Shown: positions 1 through 64,000 of the stretch, piece after piece
How positions within the stretch are numbered: the first letter of the stretch is position 1
Layout of the letters: each line of letters begins with the position of its first letter
From: Sminthopsis crassicaudata
Lineage: Eukaryota
Length of the DNA: 64,000 nucleotides
Direction of reading: 5' to 3'
NCBI RefSeq assembly: GCF_048593235.1
Contig: NC_133617.1
Span: forward strand, 393,766,067 to 393,830,066
Program-made: the position numbers and the translations under genes
The notes under the pieces: generated by a model
The model's input: the letters and a program-made list of their open reading frames with translations, nothing else
Told to the model about the DNA's origin: nothing
Database searches by the model: none

Positions 1-310
1 GAGGAAAAAAAAATTAATAAATTCTTGTTGTTTAGTTATTTTCAATTGTGTCAGATTTTCCTGGCAAAAATACTGAACTGGTTTGCCATTTCCTCCTCCA
101 AGCTCACTTTGCAGATGAAGAAATTGAGGCAAAAAGGGTTAAGTGACTAGCTTAGACTTATGGCTAGAAAGTGTCTGAGACTGGATTTGAACTGAGCTCT
201 TCCTAACTTCAGGGTCAGCACTCTACCCATTGGGCCACTGAGTTATCCATGTTTACATGTTTATATATTAGGAATCAACAAACATATTGGAACGGCTTGT
301 CTTGTTTTAT

Positions 311-341
<31 letters not shown>

Positions 342-693
342 ATTTTTTTTTTTTTTAAATAAAGCGTCCTAATGTATTTTAAAATGCAAAGACCATTCTT
401 AGCTTGTGGGCTGTGTAATAGATGGCTGCTCTATCTGGTTTGCCAGCTCTTCTTCTATACAAAAGTAGCATGGGCTGTCTCAGAGACTCTACAGCTCCTG
501 GAGAGGTCTGCACAGCTACTTTTCAGGGATGTTCTGCTTCACGAGAAGAGTCAGTCTAAGTGACTTCTGAGCTCTCTCTATGACTTGTTATGGTTTCGAG
601 TTAGTTCTAAGACGTGCTTAGTTTTTGGTGAGCCGCTCTACGACTTGAAGGCTCTAACCCTTCTCTAGCAGCAGGCCGACCCGGCCAACTTAC

Positions 694-948
694 TGAGCGC
701 ATAGTCCTCTGAGAATAAAAGCTCGGAGTCCTTTTCTTCCCTTTTGTCCTTGGGGTCAGCAGCCAGGCGCCGTTTCTTGGAGCCGCTGTCTCCTGCCTCC
801 TTATGGTTTTTTCTGGGGGAGATGTCATTCTGTTGATGCTGGACGCTGATGACAGAGGGAATGGCGTCCGCAGACGTGATGGCTTCTTCGAACGTCAGCC
901 TGTTCTTCTGGGGGTGTGAGGCTCTGGAGGGCGGGAGAGAGCGGCCTT
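694..948 (-). CDS. CHTF18: CHTF18 coding exon 2; remainder of the gene lies left of the window
   Basis: Acceptor ttttttcctccag|AAGG and donor A|GTAAGT. 255 nt, phase 1 to 1, open: EGRSLPPSRASHPQKNRLTFEEAITSAD...KKRRLAAD...YAL. RLTFEEAI and KKRR match human PRTFEEAL and RKRQ. Confidence 0.85.
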
Positions 949-1947
949 CTGGAGGAAAAAAGCACCGCTGTCATAGCTAGAAGTAAAGGCTCAGGGAGAG
1001 GGTCACAAAACTACCAGCAGTGGTCATACACGGCTCTGGAGTAAAGGACTTGGATTCAGATCCTGTCTCTGCCTCCCTCCCTTGTGACGGCTTAAATGGC
1101 TCCCGTTTCCCCCATCTGTGGAGACAGTTAAGTTAGAATACTGGGCCTGGAGTGGAGAAGACTGAATTCAAATTTCTCCTTAAATACTTAAATCCTGTGT
1201 GACCTGGGCAGTTATTTTGTGCCTCAGTTTTTCTCCATTACAAAATGGGATCATCACAACACTCACCTCACAGAGGTGTAAGGATCGAATAGTCAGCAGA
1301 CAAGAAACATTTATTAAATGCCCACTCCAGTGCGGGGTGAGCCAGCTGGGGTGGCTCAGTGGGTGGAGCTCTGCGCCGGAAGTCAGGAAGACCCGGGGTC
1401 AGAAACTGGTGAGCAGTGAGAACTTGGACCAGTCACTCACGTCCTGTTTACCTCAATGCGCTGGAAAAGGGAATGGCAATCCATGCCAGGATCCTTGCCA
1501 AGAAAGCTCCGGACACGGTCCTCGGGCCGGGAGCACAGACTGCTGGGCCCGAGGTCCCACACGAAATAGTGACGCTTACAGCCGCCTTGTGAAGTGGGTG
1601 CTGTTATTATCCCCATTTTACAGAGGAGGAAACTGAGGTTCAGATAATTTGCCCACTAATATAGGAGGCAGGATTCGAAGTCTTCTTGACTCTGTGGCCA
1701 CACTGCCCTGGCAATAATAAAACGAGCTGATGACAGTCATTTTTACCCCTGAGTAAAGTGGCTCCCAGCAATTTTGTATAGACAGTGCTAATATTATCCC
1801 CATTTTGCAGATGGAAACTGAGGCAGCTTAGATTACCTGCCCAGGGACGCACCGGGAGGATTCCGAGTGCCCCAAGGCAAAGGATGCTCCCAGCTCACAG
1901 GGGCCGGGGCCGGGGTGCGGCCCCGGGCGGCCCTCGGTCTCACCCAC

Positions 1948-2038
1948 CTTCCAGCTCCGCTAACACTTCCAACTCGGACGCAAACTGGTCTTCGAACTCA
2001 TCTTGGACGCCGTAGAGTTCCTGCTCGTAGTCCTCCAT
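1948..2038 (-). CDS. CHTF18: CHTF18 (chromosome transmission fidelity factor 18) coding exon 1
   Basis: ATG at 2038 gives MEDYEQELYGVQDEFEDQFASELEVLAELE, closely matching the recalled human CTF18 N-terminus (MEDYEQELCGVEDDFHNQFAAELEVLAELEG). 91 nt, phase 1, donor G|GTGGGT. Head-to-head with RPUSD1 as in human. Confidence 0.95.
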
Positions 2039-2339
2039 CGCGGCTCCAGCAGACTCAGCCTTGGAAACCGCGGGGGCCGCGGCAGCCCAAGGGCGCGGGG
2101 TCCCAGCCTGAACACCGGAGACCGCCCGGAGGCCAAGCTGCCGGTCCGAAAAAACCCGCGCTTCCCCAGTGCGACGCAGTGCGCGCGCACCGCGGCCCTC
2201 GGCGAATTCCGGGAACGTTCCACCGGGCGGCAGCCAACCGGCGTTCCGCGTTCGGCTGGGGGCGTTGCAGGCTCTCCCATTGGCCGGCATGGCTCTCTGT
2301 CTAACCGTGGGGGCGGGGTGGGAAAGCCAATGCCACCAC

Positions 2340-2423
2340 TGAAGGGTACGGAGGTGCAAGCTACGGCGGCCCCGGGAAGCGTGGCGGCGCGGGCTCTCTC
2401 CGCTGCGGAAAGGCTACTCGGGG
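2340..2423 (+). other. RPUSD1: Probable non-coding exon 1 of RPUSD1
   Basis: Consensus donor GGG|GTGAGT at 2424, just downstream of the CCAAT/GC boxes. The first coding exon has an acceptor at 10817/10818, 14 nt before the ATG, so an upstream UTR exon is required. The 5' end is a guess. Confidence 0.55.
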
Positions 2424-3708
2424 GTGAGTCTGAAGCAACGCTCCTAGAGAGGGGAAGGGCCCGGACTGGGGGCTGGGGGAAGCGGGAAGGGCTCTCCTCA
2501 GGCAGCGGGGGGATACTTGCTCCCGGGGAAGCTGCCCCTTCCGGTGCGCCTTCGGGACACTGCGTGCAGCCCGGGAGGCGCGGACCCGGCTGTGCGGGAG
2601 GAGGCGGCCCGCCGCACAGTCCGGGCTCTGGCCCCCGGTGTCCCTCAGCCCCGATGGGCGGGGCTTGGCTGCATTTCTAATGCACTTGGTTGGAGAACGG
2701 GACCAGGATCCGGGCCGTGGGCCGCGCTGCTGGCGGGACTCTCCGGCGGGAGCCCTCTGCCTTTCCCAGGCTGCCCCGCCGGGGCGTGCGGGGCGCCACC
2801 CTCGGGGCGCGGGCGGAGTGCGTGCGGCCCGGGAGCGCTGCTTTCTCACCACTTTGCTAAGTAGGGACCTCCATTTTACTTCCAGACACCCTAACCGAGC
2901 TCACTTCTGAGTCCCGGGGTCTGTCCTGACAAACCGAACCCCAAACCGCCAGCCGCGGGGAGCGGTGTGCGGAGTCCTCCGTCACGCGTCGCCGTCCCCG
3001 GTGCGGGGGGCTGCCCCTCCCACACCCACGGGGTCCGTCACTCTCCGGGCTTGGGAAGTCCTGACATCTGTCTCTGGCTCCCGCGTCGGGTCCGAGCGCT
3101 CCGTCCTTTCTTTGGCTTGTATTTGCTCTCCGCTGTGCGCTTCCTCCCCCGCCTCCCAAAGGAGGCGGTGACCGAGTGCAAACATACAGACACACACAGA
3201 TATCGGTAATCACACACATGTTAACGTGCACCTGGGCTCTCGGCTGCTCATCCTCCGCTCTTCCGAATGCGGACAGTGCTTTCCTTCGGCAGTGTTCTAA
3301 CTCCGCCGTCTCCTCGTTTCCTCCCCACAGCGATGTCCCAGCCGTATACTGGTCACTGTGGTCTGAAACAGTATTGATTACTGCCGCCGACAGACAGCGT
3401 AGTTCCCTACTTTTCTCTTTTGATTAAATCTATGTTAGTGTGACTTTGTCAGAAATCGTGATCCTTCTCCCTGCTTCTTTACACAAACTCTTTGTCCGAT
3501 TTGTGCTTTGTTTGCGTGTATCCCTCCTGCCGCCTCCGCTTTACTTCTGCCCGCTGCTTTTTCCTCCTACCCCCAGAATCTTCTCTTCTCCCCTTTCCTT
3601 TCCCCTTGCCTTCTTGTTTCTATCTGGATTTACAAAACTTTTATTAAGCCTTACAAATATATATATTGTTTCATCTGTGTCCCATTCCCCTTGATCTACA
3701 TACTTGTT

Positions 3709-3877
3709 CCTATTCCCATTAGTTTATACCCTTCTGTATACCTTTATCCTATTCCCATTAATTTACACCCTTCTGTATACCTTTATCCTATTCCCATTAA
3801 TTTACACCCTTCTGTATACCTTTATCCTATTCCCATTAATTTACATCCTTCTGTATACCTTTATCCTATTCCCTTAC
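3709..3877. repeat. 39-bp minisatellite, ~4.3 copies
   Basis: Unit cctattcccattaatttacacccttctgtatacctttat starts at 3709, 3748, 3787 and 3826, with a partial fifth copy. Confidence 0.95.
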
Positions 3878-4051
3878 CCTCTTGTTTATTTCTAAATTTA
3901 GAAGACTTTTACTCCCTTCTGAAAGTATATGTTGTTCTCTCTGTAAGCCAGATCTGATGTGAGTAAAGGTTATCTCTAAAAATCCCTCCCTTATCATCTC
4001 CCCTCTCCCTATTCCCTTACCATTTCTTTCTGAACTTAGAAGACTTTATAC

Positions 4052-4103
<52 letters not shown>

Positions 4104-4227
4104 CCTTTTTAATCCATTCCCATGGAGAGTGGGTTCAAAACTATCAGCCCTCTTTTTCCATATGGTTCCTGTCATCTTTTGCATCTCATTTGTAAAAGAA
4201 AATTACTCTTTTTACCTTTTCCTACAG

Positions 4228-4388
4228 GTTTTTTTTTTTTGTTTTTTTTTTTGCTGAGGCAATTGGAGTTAAGTGACTTGCCCAGGGTCACACAGCTAGG
4301 GAGTGTTAAGTGTCTGAGGTCACATTTGAATTCAGGTCCTCCTGACTTCAGGGCAGGTGAGCTAGCCACTGCGCCACCTAGCTGTCCA
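4228..4388 (-). mobile_element. WSINE1/Mar1-type marsupial CORE SINE
   Basis: Poly-T followed by gctgaggcaattgg…aagtgacttgcccagggtcacacagctag…tttgaattcaggtcctcctgact…ccactgcgccacctagctg. Confidence 0.85.
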
Positions 4389-4743
4389 ACATGGTTTTGC
4401 TTTTTAAAATCACATCATATTCGGTTCTATCCTCATCTTTCTTTTTTAAACTACCCAATTACTAATGATAATCTTAGACATATGGTTTACAGTTTTACAT
4501 ATAAAAAATAAACAAAATGTCAAGCCTCTTGTAGTTAGTCTTTGACTTTCACCTTATATTTTTTGGATCTTATATTCAGATTTTCTATTAAGTTCAAGTC
4601 TTTTTGCAACAAAATCCTGAAAGTCTAGCAATTTATTGAACATTCTTTTGTTGTTGTTGTTGTTGTTTGTGATCATGGTTAACATTGCTGGGTTTAATAA
4701 CTTTGGTTCCAATCCCAGGTCTTTTACTCTGAAATGTGTTCCC

Positions 4744-5585
4744 ACTAATACATTGTTGGTGGAATTGTGAATAGATCCCCACCATTCTGGAGGGTGATTT
4801 GGAACTATGCTCAAAGAGTTATCCAACTGAGTATACCCTTTGATCTAGAAGTGCCTTTGCTGAGTCTGTATCCCAAAGAGATCTTAAAGGAGGGGAAGGG
4901 ACCTGTATGTGCCAGAATGTCTGAGGCAGCTCTTTTCATAGTGGCTAGAAACTGGAAGATGAATGGATGCCCATCGGTTGGAGAATGGTTGGGTAAATTA
5001 TGGTATAGGAAGGTTATGGAATATTATTGTTCTGTAAGAAATGACCAGCAGGAGGAATGCAGAGAGGCCTGGAGAGACTTAAATCAACTGATGCTGAGTG
5101 AAATGAGCAGAACAGGAGATCATTATACACTTCAACAGCAATACTATATGATGATCAATTCTGATGGACGTGGCCATTTTCAACAATGAGATGATTGAGG
5201 CCAGTTCCATTACACTCGTGATGGAGAGAGTCATTTGCACCCACAAAGAGGCCTGTGGGGACTGGGGGTGGATCACAACATGTTATTTCACTTTTTTTGT
5301 TGTGGTTTGTTTGAATTTTATTTTCTCTCTCTATCTCTCTTTTAATTTTTTGATCTGATTTTTCTTGTGAACTAAGATAATTATGTGAATATATATGTCT
5401 ATTTTGGATTTAACATATTTTTACCATGTTTAACATATTATATGGCATTTAGGAGAGGGGGCAGGAAAAGGGGAGGAAAAATTAGAACACAAAGTTTTTC
5501 AAGGATCAACGTTGAAAAAAGCAGTCTTTCATGTTTTGAAAATAAAAACTTCAATAAAAAAGAAAGAAAGAAAAATAATAAATTG
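4744..5585 (+). mobile_element. 5'-truncated LINE-1 (ORF2 C-terminus, 3' UTR, A-rich tail) nested in the older L1
   Basis: ORF 4767-5189 (WRVIWNYAQR…PFD…LYPKEI…AALFIVARNWK…CPSVGEWLGKLWY) is the L1 ORF2 end. Flanked by the imperfect TSD TGAAATG(TA)GTGTTCC. Confidence 0.9.
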
Positions 5586-7974
5586 AAATGTAGTGTTCCA
5601 AGAACTGTGGTCTTTTAATGTAAATACTACTAGGTCTTATGTAATTTCAATTGCGGCTTCCCCTGTATGTGAATAGTTTTTTTCTTGTTGCTTGTAATAT
5701 TTTCTCCTGGAACTGGGGTTTTTGAAATTTGGCTATTATAGTCCTCTAGGTTTTCTTTAATTTTTTTTTCAATGATTGATGAATTTTTTCTATTTTTACT
5801 TTCCCCTCCTGTTTTAACATATAAGATAATTTTCTTGTATTATTTTTGTCAAGATTACTTTTTGATCATCGCTTTCAAGTAGTCCAGTACTTTTCAAGTA
5901 ACTCTGATTTCTCTTCTTGATCTGTTCCCCAGATTAGTTGTTTTTCCTTATGAGATATTTCATAGTCTCTCTTTTTTTCATTCTTTGTATTTTGTTATTT
6001 ATTATTTCTTAATGTCTTAGAAGTAGTTTCTTAGTAGCTTCCCTTTGCCCAAATCTAATTTTCAAGGGGCCATTTTCTTCCTAAAGATCTCCTTTTCCTA
6101 TTAGTTGACTTTCTTTTCATAATGTTTTTGTCATCTTAGGAAGGACAGCAGTATACATGGACTCTTCTCCCAGAGGGATTTACTAATACCTCCTCACATT
6201 TCTCCCAAGTTTTGCATAACCATCCCACCTCATTTTTCCTTGTCTTTCCACTCAGTTCTTCCCCAATATAGAGATCTGTTGCTTTTCTTCTCTGACTTAG
6301 GAACAGGAGAATATGATACCATTGCCTTCAGTTTTGCTGTTCCTCTGCTTAGTTCTTTGGGTACTTCCTCTGGCACTGCCTCCCATGATCCTGCTTGGAT
6401 TATAGCGACCCAGAACTTCTTCTCCTCTGCTTCAAAAAGACAATTTTGGACCTTCCTAACTCCGTTGGATATTGCCAATCCTAAAGACTCAAGTGTTCTG
6501 TCCCCTGGCTGCCAGAGCTGTGATCCCCTTTCTCACTCTATGAAGCTTCAGCCTGTTAAGGTCTCCCTTTTGGAAGCACTGGCTCTCACTCTCCCCAGTT
6601 ATTCCCTCCCCTGTGCCTTTTGCTCTGGAACAAGGAAGGGATGCTGCAGGCAGCACAGAAGCACAGGGAACGTACAGACCGGTTGGGTATTGTAGCAAAC
6701 AAGTAGAAGCCATGGCCAGAGGCTCTACCTCAGCAACATTATTGCACTGGCCAAAGCCCTTAAGCAGAGGTGCTTTTTGCACCCCATGAAGTTAAATCCC
6801 TCTGAAACTCACGCCCCATGCAACACCTGTCAAGCCAGTACCTAGCAAAAATCGCACCCAACTGCTCTGGAGACTTAAAGCACTGACTCCTGCTGAGCTT
6901 GTAGAAACTACTTCTTGCCGTGGGGGGCTGATTTGGCTCTGTTCTAGCTGTGCTTGCACCTCTGGGATCACCTGTGAATGCTAAAGTGGCCCTTCAGGAA
7001 ACCCCTGTTTTGGGGACTGATCTCATCTCTTCACAGATGGCTCCTGGCTGTGGAATTCTGGGGACATGTGATTACAGGTAGTGTGAGGGCCTGAGAACTG
7101 GGGTAAAGATGCACATTGAGAATTTGTCCTGGTCATCGTCTGTATGTTTTCCAGTTGGGTGGAGATCTTCCTATGGGGTAGAAAGCCCTATGTGAGTCCA
7201 GCATCCCCTCCTGGGGAACATCCCCATAATGATAAGAAAATCCATTTCACTGGTCAGGAATAAGGAGATATTATCAGCATCCAGGTTGTGTTATCACCTC
7301 TATAATAAGCTCAGGGTTATTTGCCCCATCCCTGACTGATGTAAGCTCCATGAAGACATAACTTTCTATCCCTGCGTCTCCTGGCACAATGCTGAGCTCT
7401 TTCCCCAGTTAAGTGCCTCCTTCTACCAACTTGGATTGGGTTGCTTATGGACCTGGCCTGCTTCCTGAAAATCACAAGAGATTTTGGCCTGGAGCCCTGA
7501 CTCCTCCCAGTTTCCATTAGGGTCATCATTTCCCTCAGCCTCAATTAAGGTCTTCATTTATTCCATTAAGTAAATTGCTGAAAGCCATTTGTCTTTTTCT
7601 CCAAGCAGTCCACAAACCTAGCTAATGTTCTTGCTAAGTGTTATCTTGGTTTCTGGGAAGCGATTAAAGGAAATTAGGAGATGGGGAGAAGTAGATAACT
7701 GTATTAAACTTGTGTCCTTAATGATTCATGGTGACAACTTATGGAGAATAGGGGCCTGAATCCTGCTTCTGCCATGTATCAGCTGTGTAACCATGTGGAT
7801 CTTGTCCAGCTCCAAATCTGATCTTCTTGGCAATTCCAACAAGCACCAATCACAACCACCTCCTGAGGGAGAACTGTGGAGACTGAATGTAGTTCAAAGT
7901 TCATAGTATTTGCACTTTTTTTGTTATTGTTCATTTTCTTGGGTTTTTTTTCTTCTCATTTTTCCCCTTTTTGA

Positions 7975-8448
7975 TATTATTGAAGCTCAAAAAGAGACCC
8001 CAAAAGGTTGGGCTCGAAGACTGGTGTTGCAAGGTGTCTCAAAAGAATTTTCAGGCTTGAACCCAGCTCCGAGTCAAGGGGTAAAGTTTATTGTAATTGT
8101 AACACCAATTGAAGCGGGATAAGTTCCAAAAGAATTTAGGAAAGAACCAGGAGCAAGAAGATAAATGTATAGGAAAAAGCCAAGATCCAGTTCTTCATGT
8201 CACTGATATGTTAATTTTATGGCTTAGAGGTAGAACTGAGGGGTGGTCTGGTAGGCACTTACCATTTGTCTCATGACCAACAGATATTATCTGACATTAA
8301 TCTATGTTTCCAGGACTATATTACAGTATTCCCGAAACCAGGAGACTTTAAGATCATTGACAAACAGATTGTTAGAACAATTGCACTCCTAAGGTCTGGG
8401 TGGCCTCAGGATTACTGCTGTCTTTCCCCTAGAAGATGCACCCCCATC
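7975..8448 (-). mobile_element. Probable solo LTR inserted in an L1 3' fragment (7870-8725)
   Basis: The L1 3'UTR sequence breaks at ~7975 and resumes at ~8449. The insert has a minus-strand AATAAA and shares ctggtgttgc…aaagaatt…cag..ctga with the LTR at 32574-33195. Confidence 0.5.
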
Positions 8449-10831
8449 AATCTGATTTTTCTTGCATAGCATGACAAATATGCTTAGAATTGCACATGTT
8501 TAACCTATATCCAGTTGCTTGCTGTCTTGGGGAAGGGGGGAGGGAGAGAGAGAGGGAGAAGAATTGCACATGTTTAACCTATATCCAGTTGCTTGCTGTC
8601 TTGGGGAGGGGGGGGAGAGAGGGAGAGAGGAAGGAAAATTTGGAACATAAGGTTTTGCAAAGATGAATGTTGAAAACTATCTTTGCATATATTTGGAAAA
8701 ACAAGGTACTATTAAAAAATAAAATAAATCTGATCTTGTCAAAGGGAAGTAAGAAAAGGGATGCCATCCACTCTTCATTTTACCAAGGGTAAGTGACTTG
8801 CCCAGAATAATCCAGAAATATAATGGCACAATTGGGGTAGTCAGATCTTCTGACTTACAGAAGTGGCTTTGGCAGGTTATCTCCCTGATACTTCCCCACC
8901 ATCTCCTCCCCAACCTTGTTGTCCCTCCCTATTTCTCTCTGCCCTTGGTACCCCTCAGCTCACTCTTCTACAATATTTAGCAAAATTTTCAGTATAATTC
9001 AATTATAATTAAATAAACAAACAACTTCACAGAAGCTTTTTGATTGATGGGGAAATCACTAGCTAGTGAGTGCACCATAAGACAATTGATTGTCACCCCT
9101 TTCTAGAAAGCAGTGGTACTACTGTTTTTTCCTGTTTGATCACTAATTATTAACTCTACCTTAAGTGACCTATTATCTAAGATAATAGCTTCCAGCTAAT
9201 ATGCTGGGTTTCTCCCCCAGAGAATTCTGATGCAAGCACTGTTTTTACTGTTTCCACAGTCAGAGATGCCTACCTGGAATGTCTTCCAACCTCCTTGTCC
9301 CTTCCAACAGCCTGAAGTGAGAGGATCCATGGAAAGAACATGATTTACTGAATGACCCATGGGACTTCAAGACCCCATCACTTGACCTGTGTTTCCATCT
9401 CTGCTGTCTACTCCCCAGGTAATTTGAGTAAGTTTGGTGACTTTTCTGAGCCTTAGTTTCTGTCTATAAATTGGCAAAGCTGCTCTATTTAACAAGATCC
9501 TTTATAGGAAATAAAAGGCACTTAATGTCATAAATGGGTCTGTGAAAGTTGCTTTTTTATTTTTTAATAGTATTTTAATTTTTTAGATACATGCAAAGGT
9601 AGTTTTCAAGATTCAATCTTGTATTTTAATTTTTTTAGATACATGCAAAGGTAGTTTTCAAGATTCAATCTTGTGTTGCAAATTTTTTTCCCTCTTTTCC
9701 CTTCCCCAAGAAAGCAAGCATTCCTATATAGGTTAAACACATAAAGGCTGCTCTTAATTCCTTGTACCCGGGTGTGGACAATTGCCAAGTCATTTCATTT
9801 TGGCTTTATAATGTGTTATAGAAATAACCATGTGATGCCCTTGAATTGTTTTCAGAAAGCTTAGATTTAAATTCTGTTTCTTTCTCTTATTCTCTTATCA
9901 TTTTACTTATTATATTCTCTTAAATAACCCTGGGCAAATTACTTATCCTGCTGATACCTGTTTTCCTTCTGTGCATAACAGAGAAGTCATACTTGCCTCT
10001 TAGAGCTGATGTATCTTCTAAACTATAAATCACTCTGGAAAAGTGGAGTTCCATTGTTGTAGTCACATCTAACTCTCTGACCTTGTTTGGAGTTTTCTTG
10101 GCAAAGATTACTGGGATGGTTTGATATTTCCTTTCTCTAGCTTATTTTGTAAATGGGGTTAAGTGATTTGCCCAGGATCACACAGCTAGTAAGTGTCCTA
10201 AGCTGGATTTGAACTCACAAAGATGAGTATGTATTTGAAAAATAAAAAGCTATTATTTAAAAAGAAGAAGAAAGATTGGGTTCTAAGATGATGGAGGGGT
10301 TTCCTACCAGTAAAATCACATATTAATTTTTTTGTAAGATTGACACATTTCTCAGAAAGTGAGCATGAGGCAAATTTATCTAACTCAAATTCTATTCTCA
10401 GTAGTCCTGAATGAATGGGCCATCTTAAGTCATCCTACTGAGAACCCTGTAAAGAATTCTTTTTTATTGTAAGAAATGGATGCTTTGTGTATTTCCTTTT
10501 GAAAGTTTAGAAATTTGTTCAAATCAAATTTAAAGTAGATTCTTTCTGGGTAGGTCCCTCCGTCTCCTGATAGCCTCCTGCAGATTTAGCTTTCTCTCAG
10601 TTATTCATTTCTGCAACTTAAGCACCCTCCAACAAGTTAGTTATCCTGGGACTTCTCCCACTGTCTCTGCTTCTGAGCATCGTAGGGTCAGGCATATAAT
10701 AGGTGCTTAGAAAATGCTTATTGATTAATAGAACCAGCTCAGGATTACTCCTTTTGGTAAAAGGAAGGTAATTAACAAGTTTGGGAGGAACAAGGTCTTT
10801 GTTTTATTGTTTGACAGGCTTCAAGCCCAGC

Positions 10832-11013
10832 ATGGAGCCAGGGTGCATAGAGAACCTCTCCATTCTGTACCAGAGTTCAGACTTCATTGTGGTCAACAAG
10901 CATTGGGACCTCCGCATTGACAGCAAGATGTGGTATGAGACCCTGACCCTGCAGAGTCAGCTGAAACACCGATTCCCAGAGCTGGCTGATCCTGATACCT
11001 ACTACGGCTTCAG
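10832..11013 (+). CDS. RPUSD1: RPUSD1 (RluA-family RNA pseudouridine synthase domain-containing 1) coding exon 1
   Basis: MEPGCIENLSILYQSSDFIVVNKHWDLRIDSK...DPDTYYGF matches the human RPUSD1 N-terminus. Acceptor ttgacag| at 10817, donor AG|GTGTGG, 182 nt, phase 2. Confidence 0.96.
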
Positions 11014-11409
11014 GTGTGGGGCCCAGGATTCCCTGAGCATCAGAAATGGAAGTGCTGATAAAAGCAGGGCCCTTGCATGGATAGGAAAGATATCTGGGAT
11101 TCTCTAGTCCTAATGTTATATGGCAAATATGTGGCCTGGTGACCCTGGGCAAGCCACTTCACTGCTTTTTCTAGGCCTGTTTCCTTCTATGAAGAAGTTC
11201 CTTTCAATTTAATATTTTTAGTTTATTATCCTAATAAAATTTATAGCAACTTACATTTTGATGCATCATTTTATGGTTTATACATCTCTTTTACACATGC
11301 CATCTCAGCTGAAATTCTCAACAAACAACCTTATGAAGGAAGTAGCTCAATATTTACAGGTGACTAAATCTTTCCATGCAGTGGAAGGCATTCTGGACTT
11401 TGGAGTCGG

Positions 11410-12050
11410 AGGATTTTATTTTATTTTTTATTTTTTATTCTTTTTAAAATATTTTTATAAAGTTTTACAGTATTTTCTTTTTCCAAATACATGGAAAGAT
11501 AGTTTTCAACATTTGCCTTTGCAAAACCTTCTGTTCTAAATTTTTCAACCTCTTTCTCCCTCCCCCTCCCCAAGATAGCAAGCAATCCAATATAGATTAA
11601 ACATGTGCATTTCTTCTAAACATATCTCCTTATTTGTCACATTGCACCAAAAAAAAATCAGATCAAGATGGGGGAAAAACACAAGAAAAAAAACCAAGCA
11701 AACAATAATAACAAAGATAAAAATACTGTATTTTGATCCACATTCAGTTTCCATAGTTCTCTCTCTGGATACAAATGGCATTTTTGCCATCTCACATCTA
11801 TTAGAATTGCCTTGAATTACCTCATTTCACTCAGCATCAGTTCATGTAAGTCTCTTCAGGCCTTTCTGAAATCATCCTTTATAGAACAGCAATATTCCAT
11901 AGCATTCATATACCACAACTTATTCAGCCATTCTCCAACTATTGGGCATCCACTCAGTTTCCAATGTCTTGCCACTACAAAAAGGGCTGCTGCAAACATT
12001 TTTGCACATACGGGTCCTTGTATCTCTTTTATGATCTCTTTGGGATTCAG
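11410..12050 (-). mobile_element. LINE-1 3' fragment (RPUSD1 intron)
   Basis: Reverse complement of the same L1 ORF2-end/3'UTR family as 4744-5585. Confidence 0.85.
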
Positions 12051-12243
12051 ACAAAGGATGTGATGTTCAATCCCTGCTCCACACTTAGTATCTCTATGAC
12101 CTTGGACTGGGGCTCAGTTTCCTCATCTTTAAAATAAAGATTTTGGTCTGAATGACCTCTGAGGTCTCTCTTAGTTCCAAACATGGTTCCAAAAATAAAT
12201 AAATGACTGAATGAATGGATAGATAAATAAATGAATGAATGAA

Positions 12244-12245
<2 letters not shown>

Positions 12246-12312
<67 letters not shown>
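12246..12312. repeat. (GA)n microsatellite; others include (AC)n ~311-337, (GT)n(AT)n ~4053-4102, (TTA)n ~46178-46222, (CT)n ~51790-51884 and (GATA)n ~55843-55888
   Basis: Directly visible simple repeats. Confidence 0.95.
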
Positions 12313-12316
<4 letters not shown>

Positions 12317-12507
12317 AAGGTGCTTTGTTCAGGGGCGTGGATTTCCTGTCCTTCAGTGTGGCACCATTTCTGTAGCACCACATTGCCCTACTTCTTCCTC
12401 CCCTTCCCCCTCTCTGTCTATGACCCACAGGTACAGGATTTTCCCCCTGTCCTGCTGTCTCTGGCCAGAGCCATGGGATGTCCAACGGGTTTTGTGTCTG
12501 CCCCCAG

Positions 12508-12631
12508 GTTCTGTCACCAGCTGGATTTCTCCACCAGTGGAGCGCTTTGTGTGGCTTTGAACAAGGCAGCGGCTGGCAGGGCCTACAAGTGCTTCAAGGA
12601 ACGGCAGGTCACCAAAGCCTATCTTGCCCTG
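12508..12631 (+). CDS. RPUSD1: RPUSD1 coding exon 2 (catalytic HQLD motif)
   Basis: (R)FCHQLDFSTSGALCVALNKAAAGRAYKCFKERQVTKAYLAL. cccccag| acceptor, |GTATGT donor, 124 nt, phase 2 to 0. Confidence 0.97.
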
Positions 12632-14514
12632 GTATGTGACCCTAGGAGTATGAGAGTGAGGTTGTACCTTGCTAGGTTTAGGGGGTTGGAAGGTGGGGGA
12701 GTGAGAAGTGCAGGGGAGGTGGAGGTGGCTTAGTTTATGGGGCCTTCAATGGCCATTACCAGAGATGCCCTTACAACTTTAGCCATCCCCCACACTAATA
12801 ACTTTGATAGGTTATGAAAGTAAACTTGGGATATTTGGGGGGAAATCCCTAAATTAGTCATATTTCTCCTTTGCTTGAAAACTTTCAAGTGGGTCCCCCA
12901 TCCATTCCATGATCCATGGGTCCATGGGTCCCTGACATTCAAGCCCTTCCCTGCTTCCTTCCCTTCACCACTCCACTTTCCAGCCAAAATGAATGATTTG
13001 TTCATCTCTGCCTTCCTGTTTCTGTGACACTCCACAGCTGGAATGTTTCTCCCTCATTGCCTCTCTCGGTGGACTGCCTCCCTGCCCTTAAGGTCCTTTA
13101 AAAATGGTGCTTTTTCTATGAAGTTTTCTCAAATGATTTCCCCCCTCATCTGAGTTTATAACACGTGGTACCTCTCTTAGGTACTCATTGTCTGTTACTT
13201 ATATTAATGTTATGCATCCAGAAAAATCCTCATTATTGTCATTGTTATGAACCCTGTTTAATCTTCACTCCTTCTAAGGGGCCTTCCCTGACCATTCTAG
13301 CTTACGCCAATCTCTTCAACTCCTACAGTAATTCATTATTGTCACTCAATTCAACACCTGGTCACAAATTATCTCTTATAGTGTGCTCTATTTCAAATCA
13401 GATAATTTGCAAATTATTCTTCCCCAGTGCCTTGCAAATAGTAGATATTTGTTCTTGACAATATCTTGAGAGAAGGAAAATAATGAAGTGCCCTTGAGAG
13501 AGACAGGGTCCTTCCCTGGAGATTACCCAGGGAGGGACACATTCCCCATTTATTCTGGAAAGGTCAGTTTTTCATTCACCAAACCTACTCTGCCTAGTGT
13601 GTGACTGGTTTTAGTTAGGCATTGTAGGACAAGGCAAAGATATAAGTGAAATAGAGCAACTTTTCCCATTCGTGACCCAGTTTTCACTCAAGAAATTTTT
13701 ACATGATCCTGTGTATATATAAGTATATAAAATAGGTATACAAACCAAACATTTACTGATAATAAATCATAATTTCACAACCCCCACATTCAGTTACAAG
13801 ACTCCATTTGGGGTCATCCACACTTTAAGAAGCTGGAAAATAAAATATGCTACAAGCTGGAGGGAGTAGAGGCATTTATATAACATTTACCATGTGCTAA
13901 GCACTTTCTTTTGGTAATTAATTAATTTTTTTCTTTACACATAACTGAAAGTGATGTTACAGTACATAAGTTATCTACAACTGTGCAGTAATGTATTGCA
14001 CAATAAATTACCTAGAAGACAGCAAAACTATATCATTAATATGCTAAACACTTTATAAATTGTCTGATTTGAAATAGAACACACTATAAGAGATAGTTTG
14101 TGATCAGATGTTGATTTGTATGGCCATAATTAATTGATGTAGGAGTTTGGAGGGACTAGTATAAGGATAAAGAGGTCAGGGAAAGCCCCTTAAAGGAGGG
14201 GAAGCTTGATGATGATGATATGTATTTCTCTAGTACTTTGGGGTTTAAAAAATTTCCTCCCATCAATCCTGTAAGTTGGGTAGTGTAAATATTTTCCCCA
14301 TTTTTCAGATGAGCAAACTCATGTGTAGAGAAATCAAATAACTTCTTAGGACAACACAGTAAGTATTTAGTTCAAAATTAGAATCCGGGTCTCCTAGGTC
14401 CAAATGGGCCTGTTCTGTTTTGTGAGCCTTCTTATAGAAATAAGTACTAAATTGGCATTTGGTAAATTGTTTTGAACTATTTTCAGGGTGCATGATTTCT
14501 TTCTTATTCCAAAG

Positions 14515-14617
14515 GTTCGAGGCCATGTGCAAGAGAGCAGAATGACCATCAACCATGCCATTGGGAAGAATACTACAGAAGGCCTGACCCACATGATGTG
14601 TATTGAAGGGACAGAAG
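14515..14617 (+). CDS. RPUSD1: RPUSD1 coding exon 3
   Basis: VRGHVQESRMTINHAIGKNTTEGLTHMMCIEGTE(G). 103 nt, phase 0 to 1, canonical AG/GT. Confidence 0.96.
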
Positions 14618-15391
14618 GTAGGGAGCCTGGACCTTCTTAGCCTCCTTTCACTGAACTGCCCTGAATGTGCCCTTAACTCTCAGGCTAAAAGAGTCTTTCC
14701 CTCCCTGATGGATTCTTCTGTGAAAGCAAACTAGGCCATCTTTTATCTCAACTCTCACCTAGCTTTGACAATGGAATGGGTGTTGCCTCAGACAAACTTT
14801 GGCTTTAGCTTTGGCTTTAAAAGGCCTAGGTCTCCCATTGCATCCATAGCCATCACCAGTCGTCTTGATCTGTGTCTTGCCACTGGACTCAGATAGTTCT
14901 GGAGGGGAAAATGAGGCAGGTGATTTTGCATACCCCTCCCTCACTTGAAAGTCAAGATACTACCTTCTTGGAGTCATTGGTCCCTTTTGAGAACAAAGGA
15001 TGAACAACAACAATTTTTTTTGTTGCATAACCTTGAAATGTAAACTTCCACAGAGCAGGACCAGGGTCTGAGTAGGTTATGTTTTATTCTATATGGATGA
15101 ATTTCATTTTAGGGCCATACTTTATCATTAAGCCAATATTGAACAACCAGGAACAGCTTCTGAGGCAATAATACATTCTCAAGGAATCCATGGTCTAAGG
15201 GCACAACAGATAGACATGTTGTCTAAGGAAATGTGCCTACTGAAAGGAAAGGGACAGTCCAAGGATTCATATGGGTCTGTGAGAGAAGAACATGGGAAAT
15301 CCAGGAGGGCCTTTCTGCAGATCCTCTTGTTTAAGCCAGGATTTGCAGCTGGGCATCCCATAATCTCTCTTTTCCTATTCTTACTCCCCAG

Positions 15392-15493
15392 GCTGTGAGA
15401 ATGCCAAACCTTGCCTGACAGAACTAACAGTCCTAGAGCGTGGGGTGTATGATGGTGATCCAGTCTCCAAGGTCCTCCTCCAGCCCCTCACAG
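15392..15493 (+). CDS. RPUSD1: RPUSD1 coding exon 4
   Basis: (G)CENAKPCLTELTVLERGVYDGDPVSKVLLQPLT(G). 102 nt, phase 1 to 1, ctccccag| and |GTAAGG. Confidence 0.96.
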
Positions 15494-18153
15494 GTAAGGT
15501 AACCACTACCTCACAGTTCACTTGGCCAAGGTCAGGGGAGCCATCTGAATGTTTTGTAGTAAGGAGGTGAGACAGGTGACTGCTTCTGAAGAAATTAACT
15601 TTGTGTGGTGGGCTGCCCCAAGATTGCATAGTGAACTTCCCCACTTAGGAAAATTTAATATCTCCATAACCCTGAATAGTTATAAAGTACTCTCACAAAT
15701 ATTCTCTCATTCAGTCTTATGCCATAATAGGAATTGTCTTATATCTGGAAAATTGAGACTTAATAAGACCTGGTGACTTAAGAGACTGGTATTCATAGCT
15801 TAAAGGTCTCTTTGACATTTTCTAGTCTAACCTTTTCATTTTAATTTATTTTTTAACTTAGTTTTTTTTTTTTTTTAAATAAGAAAAATTTATTGTTTCT
15901 TCCTCCATTGGGGAAAAAAGAAGCAAAAAGGGGAGAAAAACTCATGTAAGAAATAGGATAGTTGAGCAAAACAAATTCCCTTATTGGTTATATCCAAAAA
16001 AAATATACTTTATTCTCTACGCTGAATCCATCACCTCTCTGCCAGGCTGTGAGTAATAGCCTTTTATCATCCTTTTGAATCTTGAATTAGACATATTATA
16101 GATTAGATTAGTGTTATAAATGAAGTAGCTAAATTGCATAAGTGGCAGGGCTAGGATTCAAAACCAGATTTTTTTTTGACTGATTATATTATTGTTATTA
16201 ATTGACATTTATACATGGGATCCCAAATGCTATTTTAAGTTACTGAAGCTTACTCTTGTAGCATTTTTAAGACTTATAAAATACTTTTCCCCCATTATTT
16301 TCATTTGATCCCCACAACAATTATGTAAGGGAAGGTTATTTCATATGCTTCTACATCCATTCCACAGATAAGTAATCTGAGGTTCAGAATGACTTGTCCA
16401 GGCTTACAAAAATGAATTGTGTTAAAGAAAGGATCTGAACTAAGGAATTTCTATAGTACCCACCTTGTAAATCTCAGCTGGAAGAGAATTAGCACCAGGT
16501 GCTTTGTCACATGAAAATAATCTAATAGCCTTATTCATCACTTCAGTCCTACCTTCCCCAACATGGCCTCCTATGGCCACACGAGGGAAATGGGGTGGGC
16601 ATATAACTCATCAACCTTGCCACACGCTGACCCCCTTCTCCTTCCAGCTGACATTGTGGTTGTGGTGTATACCCCGAGCTCTGAGCAGGGACAGCCTCAT
16701 CCCCAAATCCCACCTCTCTTTCAGACTTCCCTTTCATTGACAGGTACCACAATGCTTGCAGTTACTTAGGGTCACTTGATACATTTTGCCATTTCTATCC
16801 CAACCACATCTCCTTTTCTGTCCCCTTTTCTGTACTTACACAGCCACCAGTCTAGTTCAGGCCTTCGTTACCTTTAGGGACATTTCCATAGCTTTCTAAG
16901 TTTTCTGCCCTGCCTCAAGTCCCTCCCTTCTCCAATGCCTCCTCCCTTCGGCTGCCAAACTGAAAACTGATTCTCCTAAAAGCACCATCTGACCATAGTA
17001 CTCCATAAATTCTAATGACTTCCTATTGACTCTAGGATCAAATACTATTTCGTTTTTACCACATCCCTTTTAAAGTGTCCATTTTTTTTGCTTAAGTTTT
17101 ATAATGTTATCATTATTATGGTGGTGCATATATCTCATTTATGAATAAACAAAAAAATATTGGGGATGTGTACTAAAAAAATTTTTGCTCATAGGGATAT
17201 ATTTTCAAAAAATTTGGAGCCTGCAAGTCTGGAGAGTGGTAAAGGATAAAATATGAGCAGAGGAAGTGAGAGTAATAAAAGGAAAGCGAAGAGTTCTTTT
17301 GATCTGGGAATGATTGCTTCCCATCCTATTTAGGTGGAGGTTGGAGAAAAGGAGTTTCAAGTACCCATCACTGACCCCAAGCCCCAGAAAACTTGAGCTG
17401 TGAGATGCCTTAAGAAAAGCCCTGGACTTGCCCCAGCTCTGGCTCCACCTGTCAGGTGTGTGCCCTGCCCCTCAAAGACCCTGTAAATGTAAACAATGAT
17501 ACCTTCACTTCCTACTTCCCAACTCTTTGTTTTTAAGTTTTAATTTAACTATTTAAGTTTAACTATTAAGCTATAGAAATGTGATCTTTCATTAAGAGAC
17601 AGGTAAGTGATGTGATGAATAGAGTCCAGAAGTAGAGCCTGGAAGGCCGGGGTTCAAATTCTACTTTGGACATTTACTAGCTGTGTGACTGGCAAAAAAA
17701 AAAAAAAAAAAAATCACTCAGTCTCTTTAAGGTTTCAGTTTGTTTCCTTATCTGTAAAAGAAAAGGGCCCAGACTCATTCGGCTCATATTCTTTTCCAAC
17801 TTGAAATCCTATGAGTCAGACTAAAAGACTTCTCCAATTAGGAAAGATGGGTTAGCATCTCAGTAAAGGGATGAAGGCAGATGACGGCCCCTGTCTGCAA
17901 AAATGTACAGATAAAACCGTAATCTGAAGGAGGAGATTTCAGGACAAATCATAGGCCTTTGTGATTTGGGGCAAGCCACTTTCCTTTTCTGTAAAGAGGT
18001 AAGAGAATGGGTCTAGATTTCCTCCCAGGTCTTCCAGGGCAAAATGCAGTGATCCTAAGGCAGCGAGAGGGAGGATGATTTCAGAAAGGGCCAGTTCCAG
18101 AGGGAGGGCTGGCTCTGGGCCAGAGGTGTTCTTGATGCTGTGTTCTCCCGAAG

Positions 18154-18554
18154 GCCGGACGCATCAGCTGCGAGTACACTGCAGCAGCAGTGGGTACCCC
18201 ATTGTGGGCGACTTCACCTACAGCTTCAAGAAGGATAGCCGCCCATTCCGTATGATGCTGCACGCCTTCTACCTCCGCATCCCCACGAGCGGGGAGCTCA
18301 TTGAGGTGAGCACGCCCGACCCCTTTGTGCCCACGCTGGATGCTAACTGGCAGCCCCAGCAGCTTGTCCACTCCCTGGAAGAAGTCATCCAGACCCTGAA
18401 GGCTGCAATGGACCCACCCCCTGAGGACACTTCACCTCTGCCCAAGGTTGGCCCAAATGTGGTCACTCAGGAGACCAGCGCCAAAGAATCGGAGGAACAG
18501 CGGGCCAGATGCCAGCAGTGGTTGGCTGAATGGGCCGTGGAACCAGAGAACTGA
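18154..18554 (+). CDS. RPUSD1: RPUSD1 last coding exon (total CDS 912 nt, 303 aa)
   Basis: (G)RTHQLRVHCSSSGYPIVGDFTY...FRMMLHAFYLRIPT...CQQWLAEWAVEPEN*. GRTHQLRVH is the RluA-family motif. Acceptor ttctcccgaag|, TGA at 18552-18554. Confidence 0.96.
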
Positions 18555-20972
18555 ACTGCTCCCACCCCTTTGTGTCCTTGGAAAGGAGCTTGGTGATGTG
18601 CCATTAGGAAGCCCGACCCATTCCCTCTTTCTAACCCAGATCTTGAGTGTGGAGGAACAGGGACTTCCTGGGGGGCTAGGCTCAGCCAGAGAGGGGTTTC
18701 TTCTCCCTCCCTCCCTCCCCCATCAGCCTCCCTTCTCCTGTAGCCAGTATTTCCAAGCCTGAGAAAGCTGAACATCAGCATCATTCCCAAGAGGTTGGGA
18801 TAGGTGAGTTAGTTTCAAGCTGGTGCCATAAAGGAAATAGCTAGCTAACCCCTGATTGCTCACCCCTGAGCACCTACAGTTCACAGACAGAGAGGTGCAT
18901 TCACTGTCCTGAGTGGGAGAGGGAGTATGCATCAAATGTTTCCTTGTCACATCTGCAGGCACTGGGTCAGGAGTCAGGAAGCCCTTAGTTCAAATCCAGT
19001 GTCAGACACTTATTTGCTAGGTGATCTTGGATAAGTGACTTAACTTTTACCTCGGTTTCCTCATCTATAAAATAGGGGTCATAATAGCACTTCCAGGCCT
19101 GTGGTGAGGATCAAATGAGAGAATATCTCTAAAGTGATTAGCTTCGTGCCTGGGACATAATAAATGTTATATAACTGCTATCATTATTATCATCACTGTG
19201 TGTCGGGAGATTATCCAAAATGAGGAAAGGGAAAAAATAATCTCCCTTGGAAGTTTTGGCTTCTCTGACCTGAGAAACAAAATTTCTTGTTGAAAATAAT
19301 TCAGAAGGCAGAGCTTATCACTAGGCTATCTGCTCACAGTCACCCCCATTTTATAAATGAGAGAACTGAGGTCCAGAGAGGTTACTCTTCAAGGTCACCT
19401 AATTTCTTAGCCACTTTTCCTGATTCCTCTAGAGTGCCTGTGTTTGGGGGAAAGGGTTTTTTTTGTTTTGTTTTAATCAAGATAGGGTGGGAGTGGGAGG
19501 GCAGGGTGCAAGGGTAATTTTTCACTATAGTAGAGCATGGACGCCACATTCCAGATTTACTTGGACCACCTGTCACCATGGGAATAGAGGAGGTTGATGA
19601 AGTTCATATAAGGATGTTGTTCCACTCAGTCTCAGGTACTGGCTGGCACTGAGCCCCTTCCCACTACCCCTTGCCCACCCAGACAGGACAGATCCTAAAG
19701 TGTGGGAAGTGCTCTGGGGAGGGAAATCTCTTAATTATTCCATGTGATAGAGTGTAGAGCGATCTTTCACCAGGAGAGGGCACTAGGAGTCCACAGGTGA
19801 TTAATGCTCCCAGCTCAGGTTGGGAAGCTGGTCTTGCAGCTATTTATGTCTGGTTCTCACCTGGCCCCCAGAGCCCTATCTGATTAGAAAAGGCTCAATC
19901 TCCAGGACCTCTGTACCCAGAACAAAGTGTTTGGGTTATTTCTTCCCCCAATATCTAAGTCATTTGCCAAGTCCTTTTGATTTTAGCCCTGTAACCTGAT
20001 TCATCCTTTCCTGTCCATTCTGGATGTTACCATTCATTATCCTTGATCAAGGCTGTCAAAATAGCCTCCTATCTGTTCTCCTTGCCTCCATTCTTTCCCT
20101 TTCAGTGCTATTTCTTATGCACTCTAATCATGTTGTCTCTTGCTGGGTTCCCTCTTGTCTCTGAGCTGGAGTCCAAACTGCTGATCCTGGTCTTGCCAGC
20201 CTTTCATCATCTGGCTGTTAAGCTTTTAAGCCTTATCGCCTGCTCTCCCCTTTCATATCTCCTCTGCTTCAGCCAGTATTATATTTTAACCACGCCAGGA
20301 TCATCCCTGGCCATAGCCTCTTGCTTGGGCTTTGTACTCTGTTTAGAAATGTCCTTGCCCTCTCTCCCTTTTGAAATCCCTCTTGTCCTTTTAAGTCAAT
20401 GAAATGCTATGGATTGGATATTTAAAACAAAAAGAGAAATTAGAGCTCATCTTGCCCAATCATATCATTTTACAGGAAACTGAGGCACAAAAAGGGTTTT
20501 TTTTTTTTTTAAGTGACTTGCCCCTCCTCATTACTCACAGTCAGCAATCCCAGTTCATCCTCTCAACACCTTGTGCCAGGCCTTCTACCCTGTCTTCTTG
20601 ACTCAGATTTCGTCCTTCTCAAATCCATTCTTCCTATGACAGCTGAAGTTATTTTCCCAAAGTGCAGGTATGACCTTGTCATTTCTTTACTCAAAAAAAG
20701 CTGTGGTTTCCTATTGTTTTTTGGGTCAAATAGAAACTGTGGTATTTAAAAGTGGCCCCAACCTTGTTAGATATCAGTCCTATTCCTATACACTGGGCCT
20801 CCTGCTGTTTGCCCTGGCTCTTCCCACACCTGGCATTGACCCCCTCCCTACCTCTGCCTCCCTGCACAAGATTCAGTGGAGCATCTGCTAAGTGAAGCCT
20901 TTATTCCATTCCCCTATCCCCCCAGTACTAGTCCTTCCTCTCCAAACTACTTTGTAATTAAAGCATTTATAT

Positions 20973-21152
20973 CAGGGGTTCTCAAACTATGGCCTTCAGG
21001 CCACATGCAGCCTGCTGAGGACATTCCGTCGGTTATGGCAAATGGGCTGAGGGGCGGAGACAGAGTGAGTTTTTGGTTTTATTATAGTCCGGCCTTCCAA
21101 TAGTCTGAGGGACAGTGAACTGGCCCCTATTTAAAAAGTTTGAGGGCCACTG
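20973..21152 (+). mobile_element. Non-autonomous hAT MITE of OposCharlie1 (OC1) type, inserted in an L2 remnant
   Basis: TIRs CAGGGGTTCTCAAACT…AGTTTGAGGGCCACTG. 8-bp TSD atttatat/ttttatat. Internal sequence recalled as the OC1 MITE. Confidence 0.75.
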
Positions 21153-22262
21153 TTTTATATAGTATGTATTTAATTTAATTTATATAACTGTGTTCTCTTC
21201 CCAATAAGAATGTAAGCTCCTTGAGGGCAGGGAGTGTTGAATTTTTGTCTTTGATTAGCACAGTGCCTGGCACATAGTGGGTACTTAATAGTTAACTGAT
21301 TGATTGCCCAGTGTCACTCAGGTAATATGTAGTAGTCAGGATTTGAATCTAGGTTTTCCAGCTCCAAATTCAGTACTCTTTTTCCAGAAGCCTTTCCTGA
21401 CACTCCCCCTCACCCCCTTCCCAGCTCAGAGTGAACTTCCCCTCAAAGCTGACTTACATTCTATGAGGATACTGCCGGCCCTCTCTTCCCAACTAGATTG
21501 TGAACTCTCTGAGGGCAGAGAGGGCATCTTCTTCTGTCCTGAAAAAAATAACCTCACACAGGGCTGAAAATATGGTTGATGTTCAATAAATGAAAATTTC
21601 AAAGAAGCTCATGCACTGATTTTTCAGTGAGGGGTAATAAAGCCAGCCACAGACTTCAGTAGAGATTTATGGTCTAGCCCCAAGGGCCAGCTCCTGCCAC
21701 CCAGGAGGGTCTCCTTCCAGCACGGCCCCTTACTTTCCCCATCTGACTCAGAGGGGAGGCTAGTGAGTGGACTTTGTGGATATGGGTATCTTCATGTAGC
21801 ACAAATCTGTGCCAGATTGTCTCCAAGCAAATGAAGATCTGTGAAGGATCCAGATCTAAAAATTGTGTCAGACCGTTAGCAGTTTTTCCTGATCCCCCAC
21901 CTCTTCAGAAACCATCCTTGGCCGGTATTTTGCTCTTGATCCTCGGGCTAAAGCCTTTCATTATTTTTAACTTCTCCATCACTGTGAGCCTCACCTTGAG
22001 GCAGCCAGCCTCCCAAACACTTCTAGCCAGTAATCCTATGTGATTTCTTGGGACGGAGACCAGCTTTGCCTGGTTCTTGATGCCCCCTTCTCCTTACAAG
22101 AATGCCCTTTATCCATCATTGGTTCATCCTACAATCCTTGTCATCAGCCATTCAGGGAACTTCATGCATTAAATGACAATGTTGCACCTATATTCCTATA
22201 TAATTGCTATCCAATTTCCCCCTTTCTCAGCCAAGGGAAAAGCTAAGAATAAAAATGGAGTA

Positions 22263-22624
22263 CAGTTATCCCTTTCCACCTCATGATTTTTCCCATCACA
22301 GTTTTGATATATTATGGTTCAGCATAAGAAAGAAGAGGATGTTTGGGGGCAGTTTTGTAGAAGGTGGCCAGTAGACAACACAGAAAAAATTTAGAAACTC
22401 AGAATTATAAAATATATGTATAGCCTATGACCAAATATTTAACCCAAATTGTCCAATAAGGCAAATATACTTTAAAAAAAAAAATCAGACTTCTCTGGTA
22501 TGAAGGGAAGGCCAAAAAAATTTAAGTGGATTTTCCAGATCTCCCAGGGAGGGGATAGGTTGAGGTGGTCATGGATTAGGGGACTTGCCATATTCCTAAA
22601 CCTTTCATAAAAAAGGGATAACTG
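22263..22624. mobile_element. Tc1/mariner (Tigger-like) MITE
   Basis: 13-bp perfect TIRs CAGTTATCCCTTT / AAAGGGATAACTG with a TA target-site duplication on both sides. Confidence 0.85.
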
Positions 22625-24104
22625 TAATTGCATGATATAATGAAAAGATGACTGGATTTCATGACTGAGGATTTGGATTCATCATCTACCTCAGCTACTT
22701 ATCTCAATTACTTGGAGCAGGCGAGTCAAATAATTTCTCTGGGCTTCAGCCTCTATATCTTTAATAGGGAATTGAGCTAAATGATGTCCAAGGTCCTTTT
22801 TAGCTCCAAACCTGTTCAAGCTAAAAATGTCATTCTCATCAATTCAAAAGTCAGATCATCAACCCAATGCAGAAGGCATTCTGAAGATAACAACAAAATC
22901 TTTTCCTATACAGCCTCATAAAAGAATGAAATCTCAAGTCTGTCCTTGAAACTCAGGCATTCATCAATCCAGGCCTCAAGTGTTCTCAATTCCCAATCCA
23001 TTAGTAAATGGTATAGCTGATTGAGCAATGGAAAGCCAGTGAAGCCCAGGCTTTAAAAAAAAAAAGGCCAAAAGAAGGGCCAAGAATAATAGTGTAATTC
23101 AATCTGAGCATTAAATGTGCATCATGTCTCCTTTTATGCCGTAACCTTTTCATCTTTTTTTTTTTTTTGCTCTTAATGAACACTTGGGCTCAGTGTTAGA
23201 ACTATCACAGAATAAAAGCCCAGACCATCCTCAGTCCTTTGATGATTATAAATATAGATTAATGAATTTATGTCATATGCTCATTCACTGACGTCATGCA
23301 TGAATAGAGGCTACCTGTGTCATCTGGATCGTTATAAAGTTGTTCAGAAATAGTCACACATCTTTGTTTATTTAAATTAATTTTCTCCATCATGGTTTAA
23401 GGACAGAAGTAGAGTTCTGTTGTTTTCAGTCATGTTTGACTTCTTGACCCCACTTGGGGTTTTCTTGGCAAAGATACTGGAATAGTTTTCCATTTCCTTC
23501 TTCAGTTCATTTTACAGGTGAGGAAACTGAAGCAAACAGGGTTAAGTGACTTGTCTAGGGTCTTACAGTTCTTGGGTCTGGATTTGAACACAGGCCTTTC
23601 TGATTCCAGACCTGGTGCTCTAACCACCAAGACACCTTGTCCAAAGGTAGGTTACCACAATGGAAAGCGTACTAGCTGTGCTAAGGGGGAAGACCTGCTT
23701 TGATGCTTACTACCTGTTTGACCTTGGGCCTCAGATTTCTCATCTCTTAAAATGAAGGGGTTTTATTTTGTGTTATGTACATAGAAAAAATTTTTTGGTT
23801 TGTCTTTTTGTTTCTATTACTTAAATTCAAAATGAACAAAAATGTAAAAATAAGGGGGTTGTGTTGGATAGTTTCTGCAGTCCATGATTCTGTGACCCAA
23901 TTTAAAATCTTTTTTTTTTTTTAATTTTTTTTTCCCACCAGGCCAGAAGTGCAGTAGTTACTTATAGACCCAATCCCAGTACTTATTAGTGTAGAAGCTT
24001 TAATCTACTTCATTTTTTCTGACCTGGTTAGTTCAGTCTGATGCAGATTTGTGCAGATCCATATAAATTTTAGCCCTACCCTAGCTTAGAACTCCCAGAC
24101 TTTG

Positions 24105-24320
24105 AAAAATCTATCTATTGGCTAGAAGAAAATAATAAAGTTTATCTAGAAGAACAAAAGGTCAAGAATTTCAAGAGAATTAATGAAAAAAATGTAAATG
24201 GCCTAGCTGTACCACACCTAAAACTATATTATAAAGCAGCGGTCATCAAAATCATTTCGTATTAGCTAAGAAACTGAGTAATGGATCAGTGGAAAAGGTT
24301 AGGTTCACAGGACAAAATAG
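24105..24320 (+). mobile_element. LINE-1 ORF2 internal fragment
   Basis: Degenerate KNKRSRISRELMK…GLAVP.LKLYYKAAVIK…DQW.RLG motif. Confidence 0.8.
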
Positions 24321-47001: not shown

Positions 47002-50000
47002 GTGAGCTGAGGGGCTGGGCAGCCTGACCCGATGAGCCTTCTCTCTCCCCTTTCCTCCTCTTCTCCTGTCCTGTCTTCCTAATCTCTTCTTTCTCTACGT
47101 GAAACATAGAATCTCCTACATGGAAGAGACCTTAAAGATTATCTAGTCCATACTCCATCTACCCCATCTCCACCTTTATTTTTAATCGGTGAGGAAAATT
47201 GAATTCAGGGAAGACAAATCTTGCCCAAAGTCACTTGTGGCAGAGCTGAGAATGGAATCCAGGGCTCGTGACTCTCCAGTTCCGGGCTGCCTTTGTCTCC
47301 CTCTATCCCCCAATTTTCTATCGACTTCCTTGAAGTGAAGGAGGCTCTGAGGAGAGGGAATTAGCATAGGATAAATTCAGCCAGTTGTGATGACCCCAAG
47401 GGGTCCCCAGAACATACCTTTGCCTGTTTGTTTTGAGGGTATCTCCCTTTAGCCCCGGTGTCCACCCTTCCTCCATTCCTCCTGAGAGCAACATGTGTAG
47501 CTCCTTCCTTGTCTTCACCCCTGCTGTACAGGGCTGTCCTGGGCTGCAGGGAACAACCCCACCATGGGGAACAGTTCTATCCTGGGGATTATCAGAACAG
47601 GGACTACCACCAAAGGGACCAACGCCACTACAGAGACCACCGTGGGGAACAATGCCATCACAGAGAACAATGGCACCCCGGCCAGCAACTCCATTCTGGG
47701 GAACAGTGCTACCACGGGGAACAACAGCACATTGGACTACAAAATCACCTTAGAGACCAAACATGTCTTGGGGAACAACGCTACCATGGGGAACAACAAT
47801 GCGGTTACAGGGATCAGTGCCATCACAGAGACCAAAATCTCGGGGATCAGCAATATCATGGGGAACAGTACCATCGCAGAGATCCATATCTACCTGGGGA
47901 GCAAAACCCGGGTGACCAACAGTATCACGGAGAGCACTACCGTCGCAGGGACCCTGGGGAACAAGAGCTCAGAGAGCAACGCTTCCATGGGGAACAGTGT
48001 CACCACCGGGAAGCGAACCTTGCAGATCAAGAATATCTTGGGGAATATCACCACCGACAGTCAAGCCCCGGGAAACAGCGATATCTTGGGGAGCCGTTCC
48101 ATCACCGAGACTCAAGCCACGGAGAACAACGGTACCTCGGAGAGCAGTTCCACCACCGCCACTCGAGCCACGCAGATCGCTACCTGGGGGACCAACGCCA
48201 TCACCCCAGAGAACGCTTACGGCACCCAGGAGAGCGTCTCCACGGGGACCAGCACACCCTTGGGGAACAGCACCTTCTTGGGGACCAGCGCCATCACAGA
48301 GAACAAAATCCTGGAGAATACCATCACCGAGAACACTGCCGTGGGGAACAGTTCCACCATAGAGAGCAATGCCATTCTGGAGAGCAGACTTACCACAGAG
48401 AACCTCGACACGGGGAGCAAAATTTCCGAGAACGTCACTCTGGGGAACGGCACCACAAGGAGCCGTGTCTCCATGGGGATCAGCGAAGACACCTTGGGGA
48501 ACAATGCTACCATGCATCAACTCTTGGGGAGCAATGCCACCATGGGGAGCGCCAGCACAGGGAGCAAAACCTTGGCGAGGACTATCAGCCCTTTGGAGGA
48601 AGACACACTGGTGAGTTAGAGCTACGGGGCTGGAGGGAGGGGATGCTATGATCCAAGGCTCTTTCTGAGTCATGTTCCTCCCATGTGCTCTCCTGGCTCT
48701 GAGCTCCTCCAGAAAAATAAAGGCAGCATCCACAGCCACCGACCGTACCACGGCTCTGTCTGGTGGTGAGGGTCACACAAGCAATGCCCTCCAAGGGCTT
48801 AGCAAACCCATGTCCTAGGAGGGAGCGGGGTGGGCCCGGCGCCATGATTTCTATGGCAGCAGGATCTTGCAATCAGGAAACTCCCTAACTACATAAAATA
48901 AGTACACAAATCAAACATTTGCTGATGAGAAATCATGACTTTGTGACCTCCATATTCAGCGATGAGACCCTTCATGGGCTGCAACCTTACAGTTTAAGAA
49001 GCTGGGTAATCTAAAGTTTGGTTCGAGTAGAAATTAAGTGATTTGCCTGGCCCGCACGCCTAGGATGGGTTAGAATAGAACATAAATCCAAGTTTTCCTT
49101 TCTGCAAGGCCAGCTCTGGAATACAGAACACTGCCTCTGAAAAAGGCTGTTACCAGTATTTATCATCCTCATCCTCATCAGAGCTGGAGTCCAGGGTATC
49201 TTGTGGCATGGGGAGGAACAGGCATATCAAGGACTAACATGAACTGAACCAGACTGGTTTGGGCTTGGGGATTTGCTTTTAACACATGGAGGAATTTGAC
49301 TCAAAGGAAAGAACTCTAAACTGGGTTCTGGTGGTACCTTTGCCCTTAATTTTCTGTTTGGAGCTAAAGTTTGCCTCCTTTCTCTGGGATTTGTTCTCAC
49401 TTTCTGTCAGATGAAAGTGATAGACACCTGTTTCCCTCTGGGGATTCCTTCAGAAATGACATAACTGTTGGGAATATGGTCTCTAAATTGTACAGCTCTG
49501 TATATAGATATGTATGAAGAATTATTATTCTAAAGACGTGGCCCATGTCTCTTCCTTCTCCTAGATCCCCCCAAAGCGTAACCCAGAATAGACAAGGAAG
49601 TGGCTTAGGAAAGATGGCAGGATGGTGGGGAGTAAAGCCAAGATTCATCTCATCAGATATTCCTTGTTTCTTTTCTCTCTTAGTGCCGGGATTCTGGGAT
49701 AAACGGTGAGTGTCTAATCTCTCAGATGCACATACTTTCTATTTTCCTTGGGACATTCTGAGTCAAGAATCCTCACTATACTTCCCTTTTTCTCCCCATC
49801 AGAAACAGCACTGTGCCGTGGTGAGCTCAGGTAAGGAGCACATTATTTTGCTTTTTGGGGGGCAAGGCAGTCGCAGGGGTGGGAGGTCACATAGCCAGTA
49901 AGTGTTGAGATTTGATTTAGATCCTCCTAGCTCCAGGGCCAGTGCTCTATCCACTGTGCTACTTAGTTTCTGATCAGGCCAGACCAGGATCTCGGGTGGG

Positions 50001-51812
50001 AGGGAGGCAGTTGAAAGCTATCCAGGGATCCAGGAGTCGGGATCCACGGGCCAGAAACCAAGGCTCTGGGGAACAGAGGGTGGGAATCCTGAAAGTTAGA
50101 AACCAGGGGAGCCAGAGCTCCAGGGGGTAAGGATTTAGGGAGAAAGGGGTAAGAGTGCTGTGGAACTGGGGGCTCTTTGGGTTGGGGGAGTTAAAGAGGA
50201 ATTCAGCACCTTCATTGTTGGGACTCCAGAAGTTATCTCTATGGAAGAAATGTGCTTACATTTATATTTTTCCTAAAAAGCAGTCATTCATTCAATCAAC
50301 AAGCATTTTTTTCTTTTTAAATAATAGCTTTTTATTTTCAAAATATATGCAAAGATAGTTTTCAATATCAATCTTGCAAAACCTTGTTTTCCCAATTCTT
50401 TTCCCTCCTTTCCCCCCATCCCCTCCCCTAGACAACAAGCAATCCAATATATGTTAAACACCAACATTTATTCATTGTTCCCCTCTGGACTTCTCAGTTC
50501 ATATCCTATTTTATAGTGACTTCTTCCTACTCCCCTACCTCCCATTTTTGTGTTCTAAAACCTTCAGACTTAGCTTTTTTATCTCTCCTGCTTGTTCTTC
50601 CACTTAAAGGATGGGCAGAGATAGTGGCCCCTATTCAGGTCAGGTGTTTTGAGGCCACAAAATCTCCCCAACTCTGCCCCCAGCACAGCCTCTGCCCTCA
50701 CTTGTATCCCAGGGACCAGGGAAAAACAAAACTAGGCTGGGATATGTCTCCTCCTTCAGACATCTCTCCCCTTCCCCTGGTCTTTGAGAAATCTTCCTTT
50801 TCTGTCCCTTTCCCACTACAAACCACCTTTGGTCCAAACCCCCCCTACACTCTCTTTGCCTGGAAGGAGAAAGTCTTAGTGCCTCAGTACATCCAGCTAT
50901 TCCTACACCTATTTCTAGCAGAACGCCTTCCAAGCAAGCCCAGTTCTCTTAAACCCTTCACTCCTTCCTCTCTCTGACAAACTTATCCTGGTCCTCACTC
51001 TTTCATCTACTCTTAGCATCCTCAGCACACCAGCAGCAGGAGGTCTGCTGCACTTGGCAAAGGACTTCTAACCCAGCCAGCAAAAAAGGCAAAAAAGCAA
51101 AGACTCTTTTGTAAAGCCTTTGAATGAATGAGTGTGTGTGTGAGTGAGTGATTGAGTGAGTGGAAAAGCATTAAGTAATTACTATGTACAAAGCCCTGTG
51201 CTAAGCTCTGGGTATACAAATAGAAAAGTAAGACTATTCTTGGTCTCAAATAGGGAGGAGGGTTTGGCTCTGAGTTAAATGGAAAGGTTTCATAGTTATT
51301 AAGATGTAATGGAAGAACTTTGCCATTTTTCAGGTATATAGACACAAAACTAAATCTCATAGTCTTTTGCTGTTAACTGTCCCGTGTTTCCTGCTGGGAA
51401 GTCCAGGGATAGCCATAAAGGACATTGAAAGGAGAGGAAATAATAGGTTCCTAATAAGAAAGTAGTGTTTCCTGAGTTCTAAGCATGCTCTGTGGCTTCT
51501 CAAAGGAAGAAGGGAGCAGGTAGGAGAGTATGGATCATATTAAGTTATATACTACACCTATCTACTCTCTCAACAGGGAACCCCGGAAAGGTAAGGAAAG
51601 TAGGGGAAGCAGTATCCTTCAGTCCCTGAAGCCCTGAGTCTCCCAGTGAGTCCCAGGAGATCTTGATTTCCAGTGAAAAGTGTCTGCATTCATTCCAGAC
51701 TTTTAATGATAGTGTTTAGCTTATGGAGAGGGACCAATGGTCAAGTAGAGGCTAGATGAGATGACCATAGAGTGATTCAGTGATTCTCATTCTCTCTGTC
51801 TCTCTGTCTCTC

Positions 51813-51887
<75 letters not shown>

Positions 51888-54800
51888 GTATCTCAGCTCT
51901 GGAGAAAGTGCCGAAAACATCAGCCTAAGGGATTTTATCTGCCAAAAGGTGAGTAGGAGGTCCTGTTGGACACCGATTCCCAGCCTTTCTCTTCTGCCAT
52001 GTCCTCTCTTCTGGCTGCTTGGAGACTAGAAATCTCATCTCCAAAGTCCTATTTCTGCTCTCCAAAGGCCCTAGCTCCCTATACCTCTGACCTTGAAAAT
52101 CCCACACAGTCTCCTGGCTTTGGGGGAATGTGTTTAGATGGAGCCCGTTTCCTTTTCCATTTGTCCCAATGGTTCTGGGAATTCTCTCCTAGTTTCTTGC
52201 TTTAATTTCTCCTCAAAAGCCCTGGGATGAGGTGGCCTTGAGCAAATTATAAACTTTCTGGGCCTCCATTTCTTTATCTCTAAGATTCATGGGTTGGACT
52301 AAGTAATTAGATGATGAAGTGGATAGAGCACTGATAGAGCTCTGGGTCTGGAGTCAGGAAGACTTGAATTCCAACCCAGCCTCAAATACTCATTAGCAGT
52401 GCCACCTTGCACAAACCATTTTGTTTCTATTTGCCTCAGTTTTTTTCAGCTGTAAAATGGGGATAATAGTAGTACTGATTGCCCAGAGTTGTTGTGAGGA
52501 CTTAATGAGAGTATTTGTAAAGCATTTAGGCTAGTGCCTGGCACATAATAGGTGCTATATAAATCCTGGCTGCTATTATTATTTTTCTATGCATATAATT
52601 ATTATTTTATTATATGTATAATATTATTTGTGAATAGTAATATTATTATTATTCTATGAAACAGCTTTCTGGAGAGAAAACACACAGGCTCTGCACTTAG
52701 CTCTGCAATCTCCTATCTGTGATTTTAGCTACAGTTTCTTCATCTGTAAGATGAAGGGGTTAATCTCAGTGGTCTCTAACAATACTCTCAAGTCTGGATC
52801 TTTAACTTTATGGTCTCTAAGGTGTTTTATTTTAAAAAATGATTCTCTTATTTTTAAAATACACATTTCTTTATGAATCAGATATTTTACTTTTCTAGAA
52901 ATCTTTTGAATTAGGAAGTTATGAGAAGTAGAGGACTGTGGGGCAGGGGTCAGAACATCAAGGGTAGGGGGTCCTGTGGAGGAAGAGAAGAGCCTTGCAG
53001 GGCATAGGGAAGGTGGCAAAGTCTTGAAAACAAGCTTTGACAAGTGGTTTTGTGAAGCAGCAAACCAGGGGATGGGTATATGGGAGGGTTGTGGGTAGAA
53101 GTGAAGGGGGGGTTAGTTCTGTAGCCTGCTTGAAATTGCCCTCTGGATTCTGATTCCCAGAGAGCCCAAGGGTCACCGCTGAACAGAGAAGAACTAGAAG
53201 TGAGACTGAGCAGGGCCAAGTGTAAGGATCCAGGGATAATACAGACCCTGGCCCTAATCTTTAGCTATGCCAACCTCAAAGAACTCCAAGACATTCTTGT
53301 CCAGGTACCTGTGGGAGACCTCCTGAGGGACGGGGTGGGAGACGGAAGGATGGGCTCCGGGCAGGGGACCGGGCAATGTCTGGCGTTTCACAAATCCTAG
53401 TGACCCAGGATTTTTAACACATCTTCTCTAGCTCTCAGGCTGAGTGATGTGGTGAGGGGAGGGAGCTGCACCCAGGAAATGGCCTGGCATTTAGACTGTC
53501 TGCTACCTTTCCTTGGGTCTCTTGCCTCTGTTTTCCTTTGGAAGTCCCTGGCTGGGGGGGGGAGGCCCTGGGCTGCCCACAGACAAGTGGATAACATGTT
53601 TTGGGGAAAATACTTGTGTTTGTTTCAGCTGAATGGCTCTCTCTGCCACGCTGCCACTAGGAAAGCTTTGTGGACCCTTATGCTACAGGGACGACTGGAT
53701 TTTAAGGATACCCCATCCCTGCGCTGGTGGTTCCAGGATTTCCTCCAGCCCTTTCTGACATCACTGTCCAGAGATGAACGATGCTTCCCCCTCAATACCC
53801 TGAACTGCAAACAATACCAGGCTTTGTAGGTTTGCTAGACACTGGATTCTTTTTCCATCTTCCCAGAACCCAGATGGGGAGGCTAATCAAAATCAACAAC
53901 TTTATTTCCCCCAACATAGAAGGTGTTTGGGCTTTATTTTCTCAAAATACAGAACCGATCGTTCTGGGTTGTGGCTGGGAGGTGGGAGGGAGAAATAGAG
54001 AAGGGGAGATGGCTCTGTACTTAAGGAAGCCCTTCGTCTATGGCCCTTGGTGCCCCATAGTTCTTTGCTCCTTACCCTTAGGGAGCCCCCTGGGAGTATG
54101 AGGGAAGATAGTATTCTTGTCCTCGGGGAGCCTTGGCCTGGGCAGGTTGAAATATAACCCCCATCCTCGGAGAGTTAAATCTCAGTAGAAGACCCTTCTC
54201 CCATCCTTGGGAAATATTTGGTCTGAGATCTGCATTCTCTACCCCTTCCCCTACCAGGAATCTTTCATTTTAAGGGAAAGTATGGTCCCTGCTCATTCAA
54301 AAGGCCACATGGCTCCCATAAGTCTGAAGGAGAACCACATCCCTGTTTTTGTTACTGAAGGAGATAACATCTCCCCCTCCTGGGGGAGCCTGCAGTGTGA
54401 GAGCAAGACATGATCCTCCATCAGGGAGCCTCCAGTTGTAGGTAGAGATATGGCCTCTGCCCTCAGAGAGCCCCTTCCAGAGGGGACTTGTTCTTGGGGT
54501 GCTCCCAAGCTGCCCCTTATCCTTAGGGAGCCCCCTGAGGGAGCCCTTAGCATGAGAGACAGACATCATTTTTGCCCTTTCTCCTTTCTGATGGGGAGAT
54601 GTAGCTCTTGCTTCTAAGGAGCCCCCAAACTGAGGGAGGAGACAGAGTCCTCATGTCTGAAGGGGAGATAATGGCCTCCACTCCCAGGGAACTTGCCTGA
54701 GGAAGAGAGAAATGGCTCTGGCCCTCAGGGAACCCCCTTCCTAAGAGAAAAATAAATCAAATCTGTCTAAACACTCACAGTGAGGCCCGGTATCACCAGA

Positions 54801-55841
54801 AGCAGAACCTGGAGACAGACTTACATTACTGGGCACAGAAACTGTTTTCCCAATCAGGTTCCCATCCTAAAGCCTCATGTGTCCTGTCTCATTCTCACAC
54901 ACATTTCCATTAAAGGCTCGAATCTGTCTCTTCGCTAAGGGTAGAAAAGCAAGGAATTAGTGGTTTACTTAGAACCTGCCAGCCCTGTCCCATCAGTCCA
55001 GTTAAATCCTGCACATGCCCTGTCTCTCTGTGGCTGCTGTTTCAATTCTCACAAAAGTCTCCAACTATCTTGTGAAAATACCTTGCTCACTGCAAGATTC
55101 CATACGGATGTGAGTAGAAGAGCATGAGAGGATTAATACAAGTATATGGGAGAATTCACAAGGAAAAGACCTGAAGCTGTTATTGGACCACAAGCTGCAT
55201 ACAAATCAATAGTGTCATTGATTTTTAGGGAAAAAAAAAGCAAATGTGTTCTTAGATTACATTAATAGACGCGTAGACGCGTCTTGTCTAGAAAAAGAGA
55301 AGTTTTCACCTCCCATCCCATCGCCTGTGAGAACACAACTGGAATATTGCTTCCAGTTCTGGACACCACATTTTAGGAAGAATATTAATAAACTGAAGTG
55401 TGTCCAAAAGAGTGATCCGGGGAGCCATAACTACAACAGACATGGATCATTTGAAGAAATTGGATATTTCAGAGTCTGGGTGGAGGGGGGTCAGTCATAT
55501 GGAAGAGGTATCTTTAGCCTTGCTCTACTTGGCTCCTTGTTAACAATTAGCAATAAGGTAGCAAACTCTCTGTCATGGGAGGACGTCAAGCAAGCCCTAG
55601 ATAACCAGTCTCTGAGGGAGTTATCCTGAGGATTTCTTTCTGTGTTGAGACTGAACTAGGTAAGCCCTTCTATGGAGAGAGATTCCACCCAGCCTAGATC
55701 AGTCTAGATTACAGCATCAGATTACTGATACTGTTTGTTTTCCCCTTTATCACCAGTCTAGTCTCCTGCTTATATCCCATCTCCTACAGGTACCTCTCTT
55801 ACTCTAACCTGGAGCAGGGGAAGATGTCTTCCCCCCCATAT

Positions 55842-55889
<48 letters not shown>

Positions 55890-58800
55890 GCAGGTATGCT
55901 ATCATTGTTCTCTCTGATGGGGACGATGAAGCAGGGGTCATCTAAGGATCTTGTTGGGGGGATGTTGGGGTCTTGGACCATGTGAGTATCTGCTTTTCTA
56001 AAATATAGGCAGGTATGCTATCATTGTTCTCTCTGATGGGGATGATGAAGCAGGGGTCATCTAAGGATCTTGTTGGGGGGATGTTGGGGTCTTGGACCAT
56101 GTGAGTATCTGCTTTTCTAAAAAGCCCCTGGGGTTGTGTCCCAGTGTTCAAGTGCTGGACATGGAATTTGAGGGGATGAGCCAAGAGACCCAAGAAGCTG
56201 TCTACACAACTTTCCAGCGGCCTGTCCTGACACGCCTGAACACCAGTGGTGAGGATCCTTCACCCACTTTCTCCTCCTCTTGGCTTTATAGTGGAGGAAA
56301 AAATGAGTTCGGAAGGCATAGGAGAGTGGAAAGTGGTAGTAGTGAAGGGAGGTGAGTGGGTGGGATGGCAAAAGGGGATACAAAGCAGAAGGGGAAATAT
56401 ATAGAACTTGGGAGCTGATGGAAAGAGAATAGAAAAAAGGAATGAAAAATGAACCTAAGAGGGGAAAAAAAAGTTGGAAATGGAAACTAGAGAAGGAAAT
56501 CAAAGTAGCCTGGTAGAAAGGGACTGAGAAAATCTAGATGGCTGCTTATCCGTTCTTTCCCCTTCTGCCCCCTTCATTTCACCTCCCATCTCTGCCCTAA
56601 TGCTGGTTGCCCACCCCACATGTCCTACCATGGATGTATCCCATCTGAAACAGGGAGGGGAAGGACTACTGGTGATGTGCCATGTCTCTGCCAGGGCTAA
56701 GCTGCGTTCCAGAGGCCAACAGCAGCACAGCCTGGTTGGATGCTAACCTGGGCCGATTTAGCCAATATGCCACCTATGAGGACCTGGTTACTTTCAACAC
56801 TGAGTTTGATGGGGTAAGTCCCAGTATGAGGAATGAACAGAGTAATCGAGCAATTTTGGATTCCAGAGGTACCTAAGAGTTCCTAGTGGTCAGCCATGTT
56901 CATCCCAAGACTTAAAGGGCAATTCTGGTCCATGGAAAAGGATGAAGATCTCCAATAGAGTCATCCCATAATGGTCCTCTGTTACCAAATCCAGAGCTGT
57001 TTTTGTTCTATCCCACTGCTGGGAGTGAGATGGGGAACTAGGATGAATGTGGAGGTAGTTAGTCACTGGCCACATTTAGAATCTCCTGAGTTCCAGAATC
57101 AGTTTCTAGGGTTAGAGAGAATTCTGAGTTAGTCTGGAGCTGGGTTGGTTTAGAACCAATTTAAGAAGTTAGTTAAATATATTGAATTACATGCCATCTA
57201 GGAGAGGGGGAGGGGAGAAAGGGGGGAAATTGGAACACAAGGATTTCAAGGGTCAGTGTTAAAAAATTATGCTTGCATATGTTTTGAAAATAAAAAAACC
57301 AACAGAAAATTAAATAAATGAAAAGAAGTTAAAATGAGGTGATTTAGGCCAATTTCAATTAGAGATAGCCATCTGCATCCAGAAAGATGACAATAGGAAC
57401 TGAATGTGGATCACAAAATATTTTCACCTTTTTTGTTGTTTGCTTTTTTTTCCTCATTTTTTCCCTTTTGATCTGCTTTTCCTTGGGCAGCATTATAAAT
57501 GTGGAAATATGTTTAGAAGAATTGCACATGTTTAACTATATTAGATTACTTGCTGTTTAGGGGAGGGAGAAAAAATTGGAACACAAGCTTTTCCAAAGGT
57601 GAATGTTGAACATTATATTTCCATGTATTTTGAAAATAAAAAATTATTATTGAAAAAAAATAGGAAACTTTTGATGGTAAAAAAAAAGTTAAGATCCAGG
57701 GGCTGGTCTCAGTCTGTGGCTTGCATTAAGACTCTGTCTTAGGCCAGGGCTGGAGCTAGAGTTGAAGGTGGCCCCCGTTAGAAGTAGTTTCCATTTAGAG
57801 CTAAGGCCTGAGGTGTTCTGGGACTGGGGTCTACACATAAAAATAGGAGTCAGTTTAGGGCCAGATTAGAGGTCTTAAGATCACAGAGCTAGAAAAGGAT
57901 AGGTTCTCAAAGGCCAGATAGTCCAGCCCTCTCATTTTATAGAACAGGAATGATTAACTCAAAGTCACACCAAAGGCAGAACCAGACATTGGACCCGGTT
58001 CTCTGATTACAGAGGCACTGTGCTTTTCACCTTTCTTCCTGTGTCCAGATCAGATACTGTTTCAGAGTCTAGATTTTGGCCTGGGATGGGGTTGCATCTC
58101 TAGGTTAGCTGCGGCCAGAGTTAGAGGGCGGTCTGTGTCCTAAATTGTATCAGCCTTTGCCTGGGCTTGGATCTCAAAATGAGAGGCAGCCTGGATAACG
58201 GAGAGAGGTTAAATCAGCTGCTCCCCAAGTCTGTGCATAACTAGAGATAGGGGTCAGTCCCGAGTCTAGGAGTCATTTTGGTACCCAGTTTTCCCCAGTG
58301 GAAAAATAACTGATGAGTTAAGGGGATTCCCCTTGACCTTGACTGAGACAATTAATCTCTTCCCCAGAGTTTTGGCTGCTGGCTATTGCTTGACGCCACC
58401 TAGAGGCCTCTTTCCTAAGAGTCAGAGCTCCGTCAGTTACTGCTCTCCCATCCCAGAGGATGCTCCAAGTTGGCTTAGTCTAACCCCTTTATCTTCCTTC
58501 CCCCTTGGCTCGTCCCCAGCTCCAAGTCCTGGACCAGCTCACTTTGAGGCAGCTGGCCCAGCTTGCAGCCGCCAGAGGTGCCTTAAATGAGACCATGGTG
58601 GAGGGATTTCCAAACAACTTCCCTCGTCAGGTAAGGACCGCTGTGGCCTCCATCACTCACAGCTGACCTCAGGCCCCAGCTGGACCCTCCAGAATCTTCC
58701 CACTAATGCTAGGAAGGGCTGAAAGGTGCAGAAGGGATGGAGGGCAGGGCAAGTGAAATCCAGACACCTGTCTGTGGTCAGCCTGGCTGGCGGAAATGGG

Positions 58801-61800
58801 CAAAGTTTGGGGGAGATGGCTTCACTTCATCTTCCAGCACTAAATTTGTGATCCTACGGTGATGTTGGGGTGCTTGAAATGCTCGGTTCTCTCATCTGTA
58901 AAATGGAGGATTTGGACTAAAAAGGCCTCTAGGTCTATGATACTATGGCTGATTCCTTTGGATTATTATTTATTAATTTGATAATAATTTTATTATATTA
59001 TTCTATTTATTATATTATATTGTTAATAATTTAATAATTAACATTATTCTTTTTCTATGGGTTTTTTCTAAGCAACAGACTTCTCTGGGATAGAATTTAG
59101 AGGTCATCTAATTCATATTCCTCATTCTACAAATTAAAAAAAAAATTGAATGCTAAAGTGCCAGCCCTGGAGTCATCTTCCTGAGCTAAAATTACCTGTG
59201 TGATTCTGGGCAAATCACTTAATTCTGTCTTCTGCCTCAGTTTCCTCATCTGTAAAATGAGTTGGAGAAGGAAATGGCAAACCACTCCAACAAAACCCCA
59301 AGGAGGTCACAAATAGTGGAATATAATTGAAATGACTGAACAACCAAAGGCCAACTGCATCATTCTATAGATGAAGAAAATAGGTGAAGGGACTTGCCCA
59401 GCCATGATTTGAAGTCAGGTCACCTGTGTCCAAAGCCAGAACAGTTCTCACTATGCTGTAGAGGTTTGCGTGAGGAATGTAGGATGAATGCAAAGGTTCA
59501 CACGTCAGCCTGATAACTCTCTTGATTCTTGATGAAATTCCTAGAGCAATAGCTCCTCTGTCACTAATCAAAGGGACCTTTCCCCTGCCTCCATGCCATT
59601 TCTTGACTTTTTCAAGCTTTATTGATAGGAACAATGTGGTAAAGTGAAAAGAAAACACTCTCTGAAGTCAGAGAATCCCTATTTAGATCCTGCTTCTGTC
59701 ATCTTTGTAACTTTGCTCAAGCGGCTCTCTGCATCTCCTTTCCCTCTCTTATGAAGAGGAGGTGGGCTTGAATTTTACCTCAGACACTTACTATATGACC
59801 CTGCACAAGTTACTTAACCCTGATTACTTTCCCCAAAAAAGTGACACACCAATATACACGGGACCCTCTTTCCTTTTAGGGGCCCTCTGCCAGCTCAGTG
59901 CCATGAATTCCACCTGCCAACTTTCATTTCCAAAGCCTGAGCTAGATCCACATGCCATGCCTTAAACCCTGTACCCTGAATATGAGGAGGGCTGGAAGAA
60001 TCACCTCAAAAGTTAACAGTTTTGGTCACAACACATAGATAGCTACAAGTGCACACAATTCCTTCCAATCACAAGGGAGAGGGATTTTCTATTCACATCT
60101 CTCACTCTTCTCTGGAACCTACCTTTTCACCTTGGGTTTCTTAGTAACTTTCCTGAGTCAAGATTCCCCCCATCTATTTGGGTGCTTTCCCAAGATCCCC
60201 CCTTGTAGAAAGGGAAACACATAGGCGGGAGAGAGACTCATCATCAACCCATAGCCACCCTCAAGGGCTCATTTATCACCTAGCAGCTGGTATTTGGCAA
60301 ATGGGCCCCTTCGGGAGCATTGGGCAGGGAATTCAGTTCCCTGAGCTCCTGCCCTGCTCTGTAAGCAATTCACATCCAGGACTAGGGGACTAGAGTCTCC
60401 TTATCTCCATGCTTTTCCACAACCCCACTTCTCATCCCTGACAGCCCCGCTCCATTGTCAAGAACACTGGTTCTCAAAGTGTAGGCCAGAGAACCCTGAG
60501 AGTCTTTGACACCTTTTAAGAGGGTCTACACATTCAAAGTTAATTTTTATTTCTAATATGGTAGATAGCTATAACTATAACCCACATACACAAAAATTCT
60601 TTGGACAGATCCTCAATAATTTTCAATTGTATATAAAGATACTGATAACAAAAGTTTGAGAACCACTGGTCTAGAGGTAGAGGTCCTTCTTTTTTTTTAA
60701 CCTGTGGAAACTGAGGCCCACTGGGGAGAAGATGTTTTCCCACGGTCAGTCACACAATGGACCAATATGAAAGAGAGAAATAAAATCCAGGTATTTTGGT
60801 CCCAAATATTTCTCTAGTAAGGAGAGATGTCAACTTTTCTGAATCTGGAAGTGCTAGATAATGTTAGTTATTGTTCTTACATTCAATTTATTTCTCCTTT
60901 TTTCGTTTTGTTGTTTTTTATGTAGCATCTCCTACCCTTTTGTTTCAGAAATGTTAGTTATACTTTGTAAATTAATTAATTAATTTTTTAAAAAAATAAA
61001 GTGCTTCCTTCTCTATTTTTCCTATTAAAAAAAAAGACGTGTTAGTCACTGTGACCACAAATGATTGTCCAACTCCATGGAGTTGGAGGCCTGGAACACT
61101 CAGTAGTTACAATATCCCATTATGTACCCTCAAGTCTCTATTTATGTTGGTTGGATACTAATTATATGTGTCTAACCCTATGTTAGGGAGGGCTTCCTGG
61201 AGGTGAGCCCCCTTAAAGGCACTGGGCATCAGAGCTTGAAATGACAGTGACTAACACGTCTTTTTTTTAATAGGAAAAATAGAGAAGGAAGCACTATATT
61301 TTTTTTAATTAATTAATTAATTAATTTACAAAGTATAAGTAACATTTCTGAAACAAAAGGGTAGGAGATGCTACATAAAAAACAACAAAACGAAAAAAGG
61401 AGAAATAAATTGAATGTAAGAACAATAACTAACATTATCTAGCACTTCCAGATTCAGAAAAGTACTTTGCAAATACTGTTCCCCTTGAGCTTAAACAACC
61501 TTGTTATCATCATCTCCATTTCAGAAGTGGGGAAAGTGAGGCAGAGATTAAGTGACTTGCCCAGAGTCACTTGGCTAGTAAGTGTCTGATGCTTCCTGAG
61601 AGTAGAGGCTGTGTTTCCTCTTCTTCCTTCTTCACCATGACATAGATTCAACCCAGGGAGCTGGGGATCTACAGAATGATTTGGGGACTAAGTTGAGCTG
61701 AATTGATTCAGGAAGATTAAAGAGAAAGGAATTCAGCTCTTGAACTTCCTACTCTACATACATATACATACATATATATAAAATTGTGTAAGATAATTGG

Positions 61801-63661
61801 ACTATAAATTTAGGAAAGGTAAGATATATATGAGGGGCAGCTAGGTACAGAGCTGAAGTCAAAAAGTCTCATCTTCCCAAGTTCAAATTCAGCCTCAGAT
61901 ACTGTGTGATCCTGGGCAAATCACTTAACCTTGTCTGCCTCAGTTTCCTCATCTGTAAAATGAGTCAGTGAAGGAAATGGCAAACTATTCTGCTATCTCT
62001 GCTAAGAAAACCCCAAAAGAGATCACAAAGAGTCAGACATGACTGAACAACAACTGGCAAAAGTGATCGTGGGGGTCACCTAGTCCCATTCCCTCATTCT
62101 ACAGATGGGGAAATTGAGACCCAGTGCGGGAAAGCAATATCATGGCACACACATAGTAAGTGTCATAATTAAATCCACACACTCTGACTTCAAATTCAGT
62201 GCTCTTCCCATTATATTATGTTGCGTCTCTGAGGCATAGTTTGAGGACTTTGGTTCCTTGGGATACTTTTGGATATTGTCTAAAATCTCATCCTTTTTCC
62301 ATTCTATTTTTCCAATAAACTCCAGAGAGAGAACTGTGGAGACTGAATGTGGATCAAAGCATAGTATTTTCATCTTTTTTTGGTTTTGTTTTGTTTTTTT
62401 CATGTTTTTCCTCTTGATCTGATTTTTTTTTTGCGTAGCATGATAAAAATAGAAATATGTTTAGAAGAACTGAAGAACATGTTAACCTAAAAGAAAAGTT
62501 CATCCTTATAGCCTGAGATGGGGGCCTGAAAGTCTAGAGCTAGTCATTCTCCAGGCAGGTGGATAGCTTCCGGAGATAGGGTGGGGAGGGGTCAGGGGCA
62601 TCCTCTGCCACCATATAGAGTAGGATGCCCAGACCCATTCTGTCTATCTCCCTCCTTCTTTGCAGGAGTCATTATTGAACAGGACCAAGGAGGTCATTGA
62701 GATTAGCCTTTCTTTCCTGACCAATGGCAGCGTTTCTGTGACCACGTGGACAGATGTACGGACGTTATTCTATTTCTATTTCCTTCAAAGTAAACTTCTC
62801 CCTACAGAGAACACCGGCTGCCCAGCCTTTCAAGCCATGTGAGTGAGCCATGCATCTCTGGCAGGGTGGGGGTCAGGGGAGGGGGCCCAGTGGCAGGGAT
62901 GGGACAGAGCTTCTCTGGCACACAGTTCCAGCTTCTTCTAGTTGGGAAGAAACGAACAAACTGGTGCTAATCACAGGACAATGATCAAGATGACCACGGA
63001 AGCTTAAAATTTAGGGGGCCCGAAACCATGCTTGTAGGGATCAGTTGAAGGAAGTAGATGTGTTTGGTTAGCTTGGACAAAAGATGAATAAGTGGAAGTT
63101 GCAAGAAGGTGGATTTTAGCACAGGAATTTAAGCTCCTTGAAAATGGATTGCTTTGATTTTCTTTGTACCTTTACATCTAGCAGACAGCAGGAGTTAATA
63201 AACACTTGGTTGGTCAAAATGTAAAGAGAAGCTTCCTAAAAAACAAGAACTGTTCAATAATTACAGAATTGCCTGTCTAGAGTTGTAAAAGACTTTAGAA
63301 GTCACCTAATCCAACACCTTCATTTTACGGATGAGGAAGTCAAGGCTCAGAGAACCGAGGTCATCCAGCAATATCAGAGACAAGATTTGAATTTTAGTTC
63401 TCTAGTTCTAATGCTCTGATCACCACCTCAGACAGTGGATGAGCTTAGGAGGTAGTGAGTGCCACATCTTGTGAAGTGTTCAAGTAAAGGTTAGAGGACC
63501 AGTTGTCAGACACTGTAAAGAGGATTGCTTTTTCAGCTTTAGATCGGACTAGATTGATTTTCTTTGTTCTGCACCTCTCACTTTTAGTGTGAGCAATGGT
63601 CCAAGTATCCTGAAGGGTCGGGAAGAAGAGGTCTATCATCACATCTACTCCTACCTGACTG
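46953..63661 (+). CDS. MSLNL: Large secreted mesothelin-like protein gene (MSLNL position), 5' part: 12 coding exons, 2152 nt / 717 aa, open at the window edge
   Basis: Exons 46953-47001, 47532-48610, 49684-49705, 49803-49830, 51897-51948, 53161-53304, 53629-53825, 56145-56248, 56695-56813, 58520-58630, 62666-62838 and 63588-63661 all have AG/GT borders and join in phase without a stop. The symbol rests on synteny (human order CHTF18, RPUSD1, MSLNL, with MSLNL on the RPUSD1 strand) and on recalled resemblance to repeats of long fish mesothelin-like proteins. The diagnostic mesothelin domain is not in the window. Confidence 0.6.
47501..48651 (+). CDS. Overlapping frame B of the same exon: His/Gln/Arg/Gly/Glu-rich hexapeptide repeat protein
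   Basis: Stop-free from 47458 to TGA 48649-48651. About 34 [GR][ED]Q motifs, ~57 His, ~12 Cys. No in-frame ATG near its start, but the signal exon joins it in phase via the weaker acceptor gtgtag| at 47500. Confidence 0.5.
47532..48610 (+). CDS. MSLNL-like 1079-nt low-complexity exon, frame A (Asn/Thr/Ser/Gly-rich, mucin-like)
   Basis: Strong acceptor ctccttccttgtcttcacccctgctgtacag|. Completes the signal peptide (…CLGLSWAAGNNPT). Open to donor CTG|GTGAGT, phase 0. 17 N-X-S/T sequons counted by hand. Confidence 0.75.
48716..48721 (+). terminator. Candidate intronic poly(A) signal downstream of the large exon
   Basis: AATAAA 65 nt after the frame-B stop and ~100 nt after the frame-A read-through stop. 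A GT-rich stretch (tctgtctggtggtg) follows ~35 nt downstream. Confidence 0.4.
49684..49705 (+). CDS. MSLNL-like 22-nt microexon
   Basis: tccttgtttcttttctctcttag|TGCCGGGATTCTGGGATAAACG|gtgagt. Encodes CRDSGIN + G, phase 0 to 1. Confidence 0.75.
49803..49830 (+). CDS. MSLNL-like 28-nt microexon
   Basis: ttctccccatcag|…CTCAG|gtaagg. (E)TALCRGEL + AG, phase 1 to 2. Only this donor keeps the next exon open. Confidence 0.75.
51897..51948 (+). CDS. MSLNL-like 52-nt exon
   Basis: Follows a (CT)n tract and tctcag|. (S)SGESAENISLRDFICQK, donor AAG|GTGAGT, phase 2 to 0. Confidence 0.75.
53161..53304 (+). CDS. MSLNL-like 144-nt exon
   Basis: tgattcccag|RAQGSPLNREELEVRLSRAKCKDPGIIQTLALIFSYANLKELQDILVQ|gtacct. 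Phase 0 to 0, weak donor. Confidence 0.7.
53629..53825 (+). CDS. MSLNL-like exon, repeat 1 part A
   Basis: tgtttcag|LNGSLCHAATRKALW…WWFQDFLQPFLTSL…LNCKQYQA + TT|gtaggt. 197 nt, phase 0 to 2. Confidence 0.85.
55100..55690 (+). mobile_element. CR1/L3 LINE fragment; similar fragments at ~42330-42950 and ~45000-45600
   Basis: ORF 55246-55629 contains VRTQLEYCFQFWTPHFRKNINKLKCVQK, matching the CR1 RT C-terminal motif (LVRPHLEYCVQFW.P). Confidence 0.8.
55886..56123. repeat. 119-bp tandem duplication following a (GATA)n microsatellite
   Basis: ataggcaggtatgct…cttttctaaaa at 55886 and 56005, with one substitution (gacgatg/gatgatg). Confidence 0.92.
56145..56248 (+). CDS. MSLNL-like exon, repeat 1 part B
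   Basis: gtcccag|(F)VQVLDMEFEGMSQETQEAVYTTFQRPVLTRLNTS + G|gtgagg. 104 nt, phase 2 to 1. Confidence 0.85.
56695..56813 (+). CDS. MSLNL-like exon, repeat 1 part C
   Basis: ctctgccag|(G)LSCVPEANSSTAWLDANLGRFSQYATYEDLVTFNTEFDG|gtaagt. 119 nt, phase 1 to 0. Confidence 0.88.
58520..58630 (+). CDS. MSLNL-like exon, repeat 1 part D
   Basis: cgtccccag|LQVLDQLTLRQLAQLAAARGALNETMVEGFPNNFPRQ|gtaagg. 111 nt, phase 0 to 0. Confidence 0.85.
60465..60668. mobile_element. hAT-Charlie (MER5-like) MITE
   Basis: TIRs CACTGGTTCTCAAAGT / AGTTTGAGAACCACTG. Degenerate NTCTAGAN-type TSD gtcaagaa/gtctagag. Confidence 0.75.
60833..61463. repeat. Long inverted repeat: 220-bp arms (60833-61052, 61244-61463) with a 191-bp spacer
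   Basis: The arms are reverse complements, differing only in homopolymer/(AATT)n lengths and 1-2 substitutions. Confidence 0.95.
62666..62838 (+). CDS. MSLNL-like exon, repeat 2 part A
   Basis: ccttctttgcag|ESLLNRTKEVIE…ENTGCPAFQA + AT|gtgagt. 173 nt, phase 0 to 2, with the same CxxxQA end and phase as 53629-53825. Confidence 0.85.
63588..63661 (+). CDS. MSLNL-like exon, repeat 2 part B
   Basis: ctcacttttag|(I)VSNGPSILKGREEEVYHHIYSYLT + G|gtaagg. 74 nt, phase 2 to 1. EEEVY…LT parallels QEAVY…LT. Confidence 0.8.
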
Positions 63662-64000
63662 GTAAGGCACAGAACTCCTCGGCCTGGGCCTAAAGGGCCC
63701 AGGAACGACAGGGGAACTGGGGAAAGACAGAAATGGTCTCCAAGCCTCCCCTCTCTGTGCCCTGAGCTCCCCAACCACTACCTGACCTCCTCTCTCCCTC
63801 TCCTCCTCTCCTCTAAACTGCTTATGTTATGACATCTGGGGATCCTGCTTTTTGCCAAGTGGTGGAATAATAAGATTTACAACTCAAGTGGACCCTGATG
63901 ATCAATTTGCTAGACTGCTCGTTTTACAGATGAGAAAGCTGAACCTACAAAGTTGGATCAAATGAGATAATCAAGTGAGGGCTTAGCCCAGCCCCTGGCA

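What the first reader, a model, noticed from the sequence alone, without database searches (positions are those of the whole stretch)
47501..48651. A 1.1-kb dual-coding exon: one sequence, two unrelated secreted protein domains, with signs of selection on the 'hidden' His/Gln-rich frame
Seen: the exon is stop-free in frame A (N/T/S/G-rich) and in frame B (xHHREQ/xxHGEQ hexapeptides; ~57 His, ~34 [GR][ED]Q). By hand count over 349 frame-A codons, 48 end in T and 116 start with AA/AG/GA. Independence would predict ~16 frame-B stops, yet none occur (the repeat origin weakens this test). Repeat variation is synonymous in B but not in A. The Arg of HHR is AGA, CGG, CGA or CGC (frame A TE/TG/TE/TA), Gly varies GGG/GGA/GGC/GGT, and His and Glu vary CAC/CAT and GAA/GAG (frame A T/I and N/S swaps). 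Seven frame-B CGA codons are one CpG deamination from TGA, a change silent in frame A, and none has mutated. Frame A is the one supported by the strong acceptor, the signal peptide and 17 sequons. Inference: an overprinted exon yields either a glycosylated stalk or a His/Cys/Gln-rich domain that could bind metal or be cross-linked. I do not recognise either domain as described.
Basis: partly seen in the sequence, partly recalled or inferred. Interest (0 to 1): 0.92.

Follow-up and report, generated by a model that had tools for sequence, protein, structure and literature searches.

The report
Exon whose hidden frame is conserved
A 1.1-kb exon of a marsupial mesothelin-like gene is open in two reading frames. 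Across about 80 million years it has evolved as if the unannotated histidine-rich frame, not the annotated "mucin-like" one, makes the protein that matters.

Summary
RNA contigs define an exon at 47532-48610 (1079 nt) in the fat-tailed dunnart, Sminthopsis crassicaudata. It has no stop codon in frame A (N/T/S-rich, the NCBI annotation) or in frame B (His/Arg/Gln/Glu/Gly-rich).

I fetched the orthologous exon from tammar, bilby and opossum. Both frames are open in all four species.

The substitution pattern follows frame B:
- Frame-A second positions (frame-B third positions) change at the intron rate. Frame-A third positions change about three times more slowly.
- Maximum-likelihood omega is 0.24-0.34 for B (2dlnL 32-62) and 1.5-1.7 for A.
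- Of 46 one-step dunnart/Antechinus amino-acid changes in A, 37 are silent in B.
- Given protein B, frame A is open almost for free. Given protein A, 11-16 stops are expected in B.

A conserved upstream first exon (ATG at 40295, phase 2) reads frame B when spliced straight to this exon. An NCBI tammar isoform shows that junction. The signal-peptide exon (46953-47001, phase 1) sets frame A.

No link between B and the signal peptide is supported, so a secreted B product is not supported. Whether A has any function is open.

The scan noted this same stretch before, as s1-189968.

The parts
40295..40341 (+). Coding part of alternative first exon 1b. ATG at 40295, peptide MGSGRGPGVFALGNQ+G, donor in phase 2. 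Spliced directly to 47532 it reads frame B.
   Evidence: It is the start of NCBI isoform X1, P0014. The surrounding block has 94% mean column identity among dunnart, tammar and opossum, with the ATG and the donor conserved. Tammar isoform P0008 joins this exon directly to frame B. The ORF arithmetic is checked. Run X7 holds half of the sampled words of 40255-40341.
41836..41870 (+). 35-nt exon 2b. It shifts the exon-1b ATG into frame A (isoform X1). Its last two bases (AT) plus the G at 47532 create a junction ATG in frame B.
   Evidence: It is not conserved: tammar has AC in place of AT and lacks the acceptor region, and opossum differs too. The X5 and X7 contigs match from 47531, so their upstream exon ends in G, not T.
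46953..47001 (+). Signal-peptide exon (MGLPTQFLALLPGLCL+G), donor in phase 1. It sets frame A.
   Evidence: tblastn of P0001, the sequence itself, and conservation with the same phase in four species. Depth is 0 in spliced runs X5 and X7.
47532..48610 (+). The 1079-nt repeat exon. Frame A codons start at 47534 and frame B codons at 47533.
   Evidence: RNA contigs in X5 (word depth 1320) and X7 start at the acceptor and splice out at 48610. Both frames are open. The orthologous exon has the same boundaries in tammar, bilby and opossum.
49565..49705 (+). 141-nt exon used in dunnart RNA. Frame B stops at TAA 49579-49581 (tail DPPKA). Frame A stops at TAG 49589-49591 (tail IPPKRNPE).
   Evidence: Joint 48610|49565 in X5 and X7, translation. 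The acceptor AG is present only in dunnart; the other three species have GG.
49684..49705 (+). Conserved 22-nt microexon used in the NCBI models. It keeps frame A in frame with the mesothelin-like part.
   Evidence: tblastn of P0001. The microexon, its pyrimidine tract and its donor are conserved in four species. Arithmetic.
49803..49830 (+). 28-nt exon that accepts phase 1. Frame B read through the microexon ends here at a TGA conserved in four species.
   Evidence: Joint 49705|49803 in X5 and X7, alignment, 389-aa ORF.
51897..51948 (+). Next exon (52 nt) of the same transcript. It begins the mesothelin-like coding part.
   Evidence: The loose end of the X5 contig after 49830 matches this sequence. 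tblastn of P0001.

Best explanation
The exon is a protein-coding exon in frame B.

Transcripts that start at the conserved upstream first exon 1b (ATG 40295, phase 2) and splice straight to 47532 encode a protein of about 380-390 residues. It is extremely hydrophilic and predicted to be disordered. It is built of hexapeptide repeats such as HGEQ[CFY]H and HHR[ED]Q, with 13-16% His and 10-14% each of Arg, Gln, Glu and Gly. It has no signal peptide, so it is probably intracellular. It ends a few codons after the exon: in the dunnart-specific 141-nt exon in dunnart, and at a conserved TGA in the 28-nt exon in the other species.

This protein has been under purifying selection since before the opossum/Australian marsupial split.

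Frame A is the reading NCBI calls 'mucin-22-like' or 'uncharacterized'. It is open mainly because protein B rarely creates stops in it. It carries no detectable constraint on its own amino-acid sequence. If A is translated from transcripts that start at the signal-peptide exon, it behaves as an unconstrained spacer in front of the mesothelin-like domain.

Shown: the exon and its splicing, both open frames in four species, the substitution asymmetry, and the phases of the two first exons.

Inferred: that B is translated from exon 1b in dunnart, that it is intracellular, and any biochemical role such as metal binding or condensate formation.
For: Both frames are open in four species, and all indels are multiples of 3.

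Raw pairwise differences by codon position: A2 (=B3) 0.25-0.38, A1 (=B2) 0.15-0.25, A3 (=B1) 0.11-0.12. Flanking introns differ by 0.18-0.39. A frame-blind nucleotide alignment gives the same result, as does every 40-codon window and every codon of the repeat unit.

GY94 maximum likelihood: omega B 0.34, 0.27 and 0.24, with 2dlnL 31.6, 53.7 and 61.9 against omega=1. Omega A is 1.5-1.66.

Rates by substitution class in two phylogenetically independent pairs:
- silent in both frames: 0.67
- non-synonymous in A, silent in B: 0.38
- silent in A, non-synonymous in B: 0.13
- non-synonymous in both: 0.19
The second class against the third gives p=4e-20.

Dunnart against Antechinus: 42 of 46 one-step changes are at A2, and 37 of 46 are silent in B.

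Shuffles: keeping protein A gives 11-16 frame-B stops; keeping protein B gives 0.1-2.7 frame-A stops. Simulation.

CpG-containing CGA codons of frame B are conserved.

The ATG and phase-2 donor of exon 1b are conserved. NCBI tammar isoform XP_072457207 starts MGSGRGPGVFALGSQG followed directly by AVLGCRDPPHHGEQ, which is frame B.

Dunnart RNA: the abundant contig lacks the signal-peptide exon. Intronic reads lie upstream of that exon. The upstream exon ends in G. X7 carries 58 upstream nt and holds half the sampled words of exon 1b.
Against: No peptide or ribosome-profiling evidence exists for either frame.

I could not read the 5' junction of the dunnart transcripts. Run X5, which has the very abundant transcript, is not listed as holding the exon-1b words.

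The frame-B stop is followed by several exon junctions. By the usual rule that should trigger nonsense-mediated decay, yet the RNA is abundant.

Frame B has no relative outside this locus, no Pfam family and no predicted fold.

All opossum NCBI isoforms and the dunnart ones are modelled in frame A.

Under selection on B alone, the simulation leaves frame A open in all four species in at most 0.5% of runs. This hints that A may also be kept open. The same simulation overpredicts frame-C stops, so the hint is soft.
Confidence: 0.58

Rival explanations
1. True dual coding, with the frame chosen by the promoter. Exon 1b transcripts make the His-rich protein in frame B. Signal-peptide-exon transcripts make a secreted mesothelin-like protein whose N-terminal N/T/S-rich stalk is the same DNA in frame A. 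The 22-nt microexon restores the frame. Both products are functional.
For: Two conserved first exons have different phases. The microexon is conserved, and repeat exon plus microexon is a multiple of 3 in all four species. NCBI tammar isoforms use both frames. Frame A is open in four species, although forward simulation under selection on B alone predicts 1.5-2 stops per lineage.
Against: Frame A has omega 1.5-1.7. Changes that alter both frames are more frequent than changes that alter only B. Sequons are near the composition expectation and not positionally conserved. Keeping protein B leaves frame A open in 2-90% of shuffles. The signal-peptide exon has zero depth in the two spliced dunnart runs. 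The signal-peptide exon can also reach the mesothelin-like frame by skipping the whole cassette.
Confidence: 0.3
2. The constraint acts on nucleic acid, not protein. A period-3 RNA or DNA signal in a long exon, such as splicing enhancers, avoidance of cryptic splice sites, or G-runs, mimics selection on frame B.
For: The GGGGAA core is highly conserved. Frame-B Gly codons are 92% GGR. GGT-GA would resemble a splice donor, and tammar does use such a site as a cryptic donor in the NCBI models. Frame C also has fewer stops than simulated.
Against: The conservation is 3-periodic at every codon of the unit, not only in the core. A3 sites whose change is silent in both frames evolve about five times faster than A3 sites whose change alters B. 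Stops are avoided and Arg CGN codons are kept specifically in frame B.
Confidence: 0.06
3. Only frame A codes. Frame B is open by chance, because the exon arose from a stop-free 18-nt repeat and is T-poor.
For: There is a repeat structure, T is 14%, and stops are scarce in five of six frames. The NCBI annotation uses A.
Against: The species differ by 20-24% yet B is open in all four. Selection on A only gives 7.6-9 frame-B stops per lineage, and B was open in at most about 1 in 1000 simulated lineages and never in all four at once. Sites that are synonymous in A evolve at about a third of the intron rate. Omega B is far below 1.
Confidence: 0.03

Closest known systems
CDKN2A (p16INK4a / p14ARF): alternative first exons reading a shared exon in two frames
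   Same: Two first exons with their own start codons and different phases are spliced to one shared exon. That exon is therefore read in two frames that give unrelated sequences.
   Different: Here the shared exon is a 1.1-kb degenerate tandem repeat, and only one frame (B) shows purifying selection. Translation of either product is unproven. Frame A needs an extra 22-nt microexon to stay in frame with the rest of the gene.
GNAS XLalphas / ALEX and other mammalian overlapping ORFs
   Same: There is a long overlap of two open frames in a mammalian exon. The alternative frame gives a low-complexity, disordered protein, and apparent omega is above 1 in one frame because the other is constrained.
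   Different: ALEX and XLalphas come from one mRNA. Here the frame is set by which first exon is spliced on.
Histidine-rich, disordered repeat proteins such as filaggrin and hornerin (S100-fused type)
   Same: The composition is similar: rich in His, Arg, Gln, Glu and Gly, highly hydrophilic, repetitive, predicted disordered, and very abundant RNA in some sample. This is a resemblance in how it may work only.
   Different: There is no S100 or EF-hand domain and no Pfam hit. Serine is scarce. The gene lies in a mesothelin-like locus. No homology was detected.
Mucin-like stalks (the NCBI name 'mucin-22-like')
   Same: Frame A is 44% Thr+Ser+Asn, repetitive, follows a signal peptide in the models and precedes an extracellular-type domain.
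   Different: Proline is scarce. There is no constraint on the amino-acid sequence, and sequons are not conserved. The composition follows mechanically from frame-B codons (CAN, GAN, GGN).

Membership tests
Dual-coding exon set by alternative first exons (CDKN2A type) | One exon is open in two frames over its whole length | tested here: met
   0 stops in A and B in dunnart, tammar, bilby and opossum.
Dual-coding exon set by alternative first exons (CDKN2A type) | Two first exons with start codons in different phases | tested here: met
   Exon 1b has its ATG at 40295 and a phase-2 donor. The signal-peptide exon has its ATG at 46953 and a phase-1 donor. Both are conserved. NCBI tammar isoforms show both junctions.
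Dual-coding exon set by alternative first exons (CDKN2A type) | Purifying selection on both encoded proteins | tested here: not met
   Omega B is 0.24-0.34. Omega A is 1.5-1.66. The rate of changes altering both frames exceeds the rate of changes altering only B.
Dual-coding exon set by alternative first exons (CDKN2A type) | Both products are translated | not testable with these tools
   No proteomic or ribosome-profiling data could be reached.
Mucin / PTS-domain protein (annotated name of frame A) | A Ser/Thr/Pro-rich repeat domain kept by selection behind a signal peptide | tested here: inconclusive
   Frame A is S/T/N-rich and lies behind a signal peptide in the models. It is Pro-poor, has omega above 1, and its sequons are near chance and not conserved.
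Mesothelin family (PF06060) | The Mesothelin domain | tested here: met
   Tammar isoform P0008 matches PF06060 at 1.5e-86 over residues 922-1493. This applies to the gene, not to the repeat exon, which lies outside the domain.
Hexapeptide-repeat left-handed beta-helix (PF00132 / PF25084) | A Pfam score above the cutoff and a beta-helix fold for frame A | tested here: not met
   13.5 and 15.5 bits against cutoffs of 27 and 54. The AlphaFold2 model has mean pLDDT 26.8 and no secondary structure.
S100-fused-type His-rich proteins (filaggrin-like) | An N-terminal S100 EF-hand domain | tested here: not met
   No Pfam family matches frame B. The N-terminus from exon 1b is 16 residues with no domain.

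The most novel reading that the evidence does not exclude
A genuine two-proteins-from-one-exon switch that has lasted about 80 million years in marsupials. The upstream promoter (exon 1b) yields an abundant intracellular His/Arg/Gln-rich disordered protein from frame B. The signal-peptide promoter yields a secreted mesothelin-like protein whose glycosylated N-terminal stalk is the same DNA in frame A. Microexon use is coupled to frame choice: 1b + exon + skipped microexon, and signal exon + exon + microexon, are both in frame with the mesothelin-like part.
Probability: 0.3. Interest if true: 0.85.

Novelty: new member of a known kind. Interest (0 to 1): 0.72.

Why it matters
If frame B is translated, marsupials carry a conserved protein that no database names. 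Its RNA is very abundant in at least one sample: by my own estimate from the contig's length and depth, it takes about 2-3% of run X5's bases. In dunnart, Antechinus, bilby and opossum the NCBI models translate the exon in the frame that shows no constraint.

This is a clean test case for annotation pipelines. They choose the frame that gives the longest ORF to the downstream domain, and here codon-position divergence points to the other frame.

It would also add a long, old example to the short list of mammalian exons read in two frames through alternative first exons. The predictions are directly testable: junction counts, frame-specific peptides and ribosome-profiling periodicity.

Tried and rejected
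- **Homology search with frame B** (197-628 aa candidates): nothing found. Pfam and PDB sequence searches: nothing for B.
- **ESM Atlas feature search:** low recognition, only repetitive bacterial clusters. Uninformative.
- **AlphaFold2 on both frames with the ortholog alignments:** both disordered, so no fold search was worthwhile.
- **Frame A as a hexapeptide beta-helix:** rejected.
- **Antisense reading frames:** the only one whose codon positions would fit the conservation order has 26-31 stops.
- **Rfam on the conserved exon-1b block:** no family.
- **Antechinus DNA:** could not be fetched, because neither isoform is on record as a gene product. Only its frame-A protein was used.
- **Brushtail possum locus L002:** it covers only the 3' part of the gene and has no repeat exon in range.
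no RNA depth in X5 or X7, and the AG is absent in opossum.
- **Intronic poly(A) read-through after 48610:** no depth beyond the donor in X5 or X7.
- **Exon 2b junction ATG as the conserved start of B:** rejected, because exon 2b is not conserved and the X5 and X7 upstream exon ends in G.
- **Tammar B-to-A switch inside the exon:** it rests on a tammar-only GGTGAGC donor.
- **Literature:** nothing on this locus.
Full report
**What is there**

RNA contigs from two spliced runs define the exon as 47532-48610 (1079 nt). A 1466-nt contig in X5, at word depth 1320, starts at the acceptor. It joins 48610 to 49565, runs through a 141-nt exon to 49705, then a 28-nt exon (49803-49830), and then sequence that I located at 51897. 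X7 shows the same joints.

That contig times its depth is about 2-3% of the bases of the 74-million-letter run X5. This is my arithmetic.

The bin depths fit exon-only coverage exactly.

**Checking the observation**

Frame A (codons from 47534) and frame B (codons from 47533) have no stops. Frame C has 3. The minus-strand frames have 2, 6 and 30.

The sequence is T-poor (14%) and made of degenerate 18- and 15-nt units.

- 49 frame-A codons end in T and 118 start with AA/AG/GA, so 16.1 frame-B stops are expected.
- His is 16%, [GR][ED]Q occurs 34 times, and there are 17 sequons.
- Frame B has seven CGA codons.

Permuting synonymous codons of protein A gives a mean of 14 frame-B stops, and never fewer than 5 in 5000 shuffles.

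**Identity of the gene**

Frame A is 100% identical to NCBI XP_074135831, 'uncharacterized protein LOC141549801 isoform X2' of Sminthopsis crassicaudata. It is 85% identical to 'mucin-22-like' of Antechinus flavipes.

Frame B found nothing among candidates of 197-628 aa.

The NCBI model runs: signal-peptide exon 46953-47001 (MGLPTQFLALLPGLCL+G, phase 1), then the repeat exon in frame A, then a 22-nt microexon (49684-49705), then the 28-nt exon, then mesothelin-like exons. Long isoforms in other marsupials carry PF06060 Mesothelin.

**Orthologues**

I fetched the loci of tammar (L001), bilby (L003) and opossum (L004). The exon has the same splice boundaries in all three.
- Its lengths are 1067, 1088 and 1124 nt. 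All, like 1079, leave remainder 2 on division by 3.
- All indels are multiples of 3.
- Frames A and B are stop-free in all four species. Frame C has 3, 2, 2 and 0 stops.

**Which frame is constrained**

Raw pairwise differences by codon position:

| Position | Difference |
|---|---|
| A2 (= third position of B) | 0.25-0.38 |
| A1 (= second position of B) | 0.15-0.25 |
| A3 (= first position of B) | 0.11-0.12 |
| Flanking introns | 0.18-0.39 |

So the positions that are 'synonymous' in the annotated frame evolve at about a third of the neutral rate. The positions that always change the frame-A protein evolve neutrally.

The same pattern appears in a frame-blind nucleotide alignment, in every 40-codon window and at every codon of the repeat unit.

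Estimates of omega:
- Nei-Gojobori: 1.4-2.05 for A, 0.16-0.31 for B.
- My GY94 maximum-likelihood fit: omega B 0.34, 0.27 and 0.24, with 2dlnL 31.6, 53.7 and 61.9 against omega=1. Omega A is 1.5-1.66. Omega C is 0.9-1.5.

I sorted single differences by their effect in both frames, in two phylogenetically independent pairs (dunnart-bilby and tammar-opossum) with kappa=3:

| Effect | Rate |
|---|---|
| Silent in both frames | 0.67 |
| Non-synonymous in A, silent in B | 0.38 |
| Silent in A, non-synonymous in B | 0.13 |
| Non-synonymous in both | 0.19 |

The second class against the third gives an odds ratio of 4.2 and p=4e-20. Sites silent in both frames are much faster than sites silent in A only (p=7e-6). 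This argues against a generic constraint on frame-A third positions such as codon bias.

A third, recent lineage agrees. Of 51 dunnart/Antechinus differences in protein A, 46 are one-step changes. 42 of those lie at A2, and 37 are silent in B.

Aligned amino-acid identity is 66-74% in B against 49-61% in A, even though the alignment was built on A.

CpG-containing CGA codons of frame B are mostly conserved across the four species.

**Asymmetry of the two open frames**

- Keeping protein A, B is expected to carry 11-16 stops in each species.
- Keeping protein B, A is expected to carry only 0.1-2.7. The chance of zero stops is 0.026, 0.895, 0.016 and 0.237 in the four species.
- Forward simulation on a star tree (0.18 neutral substitutions per site per branch) with selection on A only gives 7.6-9 frame-B stops per lineage.
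- With selection on B only it gives 1.5-2.0 frame-A stops per lineage, and all four species stay open in at most 0.5% of runs.

That last figure hints that A may also be kept open. But the same simulation overpredicts frame-C stops (5.5-8 against 0-3 observed), so I treat it as soft.

Sequons in A (15-22) are close to the composition expectation (13-15). Only one sequon position is shared by all four species.

**How frame B can be read**

Frame B has no ATG inside the exon.

NCBI isoform X1 of dunnart (P0014) starts at an upstream first exon, 1b. Its ATG is at 40295, it encodes MGSGRGPGVFALGNQ+G, and its donor lies after 40341 in phase 2.

The block around it has 94% mean column identity among dunnart, tammar and opossum. 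The ATG and the donor are included.

Spliced directly to 47532, exon 1b reads frame B. The ORF is 380 aa with the 141-nt exon and 389 aa with the microexon. If the microexon is skipped it runs in frame into the mesothelin-like part.

NCBI's tammar isoform X6 (XP_072457207, P0008) has this junction: MGSGRGPGVFALGSQG followed directly by AVLGCRDPPHHGEQ. Four further tammar isoforms also enter the exon in frame B. Those models then return to frame A through an internal intron whose GGTGAGC donor exists only in tammar. I regard that switch as not conserved.

In dunnart, a 35-nt exon 2b (41836-41870) shifts the 1b ATG into frame A. It also creates a junction ATG for frame B. It is not conserved in tammar or opossum.

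**Dunnart RNA hints (inference, not a direct reading)**

- In X5 and X7 the signal-peptide exon has zero depth, while low-depth intronic contigs lie upstream of it at 45.1 and 46.3 kb. Transcription therefore starts further upstream.
- Both contigs match from 47531. Their upstream exon therefore ends in G, as exon 1b and the signal-peptide exon do, and not in T as exon 2b does.
- The X7 contig has 58 nt upstream of the exon. X7 also holds half of the sampled words of 40255-40341. That is what a transcript starting near 40284 would give.
- X5 is not listed as holding those words. That is a gap in the argument.

**The 3' side**

The acceptor AG of the 141-nt exon is present only in dunnart; the other three species have GG. 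The 22-nt microexon, its pyrimidine tract and its donor are conserved.

In dunnart's abundant transcript every frame stops early in the 141-nt exon: B after DPPKA and A after IPPKRNPE. That transcript cannot encode the mesothelin-like part.

In the other species, frame B read through the microexon ends at a TGA in the 28-nt exon that is conserved in all four.

A frame-B stop followed by several exon junctions should invite nonsense-mediated decay. The RNA is abundant all the same. This is unexplained.

**Nature of protein B**

- Composition: 13-16% His and 10-14% each of Arg, Gln, Glu and Gly. Tyr is 5-6%. There are 7-14 Cys, almost no Lys, and no Met.
- GRAVY is about -2 and pI is 6.6-6.9.
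- AlphaFold2 gives mean pLDDT 39, which means disordered.
- No Pfam family, PDB sequence or other relative was found.

There is no signal peptide on the exon-1b route, so I infer an intracellular, disordered repeat protein. Metal binding through the recurring C-H-H and H-H motifs, or condensate formation as in filaggrin-like proteins, is speculation from composition alone.

**Comparison with what is known**

The architecture is that of CDKN2A: alternative first exons of different phase reading one shared exon in two frames. GNAS XLalphas/ALEX is the closest case of a long overlap that gives a disordered protein. Membership fails on one defining feature, because only one of the two frames shows purifying selection here.

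I found no paper on this locus. NCBI already lists isoforms in both frames for tammar, but as automatic models only.

**Caveats**

- Four genomes plus one protein is a small sample.
- The omega estimates treat overlapping frames separately.
- The runs are coded, so the tissue is unknown.
- Runs X1-X4 cover introns evenly and behave like DNA.
- Translation of either frame is untested.

Noticed in passing
window 40230-40400: A block of about 170 nt around exon 1b has 94% mean column identity among dunnart, tammar and opossum. It includes about 60 nt of the intron after the donor, so it is far more conserved than nearby introns. Its 5' edge abuts a SINE tail. No Rfam family matches. It could be a promoter or enhancer, or something else.
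   Followed up: partly
window 49563-49564: A dunnart-only AG (GG in tammar, bilby and opossum) creates the acceptor of the 141-nt exon. Using it puts stops in all three frames, so the abundant dunnart transcript cannot reach the mesothelin-like coding part.
   Followed up: yes
L001 about 16464-16719 (tammar): A tammar-only GGTGAGC inside the repeat exon serves as the donor of a 256-nt internal intron in NCBI isoforms X3-X6. It switches the reading from frame B to frame A.
   Followed up: partly
L004 12417-13540 (opossum): All three forward frames of the 1124-nt opossum exon are stop-free. Frame C has fewer stops in every species than either selection model predicts.
   Followed up: partly
L001 and L004, just upstream of exon 1b: Tammar and opossum have an extra ATG (CCATGATTCT) where dunnart has CCACAATTCT. 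UniProt F6QGD8 of opossum starts there, in another frame of exon 1b.
   Followed up: no
window 53827 region: The dunnart and Antechinus NCBI isoforms end at ...NCKQYQAL, where the other species continue ...QYQAIVQGL. The dasyurid models therefore seem to run into an intron and stop, giving proteins of about 500 aa instead of about 1650.
   Followed up: no
window 41275-41554, 39170-39700, 51770-51895: Three features: an N run of 280 bases (an assembly gap or masked stretch, left as is), a purine-rich low-complexity stretch, and a (CT)n microsatellite directly upstream of the 52-nt exon.
   Followed up: no
runs X1-X4 on window 45001-51000: These runs are labelled 'RNA?' but cover introns and exons evenly at depth 9-19 and show no splice joints. 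They behave like DNA or unspliced RNA and say nothing about splicing.
   Followed up: no
P0004 (Serrasalmus rhombeus, 4003 aa): A fish protein matches the short region 485-523 of the dunnart protein in 11 separate stretches. It looks like a highly repeated mesothelin-like module.
   Followed up: no

Follow-up and report, generated by a model that had tools for sequence, protein, structure and literature searches.

Gene content and exon structure of the locus

The window analysed here, a 64,000-nucleotide stretch of the Sminthopsis crassicaudata (dunnart) genome, carries ten coding exons on its forward strand between positions 49684 and 63661, all with canonical splice sites. Over the 8,840 nt compared, the window was free of mismatches to assembly GCA_048593235.1. 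Upstream in the window lie the start of CHTF18 and exons of RPUSD1, which places the ten exons at the position of MSLNL. Downstream of dunnart MSLNL, the NCBI gene table lists a minus-strand gene with a Mesothelin domain. The arrangement is conserved: MSLNL lies downstream of RPUSD1 on the same strand and MSLN on the opposite strand, and the gene order CHTF18-RPUSD1-MSLNL-MSLN was also found in elephant, Mastomys, fox and Tamandua. The relatives of MSLNL include the deafness genes STRC and OTOA and the major cancer antigen MSLN; to our knowledge, MSLNL itself has no known function.

Exon boundaries were read from the sequence, and those of exons B to B' were taken from the exact splice map of the NCBI dunnart model. 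All exons described here are on the forward strand. Ahead of the ten exons, coding exon 1 (46953..47001, phase 0-1) was located by tblastn with wallaby and Antechinus. It has an ATG start codon and a GTGAGC donor, and its product has a hydrophobic N-terminus, judged by eye to be a signal peptide. Coding exon 2 (47532..48610, phase 1-0) is a 359-codon, Asn/Thr/Ser-rich, mucin-like repeat exon; over ~375 aa its product is 84% identical to that of Antechinus and 52% identical to that of wallaby.

The first of the ten exons, coding exon 3 (49684..49705, phase 0-1), is a 22-nt microexon whose first base is the start of the region in the initial annotation. It matches a Cys-containing linker in the Antechinus, wallaby and opossum models. 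It is followed by a 28-nt microexon, coding exon 4 (49803..49830, phase 1-2), and the same succession, a 22-nt 0-1 exon and then a 28-nt 1-2 exon, is present in Carassius. Coding exon 5 (51897..51948, 52 nt, phase 2-0) was found by tblastn with marsupial models; a (CT)n microsatellite forms its acceptor tract. Coding exon 6, or e6 (53161..53304, 144 nt, phase 0-0), is 69-80% identical to wallaby and Antechinus.

The remaining exons in the window are A (53629..53825, phase 0-2), B (56145..56248, phase 2-1), C (56695..56813, phase 1-0, 40-41% identity to Anolis and snake), D (58520..58630, phase 0-0), A' (62666..62838, phase 0-2) and B' (63588..63661, phase 2-1). Exon C' (137 nt, phase 1-0) lies past the window end, at window-equivalent positions 64561-64697. 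All six exons for which the initial annotation had given the phases 0-2, 2-1, 1-0, 0-0, 0-2 and 2-1 were present with AG/GT boundaries, as were the peptides it had quoted, including the split codons QYQAF|V and AFQAI|V. Its 340-aa segment corresponds to exons e3 to B', which total 1,024 nt, or ~341 aa.

The same exons are joined to a Mesothelin domain in other marsupials. The wallaby, bilby and opossum models are 1,634-1,719 aa long; the wallaby model maps onto the window exon by exon, and so do opossum F6QGD8 and the bilby model. No significant Pfam match fell on the in-window exons, and single translated exons had none. In the wallaby model, PF06060 spans residues 1008-1579 (1.6e-86), on the same polypeptide as all in-window exons, and in the 1,122-aa NCBI dunnart model it spans residues 485-1053 (1.2e-85), joined to exons B to B'. 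The expectation that the exons would continue rightwards into this domain was thus confirmed in both species. We put the probability that the ten exons belong, as coding exons 3-12, to a long MSLNL form of 32 exons and ~1,650 residues at roughly 85%.

In such a protein, a signal peptide would be followed by the 359-residue mucin-like stretch, rich in predicted N-glycans, and by the short Cys-containing linker encoded by the 22-, 28- and 52-nt exons. Next would come two alpha-helical units of ~165-190 residues each, then ~270 helical residues with a weak stereocilin resemblance, the Mesothelin domain and a putative GPI-anchor tail. The C-terminus, judged by eye, resembles a GPI signal, in which small residues precede a hydrophobic tail ~20 residues long. 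In the dunnart, exon 1 to the last exon probably belong to a single transcript.

A recurring four-exon cassette

The initial annotation had described a duplicated four-exon module. The recurrence is real, and the unit begins one exon earlier than proposed, with a 0-0 exon. The cassette phases are 0-0, 0-2, 2-1 and 1-0, and the corrected marsupial units are e6-A-B-C and D-A'-B'-C'. Profiles of the two units, each built from 8-11 orthologues, were compared with hhalign, and they aligned over 152 columns with 97.9% probability and an E value of 3e-13 (2e-11 in another comparison). The two units align in register, and the first intron falls at the same column in both. When each unit profile was compared with the whole protein, the other unit was the only match.

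Single exons and direct sequence comparison gave no such signal. Pairwise BLASTP of exon A against A' returned no alignment, and the profile comparison of e6 with D alone was not significant (E 0.067). A tblastx comparison of the region with itself returned nothing beyond microsatellites, dispersed repeats and a 119-bp tandem duplication. Dunnart exons 20-23, which lie in the Mesothelin domain and have the same four phases, were considered as a third cassette and rejected, with no homology detected (E 0.06-0.14).

The cassette in other vertebrates

The exon map of the snake gene contains three cassettes, a, b and c, with phases identical to those of the dunnart, followed by the same exon series as in the dunnart, including a 125-nt 0-2 exon. 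Carassius has five clean cassettes and one with the same phases and odd exon lengths, at least six in total, and it also has the 125-nt exon downstream. Squamate models are colinear with the marsupial protein between residues ~400 and ~1600, and a turtle model between residues 480 and ~1600, both at 35-40% identity. Across amniotes and fish, the Cys and Trp positions do not vary.

A phmmer search of 1.84 billion proteins with exon A gave 13 matches: two marsupial, seven named teleost, one nameless MetaClust and three unnamed ENA proteins. One of the teleost proteins had 11 matching stretches. The three ENA matches were discarded as apparently spurious, with no BLASTP similarity to the family. 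The initial annotation had pointed to a likeness to repeats of very long teleost mesothelin-like proteins, and the same cassette with the same phases does occur in teleosts. The teleost mslna/mslnb giants (2,186-4,675 aa) and the squamate long forms annotated as 'uncharacterized' share with the dunnart the cassette, its phases, the linker microexons and the downstream exon series. They differ in copy number: up to 11 type-a units in fish (11 in piranha), three units in snake and other squamates, about two (one and three-quarters) in marsupials and none in eutherians. The snake also has a long low-complexity exon near the C-terminus, whereas the marsupial one is N-terminal.

Comparison with these maps assigned e6, A, B and C to cassette a (exons 1 to 4), D to the first exon of b, and A', B' and C' to exons 2, 3 and 4 of c. 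Exon D aligned with snake b1 and carp b1 at local scores of 49 and 43, against 20 and 23 for snake c1 and carp c1, and the unit containing A' scored 228 against snake c and 143 against carp c. Exons b2-b4 are missing in four marsupials. In marsupials, a is complete, b survives in its first exon alone and c in its exons 2-4; four exons (b2, b3, b4 and c1) were lost. The triplicated cassette is older than the split between ray-finned fish and tetrapods, and the duplication noted initially, borne out as a recurrence, is an ancient one and not specific to marsupials. Bony vertebrates probably began with three diverged cassettes; squamates retain a-b-c, and in teleosts type a was amplified up to 11 times. 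Each cassette begins and ends in phase 0, so that whole cassettes, or any four consecutive cassette exons, could be gained or lost with the reading frame intact.

A gain of the extension in marsupials, by lineage-specific duplication or by capture of an upstream gene, would fit its absence from eutherians. It would also fit a word-based homologue search with residues 400-1000, which found only marsupials and one reedfish; this search missed the sauropsid homologues, which surfaced when the Mesothelin part seeded the search. Against a gain stand the squamate, turtle, reedfish and teleost proteins that carry the region colinearly, the exon lengths and phases common to dunnart, snake and carp, and the separate orthologues of units a and c in both snake and carp. 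These findings refute it, and we give it almost no chance of being right.

One gene or two in the dunnart

In the dunnart assembly, NCBI annotates two genes, split exactly between exons A and B. The upstream product (535 aa) reads through the exon A donor to a TAG at 53827-53829, and the downstream 1,122-aa 'mesothelin-like' model starts at an internal Met at 56161 in exon B. The locus could accordingly be read as a secreted 'mucin-22-like' gene ending at 53829 and an independent 'mesothelin-like' gene or, in a milder version, as a long form with a short secreted isoform produced by polyadenylation in the A-B intron. The Antechinus models terminate alike, AATAAA/ATTAAA hexamers occur in this intron at 54751, 54909 and 55387, and the exon B acceptor is preceded, at a distance of 22 nt, by the 119-bp tandem duplication. 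However, the split falls between cassette exons 2 and 3, and the four exons stand together in snake, carp, wallaby, bilby and opossum, whose models are all continuous across the junction. The exon A donor and the exon B acceptor are canonical and phase-compatible. The 1,122-aa model has a non-hydrophobic N-terminus and no signal peptide, yet a GPI-like C-terminal tail, which argues that it is N-terminally truncated. The separate upstream gene that the initial annotation had offered as an alternative thus agrees with NCBI, but it severs a conserved cassette and deprives the downstream model of a signal peptide. Taken together, two genes are an improbable reading; the strict version is unlikely, and an additional short isoform may be made. 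Judged from splice sites and phases, exon A is probably joined to exon B in the dunnart (53825 to 56145), as the single long gene would have it.

Nor are the exons likely to be decaying relics beside a functional eutherian-type short form, a very improbable reading that could draw on a short-form model with a eutherian-type signal peptide in brushtail possum. All 12 exons in the window have open reading frames and canonical splice sites, and exons e6 to B' are 69-92% identical to wallaby, compared with 52% for the mucin exon. The invariance of the Cys and Trp positions likewise speaks against decay. In the dunnart, the stretch corresponding to the short-form signal peptide has no in-frame ATG, the nearest ATG being in the +1 frame.

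Truncation of MSLNL in eutherians

Eutherian MSLNL (MPFL, ~650-790 aa) occupies the orthologous locus between RPUSD1 and MSLN and is 52-61% identical over the Mesothelin domain. It lacks the 18 upstream coding exons, ~1,030 residues that run from the mucin-like stretch through the linker microexons and cassettes to the stereocilin-like region. In ~117 eutherian models, homology begins at wallaby residue 1033 or later, with the exception of three short, weak overhangs to residues 1015-1017; the initial statement that human MSLNL starts without the repeats is in line with the eutherian models sampled. Longer eutherian models (Lemur, 1,251 aa; a 1,051-aa human entry; rhino, buffalo, Tamandua and gundi) were rejected as carriers of the extension, as their N-terminal extras showed no match to the wallaby protein or to the extension HMM. 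Searches with residues 400-1032 by tblastn and profile HMM found nothing in four complete eutherian RPUSD1-MSLNL intervals, one per superorder, or in the first introns. In the dunnart, used as a control, the HMM recovered all seven window exons within its range. Neither decayed nor intact exons are therefore present in the four loci.

Downstream, the two forms correspond closely. Dunnart exons 12-25, numbered as in the 1,122-aa NCBI model and not as in the 32-exon gene, equal the eutherian exons in length and phase. Exons 13-23 measure 121, 86, 127, 191, 91, 136, 188, 156, 128, 131 and 95 nt in the dunnart and 124, 86, 127, 191, 91, 142, 188, 156, 128, 131 and 95 nt in fox, with the same phases. 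In eutherian MSLNL, the first exon combines the signal peptide with the equivalent of exon 12, and its signal-peptide part matches the sequence directly 5' of, and contiguous with, dunnart exon 12. The stretch just ahead of that dunnart exon is at window-equivalent ~79.3-79.4 kb. The eutherian first exon corresponds to an internal first exon, its signal-peptide coding sequence directly abutting the residue-1033 exon, and all 18 coding exons ahead of that exon have been lost.

That marsupials keep an ancestral long form truncated in eutherians, as initially proposed, agrees with these results. The three observations set beforehand as contrary to it were not made: homologues occur in fish and sauropsids, the downstream exons join the Mesothelin domain, and the eutherian loci hold no exon traces.

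Predicted fold and relation to the mesothelin superfamily

AlphaFold2 predicted wallaby residues 400-1032 as all helix (mean pLDDT 70.7, pTM 0.47), with residues 594-673 poorly predicted. The best matches in fold searches were alpha-solenoids and mesothelin, at Z scores of at most 7.2, below the decisive level for helical repeats. For residues 707-1032, three mesothelin entries were among the top 11 of 48,161 chains, at a non-decisive Z of 6.1-6.5. Foldseek gave no match in the PDB below E 1e-3 (E at least 1.6e-3), and the sequence profile of the extension gave chance matches only among PDB sequences.

The Pfam Stereocilin family PF21058 had no match on wallaby residues 400-1032. Of 14 homologous extension segments, 3 gave matches that fell short of the gathering threshold (best E 0.006). 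A bird paralogue was matched at E 1.7e-9, in a part that corresponds by transitive alignment to about residues 810-960, outside the window. STRC and OTOA belong to the same superfamily and are paralogues, not orthologues, of MSLNL; we liken them by published description. They are long, secreted or GPI-linked helical proteins in which a long helical region at the N-terminus precedes a C-terminal part resembling mesothelin. The superfamily relation and the predicted ARM-type superhelix have been described (PMC2628672).

The neighbouring paralogue MSLN, on the opposite strand, shares PF06060 with dunnart MSLNL. The MSLN model of the dunnart has 1,103 aa or more; the human mesothelin precursor has ~630 aa and no known cassettes. 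The mucin MUC16 is a reported binding partner of mesothelin.

By analogy with stereocilin, otoancorin and mesothelin, we infer a tether function for the long form. It would be a GPI-anchored alpha-solenoid that joins the apical surface of a cell to mucus or a glycoprotein gel, in which the cassettes would set the length and the mucin-like tip would form the distal end. We tentatively propose, with the odds against it, that the phase-symmetrical cassette acted as an evolutionary length dial and that eutherian MSLNL is expressed from an old internal promoter, left as the sole one after the 18 distal exons were deleted at the eutherian stem.

Implications for the MSLNL family

We found no publication describing the long forms, and long models are already in RefSeq and UniProt, unremarked. 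The gain is modest and alters no understanding of mechanism. A split annotation would be corrected in two dasyurid genomes. Placental MSLNL would be the last 14 of at least 32 ancestral coding exons. The ancestral protein would have resembled a tether about the size of stereocilin, with a variable number of cassettes and, in the marsupial version, a tip of mucin-like character, which offers a concrete hypothesis for the original role of the family. In the mouse, Mslnl shows high specificity for olfactory receptor neurons (PMC4295871), so that the deletion, if the proposal is true, could represent a shift in the way that sensory or other epithelia retain their layer of mucus. Dunnart and opossum are mammals suited to studying the long form, and the long tether would be open to study in marsupials alone among mammals.

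Locus and exon structure

The final 8,840 bases of the window were identical to Sminthopsis crassicaudata GCA_048593235.1, chromosome CM109181.1. The window held the start of CHTF18 (~2.0-2.4 kb, minus strand), the RPUSD1 exons (10.8-18.5 kb, plus strand) and a plus-strand gene running from 46953 past the window's right end, downstream of which lay a Mesothelin-domain gene on the minus strand. Because the order CHTF18, RPUSD1, MSLNL, MSLN was also found in elephant, Mastomys, fox and Tamandua, the dunnart plus-strand gene occupies the MSLNL position. The spacer between RPUSD1 and MSLNL (18551-46953, with an N run at 41275-41554) was ~28 kb long in dunnart versus 3.5-6.2 kb in four eutherians. 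A GC-rich block (1900-3400; 58% GC in bin 2001-4000) at the head-to-head CHTF18 and RPUSD1 starts is likely a shared bidirectional promoter.

Twelve plus-strand coding exons of the predicted long MSLNL lay in the window: e1 (46953-47001, phase 0-1), e2 (47532-48610, 1-0), e3 (49684-49705, 0-1), e4 (49803-49830, 1-2), e5 (51897-51948, 2-0), e6 (53161-53304, 0-0), A (53629-53825, 0-2), B (56145-56248, 2-1), C (56695-56813, 1-0), D (58520-58630, 0-0), A' (62666-62838, 0-2) and B' (63588-63661, 2-1). All 12 had an AG acceptor and a GT donor, and no split codon formed a stop. Splice sites were read directly, and exons B onward were set by the exact splice map of the annotated 1,122-aa dunnart protein (P0028) on L005, a locus sequence extending beyond the window; the phases, boundaries and peptides of the initial annotation were correct. 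A (CT)n/(GA)n microsatellite (51780-51890) reached to ~12 nt from the e5 acceptor and supplied most of its polypyrimidine tract. The D-A' intron carried an inverted repeat (60833-61034 and 61261-61463; arms of ~200 nt, 96-98% complementary, 226 nt apart), which is either hairpin-forming or a small foldback transposon.

Homologues and family identity

Dunnart exons were searched one at a time, and every full-length comparison was made with database proteins. Exon A alone gave 13 matches among 1.84 billion representative proteins. These included an Antechinus 'mucin-22-like' model (97% identity), a tammar wallaby 'uncharacterized protein' (72% identity, 1,622-1,649 aa) and the teleost giants sea bass mslnb (4,675 aa), Carassius mslna-like (2,186 aa) and a piranha protein (4,003 aa, 11 matching stretches), in keeping with the likeness to long teleost proteins proposed initially. 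Every in-window exon was colinear with the long wallaby model P0016, with B' ending at residue 715, and likewise with opossum F6QGD8 ('Mesothelin like', 1,719 aa) and a bilby model. Rightward extension was proposed as a check, and in the database models it leads into a Pfam Mesothelin domain (1008-1579 of P0016, 485-1053 of P0028). Judged by eye, the C-terminus, where a stretch of small residues gives way to a hydrophobic tail, resembled a typical GPI signal.

The neighbouring dunnart MSLN model (L006 66350-74506, minus strand, past the window's right end) was no shorter than 1,103 aa and included a Mesothelin domain, versus ~630 aa for the human mesothelin precursor; MSLN too may have been shortened in eutherians. 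A 983-aa blue tit paralogue had both Pfam Stereocilin and Mesothelin.

A recurring four-exon cassette

BLASTP detected no similarity between A and A'. Unit profiles built from marsupial, sauropsid and reedfish orthologues matched residues 455-631 to 632-801 (E 2e-11), with the QA(I/V)|V intron in the identical column and the following two introns within a few residues. Re-framed from the 0-0 exon (405-595 versus 596-765), the match grew to 152 columns (E 3e-13), and the sole match of each unit profile in the whole protein was the other unit. The snake gene consists of a signal-peptide exon, three consecutive 0-0, 0-2, 2-1, 1-0 sets and then dunnart's exon series, starting with a 125-nt 0-2 exon. 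The 54-exon Carassius gene has five such sets, one same-phase set with unusual exon lengths, 22-nt 0-1 and 28-nt 1-2 microexons like dunnart e3 and e4, and the 125-nt exon. These two exon maps settled the register: the module noticed initially does recur, and the 0-0 exon leads it instead of the exon first proposed.

By pairwise score, the units fell into three types of old origin. The first marsupial unit belongs to type a, scoring 301 against snake a and 150-193 against the a-type units of carp, and A'-B'-C', with C' lying beyond the window, belongs to type c, scoring 228 against snake c and 143 against carp c. Exon D is the first exon of a type-b unit: it scored 49 and 43 against snake and carp b1, versus 20 and 23 against c1. 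Squamates, turtles and teleosts had exons b2-b4, which all four marsupials compared lacked. These sequence comparisons are read most simply as an ancestral a-b-c array whose exons b2, b3, b4 and c1, four in a row, were lost in the marsupial line, a loss that the cassette phase pattern permits without frameshift. Teleost expansions were of type a.

The snake orthologue lacked an N-terminal mucin-like exon, and its exon 31 near the C-terminus (L008 67110-68736) measured 1,627 nt versus 259 nt in dunnart. If this exon is mucin-like, the glycodomain would sit at opposite protein ends in the snake and dunnart lineages.

One gene or two

In the NCBI annotation of the dunnart assembly the locus is two genes: a 535-aa product that reads through the donor of exon A and ends at 53829, and a 1,122-aa 'mesothelin-like protein' whose start is a Met in exon B. 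Antechinus is annotated with the same split. However, the break falls between the second and third exons of cassette a, which are joined in every other species, the splice sites there are intact, and the downstream model has no signal peptide, yet an anchor-like tail. In our view, therefore, the split is artefactual or represents no more than one isoform. The A-B intron contains poly(A) hexamers, which leave room for a putative additional short secreted isoform. In the same intron, a 119-bp unit was tandemly duplicated (55886-56122; copies 55886-56003 and 56005-56122, ~97% identical), ending 22 nt before the acceptor of exon B. The duplication could influence the choice of branch point and might be relevant to the annotation break.

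Truncation in eutherians

Eutherian protein alignments took in two human entries. In ~117 eutherian MSLNL models from all four superorders, the alignment to the wallaby protein started at residue 1033 or later, the only exceptions being Lemur, Sorex and Elephantulus, with brief and weak extensions back to 1015-1017. Most full-length models began to align at their own residue ~27-36. The DNA comparison covered four non-human loci, each with the whole gene and the complete RPUSD1-MSLNL interval. Upstream of the residue-1033 exon, neither tblastn with marsupial and sauropsid proteins nor a scan of six-frame translations with a profile HMM built on residues 400-1032 found any exon at these loci, intact or decayed, in line with the proposed eutherian truncation. 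As a positive control, the same HMM recovered 7/7 window exons in range (E 8e-11 to 0.08). Longer eutherian models were rejected as carriers of the extension, having no match to this HMM.

The eutherian exons corresponded to dunnart exons 12-25, near base-for-base in length. The eutherian signal peptide was homologous to the N-terminus of a short brushtail possum model (P0019) and to the dunnart sequence that abuts the 5' end of exon 12 and is in frame with it. The first coding exon of eutherians is therefore older than the split between marsupials and eutherians, and it was probably once an alternative internal first exon. The dunnart stretch (L005 24186-24271, window-equivalent ~79346-79431) was 83% identical to the possum short form. 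It had no in-frame ATG after the upstream stop, and the ATG that it does have is in frame +1; the short isoform may have been lost in dunnart.

Predicted fold and possible function

AlphaFold2 modelled wallaby residues 400-1032 (14-sequence alignment) as an all-helical chain (mean pLDDT 70.7, weak at 594-673). Foldseek ranked karyopherins and designed helical repeats highest, none with an E better than 1.6e-3. Among 48,161 representative chains, a fold search placed three mesothelin entries in the top 11 over residues 707-1032 (Z 6.1-6.5) and matched the cassette region to generic alpha-solenoids (Z 7.2 at most), all below the decisive level for helical repeats. Pfam Stereocilin matched homologous segments weakly.

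By analogy, the long MSLNL might be a cell-surface alpha-solenoid tether whose length would be set by the cassettes and whose far end would be a mucin-like glycodomain. Mesothelin, one analogue, binds the mucin MUC16. Stereocilin and otoancorin, the others, are GPI-anchored inner-ear proteins linked to deafness (PMC2628672), and the analogy also draws on the olfactory-neuron specificity of mouse Mslnl (PMC4295871).

RefSeq and UniProt already contain the long forms, under names that say little about them. In literature searched for MSLNL, mesothelin-like, mslna/mslnb and the family names, we did not find the long MSLNL, the cassette or the eutherian truncation described. We regard the finding as a real and well-supported case of evolving gene structure within a family already known, and as moderately interesting.
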